From Octopus vulgaris (lineage: Eukaryota): 64,000 nt of DNA. This document shows positions 1 to 64,000 of this stretch, one piece after another. Made by a program: the position numbers and the translations under genes. Below the pieces are notes generated by a model. That model was not told the origin of the DNA. It ran no database searches and saw nothing but the letters and a program-made list of their open reading frames with translations. The stretch covers positions 47,554,001 to 47,618,000 of the forward strand of contig OX597820.1 of the NCBI GenBank assembly GCA_951406725.2, read 5' to 3'. The stretch's first letter is position 1. Every line of letters starts with the position of its first letter.

Positions 1-35
1 CCTGCATCCCTTAATATTGATTTAATATTGATTTC

Positions 36-185
36 ATATTTTGGCACAAGGCCAGCAATTTCAGGGGAGGAGTAAGTCGATTAGATTGACCCCAGTACAC
101 AACTGGTACTTATTTTATCAACTCCAAAAGGATGAAAGGCAAAGTTGACCTTGGTGGTATTTGAACCCGGAACACAAAGACGTGT
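36..185 (-). mobile_element. tRNA-derived SINE, family B (partial)
   Basis: Contains aactggtacttattttatc..aaaggatgaaaggcaaagttgacc..atttgaac, the reverse complement of the body of the + strand copies at 23887, 58410 and 60756. Confidence 0.8.
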
Positions 186-214
186 GCTAATGAGATGTTA
201 AAAAAAAAACTTGC

Positions 215-730
215 ACATGCAATTGCTGCCAGTCGAAAGCTGCGCATACCGGAAGTCATCAGGGGAGAATGCGATCCGTTTCGGAACCTGTCTCTCGACG
301 GTATCATTGCGCACCGGCCCACTCCTCACTGTTATAAGGTCCCGCTTGCTAGATTACCTGGTTATCAAATAAAGCTCAATAGTCTTCTAGCCATCGCTCA
401 TCGACTCATTTTAACCAAATCCAGTGGCTAGCCTTTTCCATTGTGGTTTGGATTTCGTTCATGGTGGTATTCACTTTACAATGAGTTAGGCCTAACGATA
501 ACAACGGTCGCCTCACACTGTGTCCAACAAATTCTCTACTTCCAACTTCGATTGGAAAGTGCCCTGTTTTCCAGCCTGCGTCTTCACATTCCTCGAGCAG
601 GTTTACATAACAGTCAATCTTACGAGCCCGAGCGGCGTCCATGTTGTCTTCATGAGGAACCGTTAACTCGACTAGATTCACCACTTTCACGCCACATTAT
701 AATATCCTGCTAGCTCGCCAACCTAAACTG
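215..730 (-). mobile_element. 3' fragment of a non-LTR retrotransposon with restriction-like endonuclease (Hero-like), decayed
   Basis: ORF 406-690 (VELTVPHEDNMDAARARKIDCY..EECEDAGWK..FPIEVGSREFVGHS) matches the RLE C-terminus ELTVPxExN..A..RK..KY..GW..PVEVG.RGF. A frameshifted QDIIMW (PD-like motif) lies just upstream. Confidence 0.75.
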
Positions 731-859
731 TTCTGTAATATTAATGTCTAAATTAAGTTGGCGAAGGTTGATATCCTGAAAGAGTGCATGGTCTCAGAAT
801 TTTAGTGATTACAGACCTGCTGGATCAGAATTGCCCTGGTCAAACAACAACAATAACGG

Positions 860-1257
860 TTTCAAATTTTACTACAAGGGCAGCAATCTTGGGTGAGGGG
901 ATTAAGTCGATTACATCGACCGCAGTGCATAACTGGTACTTATTTAACCGACCACGAAAGGATGAAAGAAAAAGTCGACCTTCGCGGAATTCGAACTCAG
1001 AACGTATCGTCGGGCGAAATACCTGATTCTTTATAACCCCATAAGGGGCTAAACACAGAAGGGACAAACAAGGACAGACAAAGGGATTAAGTCGATTATA
1101 TCGACCCCAGTGCGTAACTGGTACTTATTTAATCGACCCCGAAAGGATGAAAGGCAAAGTCGACCTCGGCGGAATTTGAAATCAGAACGTAGCGGCAGAC
1201 GAAATACCGCTAAGCATTTTGCCCGGCGTGCTAACGGTTCTGTCAGCCCGTCGCCTT
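860..1257 (-). mobile_element. Two adjacent family-B SINE copies
   Basis: Two runs of gggattaagtcgatt..aactggtactt..gaaaggatgaaag..gtcgacct..cggaattt. The second ends in the family head (rc ggcgacgggctgacagaaccgttagcacgccgggc). Confidence 0.85.
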
Positions 1258-1304
1258 AAACAACAACAATAATAAAAACAAAAACAAAATAATTTTTTTC
1301 TTTG

Positions 1305-1725
1305 TTATTACTTGTTTTAGTCATTTGACTGAGGCCATGCTGGAGCAATGCCTGGAAGTCGTTTTAGTCGAGTAAAGCGACTCCGGTACTTACTTTTTTT
1401 TTATAAGCCTTTTTACTTATTCTGTCGGTCTCTTTTGCTGTACTTCTTAATTACGAGGACATAAACACACCAACACCGGCTGTCAAGCGCGAAGGAGAAA
1501 AAAGACGCCCCCCACATGCTCACATATACATATACACACATGCGCGCGCGCAAACACACACACACACAACGGGTGTCTTTCAGTTTTCGTCTACCAAATC
1601 CTCTCACAAAGCATGGTTGGTCCGATGCTACAGTAGAAGACACTCGCGCAAGGTGCCACACAGTAGGAATGAACCCGGTACCCTGTGGTCAGGAAGGAAA
1701 CTTCTGACCATACACCCACGCTTAT
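1305..1725 (-). mobile_element. tRNA-derived SINE, family A (internal microsatellite)
   Basis: Reverse complement of the family-A layout seen at 2041-2520, with an internal CA tract. Confidence 0.8.
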
Positions 1726-2040
1726 CTTTTACGTGTTTCAGTACCGCGGCCATGCTGGGGTAACCACCTTGAAATGTTTACTCCAATAAACCAACTTCTG
1801 TACGCTCTTTTTTTCTGTTTTCCTAATTCTTCGAAATTTTACAACAAAGAGGGATCGATTTTAAAGAAATAAACTCCTATCATTGGAATTTATATATCAA
1901 AGACTATGAAGATTTACATGTTGAATATTAGAAGTCTTGCATAATTGCAGTTCCGCTTACAGATAACAATTGAAGAAATGAAGTTAAAGGATCTCTGTCT
2001 TTTCCCCCAAATCCTCAAAATTTTAAAGATTGTTATTATA

Positions 2041-2520
<480 letters not shown>

Positions 2521-2576
2521 ATTCATTAACATAACCACATACATCAATGATTATCGGAATAAATGTAAAACATGTA

Positions 2577-2763
2577 GGTGCAGGCGTAGCTGTGTGGTAA
2601 GAACTTTGCTTCTAAGCCACATGGCTCCGGGTTCAGTCCCACTGCATCGCGCCTCGGGTAAGTTCCTTCTATTATAGCATTTTCCTGACCAAGGCATTGT
2701 GAATAGATTTGGTAGACGGAAACTGAAATAAACCTGTCGTATATGTATGTATGTTTGTCCGTG

Positions 2764-2820
<57 letters not shown>

Positions 2821-3040
2821 ATTTGTGCCTGTGATTGCTTTCCACCATTGCTTGACAATCAGTGTTGGTGTGTTTACGTCACCATAACATAGCAGTTTGG
2901 CAAAAGTGACCGATAGAATAAGTACAAGGCTTTACAAAAACAATATGGCCTAGGGTCGATTCGTTGGACTAAAACAACTTCAAAGCAGTGCCTGAGCATG
3001 GCCGCACTAAAATGACTGAAAAAATTAAAACATAAAAGAT
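2577..3040 (+). mobile_element. SINE family A copy
   Basis: Same head, microsatellite and tail order as 2041-2520. Confidence 0.85.
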
Positions 3041-3394
3041 TAAAGGTAGAGAAACCGCAGCTTTTGAAGCAGTCAACCATAACAATTTTCTTTTCCTCCT
3101 ACATTTAGTGCAATGTTCATATCCTCTGCTGAACTCTTATCTACAACAGTTAACACTCTTGTCTTCACCGCCAATCAGCTTTATCGGGCCTATTGTCTTT
3201 ATAATTAATGGAAATTTTGATGTTTCACCAACATATATTATGCTGGAACCTATGAATATACCTAATATCGTATGTATATATGATGTATGTATGTAAGTAA
3301 GTACGTATGTACGTATGTATGTATGTATGTATGTATGTATGTATGTATGTATGTATGTATGTATGTATGTATGAATGTATGTATGTATTTCATT

Positions 3395-3615
3395 GTTCAA
3401 TTTTATTTCAAGATTTCTTACCAATAGAGAAGGAGCCGGTTTCTAACCTAGATCCAAGGCTCCTTCATTGGAATTTCAATATCAGCAACAGGGTATTTTT
3501 GTATGACATTATTGAGTTTATTTCAAGATTTCTTGCCAATATAGAAAGAACCGGTTTCTAACCTAGATCCAAGGTTCCTTCATTGGAATATCAACATCAA
3601 CAACAGGGTACATTT
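3395..3615. repeat. Two tandem copies of a ~115-bp repeat embedded in (ATGT)n; diverged third copy near 5495-5590
   Basis: ttatttcaagatttctt.ccaata.aga..ga.ccggtttctaacctagatccaagg.tccttcattggaat.tcaa occurs twice. Confidence 0.8.
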
Positions 3616-3880
3616 GTTTGTATGTATGTATGTATGTATGTATCTATGTGCAGATTTGTATGTTTTATTTACGTATTCTCATGCATGTAGTCGCATATCT
3701 AGACATTTTTTTTTTTTTTTTACTTGTTTCAGTGATTTGACTGCGGCCATGCTGGAGCACCGCCTTTAGAGTGGTGAAAGAGTACAGCAGGGATCACCAC
3801 CTCCTGCCGGAGCCTCGTGGAGCTTTTAGGTGTTTTTTCGCTCAATAAACACGCACAACGCCCGGTCTGGGAATCGAAAC

Positions 3881-4355
3881 ATGTTCATATATATTTAAAT
3901 GATAAACTTCAGGAAAGTTTTACAGATTTTTACAGTTACAGTGATGGAATTAGCTTTCTCCTTTCTGGTTCTGAGAAACTTAATTTCTGAAGATTGGTAT
4001 TTAGGCAGTGTGTTACACATCCCAGAGCCCCAATAATTACAGGTGTAAACCTGAACTTGTAATCTGGATAGAGTAACTGTAAGACTTGTAATCTGGACAG
4101 AGTAACTGTATGTATGTATGTATGTATGTATGTATGTATGTATGTATGTATGTATGTATCCGTGCAAATTTGTATGTTTTACTTTATGTATGTATTCTTA
4201 TTCATATAGTTGCATATCTGGACATGCTCATATATATTTAAATGATAAACTTCTGGTAAGTTTTACAGATTTTTATAGTGCCAGTGATAGATTGGGTCTG
4301 TAGTCTTCGAATTAGCTTTCTCCTTTCTGGTTTTGAGAAGCCCAATTTCTCAAGA
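3881..4355. repeat. Dispersed duplication (3881-3990 similar to 4222-4355) of an (ATGT)n-associated repeat
   Basis: Shared catatatatttaaatgataaacttc.gg.aagttttacagattttta and aattagctttctcctttctggtt.tgagaa. Confidence 0.75.
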
Positions 4356-5651
4356 TCTGTATGTATGTATGTATGTATGTATGTATGTATGTATGTATGT
4401 ATGTATGTATGTATGTATGTATGTACGTACGTACACATACTCGCAGTCTCCTTCCTATCATACAGAGGATTTGGGGGGATTATTTAGACTCTTCGCAAAT
4501 TTCAAGCCAGCTGCGAAGTGCATGTACTGCTGATATTTAAGACAAGTAAAAAAAAGCATCGATATTGCTCAAAATCAAGTTGTCGCCATGATCTATGTAT
4601 ATGCGTATGCAAGCATATATGTGTATGTATATACCTATGAATGTGTACGTAATCATGTAAGCAAATACCTATGTATGTGCGGATGCTTGTATTTTACAGC
4701 ATGTATAAATCTGTGTTTAACGTATATATGCTCATATATACACACCTTCGTATTTTCTACTCGTGTGTTTATGTATTTATTACATGCTTCAGGGATGTTC
4801 TACATATACTCTCAGTTACATTAATGTCTTCTAACAGTTGTTCCCTAATTAGCCGAGTGTTTACTGATTTTGCAAAGCAGTTTTGTTGATTGGGGCTAAG
4901 ACTGTTCGTAACATATCCAATAATCATAAGAAATCTAAAGCTAAAGTCAGGGCTATGCTATCTATAGATTTCTCATTACCTGGGAATAGTCATTTTTTCA
5001 TTAATCTTTAACATTGTTAATTAACATCTGCCGTGTAATCTTATTCATCCTACTCTGCATACATTCATTACATTTCCAAGATCATTACGTCTGGTCTGTT
5101 ATATTTAAAAATTTTACTGAGGCTCTCACAGAAAATTTCCGGTAGTATTTTTTGATATTATAAATGTGCATACAGTCCACATAACTAAAAGTTCAATATT
5201 TTTACCTTCAAAACTATCCATTCTATGGATAACATTTTGGCACAGCTACTTTTGTGAACAGCATATTTAGTGTCGAATCCACTGGTACTGCATCAGTTGT
5301 CACATCTAAATATTTAACCTGCAATTCTATCTCTTTTATGCATCAGATTTTCCGTTGTTAGTTCCTGTTACTTTATTTCAATGACTATATCCTTCACAGC
5401 GAGAGCTACTACACCAAAAGCTGGATCAAGAAATGTACGTACGTACGTATGTATGTATGCATGCATGCATGTATCTATGTTTGTAACTATGCTCTAGTTT
5501 ATTTTTCAATTTTCTCACCCATAGAGAAAGAGTCGGTTTCTTACATAGAAATAAGATACTTTAATTGGAATTTAGCCATCTTCTACATAGCTATTGGTTC
5601 ATGTATGTATGTATGTATGTATGTATGTATGTATGTATGTATGTATGTATG

Positions 5652-5682
<31 letters not shown>

Positions 5683-6837
5683 GGATGGGATGGAGAAATG
5701 GATTGAAGGTATGAATGTATGTATGTATATACGTATGTATTTATATTTATATGTGTGTGCACGTATGTATGGTTTTCTTTGCGATCTAAGTTCTTGGCAA
5801 AATTCAAACCGGTGTCTAACAACGTGGCAAAACTTTTTATCATGTATGTACAATGCATGTATGCATGTATGCGAATTATTGTATGTATGTATGTACAATG
5901 CATGTATGTGTGCATGCATGTACGTCTGTCTATATATGTACATGTGTATCTATGTCTCCTTCTCGCCTTCTCTCTCCATGTCTCCCTGTGTTTAGTAATA
6001 TGTCTATTCGTTCTCAAATCACTATACGTTTATACATATGTATATACACATACTGCAATGTAAACTTTTGCAAAGTTTATACATTTCACAGTTCCATTAC
6101 TGCCTTGTAATTGAAATTTCCTAATTAGCTTGGTTTGGAAGCTCAGCTTTTCAAGACTGGTGCTGAGGGAGTTAGTTACATAACCAAGCACTCCAGTAAT
6201 TACAGATGTACAGCGAAAGCATTGTTTCTGCATATTTCGCATTAATTCGACATAGATGTCACCTGCTAATTTTAACATTATAGTGAGATGGCCGGATATG
6301 ATTTGCGGAGATTTGGTTGCTATTTCGAACCGTTCTGGCAACCAAATAGATGGATTCCTTGTTCACTCGTTTGGAGTATTGCTTAAAGCATGACACACTT
6401 TGCTACGTGGAAGTGTTGTTGTTAATCCTGAGTTAATCCTGAATTCAGTAGAGTAATGTCAACGTTTCATAATCCAATCAAGTCATACTTTCATAAAGGA
6501 ACGTGACTGAAGGCGATTTGACGGCTATTTCTGGCAAGTTGAGCTTCTTCTTTAGCTCGTACATTGAAGCATATTACAGAACAGTGCATTAGTGCTTCGT
6601 GTTCTGTCGTGTACGAACTACAGAATTGTATAAAGTATGTACAGCGTGATGTAAATTTATATAGTGAATGCAATGCCGTTTATTGTGACATTATGTGCCG
6701 CTTATTAACAGAGTAAAGTATTGGGATCTTTAAGAATAAATTGAATAGCAGACATCCGGTTCAACGCCACAACGTGGCATTCGAGTGCCTTTGTGATGAA
6801 GATTCATCACAATTATAATATATCTGGACATTACCCA

Positions 6838-7500
<663 letters not shown>

Positions 7501-7571
7501 AGGTAAAAGAAAGTTTTAACGGAGAAAAATTACATTGTCATAAAGACACTTATATATACATTATATATATA

Positions 7572-7895
7572 CTGGTACTCCGTCGCTTACGACGATGGTT
7601 CCAGTTCATCCGATTAACGAAATATCTTGCTCGTGAGATGGACGGACACGCGTGTTGTTTTTGTTTTTTCTTTTTCTCAGTAACCCTTCACGTACTTCTC
7701 AGGGAGATTCACCGTGACACAGAGTGTGATAAGGTTGGCCCTTGAAATACAGGTACTACTCATTTTTGCCATCTGAATGAACTGGAGCAACGTGAAATAT
7801 AGTGTCTTGCTCAAAGACACAACGCACCGCCGGGAATCAAACTCGTGACTTTACGTTCGCAAGCCGAATACCCTAACCACAAAGTCACGCGCCCT
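7572..7895 (-). mobile_element. tRNA-derived SINE, family C
   Basis: rc head gagggcgcgtgactttgtggttagggtattcggc..gagtttgattccc. Body shared with 28955-29190, 47160-47398 and 52890-53147. Confidence 0.8.
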
Positions 7896-7919
7896 CGCCG
7901 TTATATATACGTCTTCTTT

Positions 7920-7962
<43 letters not shown>

Positions 7963-7970
7963 CACACATT

Positions 7971-8603
7971 ATATAGGAATGGTCCTGATAGGCCATTCGA
8001 CTCACTAGAAAGAGCAGCCAAACTCAAACCGCTAAATAGTTGTAATTCTGAAATTGGAAGAGAAATAAAAACATTTACCCCTTTTCATCTCTGGACTATA
8101 GGTCGAATGGCCTATCAGGTCCATTCCTATATTGTTGAATGTATATTATATAGTCTTTGACTATTTTTTCTTTCTCACTAGACCGCTTGTAGCGGAGAAT
8201 TTTTTCTAGAATTTTTTTGCTACTCTGATATTTATTAATTAATGATTTTTTTAGCTAATTTTGAAATTAAATCAGCAGTTTATATCTGCAGCACAGAAAA
8301 CCGCTCGGTAGCGGTGGATTTTGAAAATTTAGAGCATATTGGCTTGAGGCTTCCTTGCTGTAGCCTCGTGGACATATTCTCGTCCTAGGCTTCTCTGCTG
8401 ATGAGACACGCCAGTTGTAAGCAAATTTAATTTAATCTAATTAATTTGTTTACCTAAGTTTGTCGAAACTATGCATAGTCCAGAGATGAAAAGGGGTAAA
8501 TGTTTTTATCTCTCTTCCAATTTCAGAATTACAACTATTTAGCGGTTTGAGTTTGGCTGCTCTTTCTAGTGAGTCGAATGGCCTATCAGGGCCATTTATA
8601 TTG

Positions 8604-8609
<6 letters not shown>
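7971..8609 (+). mobile_element. Non-coding hammerhead-containing element: 471-bp unit with terminal redundancy plus an inverted partial copy, between (TA)n tracts
   Basis: 8102-8140 is repeated at 8573-8609. 7978-8099 is the reverse complement of about 8475-8596. Intact hammerhead at 8392-8486. Confidence 0.8.
8392..8486 (+). ncRNA. Type I hammerhead ribozyme, intact core
   Basis: tctctg-CTGATGA-gaca(60-nt stem II arm)tgtc-GAAAC-tatgcata-GTC-cagaga. Stem I is 6 bp perfect and stem III is the palindrome ACTATGCATAGT. Predicted cleavage is after 8480. Confidence 0.9.
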
Positions 8610-8633
<24 letters not shown>

Positions 8634-8640
<7 letters not shown>

Positions 8641-9823
8641 TAAAAGAAATAAAACATATGCATATATATAAACATATATGTACGTACCTACCTCTACATG
8701 TACATATACACGCATATATGAGTACAGGACACCAAAGGGACGTCGAACACATAGAGAAACGAAAACATAGACACAAACCAAAGGAACAAGACATTTTTTT
8801 AAAAACAACAAATAATGGAGTACAGGACAGTTAACACAACGAAAAAACCCTTCTTCAGTCGCTAAGGTTTCATCTACTCTACGTTTCGAAGGATAAAAGC
8901 GAGACGTATCTTCGACAAGAAACTTTCCTTCCTGCGAAAAGCAAATCAATTAAAATTCTGAGATCTTTTCGCAGAGGGGTAAAAAATGGTAAAAAAATGG
9001 TAAAAAAACGAGACAGTAACGACAGTACAAAAATATAAACAGTAAAAAAAAATATATATATAAACAGTAAAAAAATATATATAACAGTAAAAGACAGGAC
9101 AGGGAGAACAAGATAAAAAGGGCTGTTGACGCCGAACGAAAAAAGTATTGCAAACGCTGAATTTTTTGTGACGACGAGAGAGCAGGAAAAGTCGTCCAGT
9201 AGCCTTAAAAGGCGGGCGAGAAAGACCGTTAGCAGTTACGGCGGAAGTATCGTCGCAGATGGACGACGGGAATGAGGGAGGAGGAGCAAGAGGAAGGGAG
9301 AGAAGAAGGGGAATGGTGCGAGGAGACCATGAAGAATGGTGAGGGGGAGAGAGAATGAAGAACGAGAGAGAGAGGAAGAGACAAGTTAAGTGAGGGAAAA
9401 AAGACGAAAAGGGGATGGGATAGAAAGAAAGAAAGAAAGAGCAGAGTGCGCGTGAGAGTTAATATCAAGGCGAACTTGATATACAGAACAATCTTACTTA
9501 AGAGGGTGCGTGCGTTTAGTCGTATAATATATTAATAAAAGAAATAAAACATATGCATATATATAAACATATATGTACGTACCTACCTCTACATGTACAT
9601 ATACACGCATATATGAGTACAGGACACCAAAGGGACGTCGAACACATAGAGAAACGAAAACATAGACACAAACCAAAGGAACAGGACATTTTTTTTAAAA
9701 ACAACAAAAAATGGAGTACAGGACAGTTAACACAACGAAAAAACCCCTTCTTCAGTCGCTAAGGTTTCATCTACTCTACGTTTCGAAGGATAAAAGCGAG
9801 ACGTATCTTCGACAAGAAACTTT
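8634..9823 (-). mobile_element. Partial-tandem non-coding element (895-bp unit plus ~290-bp repeat), Penelope-pLTR-like
   Basis: 8634-8925 is repeated almost exactly at 9529-9823 (offset 895). It is flanked by TA-rich tracts and carries a degenerate hammerhead-like core on the minus strand. Confidence 0.7.
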
Positions 9824-9844
9824 GTATGTATATATATATATGTA

Positions 9845-10258
9845 TATATATATAAAACTCAACTTGTGTGTCTGTGTGTGTATCTGTGTGTGTATCTGTG
9901 TGTGTGTCTGTGTGTTTAACTTCCCGGCACATCTCCTTCTAGCCAACAAATCGTAGAACCACCAAAAATGGGTCACTTAAAGTTTAGGCGAATGAAAATT
10001 GAACTGCGCTATTTCTGTTCCGAAATTCATCTCGCAAATGCAAAAATCGATAATGTGTTTGTTTAGGCCTTATCCCATGCATTGAATAGTGAATAGTGAA
10101 CTTTTTGACTGTTGTGTCACCATTTTTCGGTGTATTTCAACTGGAAAAATGTTCACTTGAAGAGAATAGCAAGTTGCATAATGCAAATTTTTACTTTTCA
10201 AAAATTCCAATTCTAAAGGGTCGAAACAAACCCAAGCAACACCGGGTGATACTACTAG
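9845..10258 (+). mobile_element. Non-autonomous Helitron-like element
   Basis: Starts tatataaaactcaacttgtgtgtc and ends cccaagcaacaccggg..CTAG|T (subterminal GC-rich element plus CTAG). Confidence 0.6.
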
Positions 10259-10384
10259 TAAATATATATATATATATATATATATATAGATAGATATATA
10301 TATTTATTCATATATGGATTTCGTAGACAGGGACTGAAACAAATCAATCGTATATATATGTATGTATGTATATATATAGGTGTA

Positions 10385-11305
10385 TGTGTTTTGGTATTGG
10401 CAACATGAATGACAATGGTCAGAGACTACTTGAATTTTGCACATACCATAACCCGTGCATCACCAACACATTCTTTGGCAGCAAGACATCCCACAAGGCA
10501 TCTTGGAGACATCCAATATCTCAGCACTGGCATCAGCTGGATCTCATCATTACACGAAAATCCTTTCTGAATTCTGTTCAACTGACCTGTAGTTACCCCA
10601 GTGCGGATTGTGACATATATCATTCACTAATATGAAGCAGGGTGAGGATTCTGCCTAACAAAGTCCATCACTCCAAGAAAATGGGCAGACCACGCATTAA
10701 CACTGCCAGAACCTCGGACCCTACAGTGCGAAAATGTTTTGCTGTTTCCATCAAGGTTGCCCTCAGTAGCTGCCCAACACCATCTGCTGAAAGTAGGTGG
10801 AATTATAACAGGAAAGCTTTGTATACCACATCAATAGATACTTTCGGCATGAGAGAAAGGCAAAACCCAGATTGGTTCAGTGCTGGGCTCTCAGAGCTGG
10901 AAACAGTTATCGAAGCAAAGTGTGCAGCTCTCATGCAATACAAAAGTGATTCTTCTACAAAGTCACTCGAAGAACTCAGAAAGGCAAGAAATAAAACCCA
11001 ACTGACTGCCAGACGCTGTGCAAATAGGTATTGGCAGGAAATCTGTCAGAGTATCCTGTCAGCTGCTGACAGTGGCGACACCCATGGGATGTATGCCGGT
11101 TTGAAGAAGGCCCTCGGTCCATCCGTAACCAAGTCAGCTCCTCTGAAATCAACTACTGGAGATCTCATCAAGGACCAAAGCAAGCAAATGGATAGATGGG
11201 TGGAGTACTACCAGGATCTCTACCCACGGGAGACCACGGTAGCTGAGGCTGCAATCGAGGGTGTCAAGATCTTGCCAGTCATGTGTGAACTTGACAGTCT
11301 GCCAT
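10385..11305 (+). mobile_element. RTE-clade LINE fragment (APE endonuclease C-terminus and linker), pseudogenised
   Basis: FGIGNMNDNGQRLLEFC..ITNTFF..SWRHP.SQHWHQLDLII..SADCD..HSLI, then an in-frame stop at ~10633, continuing to QMDRWVEYYQDL. It is truncated before the RT domain. Confidence 0.9.
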
Positions 11306-11339
11306 CTATCTATATATATATATATGGCAGACTGTCAAG

Positions 11340-11404
<65 letters not shown>

Positions 11405-11409
11405 ATATA

Positions 11410-12726
11410 TATATATAAAACCCTAATGGGAGCCTTAACTCCCAAATTTTAGTCATTTCTTTTTTGATCCAAAACTAGGTCAAAAGTACTGAATGAATCT
11501 TTATGAAATTTGGAAATTATATTCTATGCATAAGGGCCATAACCCCCATGACAATTCATATATTTTTGCTATTGAGGAAATTTTAACCATAGATATTAGA
11601 CACAAATGAAGTAATATTTATAAAATTCAATCTTCATACAAGTTATAAAGACCCCACCATGGGAACTTAACATCCAAAATTTTGTCATTTTATCGAAGCA
11701 AAAACGAATACAGTTGTGCTCTTGGAAGCTGTAGGGTTACCCGAGCATAAAAGTTGAGCATTATTTGTAATTCAATGGTACAACAGTGTAAGAGTTTGCT
11801 TTGGCATACACATACATTGTGATTTCTGCAATGTGGTGCATAAATTGTCAAGTAAATGAGAGGCACCTTTGCCTCCACTGACTCAGTTGCAAAGTGTTGA
11901 GTAAAGTTATTTGATTGCAGACTTCCTTTCAGTCTTTTTATTATCACTCGGTCACACATAGCCCCCAGATGGTAACATTGATTTCAAGGCCTTCCCAGAT
12001 GAGTGACTGGTTATTCAAAGACATTTATAGATTGTAAATTTATTCTGTCCAGTTACATATCAGTATAGTGGTCATTTGCAAACTCCAACTTTCATTTCTC
12101 CTTAGCCCTCACGTCACACAGTTGTTAATGTTTATTTCATTTGGGTCACGTCCTTCCAATTGCTATAGATTCGTAATGCATCTTACGGCTGTGCCTGTCA
12201 CCTGGGTGGTGAGGAATCCTACATTGGGAGTGGTAACGACTAGGGTAGGGTAACTGACTGCTTATTGTGATCATTCGTCTTTTGGTTTCCTGTAGCTTTG
12301 CTTTCTTTTACAAACCCAGTAAACATATATTTCCTATTTCAAAGAAATTCAAACAATATATATAAGACCCAAGTAAAAAAGATTCTCAACAATTCAACTT
12401 CTCTGGTTGACATTAAGATGCCCACCCCCTACAGGGGCCTTAACTCTCACATTTTAGAGCTCTATGACCTTCATTTTTCAGGGGCAAAATCTTTTAAAAA
12501 GGTTCAATAAGACTGGAATTTTGGAATATGCGCATAAAAATCAGTAGTATGGGATATATGTGGCACGATTACAATTTTTGGGGGCTGTGTAAAGAGGGAA
12601 ATAACCCTCATCTGCAATTTTGATGAAATTCGAAACATAGATATTCCAGTTCATTAGAGAAAATATGACAGAAAAGTCTAATTCTTCAATTGTATGTAAC
12701 ACGGGCAACGCCGGGTATCTCTGCTA

Positions 12727-12727
<1 letters not shown>
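11410..12727 (+). mobile_element. Helitron-like element (3' end clear, 5' end inferred)
   Basis: Ends cgggcaacgccgggtatctctgCTAG|T, related to the end at 10231-10258. Internal subrepeats (..ccttaactc.ca.atttt..) at ~11417, 11650 and 12421. Confidence 0.55.
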
Positions 12728-12779
<52 letters not shown>

Positions 12780-12780
<1 letters not shown>

Positions 12781-13193
12781 ACTACCCTTATTTTCCAGAA
12801 AAATGTGTCGACACATTTTTCCGCAAAATAATGGTAGTTTATCCTGTTCATGATATATTATTAGCATTATCCTGCGTTTGAGAATAAAGTTATTTCCTTA
12901 TCTTTCAATATATCTCAACGCTTTTAAAGTAAACTCTCTTTATTTTCATCGTAATTTGAATTTAACGTCTCATAAAGCTAGATTTATATATCCTAAATTT
13001 GCAGAAGAATTTGTTGTTGGGTCAGTTTAGCTTAAAGGTAAAGCACTACGACGCGTAGGATATGAGTTCGTGTCTCATGGCTGGCCGCCGACACATTTTC
13101 CTGCAAAATATTGGTAGTTTATCCTGTTCATGCTACATTCTTTGCATTGTCCTGCGTTTGAGAATAATTACTTTCATCGTAATTTGAATTTAA
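12780..13193 (+). mobile_element. (TA)n-flanked partial-tandem element (280-bp period) containing a tRNA-like segment
   Basis: 12810-12888 is repeated at 13090-13167. The segment 13019-13089 has an A-box-like tagcttaaaggt and a B-box-like gagttcgtgtctc. Confidence 0.6.
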
Positions 13194-13430
13194 TATATAT
13201 ATATATATATATATATGCGTTAAATATATATGACAGAAGAATAAATAAGTAAAATCAAGTTAAACAATGTATGATCGTCATGCATTTTTGCGAAATTTGC
13301 AAACTCTATTTTTTCTGTATTTGGTATCAGTAAGAAGAGAATCGAACTTCTTAATACGTAGTTACAAATCGAAATGCTTAGACCACACACGCACTCACAC
13401 ACACACTCATCGTGCATAAACAATATCTGC

Positions 13431-13510
<80 letters not shown>

Positions 13511-13814
13511 TTATCTATCTATGTTTTTCTCTGTTTTTTTTTCTATCATTCTATGTCCAGCTATTTAACTATGGTAATTTCTGCCTGCCTATCGGTCTGT
13601 CCTTCTGTCTGTCTATCTATCTGTCTATCTGTCTGTGTGTCTGTTTGGTTATCTGTCTGTATGTTTGGTTATCTGTCTTACTGTCTGGCTGCTCACACTT
13701 TCTCTTCAAATTCAAGGTGAATAATGTATAGTTAGACGGAATGAAGCAGAAGGATAAAAGTAACTGTGAAGTTGTGGGAAGTAAGTGAGGAAGATAGATA
13801 GATAGATAGATAGT

Positions 13815-13854
<40 letters not shown>

Positions 13855-14749
13855 GATAAATAAATAGATAGACAGAGACATAAATAAGCGAATAGATAGA
13901 TAGACATATATATATATAAGTAAATAGTTACATAGATAAGTAGATAGATGTAGAAGGATAGGAAGAAACATATATGTTTATATGCATAAGTGTATATGAG
14001 TATGTGTGTGTTTATATAATGAGAGAGAGAGAGAGAGAAGAGAGAGAAAGAGAAGAGAGAGAAAGAGAAGAGAGAGAAAGAGAAGAGAGAGAAAGAGAAG
14101 AGAGAGGGAGAGGTTCACAAAGAAAGAAAGAAAAAAGAAAAATTAAACGTCAGGACGAACAGACAGACGAAAGAAAATAAGCAATGATAGTTGTAGTGAT
14201 ATTCGAGGCGTGGTTGGAGGATTATATATCAATAGCAACAGAAATTGTTTAAAACAAAAAAAAACCCAGCTAAAATACATACAAGACTATCATTTCAATA
14301 CATTCTGATTAACACCTGGTTTATTGAGAAAAGGAAAAAACAAAAACAACACGGGTGTTGAAATATCGTTGTTAGAATGATATAGTGTATAGTAAATGAT
14401 AGGATGGTAGGGGTATAGAATCAGGATGTTGTGTGTGAATAGTGTAGGGTGGTACTTTATACGAGATGTAATTATTGAAAATTTGATAGTTGTTTTTTTG
14501 GGGGAAGGTTTCGTTCATACAACAGCAAAAATAAAATAAGATAAAAGGGGCGAGCAAGCGTAAACAAACACACACACATACACGAACATATAAACAACAG
14601 CACATACATAGACATACACACATGCTTGCGCATGCGTATAGACGCGCATGTGCAAATACACACACGCACACGCACACACAAACACGGACATATACATAAA
14701 AATAGACAGATACAGAAGCACACAAATTCGCACGCTCATGCACACATAC

Positions 14750-14808
<59 letters not shown>

Positions 14809-14816
14809 AATATATA

Positions 14817-15073
14817 TATTATATAGAAGGCATTATTACACACAAATGCCACACGCTAGGAGGGACTTTTAAAGTCATAACTACCAAAAATAAACAAACC
14901 GTACCGAATGCAATTCTCGAAGCGAGACATTTAAAAACAGAATTTAGTTCCAGATCACCTGTGATTTCGCAATTAACGTATTATCTACGTTTCTTGTTCG
15001 TCAGTGAAACGAATTCAAAATATATCATGAATGATATGTGGCATTTATGTGTAATAATGCCCTCTATATAATA
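14817..15073. mobile_element. Short element with 37-bp terminal inverted repeats
   Basis: 14817-14853 versus the reverse complement of 15037-15073 has 2 mismatches. Hammerhead core words occur inside on the minus strand. Confidence 0.7.
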
Positions 15074-15198
15074 TAAATAAATATTTTATAATATAAATAA
15101 ATATTTTCAAGTGAAAAAATTTACAGATTTGTTCTCTTATGAGGTTTTTCACGCTAACTACCTGATAATTTCTTATTAAGATTTTATCCTATTTTAAA

Positions 15199-15285
<87 letters not shown>

Positions 15286-15452
15286 AATATGTATATATAC
15301 ACACATATACAAACATATTTGTATACATATATACATGTGGCCATATACACACCTGCATATAGATACACTGCGTGTATGTGTATGTTTGTCTCCATACATG
15401 TGTCCATAGACGTGTATATATGTGTGTCCATACACACACCTCACTCTGTCTG

Positions 15453-15520
<68 letters not shown>

Positions 15521-16175
15521 TAAGCTCACACATAAGAGTAGCCGCACATGCAAACATTCTCACACACATTGATGGACAGATGTCTGGATAATCAACATAA
15601 CTAATCTATCTATCTACCACATATCTGTTTCATGCTGCTATCTTAATTTAGCTCTACATGCCTCTTTCGCCCACCTCATACATACACATGTTCACTAACA
15701 GATGTGTGTACACTCACGCATATATATGTATGTATACAAATATATACATACATATACACACATTCTTATGTTTATATGCTTCTCTCTATATATATTTATA
15801 TACGTATGTATCTATGTATACACAAATTTATATAACATACTTATATGCGTATATACGGCAGCTCTGTAATTGAGAACAGCCATTTCTATGGTCCCTGTGG
15901 AATTGTCAGCGAAACTTTGTTTGCCAGATCCACGCAGCTGTCATAACTGAGACGATATATTCCGATATAAGAAAAGAGTATCAGATTGTGTCAGAACATC
16001 ATGTTAAATCAGCAAGCAATAACAAGAAGAACTACAACAACAACAGTAGCAGCAGCAGCAGCAACAACAGCAACAAGTAGAGTGGTAATAAAAACAACAG
16101 TGATGATGGTATTAGCAATGATAACAAAGACAACAACAACAACAGAATGATAACAACAACACAAACAGTGACAGC

Positions 16176-16208
<33 letters not shown>

Positions 16209-16670
16209 ATCAGGTGCCAGGACGATGAGAAGGATAACAGTAACGATAATAACGAGAACTTTGAGAACAACAATAACAACAACAAAAGCGATGCGGAAAG
16301 AACAACAACAGCGTCAACAACAACGACGAAAATGACAAGACCAATAACAACTAAAATGATATGTACGACAGTAATAAAAGAAAATAATGGCGACTGCGAT
16401 ACATCAACAACAATAACGGAAGCAACAACTGCGATCACAACTACTATATCAAAAGCAGAAACAACAACAAAACAGTAGTAGTAGCAGCAGTAGCAGCAGC
16501 GGTAAGAATATCAATGACAGTAGATCAACAACGGCAAGTGCGTCAACATCAATAGCCGAAGTAACTACAGTAACATTGACAATGCCAGTAAGAATATGTC
16601 AACAAGAAGAAGAAAGACAAGGATAAAGAATAATTCGAATAAGAAAAATAATATCAATGTCTCTCCCCAC

Positions 16671-16704
<34 letters not shown>

Positions 16705-17045
16705 TTAAGTATAGATATGTGTGCATATGTATATATGTACGTATGTAAGTATTTATGTATGTATGTATATCTTAAAGATGCTAAAAGCAGAAAAACAAAA
16801 AGAACACCCCCCCACATCCACACTGCAAAAAAAAAATTAAATAAATAAAAGAGAGAGAAAAAAAAACAATAGTAAAATATATTTTATCTAGGGATTTAGG
16901 ATTTATTGACAATGGCGGATAAACAAAAATAATTAAACCGGTGAAATCAGCCATCTTGTATTGTTTGTAGATGAGATATACAGACAAGATAAAGGTGAGA
17001 TTTATTTTGTCAAACGAAAGGTATTAGTAAGAAAACAGCCACAGT

Positions 17046-17116
<71 letters not shown>

Positions 17117-18272
17117 ATAAAGAAACGATAACTCGATACTGAAACAGAAATGGCAATTTCAAATCAAGATTGGTTTCTGTTTTTTTCTTTTTGTGGGATG
17201 TAATTTGAAGTTATATATCATTATATTTTAACCCGTCTCTTTTTTTTTTTTTAAATTCTTTGGTGAGAAAGGTTCACATTAGTAAAAACGTTTTCTTGTT
17301 ATACAAAGCGATTAGGCTTAAATAGTAATAGTAATGATGGTGGTGTTGATGATGGTCGTAGCTGTGGCGATAGTAGTGATCGTTGTGCATCTGATAATGA
17401 TATTTGTTCTGAAATCGATAGTCGACAGACTATGAATTCCTTTTATTGATTCTAATTGACATTTTAAATTTTTGCGCTAAACAGTTTCTAGATCCGATTA
17501 GGAAAAAAAAAAGAAAAGAAAAAAAGAAAAAGTAAAAAAATGAAAATCCTGATTTGGATTTGTGAAAACATTTTTATTTTATCAGCATCACAATTTTAAG
17601 AACAAAAACAGCCTAACTAATGACTTGTCCAATTATTTTATAGGGTTATCTTAGGTTAATGGCATATCAAACTGCTCGATAATAATATCAAATGTCAAAA
17701 TTTCTGTGATGGCTTATTATAGCAAAGTGAATATTTAAAAAAAAATTAAACTTATTTTTGAAGAATATGTTTACAATATCTATACCTATTTTATATTTTG
17801 ATCATTTAGAAACAAAAGATAACTGTTTGGACCCAGCCCGATAGTTTGTGGAGTGATATTTGGTTGCTAAATTGAATAGGATTGACTGCTGCACACAGAA
17901 ACATACTCAATGACTCGTATAGACTTGTTGCTACCCACATGTTGCATGTTGTTTTTAAATTAATAATTGTCATGTTTTCTTTATCTCTTATTCATTGGTC
18001 GGTTCAGTAGTTGTTCTGTATCTGCAGATGGCAACGACGTTCATATTCTGTTTTGCCAAAGTTGTCGTTCTGTCTATTTGAGCAATTGTTGTTTTATATA
18101 TGAAGTTGCTACAGAAGTTTTGATAATCCTTTTGGATGTCTGTGAATTATATATATGGTGTCTCTAATCCGTCACACTTTCTTGTAGGTTAATTTGTTTT
18201 CCACTACAAGTCCCTCTGGTGTTGTGTCATCGGATTTTTATCTGTTTGAAATACACACACATACACACATAC

Positions 18273-18339
<67 letters not shown>

Positions 18340-18889
18340 TTATACACACACGCACACGCATATATTTTATATTTATCTCCCGCTTAATGGGGATATTGTG
18401 TTAGAACATAGAATACGATCTCATTTACTAAGGCATGACCTCTCATTTGGACTTGTTGTTCATAAGGCGCTCGTTTTATGTCGCTGACGGACAATGACCG
18501 TCCGCTACGGCCGTCAGAACTACCAGATCATGTGATTTTTGCCCTTTCTTGGGCTTGTCAATGGCAGACGTTCAGTGATATATACAACATCAGTATCTAC
18601 TCAGGCACTACTGTCGCAAATAGCTTGTGGGCGGTTTAAAAAATAATTTATAGCGACAAAAGCATTATTAATAACAAAAGGTAATATTTATCTCGCTTAG
18701 TTCCTGTGGCTGCAGCGGATATAAACAGTCAACGATATAAACACGCGTGGTTTTATGCACCACGAGATCATATGAGAGGTCCTGTTACAGTAAAGAACAC
18801 AGTATTCTGTTTTCTAACACAACACCCTTATTAAGTGGGAGATAGATATTATCTTTTGGTATTAATACTAGTTCTGTCGCATTTAATTA

Positions 18890-18941
<52 letters not shown>

Positions 18942-19042
18942 ACACACACACAGATTAAGCAGTAATAGATAGGATCACCCCTTTATGAATGCTCCCACGA
19001 TATAGCACCCAGACACTGTAGTAAAATATAGCATAATCACTC

Positions 19043-19093
19043 AACAATTATACTTACCGAACAATTATACTTACCGAACAATTATACTTACCG
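19043..19093. repeat. 17-bp tandem repeat x3
   Basis: aacaattatacttaccg three times exactly. Confidence 0.95.
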
Positions 19094-20707
19094 ACAACAG
19101 AAAAAAATAAATTTCAAAATGTTGGTCCGAATTACAAGTTTTTGTTGAGTGAGTGTAATGTTGCGTAGATGACTGATTCGAAACCAATAGGTTTCAAGTT
19201 AAATTCTGACGAAACTAAATCACACACAAAATAAGCAACCACACATATCTGGTTTAAATACAAAGTAATTCTTCATATTTTTAAAACTCTTCAGAGAATA
19301 GTTGTCTTTCTATTCATATTTAACGACAGCCACTAATCATCATCACCGTTGTCGTCGTTGTCGTTTCCCTCCTCCTCCTCCTCCTCATCATCATCATCAT
19401 CATTGTCGTCGTCGTCGTCATCATCATCATCATTGTTAACCAACACCCTTACCACTTAGCTCCACTAACCACCACTACAGTAACTACAGTAACACCACCT
19501 CCACCACCACCACCACCACCACCACCACCACCACCACCACAACAACAACAACAACAACAAGAACAACAACAACAACAACAACAACATCATCATCACCAGC
19601 ATCAGCAGCAGAGGTGGCATCATCACCTACAGCGGAATCAACAGCAACGCTAGTATTCTTTGGAAAATTACTGTTATGCCCCTTGCAGTCATCATCGCAG
19701 CCTTTCTTATCACCATAATGGTGATAATACTGCTGCTGCTGCTACTGCTGCTGACGGTGATTATGAAACTTCTACGGAGTGACTCAGTCTGATAGAAATA
19801 CTCTCACTAAAATCACACACTACTGTCTCAACAAAGAGGAAACTGCACATTGGGATTGTATGTACACTTAAATCACACTGCTTGACAAAGAGATTGATCT
19901 CGGCATGAACATCTTTGGCTATAGGGTTGCTCAATCAAGGCTCGCCTAGGGCTAAACAACAACCCGACACCCAACTTCCAGACCGCCCATTTATCTGACA
20001 CATTATCAAATTGTTCCTTACTTTTGTTAGCCTGCCTGTCTGTCTGCTTGTCCATTTCTCTGCAATCCACCTTCCCTCTTTGCCTCTCATTTTATTTTAT
20101 TTTTCCCTAAATCCGCTAGATGGCGTTGCAGAACAGATTTAAGCAACAAGCATTCAACCAACAAAGTACAAAACTACCAAATTTGTAAAATTTAATTGCA
20201 ATATGCGAATTCGTGCTTCAACGGTGATTTTTTTTTTCAGTAGGAGGCACAAGTATTTGCTTAAATTCGTTTGTTTAGATAAAAGAAAAGAATAAACCAT
20301 ATAGGAAATTGGTTGCAGTGGTGGTGATGATGGTGATGGAGGTTGTAATTATTGTTATGGTAGTGATGGCGGTGGTTGGTTTGTCGGTCTGTCGTTCGAT
20401 GCGTATTTGGTTGTGTTTTAAAGGAGTGCTTGCGAAATGCGTGTCGCGAACGCAATGTATCGGATAAAAACTGCATTACTTTCCGCCATTTTACTTTTAT
20501 TGTTGTTTCTATATCGCCGTTAATGTTGCGGTTGTTATTGTTGTTTGTTTGTTTGTTTGTTTTTTTTGCCCGTTGTTGTTATTATAGTTGTTGTTATTTT
20601 ATTTTTAAATCCGTTTTCTTGAAGTTCTAATCTTGTAGAATAACAATATTCGACGTTCTGTTGTTTTCAAGCGCATAAACAAACACATAACTACATAAAC
20701 ACGCACG

Positions 20708-20815
<108 letters not shown>

Positions 20816-21733
20816 CACAAACAAACACACAAATACGCATATGCGCACATACACATGTACACACACAATACATAAACTTAACGTACAGATACAACGTCAT
20901 TCAAACCAGTTTACTCACACTTGCATACATAATTACAAAAATACACATACAGATTCAGAAAACGAAATACGCATGAAAACATAAGAGGTATACAAACATA
21001 CACACATATACACACACATACATACACTCACAGCAATGTTTGAGCCATTTTCTGTGCGCATGGCAACTGATCTGATTACATGTGCACATATATACATTTC
21101 TTTGTATTAGTTTAAATTTAGTACTTTTATTAATGTATAGGTGTGTATGCGCGCGTGTGTGTGTGTATGTTTACGTAAAATAAAATGTGTACACACACAC
21201 ACATACACACCACACACAGACACGACACACACACACATACATATATACATAATTGAAAACCAAAAGGAGAGTGGAGATTTATTCACATCCAAAAGTTTTT
21301 TTATTAAAAAGTTTTCTACAGAATATATAACAATGACTAACATATGTTTCGACTGCAGCATCTGAACATTGCTCCGTATGTAATTGCTGTAACTTCACCA
21401 AGGGTCCATCACTTACAACGTTTTCAAAGTGAACACATTCGCACAAGCTTTTTGCGTTGGTATTCAGTTGAATACTTTTAAAAAATCGTTACTTTTTAAA
21501 TCGAATTGAATTCTTGTCGTATAATCACCTTTACAGGCAATACACAAACACGCACACACACACACACGATTTTACTTCGTGCATACATACATAATGTGTA
21601 TGCGTTTGCTTGTGAGGGCAACATGCGTGCGTTCACGCATGTGTATTACTTTTAATATGGTATCACTGCAGAGAAGTACAACAAAAAGTTTCTTTACTTA
21701 CTCACTTTCCTCCACTCTCTCTTCCTCTCTGTG

Positions 21734-21816
<83 letters not shown>

Positions 21817-21860
21817 CTATTTACTATATATATGATTACAGACATAGTTACGCGTGTATG

Positions 21861-21899
<39 letters not shown>

Positions 21900-21917
<18 letters not shown>

Positions 21918-23068
21918 GCATATATACATACATATATGTACATAGTTACATGTATATGTATATACATATGTATATATCGGCACAGGACGTAATAAAACGT
22001 AAACAACATGAAATACGAAATACGAAAACATGGAATACGAGCTTTTTTGCGAACAACGAAAGAAACAAATGGAAAACAAGACAAGTTGTTGGTTATTTAT
22101 CTAATCCACATTTTGAGCAATTACGACAAAATGTGTATTCAACAAAACAGTTGCTCCCGCAAAACAAAATAAAATTTGGGATTTGTGGAGGGTCAAAGTT
22201 GGTAACAAAAACAGGACAGTGAAAACAAACAGTAAGGGCTGCTAAGCCATAACGAGGTGAGGTGGCAAACGCTGGAGGAACAAGCTTTGACACAAGAAAA
22301 GATAGGAGAGGAGACAGAAAGAATGCGTTATCTCTGTGGCAGATAAAAAGGAAAGAAAGAAGCTCAAGTTAGGAAAAGAAAGATGTTCGATGGTCACGTG
22401 GGAGTAACGAGGGAGTAAAGGAGGAAGAGTGAGAAAGAGGGAGGGAGACAGATAGAGAACAGTGAAAGGGGAGGAAAAGAATTAGAGAAAGGATGAATGA
22501 GAAAAAACAAAAGGGGAGAAAAAGAGATAAAATGAATTAGCGGATATACATACATATATGTACATACTTACATGTATATGTATATACATATGCATATGTG
22601 GGTACAGGACGTCACAAAACGTAAACAACATAAAATACGAAATACGAAAACATAGAATGCAAACTTTCTTGCGAACAGCGAAAGAAATTTTGATGGGAAT
22701 CTCTGTACTGTTCGCTCTCTCTCCCCTCTCATTTCCTCTCTCTTCCTTTCTCTAATTCTTTTTATCTCCCCTTCACCATTATCTGTCTGTCTCCCTCGAT
22801 TTTTGCTTTCCGGAAGCAACTGTTTTGTTGAAGTTACATCTTGTCGTAATTGCTCGAAATATGGAGTTGATAAACAGCCAACAACTGATGAAGAGTCGTT
22901 CTTTATGTTAGTTGTCTTGTTTTCTATTTGTTTCTTTCGTTGTTCGTATTCCATGTTTTCTTATTTCGTATTTCATGTTGTTTACGTTTCATGACGTCCT
23001 GTATTCATATATGCATATGTATATACGTATATATGTAAATATGTACATATATGTACATATATGTACAT

Positions 23069-23144
<76 letters not shown>

Positions 23145-23297
23145 ATATAATAAATAAAATATACGCATATATACATACATATATGTACATACTTACATCT
23201 ACATGTTTTTTCGTTGTTAAAAAAGTCTGTTTCCTTGTTTGATTTTATGTTTTCGTCTCTCGTTGTGTTCTACGTTTATTTGTGGTGTCCTGTACTC

Positions 23298-23377
<80 letters not shown>

Positions 23378-23480
23378 GTAGATGTAAGTATGTACATACA
23401 TGTATGTATATATGCATATATTTTTTTTATTATATCATTATATGACCGAACGCACGCGTTATTTCTCTTCTCTAAGTAAG
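21900..23480. mobile_element. Cluster of direct and inverted copies of the family seen at 8634-9823
   Basis: caggacgt.a.aaaacgtaaacaacat.aaatacgaaatacgaaaacat occurs at ~21982 and ~22605, with inverted copies at ~22930-23080 and ~23230-23480. The sequence at 23447-23480 resembles the rc of 9493-9525. Confidence 0.7.
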
Positions 23481-23886
23481 TTTATATATATATATATATA
23501 TATAAATTATATTATTATATATTGACAAGCAAGTTTATATATATATATATATATACATATACATACATGTGTGTGGGTGTATGTATGTGTATATATACAT
23601 ACCCCTTATGCATGTATCTATGTATTTGTCTTTGTCTTTGTGGTTGTTGTCTACCATTGATTGACACCAGGTGTTGGTTTCTTTATGTCTCCATAACGTA
23701 GCGGTGCAGCAAAATAAACCGTTAGAATATGTAGCAGGCTTCACCAAAAAATAATTGCTGAGGTCTATTTGTTCGACTAAAGCATCCTCCAAAGCAGTGC
23801 TCCAGTATGGCCGCAGTATATATACGGTAAGTATTTATGGTGATTTATATAATTAATACGTGTGATCAATATTTAGATTCAATTAA

Positions 23887-24095
23887 GGAGGCGAGCTGAC
23901 AGAATCGTTACCACACTGGACAAAATGCTTAGGAGTATTTTAATGGCTTTACGTTCGGAGTTCAAATTCCACCGGGGTCGACTGTATCTTTCATCCTTTC
24001 GAGGTCAATAAAATAAGTACCAGCTGAGTACTGAGGTCGATGTAAATGACTTAGTCCCTCTCCCCCCGAAATTGCTAGCCTTGTGCCAAAATTTA
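23887..24095 (+). mobile_element. SINE family B, near full length
   Basis: ggaggcgagctgacagaatcgtta..gagttcaaattcc..tttcatcctttcg..aataagtaccag..ccttgtgccaaaattt. Confidence 0.85.
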
Positions 24096-25798
24096 AATTA
24101 CATTTTTTACTACCATCTAGTGTAACCACAAGTATTTGGAATCAAAATAATTTTGCTGTTAATTCACGTGGGAGTCATATTTCATCAAACTTCGTTTTTC
24201 GCGTAACTGATTAAGCTTTTTTTTTTATACAAACCGTAGCATTTTGGATAAAGTTGACTGCGTTCATAGCATCCAAGAAACTTGTCTGAAATATCATTTT
24301 GTATGAAAAAAACTAAACAAGATATTATTTTAGTCTTAATAGCTTCTGAAATACTAGAGCGGATATTCAACCAGCCATCCGAACTTGGAAAAACAAATTA
24401 ACCACACAAAAACAGTGACATTTTAATTTTGCTCGATTAATTTTGTTAGACGGTGATTGACTAATGGCAGTGGTGCACAATGGCAAGTGAAATGAATGTT
24501 TATGGCCAGCTGGTGAAGAATTTTCTCTTGTTGTTCTGTGGTTTCACTTGGTGCCTACACACACCGGTAAACTTAAATAGTAACATATATGAAAAAAAAA
24601 ATTTAACTGAAACGCAGAATCAGTCCATGTTGGAGTCCTCTGATCTGAAGTGAAAATTGTCGTCTGAAGTGGGGACTATTACTTCCTGTCTAATTCATTC
24701 TAGTGACTGTTTTCAAGCATTTACAGTCTCATTTAATAACTAAAAATTTTGTGCTGAGATGAGAAGTGGTGTTATGATAAAGACAGAGGAATTGGGACCC
24801 GAATCTTTTGATGAGTTCAACTCAAATAACATTATTTTTATTGTTATTTAACCTTAGTTTAGCTCTAACCGAAGGGCATTTTGGCAATGATTATCCCATT
24901 GTTTTTTCATATGATATAGTATATCTCAGACGATATTACCTAATGCCATACAACATCAGGAAATGTATAGATTTCTAGCCAACACTGTATGTAAACACCA
25001 TTGTCTTTATAAACAATATCTTCGTAGACAAAAATATTGTACCTAAAGACATGGTGTTTACATCAGCATTCACAAAACGTCCGAATTAAAGAATATTTCG
25101 ATATACACTCTTTACCAAAAAAAAAAAAAAAAGTCTTGAAAAATGCAGGAACATGAAGAAATACATCTCACTTATTATTAAAGCAACTGACAGTAATATC
25201 GGTAACACCCGGCTATTCTGATATATTAAAAAGACACAAACCAACCGGTTTGAAATGAGTGCCAAAGGATAACATGGATATTGAAACTCACACCACTTAA
25301 CCCAATTTATACTCGCATATATATCATCCCACCTTGGCACTGATAACATGGAGAAACAATCTGCAGCTTCACATTTTTATATCGATAATCATCTGGTAAT
25401 TTGAAGATAACCCATAAAGATCGGGCACGTTATTTACATGCTATGCGTTCTTTAAAGCCTTTTAAATGCAAATTTTCACGAGAAATATTGATAAATTTTT
25501 ATATATTTTAACTGCTTTCTGCATTGCTATCTCCTTTTATAAAACACTGACTATCTAAGCATAAGGACACACCAGCACATACATACATACATACATACAC
25601 ACATACATACATACATACATACATACATACATACATACATACATACATACATACATACACACACATATGTGTGTATATAATTAAAAAGATGACTTCATAT
25701 ATACAAAAACATTCTCAATACACAAGGACATGCATCTGTATCTGTGTGTGTATGTATGCGTATACCTATGGTCGCATGTCTTTAGATATGTATGCATT

Positions 25799-25830
<32 letters not shown>

Positions 25831-26827
25831 CGCGCGTGCGTGTGTGTGAAGTATGTATGTATAATACTGTAATACAAATATACAAGAAAAAGTTTTGGAA
25901 GTGTGAATACACATCTTGCTGTTCCCTTAATGAAGTTCTTTAAATTATATTCATCACGCAACAAGACATCTTAAACAGATGTAAATTCTTAGGTGAAACT
26001 CCGACATCCTAATTTCTTTAATTTCTGTTATGAGTGCCTATTTTTTGTCTGTTTATTGTTGTTCCGTTTCATGTGTTCTTGTTAATATTTTGCATTTAAC
26101 GTTTAAAAATCTCAGTGAGTCTGGTAATTACAAATCAGTGATACTTAAAACTGGTGTAGTATGGAAACACAGACACACATATTTGCGCATACTCACCATA
26201 CAGGCATATTTTATAATGCATACATTTGCAAGCAGGTATTTATGCTTGTACATACATACACATACATATTTGCATAAATACATACACACATGCATACATA
26301 GATGCCTACAAGCACGCACGCACAGAGGCACTCACGCACAGACGTACACAAGCATGCGTTGAGTTATGATGAACGAATGAGAAAGAAGAGGTCAATACAC
26401 GTAGGAGATATGATTCTTGTGGAAAATGAAGGTCGCAAAGGTGTGAAACTCAAGGCGTGAGGCAAACTCACAGCTTCTCTTATACACACACACACATATG
26501 TGTGTGTGTGTGTGTATTCTTTCATTCTTTTATTAGTTTCAGTTATTTGACAGCGGCCATGATGGAGCATCGCCTTTAATGGAACAAGTTGACCACACGC
26601 TATAGCAGATGACACTTGACTAAGGTGCCCCGCAGTGGGACTGAACCGGGACTATGTGATTGGTAAGCAGGCTACTTACAGCCACGCCTGCGCCTATATA
26701 TATATATATATATACATACACACACATGTCTGCATGTATGTATGAATCCATGTAATTAGCGTTTGGGTTATAGCTAGCGTTATGTTTATGCATACCATAT
26801 ATTCAAATATACATATACATGCATGTA

Positions 26828-26885
<58 letters not shown>

Positions 26886-26894
26886 AAAACAATG

Positions 26895-26960
<66 letters not shown>

Positions 26961-27049
26961 GGAAAGTTTACGAAAATAAACAAAAGACGAAGGCAGGTGG
27001 TGTACAAACAAACAAATGTATTAGTATAGCGCTCAGGAATAGAAAAAAG

Positions 27050-27087
27050 TCTTTTACGTTTCGAGCCTACGCTCTTCCACAGAAAGA
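27050..27087 (-). ncRNA. Minimal hammerhead-like motif with CUGUGGA core variant
   Basis: Minus strand reads tcttt-CTGTGGA-a-gagc(gtag)gctc-GAAAC-GTA-aaaga. Stems I and II are perfect and stem III is reduced to the ACGT palindrome. It lies in a (TA)n-adjacent element at ~26958-27160. Confidence 0.6.
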
Positions 27088-27230
27088 TACACAGAAAAAA
27101 CAAGGAGAGAAACAAGGCGAGAAAAAAATGCGTGTAGTAGCTAACGATCTATCATGGCGTCTTGCGAGTGATTTGATCTGAGATCGCTTATCAATTACTT
27201 CTTAAAAGAATAATCTATTCATCTAAAACA

Positions 27231-27298
27231 CGGGCATATGGCGTAGTGGTTAAGAGCGCAGGCTACTAACCCCAAGATTCCGAGTTAGATCCCAGTGA

Positions 27299-27355
<57 letters not shown>

Positions 27356-27378
27356 TAATAATGATGATGATGATGATG

Positions 27379-27445
<67 letters not shown>

Positions 27446-27610
27446 TAACAATAACAACAACGTCGAAAAATACCTTAGGAATGAGAACCCAGGTTCGAAA
27501 TTGCCCCAAGACACCTGATGAAAGCTGAAGGGTATATCAGCCGAAACGTTGTGTTAACAATAAACAATATGAGGACAAATATCCGTCAATTGTAAATAAT
27601 ATAAATAATG
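27231..27610 (+). mobile_element. SINE-like element: tRNA-like head, (AAT)n spacer, hammerhead-bearing tail
   Basis: A-box tggcgtagtgg (~27238), B-box-like gagttagatccc (~27281), (AAT/GAT)n at 27303-27460, hammerhead at 27510-27555. Confidence 0.7.
27510..27555 (+). ncRNA. Minimal type I hammerhead motif (Penelope-type, palindromic stem III)
   Basis: gacac-CTGATGA-aa-gctga(agggtata)tcagc-c-GAAAC-GTT-gtgtt. An AACGTT palindrome replaces stem III. Confidence 0.75.
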
Positions 27611-27792
27611 TATATAAAACCTGGTTGATTAACTTTCCATTTACTATTCAAGGTGAGAATATTTTCACTGCAGGACTGCGACCAGCTCACTAACATAAAT
27701 TCCGTGTGCGCAATAACCTAAACACTAGGGAACGCGTCTTAACACGTGAGGCAAGCTTATAGTTTATACTTAATCCGTTCGATATACACATA

Positions 27793-28930
27793 CAGCGTGC
27801 GGAGACGGTATTTGAGGACTTTTTATGGTTTAAAAAAAGACGCTTAAATAATAACAGAAAAAAAACTTTATAAAAATAACATATAACATAAACGTAAAGC
27901 TAAATTATCAGTTTAAGAATTTCATTCATTCAATAAAACCACCATAAGCATCAATAACTGCCTTTATGCGGGGTCGAAGTCGTTTGCAAACTCGGATTAA
28001 GTGGTCCTAGTTCATATTGGATATGACTCGAACTATGGCGGCTTTCAAAGGATCTTTGGTACTATGGAAATATCCATACGTAGTAGTCCAGTGGACTGAG
28101 ATCTAAAGAATTAGGAGGCCAAATGCTGGGGCTGATGTGATCATGCAAATTGTCAGCCATCCATTCTTGTGGCATTTGAGCCTTGTGTGATGGTGAAGAA
28201 TCTTTTTGAAAGACATAAGGCCTTTCATTGCATACACTGTTGAACCAAGGCTTAACAACTTTATCCAGAACCTCAATATACGCAGCAGCATTCATTTTGG
28301 AAAAAGTGAGGAGGTATTGCATGTCCATTCCTAACAACAATTTTGTGTGCCTCAGGAGGTCTGCACATAGCCATCTTCCATTTCTTCTGTTAGTTTTCTG
28401 GTCCCAGTCAAAGTTTTTCTCATCTGAGAAAAACCAAATCACACCATCTTCTAATAGAGTTTTAAGTTTGGTCAACTGTCTTTTGGATCTGATTAAACAG
28501 ATTTCTTTTGATTTTTTCTGATACGAATTGACCTCTCCTCATCACGTAAGATTTGTATCCGATGTCTTCATGCACAACATTTCGGATTGCTTTTCCTGAC
28601 ACACGAAATTTTTTGCAATTGACCTCACTGATTTTCCTGGATTGTTTTTCTTAACTTCCTGAATAAATTCAGGTGCCCTGATAGAAATAGAGGGTTTGGA
28701 AGTTTTTTTTTACGTTTTCATACAGGCAATGCACTTCCATCTCCTTCTTCAATTCACACCGTATCTTGTGGACAAAAGATCTTGCAACTTTCAGAAAACG
28801 AGATATTTCTAAATCACCATGCTTAGCCTTCAAAGTCACAATCACATCATGCCTTTTCATTTCATTAATAAGCATAGGGCCTTTCATTGTTATTTTCTGT
28901 AATAGAAGTTCAATAAAACTTAGTCAAATA
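27793..28930 (-). mobile_element. Tc1/mariner-superfamily DD37D (maT) transposon, decayed
   Basis: FFSDEKNF..YVFQKDSSPSHKA..WPPNSLDLSPLDYYVW, with 37 residues between the last two Asp. An HTH-like N-terminus is in ORF 28669-28887. There are frameshifts and an internal deletion. Confidence 0.85.
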
Positions 28931-28954
28931 AAATAATGACTAAAATGCATGGGC

Positions 28955-29190
28955 CCTCAGATACCGTCTGTTGTTTGTGGAAGACCATACCCGCCCCCCT
29001 CTCCGCGCCACCGATGTTATCCAAAGGAAAGGCAAAGGCCAATAAAGCTTGCTACCTGTGACGTCGCAATTTATTTCTACTACTGAGTAAACTGGAGTGA
29101 CGTGAAATAAAGTGTCTTGCTCAAGAACACAGCATACATCCAAGTCCGAGATTGTGAGCACGACGCTCTAACCACTGAACCATGTGCCTA
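28955..29190 (-). mobile_element. SINE family C variant
   Basis: Shared gtgaaataaagtgtcttgctcaagaacaca body; rc head ggcacatggttcagtggttagagcgtcg. Confidence 0.75.
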
Positions 29191-29315
29191 CATATACATT
29201 TTTTCTTAAGATGAAACCAATGATAGCCTTGATACACAAATAAAGAAATTCTATCCACCAATGTAGTGTTGAGTACTCATTTTCATCGTTCGACATTTAC
29301 ATGTATATATCTATA

Positions 29316-29429
<114 letters not shown>

Positions 29430-30200
29430 TTCTCCTATCGTTTTCTCTCTCATGTGACTCTACTCTATACTGTTTTCTCACTCTATCGTTTTCTCGATCA
29501 TCCTTTCCCTAATTCCCTTTCTTCTTCCCGTTCACTGTTTTCTGTATGTCTCTCTCTCCCTCTTTCTCCTTTACTCTCCTTCGTTGCTCACACGTAACCA
29601 TCGTCCATCTTTCTGTTCCTCACGTGATCATCTTTCTTTTCTTTCAGGGCTGTCCTAAGGACCAGAGTATCCTATATCTCTCTCTTCTATCTTTTCTCTT
29701 GTCAAAGAAAATATTTCTTCAGTGTTCGCTATTTTACTCTCGTTCGGGTCTAACGACCCTCCATGTTTGTCTCCGCTCGGTTTCCTTGTATGTCTCCATT
29801 GTCCTGTTTTTGCTCTCAAATTTGACCCTCCATAAATCCGAAATTTTATTTTGGTACTTATGGGAGAAACTGTCTTCGAAGCTTCATATTGTCGTTCAAT
29901 GCTCAAAATGAAGAGTAGATAGACAGCCAACAACCAATGAAGGGTTGTTCTTTATGTTACTTGTCCTGTTTTCCATTTCTCTCGTTGTTTGCGTATTGAA
30001 CTAATTTATTTTCGTATTTCCTGTTGTTTACTTTTGGTGACGTCCTGTATCCATAATTGCATGTATGTATGTATGTATGTATGTATGTATGTATGTATGT
30101 ATGTATGTGTGTCTGTATGTATGTATGTATGTATGTATATATTAACCACATATATTTACATATATATATATGTATGTATATATGCTTATATATATTATTT
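29430..30200 (+). mobile_element. Copy of the 8634/21900 family in the opposite orientation to 8634-9823
   Basis: tgtcctgtttttg..tttgaccctcc..aaatcc matches the rc of 22170-22225. gagtagatagacagccaacaacc.atgaag..gttctttatgtta matches 22865-22910. Confidence 0.7.
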
Positions 30201-30250
30201 ATATTATATTATATTATATATATATATATTTATATTATATCATATTATAT

Positions 30251-30314
<64 letters not shown>

Positions 30315-30338
30315 GTATATATGTGTGTATGTTTATAT

Positions 30339-30510
30339 ACGTGATCTAATAAATAAGTATCCGGACTGTTGCCATATTAACGAAGCTAAAGCATGCAGAG
30401 TGAAGCCACTTTGCTAAGATTGACCTTGAACTCTGCTGTGCATGCGCACTAAATCTTATCGTTCTAGCTCACTTCCGCTGTTTACAGCAGCGCTTGGAAG
30501 GAAGGTGTGT
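30339..30510. mobile_element. One end of a mariner-like MITE
   Basis: TA-cgtgatctaataaataagtatccggactg resembles a mariner TIR. The partner end is not seen. Confidence 0.4.
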
Positions 30511-30988
30511 AGCGGATACTTATTGATTAGACCTCGTGTAAGCTATATTGATATATTATTGTGGCATAAATTCATTGAAGAGCTTATTTTCAATACACTT
30601 TTAGCATAAGAAGCATGTACATATGTAACTTATAATTATACATATCGAGTTCATACCTTAGCACATGAAAGAGCTAAGAAGAGAAAGAATAAGTAGTGTT
30701 AGAGGAAAGAAATAGAAGCGGTGATATATAATAAATAAACCGTAAGCAGAGAAATGAACAGAATATAGAAAAGAGAAACGCATACCAATGCCAAGAGATC
30801 AAGGTTTAACAAGAGATACACAACCGAACCATAAGTCAACATAAAAACTCAACATAAAAAGAAGAATCCTCTAGGACCCGGAGGCCACCAAGAACTTGCA
30901 ACTAAGGTTGAAACAGTTACAGTGAAACTGTTTTTTTCTAGAGGGAGCTAAAAACTGTTCTTCAGCGTTGTAATTGTTCTTTCTATCA

Positions 30989-31088
<100 letters not shown>

Positions 31089-31228
31089 GTCTGTCTGTCT
31101 GTCTAAATAGCTATATACATACGTACCTACGTTCATCCATCCATACATATATTCAAGATATGTATATACATTCATACATGCATACATACAAATAAGCATG
31201 CATACAAGCATGCATACATAATATATGA

Positions 31229-31259
<31 letters not shown>

Positions 31260-31449
31260 CTTAAACATGTTTAAATATGTTTAAATATGTTTAAGTATTA
31301 CAAGTCTTCGGAAAATTTTCGGTTTTAAAGGTTGGCAATTTTTTTTATTGCCGGCGTCTGCGCAGTAGATTTTGAAAAAAAGGATATATATAAACGGGAG
31401 GCATATAGTTTGATCACCTTGTGTTTTTATATATTTGACCCAAGGTGTA

Positions 31450-31526
31450 CCTGCTGATGAAGATTTCACCTCGTGAGTAAAAGTTATTTGCTTGCAAAAC
31501 TAAAATCAGAAACCAATTGGTCCTGG
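31450..31526 (+). ncRNA. Type I hammerhead ribozyme, core intact, stem I with one mismatch
   Basis: cctg-CTGATGA-a-gattt(extended arm)aaatc-a-GAAAC-caattg-GTC-ctgg. Stem III is the palindrome ACCAATTGGT. It lies in a (TA)n-flanked ~390-bp element at 31262-31650. Confidence 0.8.
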
Positions 31527-31661
31527 AAAATTGATGGTAAAATGTTTTTATTTTTCATTTCGTTCCTGTCGAATTTTATCCCTAATTTTTGTGGTTATAG
31601 AACCTAGCTGTTCTTTCTAGCGTGTTGAATACCACGAGTAGATTCCTTGTGTTTAAATGTA

Positions 31662-31700
<39 letters not shown>

Positions 31701-31786
31701 CACACACACACACACATATATATATACATACATATATATATATATATACTTCATACATATATATATATGCATACATACATATATAT

Positions 31787-31831
<45 letters not shown>

Positions 31832-32583
31832 GAAACAAAAAATGCAAGATTACAACTGTTTTTACTACGCTGCGCAGGTGAATCTACGACTGTTATACGA
31901 TCCGTTAAAAGTTCTTCTTGTAGTTGTAGGTGTTACTTTTACAGTTGATCTTCATGCTATTGCATTTGGTGACGTAGTCGCAGAGTTGTGGTAGTGTGGC
32001 GGTTTTGTGATGATAGTATGCAAACTTGATGGCTGGAAATCATTATAGGTTCCCTAGAAATACCGTATATAACATATTCATTTATTTTTCTGGAGCTGAA
32101 TGGATTAGTGCAACGGTGGTACACAGTAATAGCAAATGCATCGCTTTAATTAACCACATACTGTGTGGATATTGTTAGATCGCAGTAGTGAGAGGTTATA
32201 AGTTTAATATCCGTAGGCGTCTTTTTGTAGTAGTATCGTCATGTAGCATACTTCTCTACGAAACAAAGAACAAAAAAAAAAAGGAGTAAAAAAAAAACCA
32301 CCTCTGCTTTCTTCATTCCCTATAATCGAAACACCGGCGTGCGCGCGTACACAAAAACATTGATATGTAAATACCTGCATACATACACATATACACGCAC
32401 GCACACGCTATCATATATATAAATATGTATATATATATATATATATATATACATATATTAATATGTATATATATATATTTACAAGTGATTGTATGTGTGT
32501 ATACATACATCCAGGCATATATACATATATGAATACACACATATACATATATATATATATATGTTTATAAATGTATATATATA

Positions 32584-32637
<54 letters not shown>

Positions 32638-32668
32638 GCACACATGTATATATGTTTATATATGCATG

Positions 32669-32708
<40 letters not shown>

Positions 32709-33321
32709 ACACACATATTGAGCGTGCTTATTACTTTGCACAGTAATCGAAATGTTTACTAAATGTGTTTGTTTAGGGAGTGTGATAACTCGTTATATAC
32801 TTCATGGTTTCACGCTGTATATACATGTACATACACACACATATACTAAGCATATCTGCAGACAAATCTGTACGAATATACGAATGCATATATATATATA
32901 TTTTTATATATATGCAAATAAATACCACTAAATGTAACTATATAAACACATTTGAAAGAACTATATGAACACACACATACAAACATTAAACAAATACGAA
33001 CATATACACATACACACACGTAAACACATACGAACATATACACATACACATATGTATATTTTCAAATCACATACATATTTGTACATACACACACGTGCGC
33101 ATGCACATGCATTTATACTCTTATATGTGTCAATGCGTATGTGTGTATATATGCATACAGAAACACACACATATATGTGTGTGTATCTGCATATATACAC
33201 ACGTTTGTATAAATCGATATATGTATATCTGTGTTTGTCTATCATTATCTATCTATCCATGGCTTAATAATATGTGTGTATGTGTATGTGTCTGTGTATA
33301 TATATATCTCTGTGTGTGTGT

Positions 33322-33392
<71 letters not shown>

Positions 33393-33784
33393 TGTATGTA
33401 TGTATGTATGTATGTCTTTAAGTATGTATGTATATCTAATCTCTGAGCACTGAAAGCCAAAGCAAATATCGTGCAGTATTTTGATGTACTCTTTAACGAA
33501 TCTGCCAAGTCTGAATAAAGAATGGTAATTGCCCAATGTAATTAATCATGTATGTACATTCGACTTAATGCTGTTTGCTTAATGAAATACTGCGGGTATA
33601 TAAAGGATAATCTGTGCAAGCATACTGATATATATGCATTTAGAAGGATAACCGTCTATACATGTAATATGCATACAATACATGTAATAGCTCGGCTGGG
33701 AGAGTGCCAGATTAAAAGTCTAAATATCACCGGTTCGATTTGGTGTTTTGGTACCCGGATGCTGATACAAAGATTTTCATAGAG

Positions 33785-34640
<856 letters not shown>

Positions 34641-34738
34641 AAAAAAGAGTATAGGCACGTAGAATAAAATGATTATTTACGTGTAAATGCATCTATGTTG
34701 AATACACTTGTACCAGCGTATTTGAACGATTTCTTCTA

Positions 34739-35982
34739 TTTGGTTGTTCCGAAAATAATGGCCGCTCTAAGTGTTGTTTTGAAACGCCATTTTATCATAG
34801 TATTTTAATCATATTTTAAATGAATTTCGACATACTTAATAATTGATGTATGCTCTTTAATAATTTTCAAACAGAAAACATTCTTGAAGCATAGGCGCCC
34901 TTAATTATGGACATGACAAAAAGGACCTTCGCTTACTTTTCTTGCATGAGTTCAAGCTTGGGCAAAATGCCTTCCAAACTGTTGCCAATATCAACAGAGC
35001 ATGAAGAGAGGGGTTCACAAGTGATCGCACAATACGAAGGTGGTTTCAGAAATCCCCTAGTTACGAGGAGAGTCTTGAAGATGAAAAAAGGAGAGGACGG
35101 TCATGCAGTTTTGACAATGAACAATCGAAAGCAATTGTTGAACAAAACCCATGTCAAAGTGTCAGGGACTTGGTGTCGGTATTGCAACGGTCTCACGCAA
35201 TCTTCAGAAAATTGGTAAAGTGAAAAAGCTCAATAAATGGGTACAGCATGAGCTCAATGAAAATCCAAAAGTTTGGTGTTTTGAAGTGTGCTCGATGCTC
35301 TTTCTGCGCAACACCAATGATCCTTTTCTTGACCGAATAGTCACTTGTGATGAAAAGTCGATCCCTTATGATAACAATAAACGATCAAGTATATGGCTTG
35401 ATCGTGATGAGTCCCCCAAATATTTCCAAAAGACACAAAGTTACATCACCAAAATATTATGGTGAATGTCTGGTAGTCTGCAATTGGTGTTGTCCATTAC
35501 AGCTTTCTGGAAGCCAACCAGAGCATTACAGTAGGGGTTTACTGCAATCAACTCGCTGAAATGCATGCTCGCTTGCAAAACATGAGACCTGCATTGGTGA
35601 ATCGGTGAGGCCCAATTCTGTTCCACGATAATGCAAAGCCACATGTTGCAAGAATGACACTGTAGAAACTCAAAGACTTGGGATACAAAACCTTACCACA
35701 TCTTCCATACTCCCTCGATCTTTCACTCACTGACTACCATTTTTTAAAGCATTTAAACACTTTTTTAAGTGATAAACTTTCAGGTCCAAACCAGAGGTGG
35801 AATCAGCTTTCAAAGATTTCTTAGCATCAAAGCCATAAGGAATAAATAATCTCGTTGATCAAAAGCAGAGATGCATAGATGTTCATGACTCCTACTTTGA
35901 CTAATCAAAACATTTCTATTGTTGATTTTTCCAGAATAAAATTATGTTTATGACATCGGCCATTATATTTGGAACAACCTAA
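34739..35982 (+). mobile_element. Full-length but inactive mariner (DD34D) transposon
   Basis: 26-bp TIRs (tttggttgttccgaaaataatggccg and rc ttaggttgttccaaatataatggccg) are flanked by TA. Motifs WVQHEL, IVTCDEK, LFHDNAKPH and PYSLDLSLTDYH occur across frameshifts and stops. Confidence 0.95.
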
Positions 35983-36283
35983 TACTATCATTGCGCTGTA
36001 CTGCTTTCTTTAAAGAGCTAGTTATTTTGAAGTGTTTGTTATGGTTGGAAGTGTACTAGAAGGATTGTCTTGGCTCGATGGTAGAACACCTGTTATGTTT
36101 ATTTGAGATGTGAGCTTCAGTCCCAGGGGTAGTCTTTATTTTTTTTCTCTCCAAAAGGTTATGTGACCCCATATTTACATGCTAATTTTCATAGCTTATT
36201 CTCTTCGAGATGTAACATTTCAAAAGGGAATTATTTCATGTTTTATCGGAAGTTTGAAAATTTTTACGTTTCTCTCTCGCTCT

Positions 36284-36351
<68 letters not shown>

Positions 36352-36423
36352 CTGTATATGTATATATATGTGTGTGTGTGTATGTGTGTATGCATTTATC
36401 ATATATATATATATATATATATA

Positions 36424-36490
36424 TACTTTGATACTTTGATAGGTTTCGGCCATTATTGGCCCAGGCCATGTCTAACTTAATAGCACCAAT
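36424..36490 (-). mobile_element. Severely 5'-truncated copy (3' tail only) of the LINE at 51330-51850
   Basis: ccaggccat.tctaacttaatagcacca is shared with ~51369-51397. It has a ggcca/tggcc hairpin and a short tandem tail (atactttg x2). Confidence 0.7.
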
Positions 36491-36624
36491 ATATATATAT
36501 GCACATATATATATATATATATATGTCCTGTACGTATATATATATTTATATATGCATGTATATATACATGTAGATGTCGGTACGTACATATATGTTTGTA
36601 TGTATGCATATATTTTATTTATTA

Positions 36625-36669
<45 letters not shown>

Positions 36670-37275
36670 AAATGCCGACAGAATTGTAATATTTTTTCGT
36701 AGAATTTTTGTCGGACCATTATGGAAGATAGCCTTAAATTTGTTTATATGTAACAATATGCAACTATGAAAAGAAAAAAAAAACCCAACTCAGACGGCAA
36801 AATTAAAAGAATAACCGAAGGTGAGATAATTAAAGAGGAGAAATCAAAAGTAGGTGAAGTAAAACTTTCAGATGAAGCTATATTAGTGCAGAATCAAGTG
36901 AACTGAATATTAATTCAAATTTCTCCTTGCTGCACGAGTGTGTACGGTAAGTTTAAAAAAAAAAACAGAAGAAGCCTATGGTAGTAGTAATCAAATAAGG
37001 AACAATTGCGTCTATGAAATTGAAAAAGTAGGTTTAATTTTCATAATCTAATCTTCAATTAAAGCAAAGAATAAATTTTAATGCACGAAGCATTAAAAAA
37101 AGGTTTGGGCTTTGGGACAAACACTCAAAGCGTTTGGGTTTAAGGTGAATGTTCAATGTAATCGGACAAGTTTGTGTATTATGACTGAACAAATACCAGC
37201 AATGAAATATTTTGGGTTCATACGGAAAAATATTCTAAACTATACAGATAAATACGCGTATACAAGGACGGGCAG

Positions 37276-37349
<74 letters not shown>

Positions 37350-37456
37350 GTCTGTCTGTCTGTCAGTCTGTCTGTCTGTTTGTCAGTCTATCTGTCTGTC
37401 TGTCAGTCTGTCTGTCTGTGGGTCTATCTATATATCTAATCCCTTTATATATATGG

Positions 37457-37504
<48 letters not shown>

Positions 37505-37866
37505 ACAAAATTGTTAAAATATTTTGTGTATTATAGAAGTAGAAACAATGTATTGCAGAAAAATTTTATCAACAAAATCTTATATGGACCCTTAAGAGTC
37601 ATATGGAGCCCTGAGGGACAGATGGACCCTGGATGAGAAACACGGATCTACTGAGAACCAAGTATTGAGTACTCTTTTCCGACTGATTTTTGACTCTAAA
37701 CAACATACGTATATATTTTGACCACACACACGTGTTTCGTTTGTCTTCTACTTTGCAGTCCGATGAGATGTTCACGGGGCTAAGGCCCTTGTGAATGCGA
37801 AGTCATTGGTCACTCTATGACTGGACATAAACTCAACTACTTAAATAAATACATATGCACACACGC

Positions 37867-37924
<58 letters not shown>

Positions 37925-38475
37925 CCATATATAGATATAGAAATACAAATAGGGTGACAATTTGTACATGTAGAGGGAAGTGCCAATATATTTAAAGATA
38001 TAGACAAGAGAGAGGGACGGATTTACAGTCGTATACATATACCTATACATTCAAAAATACATAAATTTACATATGCAAGCTTGTGTGTTCGTGTGTGCGA
38101 ATGTAGTGTATGTGTATGTGTGTGTGTGTGTGTATGTATCATCTAATATCATGGACACCGCTAATTGCTATCGTTTGGAAAAGGAATTTTAAATTAACCG
38201 TGAGTGTTTGATAACTTTGTGCAGAGGACATAACGTTAAACTGAGTGCGTTAGAGACTCAATAACTTTGATAGCAATAAATGTTTGATAACATTAGCTGT
38301 GATTATATTAAACGGCTGTGACTATAGTTTCGGTTCCCATATCACATGATATCCCATTACAGAATGCCATTGAAAACATTTTCCTCTTCCTTTGCTTAGC
38401 ATAAAACTTTAACCGAAGCCTACATACGCGTACACTATACAACCTCCCCAAAATACACACACATAAACACACACA

Positions 38476-38529
<54 letters not shown>

Positions 38530-38963
38530 AAGTATACATGTACGTACAAATATACACGCATTCGCATGTATACATTTGCGTGCAATAAATTTAATACAAA
38601 GAGTTTAGCACGTTCTTGTACACAACAAGCGTGTTGAATATGTTTAACGAATACAATTACAAAAGTAATTGTGTATATGTTATAGAATTATATTAAAACT
38701 CTCACCTACAGCTAAAGAGCAAAGGTTATTTAAACATCAAGCAATATATAAATCCGAGTGTATATACGTACACACACACACACACACACATATATATGTA
38801 TGTATGTATATGTGTCTATGCATATGCCTATATATATATTTATATATATACTTATATATATATGTACATACATATGTATATACGTGTATGTATAAATATA
38901 TATCTATGCACATACATGCATAAACGCATACGTACATACATACACACATACATACATACACAC

Positions 38964-39014
<51 letters not shown>

Positions 39015-39127
39015 CATACAAACATGCACACATATATGTACATATATATATGCATATTTCTATGTGTATATATGTAAATGTATACATACATATATATATA
39101 TGCATATCTCTATGTGTATATATGTAA

Positions 39128-39181
<54 letters not shown>

Positions 39182-39703
39182 GTATGTGTATGTCTGTGTG
39201 TGTGTTTGTGTGTGTATGTATGTATATATTTATTAATATATATATATATGTACATCTCTCTCTCTCTATATATATATGTATGTGTACACATACATATGTA
39301 AATATATATATGTTGTTACATGTATATATATATATATACATATATATCCACGCATACACCGTAGCTTGTTAATGGAAATAGTGCAGTTTGTTGGCTCACT
39401 GGCGATGTGTTTACAGTAACACTCATGTATGTTTATTATAACTATCACATTGTACTTGAAACTGTTGCTGAACTGACAGTGTCTGACAGAAGATTGATGG
39501 GTTTGGTCCAGAAGTCTATATTGCAATGTCTGTCCACACGACATAATTCAACCAGCCTAACGTGACGCCTGCACATTTTAGATTTATGTATGTATGTATG
39601 TATGTATGTATGTATGTATGTATGTATGTATGTATGTATGTATGTATGTATGTATAAATACATATATATACATATACATTATATACATATATATATATGG
39701 GTC

Positions 39704-39734
<31 letters not shown>

Positions 39735-39742
39735 GCCTACAT

Positions 39743-39803
<61 letters not shown>

Positions 39804-40024
39804 TACATACATCCTATCTAACTATCTAACTGCATGAATACATACATACATACATACATATATACATGCATACCGACGCATACGCATACCATACACGCAC
39901 ACTCAATGCCACATACCAGAGGAGGTTTCAAATAATGGTGTAGCACAGTCAATGGTGGTGCTCCAGCATGAACGCAGCTTAGAAGCTGAAACAATTTTCA
40001 AGATTTAAAGATTTATTTACATAT

Positions 40025-40169
40025 AGGTGCAGGAGTGGCTGTGCGGTAAGTAGCTTGCTTACCAACCACATGGCTCCGGGTTCAGTCCCAGTGCGTGGCT
40101 CCTTGGGCAAGTGCCTTCTACTATAGCCTCGGGGCGACCAAAGCTTTGTGAGTGGATTTGGTACACACG

Positions 40170-40268
<99 letters not shown>

Positions 40269-40450
40269 GTGTGTCTGTGTTTGTCTACCCACCATGCTGG
40301 TGTGTTTATGTTCCCATACAGTTCGGCAAAAGAGACCGTTAGAATAAGTACCAAGCATACAAAGAATGAGTCCTGGGTACGATTTGTTCGACTAAAGGCG
40401 ATGTTCCAGTATGGCCGCAGTAAAATGACAAACAAATAAAAGTAAAAAGC
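40025..40450 (+). mobile_element. SINE family A copy
   Basis: ggtgcaggagtggctgtgcggtaagtagcttgc..gggttcagtccc, internal microsatellite and conserved tail. Confidence 0.85.
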
Positions 40451-40534
40451 ATAATATATATATATATATATATATAAAGGTATGCATACATATAATCATA
40501 TATATGCGTGTGTATATATGACTGAGAGGGCAAT

Positions 40535-40860
40535 GCAAGCCATCAAATATACGAAGTCCAGTATACCCATTACTACCCGTCTGATAAGTGTATACCAGGC
40601 ACATGCATCACAACCATATGTGTGTTACATGGTGATCTCATATTAAGATAGACAGCACAGGTGGGGCCCAGTTAGAATCTTCTTCAGTCTGGGAAGCCCA
40701 TCCCGCTCTAAAGGTCCCTGAATAAGTGTTGCTTAAGCATGTTGAACGAAACACCAACGTTTCCAAAGGTGAAGTATCCAAACTCCAAAGAATTCCTCTG
40801 AGCACATGGGTATGATGCTCCCCACTACTTCTGTTCGTGATCAGAGATACACATATCGTT
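40535..40860. mobile_element. Dispersed repeat family D; inverted homolog at ~59500-60040
   Basis: ccaaactccaaagaattcctc..acatgg..atgatgctccccc.actacttctg.tcgtgat is the reverse complement of 59695-59760. Confidence 0.8.
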
Positions 40861-40918
40861 AACCACCAATCAGTTAAGATAAAAAGCCATAGTCTGGTAC
40901 TTCATCAGGCTATGTATG

Positions 40919-40952
<34 letters not shown>

Positions 40953-40972
40953 TGTATGTATGTATGTATGTA

Positions 40973-41003
<31 letters not shown>

Positions 41004-41502
41004 ATGTATGTATGTATGTACCTGTGTGTGATTATGTGTGTATGCATGCATGTATCTCTGTGCGTGTATGTATGAGGAAGAAGTGTATGATAATATATAT
41101 CATTCACATAGACAGATAAATTGATAAATAGATGGATAAGCAGATACATCTATGCGAAACCGTTTGAATTCATTCCCGGACCCTTTTGCTCAAGGGGCTC
41201 CTGGATTTGATCCCATAGAAAAATTTAAACGTTTACTTATTAAACTTACACAAATAAATTTATTTACATTATTTTTTATGCTCACATGAGCACACATACA
41301 CATAATTAAATACTTACAGATACAGACTCACACAAACACACAAACACAAAAACACACACACTATCCCACCACCCATCCAAAGAAATTTCCTATTGTATCG
41401 CTACTCGGACTTTTGAGGCTGTCTTATTCCTATATATTCATACATACAAAGCAAAAAAAAAGAAAACTGAAAAAGAGAATTAAAAATAAAGAACAAATTA
41501 TA

Positions 41503-41721
41503 TCTGAAGTGATGCTGAAAAGTTTCTGGTTTCGGGTAAAAGAAAACAGTGGAAGATCAGTTAATTATGATTTTATTCAACATATCCCCCTTTCAGATTC
41601 ACACTTATTATTGCAGTCCCTTAGTTTTCTAAGCCCAGTAAAATAACTGGGAAGGATGGCCCCCCACCCAATAGTCCTTCCGAGATACTCTTATAGCCAG
41701 GAAATTTTCAGCACCCCTCGC
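41503..41721. mobile_element. Mariner-derived MITE
   Basis: Degenerate TIRs: gaagtgatgctgaaaagtttctgg and ccaggaaattttcagcacccctcg. Confidence 0.7.
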
Positions 41722-42005
41722 GTGTGTATATATATATATATGCTTTCGGTGCGAATAATATATATATATATATATATATATGCTTTCGGCGCGAATGATT
41801 TTGTTATACGGTGCCGCATTTTACAATCCTGTAAATAATAATAATGGTATTTTTATAGGCCTAAACCTTACACTGATCACCGTGCAATGACTAAGAAAAA
41901 TAGTTTAATAATGGGGCATATAAGCCCTCGACAGAAAAAGGTAGGCTTTCCTGTCCGCTTGGGACTCGAACCCACATACCTTTGTTAACACGACTAAGCC
42001 TGTTA

Positions 42006-42055
<50 letters not shown>

Positions 42056-42170
42056 CACATTTAGTAAGAATTCAGCTTCTTGCAAGTTATTATGGGAGAT
42101 ATACACACCCTACGCGCCCACGAAACTTTAAAACTCTGTCATATGAGTCTGAGTCAAAATGTTGTTTTAT

Positions 42171-42217
<47 letters not shown>

Positions 42218-42719
42218 AACATATATATACATATATACGATATATATATACGATATATATATTTATATATATATATTTATTTATATATATATAATGTATG
42301 TATGTACGCGTGTGTCGAAGGTAAAATGCACCATAACAGCGATAACACAAAGGGACATCAGTAGTCAACTTAACAACTTGAAATAAAGTCAAGCATTAAT
42401 ATCAACCAAACGATGATGATGATTATGATGCTGTTAAAAACAACAACATCAACAACTAAAACAAAAACAACAAAGGCAACAGCAGCAATAGGTACAATCG
42501 CAATCATAATAATAGTAATAATGAGTCATAGATTTCTTTTATAGAGATGAATGGTTTTTTTTTTTAGATGTAGAAGTAGATAGGTTGAGAATGAGTTTCT
42601 TCTCATTAATATGGCGTTTGTGTGCACGAGTTAGTGTGTAAGCATGCGTGCACGAATGTGTGTGTGTGTTTGTGTATGTATGTGAGTGTGTGTGTGATTG
42701 TTCGCGCGTGCAAATTTAC

Positions 42720-42762
<43 letters not shown>

Positions 42763-43131
42763 CGCAAAAACAAATTTCAGGTGTACTCATGCGTGTATCC
42801 AATCTCCCACAAATACACTTACCTTCAGACATATTTATGTAGCTTTAAACATAAATTTATAATTTTGTAAAGTTATGCATACATATGTGTGTGTGTGTGT
42901 GTGTGTGTACGTGCGTGTATGTAAGTATATGTATGCATATATATATATATGTTCAATTTTAAGAATATGTTCTGTTAGAGATGAACAACGGTATAGTTTT
43001 GCGTTTTATATTAGCTCATTCGCATATAGACATATGCATGCGTACATACATACATACATTCATACATAAATACATAATACATACACACAAACACACATAT
43101 ATGTATGTGTATGTATATATACACATACATG

Positions 43132-43178
<47 letters not shown>

Positions 43179-43706
43179 ATATACTTATGTATGTATATAT
43201 TATTTACGTATGTGTGTGTGTATATATATATATATTTATGTGCACCCACATTTGCGTGATGTGTCTATATTGTTATATATATAAAAAAGTTTACGTTTTC
43301 GTGGTTGGTGGTTTGTATCTGTCTCCGTGTACTTAAATTCAATACGTAGATTTTCAGTTTAAGTAAGGTTACTACTCTTAGTCATTTGCTTCAAACACAC
43401 ACACAACCACATACACACATATAGACACACACACACGTGCTCACACACTCACGTGATTGTATACGTGTGCTTGTGGGGTGTGAGTGTGGGCCTGCGTGTA
43501 TGTATGTATGTATGTATGTATGTATGTATGTATGTATGTATGTATGTATGTATGTATGTATGTATGTATGTATACGTGGTCAATGTCTGTGTGCAATATG
43601 AAGGAAAGTTGGCAACCAAGGAGACTTCAAAAGAATGTATTGTGATAAATGGATTGCTCCTTGTGATGTGGTTTTAACGAGTTGAATCACTCTTTCTTTC
43701 TCTCAT

Positions 43707-43748
<42 letters not shown>

Positions 43749-43856
43749 CCTTCCTCGCTCCCTACCTCTCTTTGGTTTTTTCTGTGTATGTGTAGGTACA
43801 GATACACACTTTAAATCTAACATCACGTGGGTATTGGTATCACATACGCATATATG

Positions 43857-43893
<37 letters not shown>

Positions 43894-44084
43894 ATACTAA
43901 GCAATAAAGGGTTTAGCAACGAATTGCCTTACCACAGACCGAATTTAGAAATAGCAGTCAAAGAGTTATAGCTATTTCTTCTACTAAAAAGGAGATCTCA
44001 GTAAAAAACACAGCAATTGGAAGGCAGACACAAACAGGTAAAAGAGAATGAATTGACGGCAATCTATCATACAATTTTAAGTTA

Positions 44085-44184
44085 TCTACGGACGCACGTT
44101 TCGAAATCAAGTTTTTAGGAAAGCATGAGAATTAAATATTAAATAATTCTACGTTACCCAAACTTCTTTTCTCTTCAGCGTAGA
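44085..44184 (-). ncRNA. Type I hammerhead ribozyme, unit 1
   Basis: Minus strand reads tctacg-CTGAAGA-gaaa(69-nt stem II arm)tttc-GAAAC-gtgc-GTC-cgtaga. Predicted cleavage is between 44091 and 44090. Confidence 0.9.
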
Positions 44185-44679
44185 ATACTATAATCATAAG
44201 TGATTATATATTGAATTTTGAGATACTAGAAGGCACCAACTCAACTCAGTATCAGAGCGAGCTAGAATCCGCAACTAGTATCACCAAACTCAAAGTGTGA
44301 ATGAAAGGATTGTGTCACTAGCCCCTTCCCACCCGCGTGTAGCCAAAACAAGATGCTATGGTCATCTACTGAGATAAAATATGGTTATCCGTAATAATGA
44401 AGGGTGAAATTAATTAATTTGGAATAATTATCAATTACACCAAGTAGTCTTCGGCATGTAAAAGCCTCATTCGAGGAAAATTTAAGTAATACTAAGCAAT
44501 AAAGGGTTTAGCAACGAATTGCCTTACCACAGACCGAATTTAGAAATAGCAGTCAAAGAGTTATAGCTATTTCTTCTACTAAAAAGGAGATCTCAGTAAA
44601 AAACACAGCAATTGGAAGGCAGACACAAACAGGTAAGAGAGAATGAATTGACGGCAATCTATCATACAATTTTAAGTTA

Positions 44680-44779
44680 TCTACGGACGCACGTTTCGAA
44701 ATCAAGTTTTTAGGAAAGCATGAGAATTAAATATTAAATAATTCTACGTTACCCAAACTTCTTTTCTCTTCAGCGTAGA
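44680..44779 (-). ncRNA. Type I hammerhead ribozyme, unit 2
   Basis: Identical to 44085-44184, offset +595. Confidence 0.9.
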
Positions 44780-45274
44780 ATACTATAATCATAAGTGATT
44801 ATATATTGAATTTTGAGATACTAGAAGGCACCAACTCAACTCAGTATCAGAGCGAGCTAGAATCCGCAACTAGTATCACCAAACTCAAAGTGTGAATGAA
44901 AGGATTGTGTCACTAGCCCCTTCCCACCCGCGTGTAGCCAAAACAAGATGCTATGGTCATCTACTGAGATAAAATATGGTTATCCGTAATAATGAAGGGT
45001 GAAATTAATTAATTTGGAATAATTATCAATTACACCAAGTAGTCTTCGGCATGTAAAAGCCTCATTCGAGGAAAATTTAAGTAATACTAAGCAATAAAGG
45101 GTTTAGCAACGAATTGCCTTACCACAGACCGAATTTAGAAATAGCAGTCAAAGAGTTATAGCTATTTCTTCTACTAAAAAGGAGATCTCAGTAAAAAACA
45201 CAGCAATTGGAAGGCAGACACAAACAGGTAAGAGAGAATGAATTGACGGCAATCTATCATACAATTTTAAGTTA

Positions 45275-45374
45275 TCTACGGACGCACGTTTCGAAATCAA
45301 GTTTTTAGGAAAGCATGAGAATTAAATATTAAATAATTCTACGTTACCCAAACTTCTTTTCTCTTCAGCGTAGA
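45275..45374 (-). ncRNA. Type I hammerhead ribozyme, unit 3
   Basis: Identical to 44085-44184, offset +1190. Confidence 0.9.
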
Positions 45375-46341
45375 ATACTATAATCATAAGTGATTATATA
45401 TTGAATTTTGAGATACTAGAAGGCACCAACTCAACTCAGTATCAGAGCGAGCTAGAATCCGCAACTAGTATCACCAAACTCAAAGTGTGAATGAAAGGAT
45501 TGTGTCACTAGCCCCTTCCCACCCGCGTGTAGCCAAAACAAGATGCTATGGTCATCTACTGAGATAAAATATGGTTATCCGTAATAATGAAGGGTGAAAT
45601 TAATTAATTTGGAATAATTATCAATTACACCAAGTAGTCTTCGGCATGTAAAAGCCTCATTCGAGGAAAATTTAAGTAATACTAAGCAATAAAGGGTTTA
45701 GCAACGAATTGCCTTACCACAGACCGAATTCACATGAGTATATATGCACAAACACATGCATATATATATATATACATATATAAATAGATATGTAGATATA
45801 TATGTGTATGTATATATGCATATATGTAGATAGATAGATAAACAGACAAAAGACGTCCGAATTGCACATATACGCTCACAAATATCCTCGTATATATTCA
45901 CCATTACATACACATATACATACACCCACACAACACATACATACATACATACATACATACATACATACATACATTCATACGTAAATATTTATCCATACAC
46001 ATATATTCATATTTACATACATACATACATACATACACACATACATGCATACATATACACATTCATACATATATATATTCTTGCATGCATGCATTCATCC
46101 ATCTACACATACATGCATGCACAATGTAGTGTTGTCGGAAGACATCAATGTTACTCGGAGTTTCACACACATTCACACGTAAGATAGATGTGTGAATCTT
46201 CAAAATTTTCTGATAGAATATACCTTCTAAACTTACTGGTTTTCGATGAAATCCAAACTACTTCAGATTCACTGATTATTTTACTTAAAATAATAATTTC
46301 TACCGTTTGTACACACACACACACGCTACCGCGCGCGCGTG

Positions 46342-46389
<48 letters not shown>

Positions 46390-46592
46390 TATATAGTAAG
46401 CTCGAATACAGTTAATCGCCACCTGATTTAACGAAGGACGCATTTGAATAATCACCAGAGGAAGCGCATTCTACATCTTGGATGCAAGATGAATTATGAT
46501 TGCACAATATCTCACCTATGTACTACAAGTGTAGCAATGCGTCGAAATAATTGTAGTAAATTTAGATAATGTCGTTAATTCCATTTTCTTTC

Positions 46593-46677
<85 letters not shown>

Positions 46678-47159
46678 ATCTATCAAGAATGTATCAGCAC
46701 AATTGTTAACTTGCTTCATAATATTCGGAATAGTGAATGAGATTGGACGACTATAGGTATACGAAAATAAATGAAAAAAAAATTATCGTATGGTTAAGGC
46801 AAACAGAAATCAGTACGAAGTAACCGAGAGAATAAAGCCGATCTAGTTCTATTAGCAACAAACTGGGGCCGATTGTACAAGATGTAATGCTATGAAGAAT
46901 TAATGGTACATAGTTGGATGTTAGCCATGAACAAAGAAAGAATAAAACAGGTAGAAATGACTGGTACCAGATCCAAAATCAGAAAGAATGAAGCATGTCT
47001 GGTATAATTAGAATCATGAGAAGACAGAAAAGAATTGTGGGAAGGTTTGAATTGAACAGGGAACTGGGAGAGAGAGAAGGGGGAGATAAAGAGAAGGGGA
47101 AGAGAGAGAGATAGAGGGAAGGAGATAGAAGATGTGGAGAAAGTGGTTCTCTGTCTAAT

Positions 47160-47398
47160 CTCGAGTTATGCCGACTCATAAGGGCCGGTTTCACTGGTCT
47201 TCATAGCGTATATATTTTCCACCTGGACGAGAGGCAGGGCTCGTCGCAAGATTACTCACTTTTACCAGCTGAGTAGACCGGAGCAACGTGAAATGAAGTA
47301 TTTTGCTCAAGAACACAACGCGTTGTCAGGTCCAGGAATCGAAACAACAATCTTATGATCGTGAGTCCAACACACTAACGACCAAGCCACGCGCCTCC
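47160..47398 (-). mobile_element. SINE family C, near full length
   Basis: rc head ggaggcgcgtggcttggtcgttagtgtgttggactcacg..gtttcgattcctgg. Confidence 0.85.
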
Positions 47399-48204
47399 AA
47401 ATGGAGAAGGTAGTTGCTAAAAGATGAATATATTAAAGTGGAGACCCGTTTTCCTTGGTCTTCCGATTAAAACTAAAATAATTAACCACGAGAAACAAGC
47501 AAAACGCAGAATAAGATACAAAGACGGAAAGATACCTTTCAATTAACCGTTGACTGAAAGTTGAAGCATCATCGATACATTATCAACAGAATTGCTTGTT
47601 GCAGTTTTCGACGTTGCCAGGTTGATTAATACCTATAATAAACCAAACTACCTGAATTCACAGTATTTTGGAGGAATTGCCTTAAGAAGATGCTGACAAT
47701 CTTCATTTCGCTCAGAAGTATTTCATCTAGACATTTCAGGTGGTATTTTAATTTGAACTTCATTAAAATGCGTAAAAAGTATTGCAAATATTGAACTCAA
47801 AATTAAACTTTACTCCTAAATATTTTGTCATTTCTTTTGTCAAAGTTTTTATTTAAAACCGCAGTATTAATTTACCTGATTGTTCTAACTGAATTATTTT
47901 GCGAATAAGTCACTTTTTATAGTGTCTGATGCAGTGATTGGGGACTTATGATATTCTATATTTTTTTCTGTCAGAACCTAAAATGTACAAATTCCTGCTG
48001 TTACAAATTCTGGAAATAAATAAATAAAGCAACATGCAGCTGACAATGGGAATATATAATTCCAAATTCTAGAAAAAATGTGATTCCAGCAATTCTGAAA
48101 CCCGTGTTTCGTTGATGTTCATTACAAATGAAGGGCATATCTGAATCAGAAGTCGTTTAAATTCGAAACTCGTATCTGTGGCCAAAAATTGAAACCGTTA
48201 TTTT

Positions 48205-48600
48205 ACTCGTTTCGATCAATAGACTACGACAATCCTGTTGCACCATCCTGAAGAATTTAGCTGGACAATTCGCCTCCAATACTTAATTTTAAGTGTGGTA
48301 CTTATTTATCAACACTTTTGCCAAGCCTCAAAGTCACGGGGACCTAAGCAAACCAACATTGGTTACCAAATGTTAGCGAAGCGGGGCAAAAAAGCGCAAA
48401 TATGCACACACAAACGCACGCACTCACACATGCACGCACACACACATGCACGCACACAAATACACACAGATGCACCCACACACATTGGGCTTCCAAAAAG
48501 CTTTTTGTCAATCAAATTCACTCTCAAGGCAATTGTCACTTGTCAGTTGTAGAAGTCATTTGTCCGAAGTGTCGTGCAGTGAGTCTAAACCACAATCTAC
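48205..48600 (-). mobile_element. Old SINE family A copy
   Basis: Diverged reverse complement of the family-A tail, CA tract and head. Confidence 0.6.
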
Positions 48601-49140
48601 ATAATTGCGTACTGCATCATGTTTGTTACTTCTCCAAAGAGATGAACAGATGAACCTTTGATTCATACATTACCTTTGAGTTATGCATTGAGTCATATTA
48701 CCTTCATCTCTAGGCGCATCTTCCCCCTCTTGTACTGCTTCAAGAAGTTGATGTGCTCTTCTCTTAAGAAAGAATGCTTTATCCTTAGTACACAATTATT
48801 TCCGTATTTTGGGGAAAATTAGAAGAGAGTTTGTTGTAGCCATTATTGCTGTAATTGTCAATGTTGACTATCACCGCGACCACGACCAACATTACTATTA
48901 CTACTACTATTACTACCAAATGAAGATCAATTTGAAACTGCATGTGGCGCTGCTACAAGTGTCTGTAATGTTGTAGCAGCCGCACTGCTACTTTGACGTT
49001 TCACAGGAATATACGTTACATACGTATTTTGATTTACAGTTTCTAGTTTAGATTTTAAATCAGTTACAAGCTCTTGGGAATCTGCAGTTTCTAGCTCTAA
49101 TTTTTCTAAAACATCCTGTTTTTCTCCTGTAAGTTCTTTA

Positions 49141-49295
49141 AATCACAATATCACCAGCAATGTGGCCTAACAGCTGATCAAATTCTACGACTGTTTCTTT
49201 CCATTTTTCATGCTTATTTGCAAGAGCTTTGGTTAATTTGGTTGCTCGTTTCAATCTGACAGCTGTGTGGGTGATCTTACATTCAAGTATTATTG
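49141..49295 (-). pseudogene. Isolated axonemal dynein heavy-chain-like fragment (stalk coiled-coil 2; DNAH6-like); pseudo-exon or lone exon
   Basis: TAVRLKRATKLTKALANKHEKWKETVVEFDQLLGHIAGDIVI fits the dynein pattern RL.RA.KL..AL..E..RW......F......I.G(D/N)V. A stop follows, and no other dynein exon is seen. Confidence 0.65.
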
Positions 49296-49735
49296 CTGTA
49301 ATTGAGATTTTTTGCTTCTGTTCTTGTTGAGTCCATTCTAGTTCTTGTTGTGGTTGCTGCGTGTTTTGCTTCGTTATATTTGTTGAAAGACATGATGCTT
49401 TAATGAGAAAACATAAAACCCTTAGAGGGTTAGTATTACCACAAGTGGGGAACACTCTAGTTTTCTTCTTTATATTACAACAATCCTATTTCAAACCTTG
49501 CGGAATGAAAGTGGTCTTGAGTTTTTACAAGACTTTTCAGAAGTGATCACCACCTGAATCTACAGCCAACTTCACAGGTATTTTTCATAGGAAGGAGATT
49601 GATATTGAATTACCTCTGTGAGTTTCTCTAAATATTGTCACAGAATAATTTACTCCGATAGATATGACCTAGTGGATAACTTTTCCCCTATTACTGACTT
49701 CCATTGACCCACACTAATGATAAGAAATATCATGA

Positions 49736-50278
<543 letters not shown>

Positions 50279-50854
50279 TAGCAGTGCTTGGAGCAGCAAC
50301 AGCAAAAGCAACAATGGCGGCAGAGATGAAATTATGCAAGAAATGAAAAATGTTTTGTGCAGGGAAATTGCAGGTAAAATACGCTCTGGGTGTAATAAAG
50401 TGCAGCGGAATGCAAAGAGCGATAAGAACGTGTATATGAAATTGTATTGACAGAGATATGAACGTGCATGCATACGTGTGTGTGTGTGTGTGAAATTGCA
50501 CTGGAAAACGCTTCGAAACTATACAGTGATTTCATAAATTACCTTTAAGATTTAACAAACAACAAAACAAAAATCAAAGTACCCGTGATTAAAAAAATAT
50601 TTCAAAAATATAGAGAGAATTTCCATCTTTCAAGTCCTCGGCATTTGTACAAATGATTAAGGGGAGATAAAAGAAAGTAAGAAAAATGGACGGACAGCGG
50701 TAGCCTCGATGACTCTTTGGAGTGTTGGCATTTTCAACTTGATTGTTTTCTTAAAGGGAGAAATGGCTATTCTATTTGTAATCTTTATCCTCTTAATCAA
50801 ATGGCAGGAAAACAAACTTTGAGTTTTAGTATAATATAGATAGATACATATATG

Positions 50855-51015
50855 TACGACAGGCTTCTTTCAGTTTCCGTCTATCAAATTCACTCACTAT
50901 GTTTTAGTCGGCCCGAGACTACAGTAGAAAGCATTTGCCCAAGGTTCCACACATGGAACGGAATCCGGAACCATGTGGTTGGGAATCAAGCCTCTAACCA
51001 CACAGCCACGCCTGG
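50855..51015 (-). mobile_element. SINE family A, 5' half
   Basis: cgacaggcttctttcagtttccgtcta..aaccatgtggttggga..accacacagccacgcctg. Confidence 0.8.
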
Positions 51016-51329
51016 GTATATATATATACGTAAGAAATTTGAAAAGCTAAACGCGAAACCGGTCTTTCTTCTAAACTATGTCATTGTAAGAAAAAAATTT
51101 ATAATATTCTTCAGACATATTGACTCAAATATATATTTTTTAACCCTTTAAAACAAGCCTTCTGTAGTTTTTTCACTTTTTACTATTTTATATATATATA
51201 TATATATATATAACATGAGTATACAGGGATAAATTACCCAGGTGGGTACCGTAATAACTCCCATCTATATTCCAGGTTTCAGCTAACTGCATGAAGTTGT
51301 AATAAAAAAAACATAATGATTGCTTAGTA

Positions 51330-51850
51330 AACTTAGATAAACTTGGATATGTTTCGACGAAAGATTGGTCCAGGCCATATCTAACTTAATAGCACCATTA
51401 AGTTAGATAGGATTATCTAAATCCTGTTTAAGTTTTGTTTATGGTTCATTCAAGTAGTGAGTTCTTATTGAGTGAGTTGTATCCAGGTATGGGTGGCTTA
51501 TCCGGTATTCCTTGAAGAAATCTGTCCAGACTCCGTTTAAAGGTGATGGGATCCTTTTCCTCTTTGATCTCTTTCGGGACAATGTTAAACAGGCAGAGCC
51601 TGTTGAGGAAAAGAAATTGTGTCGCAGTGTACTTATATGTTGTGATCCTGAATTGGGCAGGGGTCCCAGCCTTGGATGAACTTTGAAACTAATGTTCAGG
51701 TCGTTTGGGCAAAGTTGGCGGTATATTCTCCACATCGTACAAATGATGTACCACTCGCGGAGGCGCTGGAGAGAGTAGAGTTTCAAGGCTTTAAGGCGGT
51801 CCCAATAATCGATATCAGTCATGCCTTCAATTAGTGAGTGCCATCTGGGG
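51330..51850 (-). mobile_element. 3' end of a CR1/L2-group LINE, decayed
   Basis: IEGMTDIDYWDRLKALKLYSLQRLRE.YII resembles the post-RT motif Y.ERL..L.L.SL.RRR. It is followed by a 3' UTR shared with 36424-36490. Confidence 0.8.
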
Positions 51851-52289
51851 TGATTCAATTCTCGAGATGTATGACCAATCTAGCTGTAATTCTCATGATG
51901 GGTAAATCCGAGGTCACTCTCATGGATTATTAATGTTTTCGGGAGTGTAAAGCAGAATACGCGGCGTTGCATATGCAACTGCACATATAATGTGCAGTAG
52001 AAACAAGTAATTGTAGTGTATGACTAACTGTTAAATTAAAAGAAAAATTTAAAGATGTACCAGTCCTCGTAATCGTTGTAATTGTTTGGTAAATGTGAGT
52101 GTTTGCGTATGCACACACAGACAGATAGACACACACATGTTGCACATACATAAATACATACATACATACATACATACATACATACATACATACATACATA
52201 CATACATACATACATACATGCATGCATGCATCAATACATACATACATGCATGGTGGCTGCCCCCTCGTTATCGAGTATGGCCATTGCAC

Positions 52290-52766
52290 GAAGCTTAATC
52301 AATGTTGTTATCGTGCAATGCCTGTGCAAGAAGATTTTTTTAAAGTGAGGAAAGGCTGTGCACTGAGTCAATCCCACTCACTAAGCAACAGCAGTCATAA
52401 TCCGAAAAGAAGAACAAGTCAACATCATCAGTAACCACTGAGCCGCAGGTTTTATGTCAGAGTTATCCCAGTTACCTGAGTTACCTTCTCCTAGAAGGAT
52501 GCCCTAACAAAGGCTAGGAGTCCTTCACTCCCAATGGTTTAACCTCGCGATCGGGTATTCAGTCCGATTATTTCTATGTCCCTGCGCATGATACAGCCTT
52601 AAAACATTTATTGGATGGCCGTTGACTCTCAAGTGTTCCTCCACCCTTTGACGGATTTTGTTTTTCATCCGCAGGGTGTCCAATAAACACCCTCCTCACC
52701 AAGCAAGCTTGGTGGGGTTGCCGGTTTAGTCGCCAACGACCTGACTATGCAACAGGTTGTACTGGG

Positions 52767-52770
<4 letters not shown>
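52290..52770 (-). mobile_element. RTE-like retroelement 5' UTR with HDV-like ribozyme signature; no ORF follows
   Basis: Minus strand has ggtcgttggcgaCtaaaccgg, several hairpins, and ggcatccttctaggagaaggtaactc, which resembles RTE 5' UTR motifs. Confidence 0.6.
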
Positions 52771-52797
<27 letters not shown>

Positions 52798-52889
52798 CAT
52801 ACATACATACATACATACATACATGCATACATACATACATACATACATACATACATACATACATACATACATAAATACATACATACACG

Positions 52890-53147
52890 TTCCTTCTCGA
52901 GCCATACCTGGCTCATTAAGGCCGGTTTCCCGTTTTCCTTGAACGAGACGCCGGTCCGTCGCAGGTGAGCTGCAAGATCCAGGAGGAAAGAGTGAGAGAA
53001 AGTTGTGGCGAAAGAGTCAGCAGACGTTCTGCATTACCTTCTGGCGGAGCTGCGTGGGGCTTAGGTACTTCGCTCATAAACACACATTCGATCCCGCGAT
53101 CCCTTGACCGCGAGTCCGCCGCTCTAACCACTAGACCATGTGCCTCC
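52890..53147 (-). mobile_element. SINE family C variant; related fragment at 3770-3880
   Basis: rc head ggaggcacatggtctagtggttagagcggcggactcgcggtcaagggatcgcggg. Confidence 0.8.
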
Positions 53148-53164
53148 ATATATACATATATATG

Positions 53165-53232
<68 letters not shown>

Positions 53233-53534
53233 GTATGTGTGTGTGTTTATGTATGTATATTATATACTTACACACCGCCACGTATATACATATATGCATA
53301 TTTAAATCTGCTCATGATGCCATCTCCACGATCTCTACCAATGCAACATAGATTACCATCTCCACATTTACAACAACTACAACAAGACTCCGAATGTCAT
53401 CAATAGCACCGAAGTGAATAACCTACAGCGCACCAGATACACTCTACACCGTGCATAATGTTCTTATCTGTTGCTCTTTATACTACACTTGAAGATCGTA
53501 ATGCTCCAGCTGGTGCTGGAACCGCTGCAGCTGA

Positions 53535-54085
<551 letters not shown>

Positions 54086-54223
54086 TGTGCGTTTTGTCAA
54101 TTTGATCTTTATTGGCAATTTTCTACTTGATTACTATTTATTGATTGGTTTATCAGGTACATACATACGTACACAGACGCACATACATGCATTCATACAT
54201 ACATACATACATACATACATACA

Positions 54224-54255
<32 letters not shown>

Positions 54256-54436
54256 CATATGCACACATAAATGCGTACGCACGTGCATTTATACGTACAT
54301 TAATACGTGCATATATTCATATATAAATATATATGTAAATACATATACAAACATATATTCACACATATGTTCATACATTCATTTATACATACATTAATAT
54401 ACACACACATGTACGTGACATATAATATATACATGC

Positions 54437-54548
<112 letters not shown>

Positions 54549-55169
54549 AAAGTATGTATGTTTACATGTATATAAATATGTATATGTATGGATGTGTGTA
54601 TAAGTATGCATACACACACACATACATATATATATGGTTTACAGATCAAATTGCGGTAGAATCAACAAAGGAATTACTCCATTTAGTGAGAGATAAATAT
54701 CAATTTAATATATCAATTTCAAAAGAGCCACTAGTAGTTTCATGCTTTACGACACCCCAAATTGGGAGATTTATAAATCACGCCATGTATGCAGATATTT
54801 TGGAATGTGCGTTGTAATGTGTGTCTGTATGTATAGGTAGTTATGTAGACAATAAATGGTTTGTTAACCAAGAAGTTTGTTTCTGAATCTCCAGGTTCCA
54901 AAGTACCAACCTCAAGGTACCAAGTTTGATGCCACTGTAAGATTGTTCGGGTACCTGTCTTGGGTCAAAACTACCCAAAAACTATCGGATGAATTGTGCC
55001 TATAATTAAAAGGTCCATCCATGTCGCACATCGCGTCGCGCTTACTGTCTTTCTGAATTACGTTAATAGAACACGTGTCTCTAGAATTCTCAGCTACTGA
55101 CCACGATAATTCATAGTTCAGCATTTGACAGATGATCTATTGTGATAATGCATACATAAATTGCATCTA

Positions 55170-55315
55170 GAGCTGCGTGGTAAAATGTTTGCTTCCCAAC
55201 CACATGGTTATGAGTTCATTCCCACTGCGTGGCATAGTTGACAAATGTTTTCTACAATAGCTTTGAAGCGACTAGGACCTTGTGAGTAGTAGAGGGAAGC
55301 TGAAAGAAGACCGTC

Positions 55316-55413
<98 letters not shown>

Positions 55414-55454
55414 ATATATATACATATATATATATGTATATATATATATGTATA

Positions 55455-55495
<41 letters not shown>

Positions 55496-55528
55496 ATATA
55501 CACATATACATATATACGTATATATATA

Positions 55529-55596
<68 letters not shown>

Positions 55597-56130
55597 TATA
55601 TAATATATAATATATAATATATATACATATATATATAATGTATATATATATATATGTATATATGTATATATATTTATATATATATATATATATATATAAT
55701 AATAAATATTAGGAATAAGATTTAACCACTATTTTAATTAAATATAATTTATATAAATTATTTTATGTATTGGCTTAAGTCTTTCTTTGTTTGATTTGCA
55801 TAATAGTGGTTTTGTCTCTAATTTAATATAATATACATATATATATGTGTGTATATATATACACACATACATAATACACATATACATATATACGTATATA
55901 CATATATATATATACACACATACATATGTTTGTATGCATGTATGAATGTATCTGTGTGTATTTCTCTGTATTTGTTTCCGCACCATACCGCTTCACAACT
56001 GGTATTAGTTTATCTCGTCTCTGTAATTCGGCGGTTCGGTCAAAGACGTCGACAGAGCAGCTAACTAGTTAGTACTAAAACCCTTCAAGGCGGTGCTTCA
56101 TATGGTCGCTGTCCGATAGTGTAACAAGTA
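55170..56130 (+). mobile_element. SINE family A copy split by a greatly expanded (TA)-rich interior
   Basis: Head at 55170-55315, tail at 55960-56130. Confidence 0.7.
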
Positions 56131-58409
56131 AAAGATAGAATAATAGATAAATGATATAAGGACATATGGTGTTTTGGGCACATTTGTTTCTCTTCAATAG
56201 TGCGTGTGGTGGTTGTATGCTTCGTAGTGGCCATTCGGATGGTGTGCTTCTTATGTTAGGGACGTGGGGTTGTGATAGTAGTAACGATGATGATGATAAT
56301 AACTTGGAAGTTGTTGTGATTGCAGTGGAAAAAAGGCATGTATGAGAGACTAGAAGGGGTAAAATGATAGTAGATCTAAATTGATGATTTCCGATTGGAA
56401 GATTGACAAAAGTAATCAAGTAATAAGATTGGAAGAAAATTTCAGAAAAAAATGTTCAAAATATATATAAAGACATTAAAGTAGGTTAAGAAAATATTTT
56501 TCTAATCTTCTTTATCTCTACTTTGCTTTACTTTATCCTCACCTATATCTCTAGTGATTTTTATATTTTCCTAGCCTATCCTCTTTTCCCGATATATAAG
56601 TTTACATGGAAAGGAGAAGTTATAAATTGTATGAATGTTATCACAAAAAAATCGCTGGCGTAGCTTTATTTACATAAATGGTAGAGATGAACATGCTAGA
56701 AATCTTAAAGAAAGAATTTTAGAAAATAGCTATCAAGACGTGTCCACATTTAAGTCGTGAGCAAGTAAATATGCTTACATATGGAAAAAAGTATTTGAAG
56801 ATTTACCTCTTTGGAAAAATTGCTTAGAGGACTATGATTCGTGATTAGCAAAATTACCAGAGAGAATTGAGGGGCATTCAGACTATAATTATAGTTAAAA
56901 CATACATAAGGAATAATTAAATATTGAGTTAAACGAATCGAAATATATAAAAACTTTTTAAAACTAAGACAACGACTCCATGCAAAATTTTAAAGGATGA
57001 AATTCAATAGGTAAATTAAATTAAAACTAATTAATAAGAATGATTATAAATGTATATAATATTAAGTTATAGGTTTGGAAATAAAATCATATTGCCTTAA
57101 TAATTGTAATTTACGATGTAATTTTGTTAAACATTTGTTAATAGTCTATTGAGATGTGAGTTATGGCTATCAGGGAGAAATATGATATATTCAACAGCTG
57201 TAAATATTATTTTTTAAGACAGGGGAAGCTAATGAGAACTGTGCTGGAATGTCTAGTGGAAGCTAGCAGCAGAAGCAATTGGAGGTAGATTTTTGCTTCA
57301 TTTTCAGGTTATCTACACATTAAAGAAAGTGAATGTGGAATTGACAAGAAACTGGAGATGACTGATGAAACATCCAAAGGAAGCTGATGACAACAGTAGA
57401 GGATCTAATTTTGACACATCTCAACAGGATGGAATATGTGTAACTAAAGATTAATACCAGTTTTATAATGGTCCTATATTGATGGAGCATCTGATAGGGG
57501 CTGGTGACAACTGTGCCATCTAAGGCTGTGGCTGTGTGATGACCTGTGAAACAAAAGTGATAATAAGCTGGAAGTATATAATCTTATAATGGATTTTAAG
57601 ATACGATAAAAACACAATATTCTTAACAACACAATCGCATTAGATAACTTGAAGAAACAACTCTAATAAGAGAAATAGTAGAAAAAACCAAGAAAAATTA
57701 TAAAAATCCTGGCGGGTAATGCAAAAACCTTATAGATAAGACAAATCATATAGAGGAAAATAAAAAATGCTTAACCATACAAGGAAATGGTAATAAAGAA
57801 TTCTACATTGCTATGAAGTTATATGACGGTAAAAATTTGGGTGGAAAGGACAATAATATTCATGAATGCATAATGTGTGCATAGACAGGCGGTTATAAAG
57901 ATCAGAATAGATGTTTAAAGTGAAAAATGTACAGAAGTTATATGATTGCTAGTAAGATCAAAAAATTGAAGTGATATGGTCTCTTATCAAACAATGATTT
58001 AATGTCAGAAGCAAGTCTATATTATTGGGTTTTTAAAAATACATTTTCAGCGTAAGTGGGTACTTTTTAATGTACAAATACATAACAAAAGGAAGGCAAA
58101 AATCTCTAAATGTGATATGAAATAAAAAGGGAAGTCCATTATTAATGAATATGTAGAGAAGTAGTCTTTAGAAGATAGATCTGGGATGTGAATGGAAGAC
58201 TGAGAGCGTATAAGAATTATAGACGTAACCTTAGTTATATGCGTGTACTGACGATATATAAGTAGGTGAGATTGGAAGCCGACATTATGTGGCGATTAAA
58301 TTTAGAGTGTGGTAGGAGGTGCGTGTTGGTGGTGGTGTGCATTAATTTAAGAATTAGTCACTTTGGTAAATAGATATTAAATAAATAGTTAATATAGTTT
58401 TATATCGTG

Positions 58410-58630
58410 AGGCAGCGAGATGGCAGCGTCGTTAGCATTCAGGACGAAATTCTTAGTGGTATTTCGTTTCGTCCGTCTTTATAATCTGAGTTCAAATTCC
58501 GCCGTGGTCGACTTGCCTTTCATCCTTTCGAAGTCGACAAAAATAAGTACCAGTTGAACATTGGGGTAGGTGTAATCGACTTACCATCCCAACCCGAACT
58601 TGCTGGCATTGTGCCAAAATTTGAAACCAT
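58410..58630 (+). mobile_element. SINE family B
   Basis: ggcagcgagatggcag..ctgagttcaaattccgccg..aataagtaccagttg..gtgccaaaatttgaaacc. Confidence 0.85.
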
Positions 58631-58856
58631 TATGTATCTAAGTTACTCCAATAGGGTTTCGAAACAACACGAATAGAGTTAGAATAATCAATCCCGCCTT
58701 CTTTCCACTTTTATTTGTTTGTTAACGCTATAGAACACACACACACACACACACACACACATGCACACACACACACACACACACACACACAATAATGCAT
58801 GCATATATATGCTTGTATGAATGCATATGTATATGCAGTAATGTATATATACACAC

Positions 58857-58889
<33 letters not shown>

Positions 58890-59194
58890 ATCAGATAGAA
58901 ATATGTACCTGTTTGAATGCATGTCTATATAAATATGTGTGTATATGCGCGTATGCGTGCGTGTGTGCGCTGGTGTGTGTGTGCACGCATTTGAGTACAT
59001 ATATACTTTTAAAGTTTTAAAAATATTTCTTTGAAACATTCGAAAATAGAATCTCCAGCACATCAAACTATGATGAACATATTTCAAATTTCAAAAATTT
59101 CTAAAATTCTCTTACGTTATAAGGTGATATTGTGTTCTTAATTGAAGTTTATGAGACTTTTTATTCTAAAGAACAATCACTCTCTCATATATTC

Positions 59195-59400
59195 GTTTCT
59201 ACTCTAGGTACAAGGTCCGAAAATTTGGGGGAGGGAGGAAGTCGATTAGATCAACCCTAGTACGCAACTGGTACTTAATTTGTCGACCTCGAAAGGATGA
59301 AAGGCAAAGTCGACCTCGGCTGAATTTGAACTCACAACGTAAAGACACAAAATATCTATTTCTTTACTGCCCACAAGAGGCTACACACAGAGGAGACAAA
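59195..59400 (-). mobile_element. SINE family B (partial, composite)
   Basis: gcaactggtacttaattt.tcgacc.cgaaaggatgaaaggcaaagtcgacctcggc. Confidence 0.8.
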
Positions 59401-59435
59401 CAACAACAACAACAATAACAATAACAATAATAATA

Positions 59436-59478
<43 letters not shown>

Positions 59479-59499
59479 TAATAATAATAATAAAGCCCT

Positions 59500-60040
59500 G
59501 ATGCTGTACCAGGCAGTGGCTCTCGTGGCTTCTGATCTTAACTGATTGGAAGTGTTATCATGTACATTGTTTTTTCTTGATATAACAGATGGGCTACAAC
59601 AAATATTCTGCTCAATACCACAGATTTGCTTGTCAGTTGTTTGACTATAACCAGTTGAGCATGTACTTTAGTGGCTTACAATAAGTGTATCTCTAATCAC
59701 GAGCAGAAGTAGTAGGGGAACATCATTGCCATGTGTTTAGAGGAATTCTTTGGGGTTTGGATAATTCGTCTCTGGTAACATGAGTATTTCGTTCATCATC
59801 CTTAAACAACCCTTATTCAGGGATCTTTTGAGTTGAATGGGCTACTCGACCTTATGAAAATTCTGAGCCCCACCTGCATGTTCATGCGCTGTTTATCTTG
59901 ATATGAGATTACCATGTCGTGCACATATGGTTGTGATGCATGTGCTTGGTGTACCCTGATCAGACGTGTAGTCATGATGGGTATACTGGGCTTCGTGTAT
60001 TTTACCCCAGTGTCACTTTGATGGCATAGCCTGCTCTCTC
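59500..60040. mobile_element. Dispersed repeat family D between (AAT)n tracts
   Basis: Inverted homolog of 40535-40860. Confidence 0.75.
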
Positions 60041-60069
60041 AGTCAATAATAATAATGATAGTAATAATA

Positions 60070-60277
60070 ATAATTTTGGCACAAGGCCAGTAATTCCGGG
60101 GAGGAGACAAATCGATTATATCGATCCCAGTGCTCAACTGGTACTTATTATATCGACTTCGAAATGATGAAAGGCAAAGTCGATCTCGGTGGAATTTGGA
60201 TTCAGAATGTAAAAGCGGACGAAATGCCTCTAAATATTTTGTCCGGCATGATAACAATTTTGCCAGATTCTCGCCTT
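60070..60277 (-). mobile_element. SINE family B
   Basis: Full reverse-complement copy ending ttctcgcc. Confidence 0.85.
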
Positions 60278-60755
60278 AAATACTAATTCTAATAGTACTA
60301 TTAATAATGATCGCAAATATGGCTTAAAGTCTAAATGCTCTTCTCTAAATAAGCTTCTCCGCCTGAAGATAACATATTTGTATTAATTATGAATGTTAAA
60401 TTAAGAAGTTACAAAAATACATCCCATGATTTATTAAACGTTAATAGACAAAACAAAGTGAAAAATAGCAATGAAATATTGGTTATTAATATTAATTTTT
60501 AAATAGTTCACTTCATACTATTTTGATGACGGATAATATATCTTCCAGTAAATTGTAATTTATAGTACATTGATACAGTATAATTTGTAGGTTTAGAAAG
60601 AATTTTTCTATCGCTAGCCGACTCTCAGCATTAAGCAATTGCATCAATCAACTTAAATATATATCCATGTATTTATTGTTTCAATGTAATTATTGTTTTT
60701 TATAGAGGAATAGTTAATATTTTCGTTATGTTGTTGTTGACAGATCGAGAGACAA

Positions 60756-61310
60756 GGCGGCGAGCTGGCAGAATCGTTAGCACGTCGGTCAAAATGCTTA
60801 GCGGCATTTCGTCCGTTTTTACCTTCTGAGTTCAAATGTCACCGGGGTCGACTTTGCCTTTCATCATTTCGAGGTCGATAAAATAAGTACCATTTGAACA
60901 CTGCGATCGCTGTAATTGACTTACCTCTTTCCTGGAATTACTGGCCTTGTACTAAAATTATCATTATCATAATTTGGATTGAATTGCATTTTATTTCATC
61001 TTCTGTCCGGATCTCAACCAAACATTCGTTCGGGGTCGATAAAAGAAGAACCAGTCGAGCACTGGAACCGATATAATCGACTTAACCCCTTCCTGAAATT
61101 ACTTGCCTTGTGCCAAAATTAGAAACCATTATTATTAAATAGGTAGACAAGGTAGAGTGCAAGCAGAATTGTTACCACCCTGGAAAAATATTTAGCAGCA
61201 TTTCTTACGGCTTTACGTTCTGAGTTCAAATTCCGTCGAGGTTGATTTTGCTTTTCATCCATTCGGGGGTCCATAAAATAAGTACCAGCTGAACAATGAG
61301 GTCGATGTAA
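60756..61310 (+). mobile_element. Three clustered family-B SINE copies (60756-60960, 61020-61130, 61150-61310)
   Basis: Repeated ggggtc.ataaaa.aag.acca core; heads at 60756 and 61150. Confidence 0.8.
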
Positions 61311-63278
61311 TGCAGTGGATAATTATCGGTTAATCTCCTGTCTACCCTTAATGTAGAAGTTAATGACAGGAATAATATCTTATTATGTGTATGATTTCCT
61401 GAAAATGAACGACAAGCTGCCACTGGAACAGAAGGGATGCAGGGGGCAAAAGCCGAGGGACAAAGGATCAACTTCATTGGTTGACAGAATGGTGCTGAAC
61501 GACTCTAAGAAAAGACATTCTAATCTGAGTATGGTGTGGATCGATTACAAGAAAGCATATGACATGGTTCAACATTCTTGGATTTTAGAAAGGCTTGAGT
61601 TCGTACAGGTGTCTGATAACATTCTAAATCTTATCAGATCAATGGAGAACCAGAATACAATGCTAATATCAAGTGGAGAATTTTTGACGAATTTTTGACA
61701 TCAGGAGAGACATTGCTGTGATTTGTGTGATACTCCTCACATAGATATTATGGAAAGTGATATCGGGATATACCTTGAAAAATGAAGGAAAATTAAGATA
61801 CCTGTTATATATGGATGGCTTAAAAATCTTTGGGAAGAGTGAACGTGAAATAAATGGTCTGGTTTTAAGAGTGCAAATATTCAGTCAGGATATCGGGATG
61901 GAATTTGGGATTAAAATGTGTGGCATGCTCATCATAAACAAGGCATAGTAGAGTTATCTGATGGTGTAGAACTGCCCAACAGCGAGAGAATCAAGGATGT
62001 TGATATGAGTGGATATGAGTATTTGGGTATTTTGGAGTTTAACGAAATCAAGGAGAGTGAGATGAAGAAAAGCTTTAGACAGAATAATTCTGAAGAACCA
62101 AATTAATTGTGGAGAGTAGACTCAGTGGAAGGAACAAGATCGGAACAATGAATACATGGGCTGTCTTCTTAATGCGACACGGGACATGTGTTATTAGGTG
62201 GACAAAAAACGAGCCAGAAGAAATGGATAGAAAAACTAGCAAAGTGATGACAATGAACAAGGAAATGCACCTTAAAAACAATATCGATAGACTACCTTTG
62301 CTTGTTGCTGTTCGAAATAGCAACATGACATCTAGTAAAAATATGATACACCAAAAAACATTAAAAAAACTAGATGGGGAACAAAGATTGAACAACTGGA
62401 AAATGAAAGCAACGCATGGTCAATACCTCAGAAAAAGGAAAAGAAAAGACGAGACCAACACCAGGCGGTGTCTAAGGAAAAGTGATCTGAAAGGCTGCTG
62501 CACTGAAGCATTGATTGAGGCAACGCCAGGAACAAGCTCTGAGAAATAGATAAGATAAGGAGAGTGAAATACCTCCGTTGTAGGGTGTGTAGTAGCAAAA
62601 ACGAAACAGTCTCACATATTGTGAGTGAATGCAGCAAGTTGTCTCAAAAAGAATTCTAAAGGAGGCATGATAACTTAGCTAAGTTTTTTCCCTGGAGATT
62701 GTGTGAAAAGTACGATCTTGAAAGAACACATGGATGGTACGAGCATAAACCAGAAGGCGTCACCGAGAAAAAAATGGTATAGGCACACACCAGAAAAGGT
62801 CACAGAAAATGAGAAAGCAACCATACACTGGGATATGTGAATACACATAGATAGAGAAATTAAGGCCATTAGGCCAGATATAGTTGTCAGAGATCACCAA
62901 GATAAAAAAAATGCTTTCTAATCGATGTTTCAATAACAACAGATGACAACGTTTGTCTAAAAGAAACGGAGAAACTTTCAAAATACAAAGAGCTGGAAAT
63001 AGGTGTAACTCGAATGTGGAACCTAAAATTAGAAACAATTCCTATCACTGTAGGTGCATTTTGTATGATAAAAAAACATTGAGACAAATACATAGCAAAA
63101 ACAACAGGACAAGTATATATAACACAGAAAATAGCACTACTAGGCACCGCACACATCCTACGTAAAGCACTTTCAATACAGTAACAATAAGAGCATCACA
63201 ACAAACCGCAGCACATACCCAAGGTACACAGAACCGCGCTCGGTAGTGCAGTGAAAGCACGTGATAAAAATAAGACTA

Positions 63279-63281
<3 letters not shown>
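61311..63281 (+). mobile_element. 5'-truncated R4/Dong-clade non-LTR retrotransposon, decayed, ending in (TAA)n
   Basis: EQKGC, WIDYKKAYDMVQHSWI, LLYMDGLK (YMDD-like), zinc knuckle CRVC..ETVSHIVSEC, RHDN, RPDIVV, and RLE IDVS..EKLSKYKEL. Followed directly by (AAT)n at 63282-63363. Confidence 0.9.
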
Positions 63282-63362
<81 letters not shown>

Positions 63363-63954
63363 TACTTAGTGCTAGTAGTAGTAATATAGTAGCTATTTTC
63401 AAATATTTTAGGGATATAATTTATATTTGCTGTATGGGCTGTTGGAACAAATAAATTGCAAAAAGATGTACATTCACACACAAACATGCACACTCATAGA
63501 TACATGCACACACATACATCCATGCACACACATATCGTGTGCGCCTCTGTGTGTGTTTCTTTTTGGTTTACTTAGTGGTGTACAAACATCGAAGTATGTG
63601 TGCTTGTGTGCATGTGTGTGTATGAGTGAGTGTGTGCCTCAGTATATGTATGTGTGTAACTCTGTGTGTGTATATGTGTGTGTGTATGTACGTGTTTGTG
63701 TTTGTGTGTATGTATACGTACGAGTGTGTGAGTATTGTTGGAGGTGTGCGTTTGTCTGTGCATATCAGAATGTGAGAGTGTACGTACATACATCCAAGTG
63801 CATACACACGCACACACACACATATTTATATATGTATATATATACATTCATTTTTTGTGTGCATGTATGTATACTGACGATATAAGAAACAACAATAATA
63901 ATAAAATCAGCGTGAACTACGGCAATAACATCTTAACAAGTAGACAACGTTAAA

Positions 63955-64000
<46 letters not shown>

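Follow-up and report, generated by a model that had tools for sequence, protein, structure and literature searches.

The non-LTR retrozymes of metazoans are dispersed, tandemly arranged units without open reading frames (ORFs), each with a type I hammerhead ribozyme and a GC content below 45%, and they co-occur with Penelope-like elements (PLEs). Their units span 51-972 bp, and one of nine predicted frog retrozymes was cleaved in vitro (Li et al. 2026, 10.64898/2026.07.22.740005). A life cycle combining RNA circles and PLEs has been proposed, though not demonstrated (Cervera and de la Pena 2020, PMC7229834), while the model of Li et al. (2026, 10.64898/2026.07.22.740005) takes a retrozyme to share homology with a PLE pLTR of its own genome and the same authors consider the retrozyme mechanism to be still open. 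The insertions of PLEs include tandem and inverted copies and tails, and are biased towards microsatellites (Craig et al. 2021, PMC8557442; Arkhipova et al. 2013, PMC3846280). Their reverse transcription is initiated internally at two sites and both target strands are extended, and in the case of the anole PLE the hammerhead is dispensable, with uncut RNA serving as the main template in vitro (Frangieh et al. 2024, PMC11167929).

A window of 64,000 nucleotides of the Octopus vulgaris genome (contig OX597820.1, positions 47,554,001 to 47,618,000, forward strand; all positions below are those of the window) contains a tandem array at 43891-45730 which, judged on its sequence, belongs to a new family of this known class, with a probability of about 0.9 that the array is a non-LTR retrozyme. 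The initial annotation had termed it retrozyme-like, which is in keeping with its ORF-less tandem units, conserved hammerhead, dispersal and the lack of a match to a PLE pLTR in the loci examined. It shares with the metazoan non-LTR retrozymes the ORF-less tandem units with a type I hammerhead in each, the low GC content, the dispersal, the co-occurrence with PLEs and a unit length inside their range, but differs in its helix II of 60-70 nt, its strict (TA)n targeting and in that no homologous pLTR was found; furthermore, the RNA and circles reported for those retrozymes are, for the present family, predictions from DNA sequence. Two start windows and inverted arms, as described below, have no published description among these retrozymes in the texts consulted, and the word 'inverted' does not occur in the main text of Cervera and de la Pena (2020, PMC7229834). 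Non-autonomous Chlamys PLEs such as MRC1 are also multicopy in head-to-tail orientation and biased towards microsatellites, but their 3' end resembles that of autonomous partners and their clade is without canonical hammerheads (PMC8557442). No published report of hammerhead retrozymes in octopus or other cephalopods was found, although the supplements of retrozyme papers may list some, nor was one of this family or of such footprints (subscription journals and Repbase lying outside the scope of the search), and the main text of a 2026 octopus repeat annotation makes no mention of hammerhead or ribozyme.

Organisation of the 595-bp tandem array

The array comprises three units of 595 bp (43891-44485, 44486-45080 and 45081-45675; minus strand), followed by a partial fourth unit of 55 bp (45676-45730; minus strand), whose end at 45730 may represent the point at which copying stopped. 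In a self-comparison of the window at a lag of 595, positions 43890-45135 match 44485-45730 with a single mismatch at position 44042, where unit 1 differs from the identical units 2 and 3. The first unit abuts a (TA)n tract (43850-43890), the likely nicked target from which cDNA synthesis was primed. The longest stop-free frame in a two-unit stretch encodes 57 aa, and the GC content is 35%. The initial annotation of near-identical, ORF-less units lying against (TA)n is thus borne out, and the near-identity of the units and the youth of the family are in line with the recent insertion it had suggested. It is exceedingly improbable that the tandem copies are an assembly artefact: the units are 99.8-100% identical and the array is known from the assembly alone, but unit 1 has a difference of its own, all three units carry an allele (44319, 44914 and 45509; plus strand) that is private to this insertion among 97, and dozens of loci display the same architecture with their own alleles. 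Unit positions on the plus strand are denoted by q, with q1 at 43891, 44486, 45081 and 45676, and the term arm is used for head-to-tail sequence that continues without a change of orientation.

The hammerhead motif

Each unit encodes a type I hammerhead on the minus strand, consisting of stem I, CUGAAGA, a 69-nt helix II, GAAAC-GUGC-GUC and the closing strand of stem I. Three consecutive motifs (44085-44184, 44680-44779 and 45275-45374; minus strand) were found, where the working definition of a non-LTR retrozyme asks for two or more in a row, all intact as had been annotated, and the placement of C17 at 44091, 44686 and 45281 agrees with the cut positions predicted earlier (44091/44090, 44686/44685 and 45281/45280). 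The features of type I are all present, namely the CUGANGA and GAAA core, a UH cut site and three helices with an open helix I, the latter being 6 bp in length and helix III near-palindromic. The match to the Rfam Hammerhead_1 model (RF00163) spans exactly 44085-44184, with all 45 model positions aligned and the core and cut triplet intact. Its score of 21.2 bits (E 0.018) falls below the gathering value of 34 because the long helix II, with 65 nt in place of the 10-nt helix II interior of the model, is penalised, and the array hammerhead was not picked up when the whole window was scanned at the gathering threshold.

The isolated ribozyme is predicted to fold no better than shuffled sequences (z -1.3), the 595-nt monomer better than shuffles (z -5.7), and the hammerhead-constrained fold lies 2.1 kcal/mol above the minimum free energy. 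Across 28 sequences from the window family (A) and a related family (B), 98.9% pairing was observed over sixteen tested pairs, a value reached by 0/500 shuffles; the middle of helix II, where the register shifts between families, was left out of this count and is predicted to fold as a long bulged hairpin in each family. Compensatory pairs occur in helix I (U-A/C-G) and helix II (A-U/G-C), while helix III is invariant, and since the sequences are related, this covariation amounts to two events rather than 22. Helix III reads ACGUACGU in most older copies and ACGUGCGU in the window array, and both versions are predicted to pair with themselves (self-duplex of -8.8 or -9.8 kcal/mol), as expected of a double hammerhead (PMC4209133).

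Genome-wide distribution and related families

A search of the genome with the unit yielded 1833 candidates, of which forty were scored, and one 22-mer of the unit has 512 exact copies genome-wide. The array in the window is one insertion of a dispersed, young, ORF-less and hammerhead-bearing repeat family. Family B, with a unit of about 600 bp, is 79% identical to family A, while family F (554 bp; 59% identity) has a U3-A8 core and a 27-nt helix II. The ORF-less unit has been kept in all three families despite this divergence to 59-79% identity. A core of roughly 200 nt over the unit junction (44386-44589, repeated at 44981-45184; minus strand) is common to families A, B and F and is kept in more distant relatives, and is a candidate recognition region for the reverse transcriptase (RT). 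Other, unrelated hammerhead families in the genome have a helix II of 44-77 nt. The initial annotation considered the unit longer than those of known animal retrozymes and the very long stem II atypical; however, neither is exceptional, as 595 bp falls inside the reported range of 51-972 bp and helices of 44-77 nt occur in several unrelated hammerhead families here.

The flanks of the family loci hold further hammerhead families, many of them with a 44-77-nt helix II and often as inverted pairs (L080:164-287, L142:1407-1507, L145, L170:1000-1287, L143:4783-5103, L032:4230-4320 and L111:1821-2001), and the genome seems to be rich in retrozyme-like families. Within the window, a second, unrelated type I hammerhead (60-nt helix II, 6-bp helix I and palindromic loop III) is located at 8388-8490 (plus strand), and a minimal hammerhead of the PLE pLTR type, without loop III, at 27505-27560 (plus strand). 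A weak tRNA match (31.6 bits) at 13021-13086 (plus strand) is possibly the head of a tRNA-derived SINE, and open frames at 10636-11418, 28062-28538, 51439-51879 and 62094-62549 resemble LINE or Tc1/mariner fragments.

Insertion footprints

The arms of the family begin at restricted positions. In a sample of 54 insertions, biased to long copies, 78/91 arms begin in q1-8 or q484-504, i.e. in 29 of the 595 positions, and in a second, less biased sample of 54 loci, which was drawn from the first 100 listed 22-mer matches and overlaps the former, 69/78 start within q1-14 or q484-505. The starts coincide with TA or ATA words. Start cluster 1 corresponds to 44483-44499 (unit positions 593 to 14; plus strand), the window array itself starting at position 1, and cluster 2, where insertions likewise end at TA/ATA words, to 44379-44395 (unit positions 489-505; plus strand). 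While 80/91 arm starts in the long-copy sample abut (TA)n, this is true of only 12/91 far ends, and the far ends are scattered over the unit. As the starts are fixed and adjoin (TA)n, we infer that the plus strand is the cDNA and that the hammerhead (minus) strand is the RNA sense of the array. With (TA)n on both flanks of the insertions, any target-site duplication is hidden.

Inverted arms occur in 33/54 insertions of the long-copy sample and 23/54 of the less biased one. They join head to head, mostly bluntly or with an overlap of 1-6 nt, and all of the junctions (36/36) are different. Because both outer ends are fixed starts, two priming events fit better than self-priming. Fold-back symmetry of the inverted junctions was not significant, with five of 36 within 20 nt compared to a shuffle mean of 2.7, and accessibility as the sole selector of start sites was rejected, many other UA words being predicted to be unpaired. 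The same geometry of starts, TA targets and inverted arms is found in families B and F. The initial annotation proposed a genome-wide check for circular permutation: the copies do vary in their ends, yet their fixed starts rule out random permutation, and the non-integer copy number stems not from random entry into a circle but from fixed internal starts combined with random stops. Separately, short reiterated stretches are present at some arm ends (arm junctions of L043, L169 and L093), which suggests repeated re-priming or slippage of the RT.

The fixed 3' ends, variable 5' ends, tandem and inverted copies and microsatellite bias are those of PLE-type insertions. The available accounts of EN+ PLEs likewise describe two internal RT starts, AT-rich or (TA)n targets, head-to-head inverted arms and a hammerhead upstream of the starts; the octopus family differs in having no ORF and in the spacing of its starts (about 100 nt, compared to 30-40 in PLEs). 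Furthermore, the anole PLE starts without homology (PMC11167929), whereas the starts here lie at TA microhomologies of 1-4 nt.

Haplotypes, arm lengths and the template

Eighteen informative sites were compared among 97 insertions. Discordance was observed in 8/1295 comparisons within arms and 5/1131 between opposite arms, while 31.7% discordance was found between insertions. Fifty rare alleles are present in all overlapping copies of their insertion, with 31 derived from two divergent insertions and nineteen from thirteen others, twelve of the latter nineteen occurring in both arms; a further 81 are singletons and six are partial, being found in more than one copy of an insertion but not in every one. 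Since the units and both arms agree, each insertion carries one haplotype, derived from one molecule or one donor. An origin of the all-copy alleles in A-to-I editing is not supported (6 T>C and 7 A>G among the nineteen, with the two divergent insertions and their 31 alleles set aside), and a recurrent A/G difference at unit position 100 was left out as an apparent artefact of homopolymer alignment. The partial alleles (L049, L019, L036, L043, L044 and L189), four of six of which read T on the cDNA strand, speak against a single, flawless monomer circle; multimer templates, variable reading of a damaged base or gene conversion could account for them.

The alleles also bear on the proposal that solo copies are inserted and then expand locally by unequal crossing-over, as modelled for vertebrate retrozymes (Li et al. 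2026, 10.64898/2026.07.22.740005). Divergence within the same arm (0.22%) is slightly below that between opposite arms (0.28%), and in L189 an allele is restricted to the two units of a single arm, as this model would have it; however, multi-unit arms have rare alleles in common with the inverted arm, none of the 81 singleton changes is shared, and the lengths of the arms obey the same stop rate as truncation within the unit, so that such expansion is strongly doubted. Arms with at least one, two, three and four passes number 68, 20, 5 and 1, respectively, matching a constant survival of 0.31 per unit, and the rate of stops inside the unit, ~0.002 per base, predicts the counts of multi-pass arms. 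These geometric lengths fit a template without an end.

Most passes continue across the predicted cut site. Exact stops at q199, which adjoins the predicted RNA 5' end at q200, were nevertheless found in 3/92 passes compared to 0.36 expected (P 0.006), and a fourth pass breaks and jumps at q200. A genome-wide pattern search of the 512 copies, overlapping with the sample of 92 passes, caught eight copies, of which six had stopped or jumped at q199-200, where no more than 2.0 were expected (P 0.017), while a control site of the same context showed two stop events genome-wide, making the cut-site excess a modest one. This hints that some templates were cut and unligated, the alternative being a pause of the RT at the helix.

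The same element and PLE enzyme could also operate on a linear multimer, an uncut transcript of a genomic array, with the hammerhead cutting only rarely and insertion proceeding independently of circles. Uncut RNA is the dominant substrate of the anole PLE (PMC11167929), most passes cross the cut site, and two of the six partial alleles (L019 and L044) agree with both arms having been copied from a template of two units. Arrays copied in this way would, however, shrink with each generation, yet arm lengths are geometric up to 4-5 units; no pile-up of ends at a transcription start was seen, none of the 36 inverted junctions is shared, and the many haplotypes are each homogeneous across units. 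Among the forty scored candidates no second locus carries the full variant stretch of L019, although donors may be lacking from a single assembly. A linear multimer is thus considered rather unlikely, and a circular template is favoured, though not proven, by the footprints.

Penelope-like elements as candidate partners

Searching the genome for GIY-YIG domains gave 6136 candidates, 150 of which were scored, with sixteen located in a 781-aa frame. This frame matches RT, just under the Pfam cut-off, and GIY-YIG, and contains a CX4CX2C linker that is typical of Neptune or Nematis elements. Seventeen outer ends of this PLE, in 15/16 loci, all lie at (TA)n, with two starts about 40 nt apart, and inverted arms are present in two loci. 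Young, intact, TA-targeting PLEs are present in the genome, and a PLE enzyme is a plausible partner of the retrozyme family. Retrozyme copies are found within the terminal TA tracts of PLE insertions (L019, L101/L065 and L140/L244), consistent with a shared target. One young PLE (L054:744-5960; G000:C6:133343243-133348459) has pLTRs of 504 bp and two frames that overlap: the first, of 479 aa, has no clear match in Pfam, and the second is the 781-aa RT and GIY-YIG frame (G000:C6:133345125-133347467), which lies in the -1 frame and has its own ATG. This overlap recurs in L052, L053 and L060. Canonical PLEs have been described with one ORF.

The unit itself shows no homology to the pLTR of the PLE with the 781-aa frame, and its core none to the pLTR or tail of the PLEs in forty GIY-YIG loci (of the 6136 candidates). 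A tblastn search with four PLE proteins across 228 partly overlapping loci found PLEs as neighbours only, with TA tracts or other sequence lying between the matches and the unit and no ORF contiguous with it; in these loci the unit is not accompanied by an RT and GIY-YIG ORF between pLTRs, as an autonomous PLE would be. For PLE families A, B, C and others, blastn, profile and tblastn searches gave no match contiguous with the unit, which was accordingly rejected as their pLTR, and the PLE families examined carry their own, different hammerheads or 3' ends. The concern raised in the initial annotation, that the unit might be merely the pLTR of a PLE, is thus not borne out in the examined loci. 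It could still be the pLTR and tail of an autonomous family not yet found, the arrays being 5'-truncated copies: the architecture is PLE-like throughout, frog retrozymes are often homologous to pLTRs (10.64898/2026.07.22.740005), and the search extended to 150 scored GIY-YIG candidates and forty loci. Given that unit runs into unit for up to five passes without an ORF, that all three families are ORF-less, and that the PLE matches stand apart from the unit, this is improbable.

Proposed mechanism of mobilisation

The full scheme, a retrozyme mobilised by a PLE, probably via circular RNA and with the circle included, is considered likely, if less firmly so than the class assignment. A minus-strand read-through transcript would be cut at successive hammerheads, probably as double hammerheads, into 595-nt monomers which, by analogy with other animals, may be ligated to circles. 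A PLE RT/GIY-YIG protein would then nick (TA)n on one or both strands, and each 3' end would prime cDNA synthesis by annealing to a UA within either of two fixed windows, which lie some 200 and 300 nt downstream of the cut site. The RT would proceed around the template, stopping at each base with a constant probability of ~0.002 and producing the 0.1-5 units per arm seen in the footprints. Finally, the cDNA end would be joined to the other flank, or two cDNAs head to head, the latter giving the inverted arms that are observed. In a more specific version, which is possible but tentative, a single ligated circle would be copied by rolling reverse transcription, and a PLE dimer would use that same molecule to prime from both strands of the cut (TA)n. 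If true, one mechanism would explain the tandem, tailed and inverted structures of PLEs, and the rare cut-site stops would mark unligated monomers.

Conclusions

The youth of the family means that its insertions can be read as footprints, in the form of start sites, a single haplotype, a constant stop rate and cut-site stops. With these footprints and a candidate intact PLE protein in the same genome, the question of how retrozymes are mobilised, and the circle-plus-PLE model in particular, becomes a bench test with a named template, target and enzyme, for which an in vitro PLE assay exists (PMC11167929). The family also appears to extend the retrozymes to a cephalopod host.
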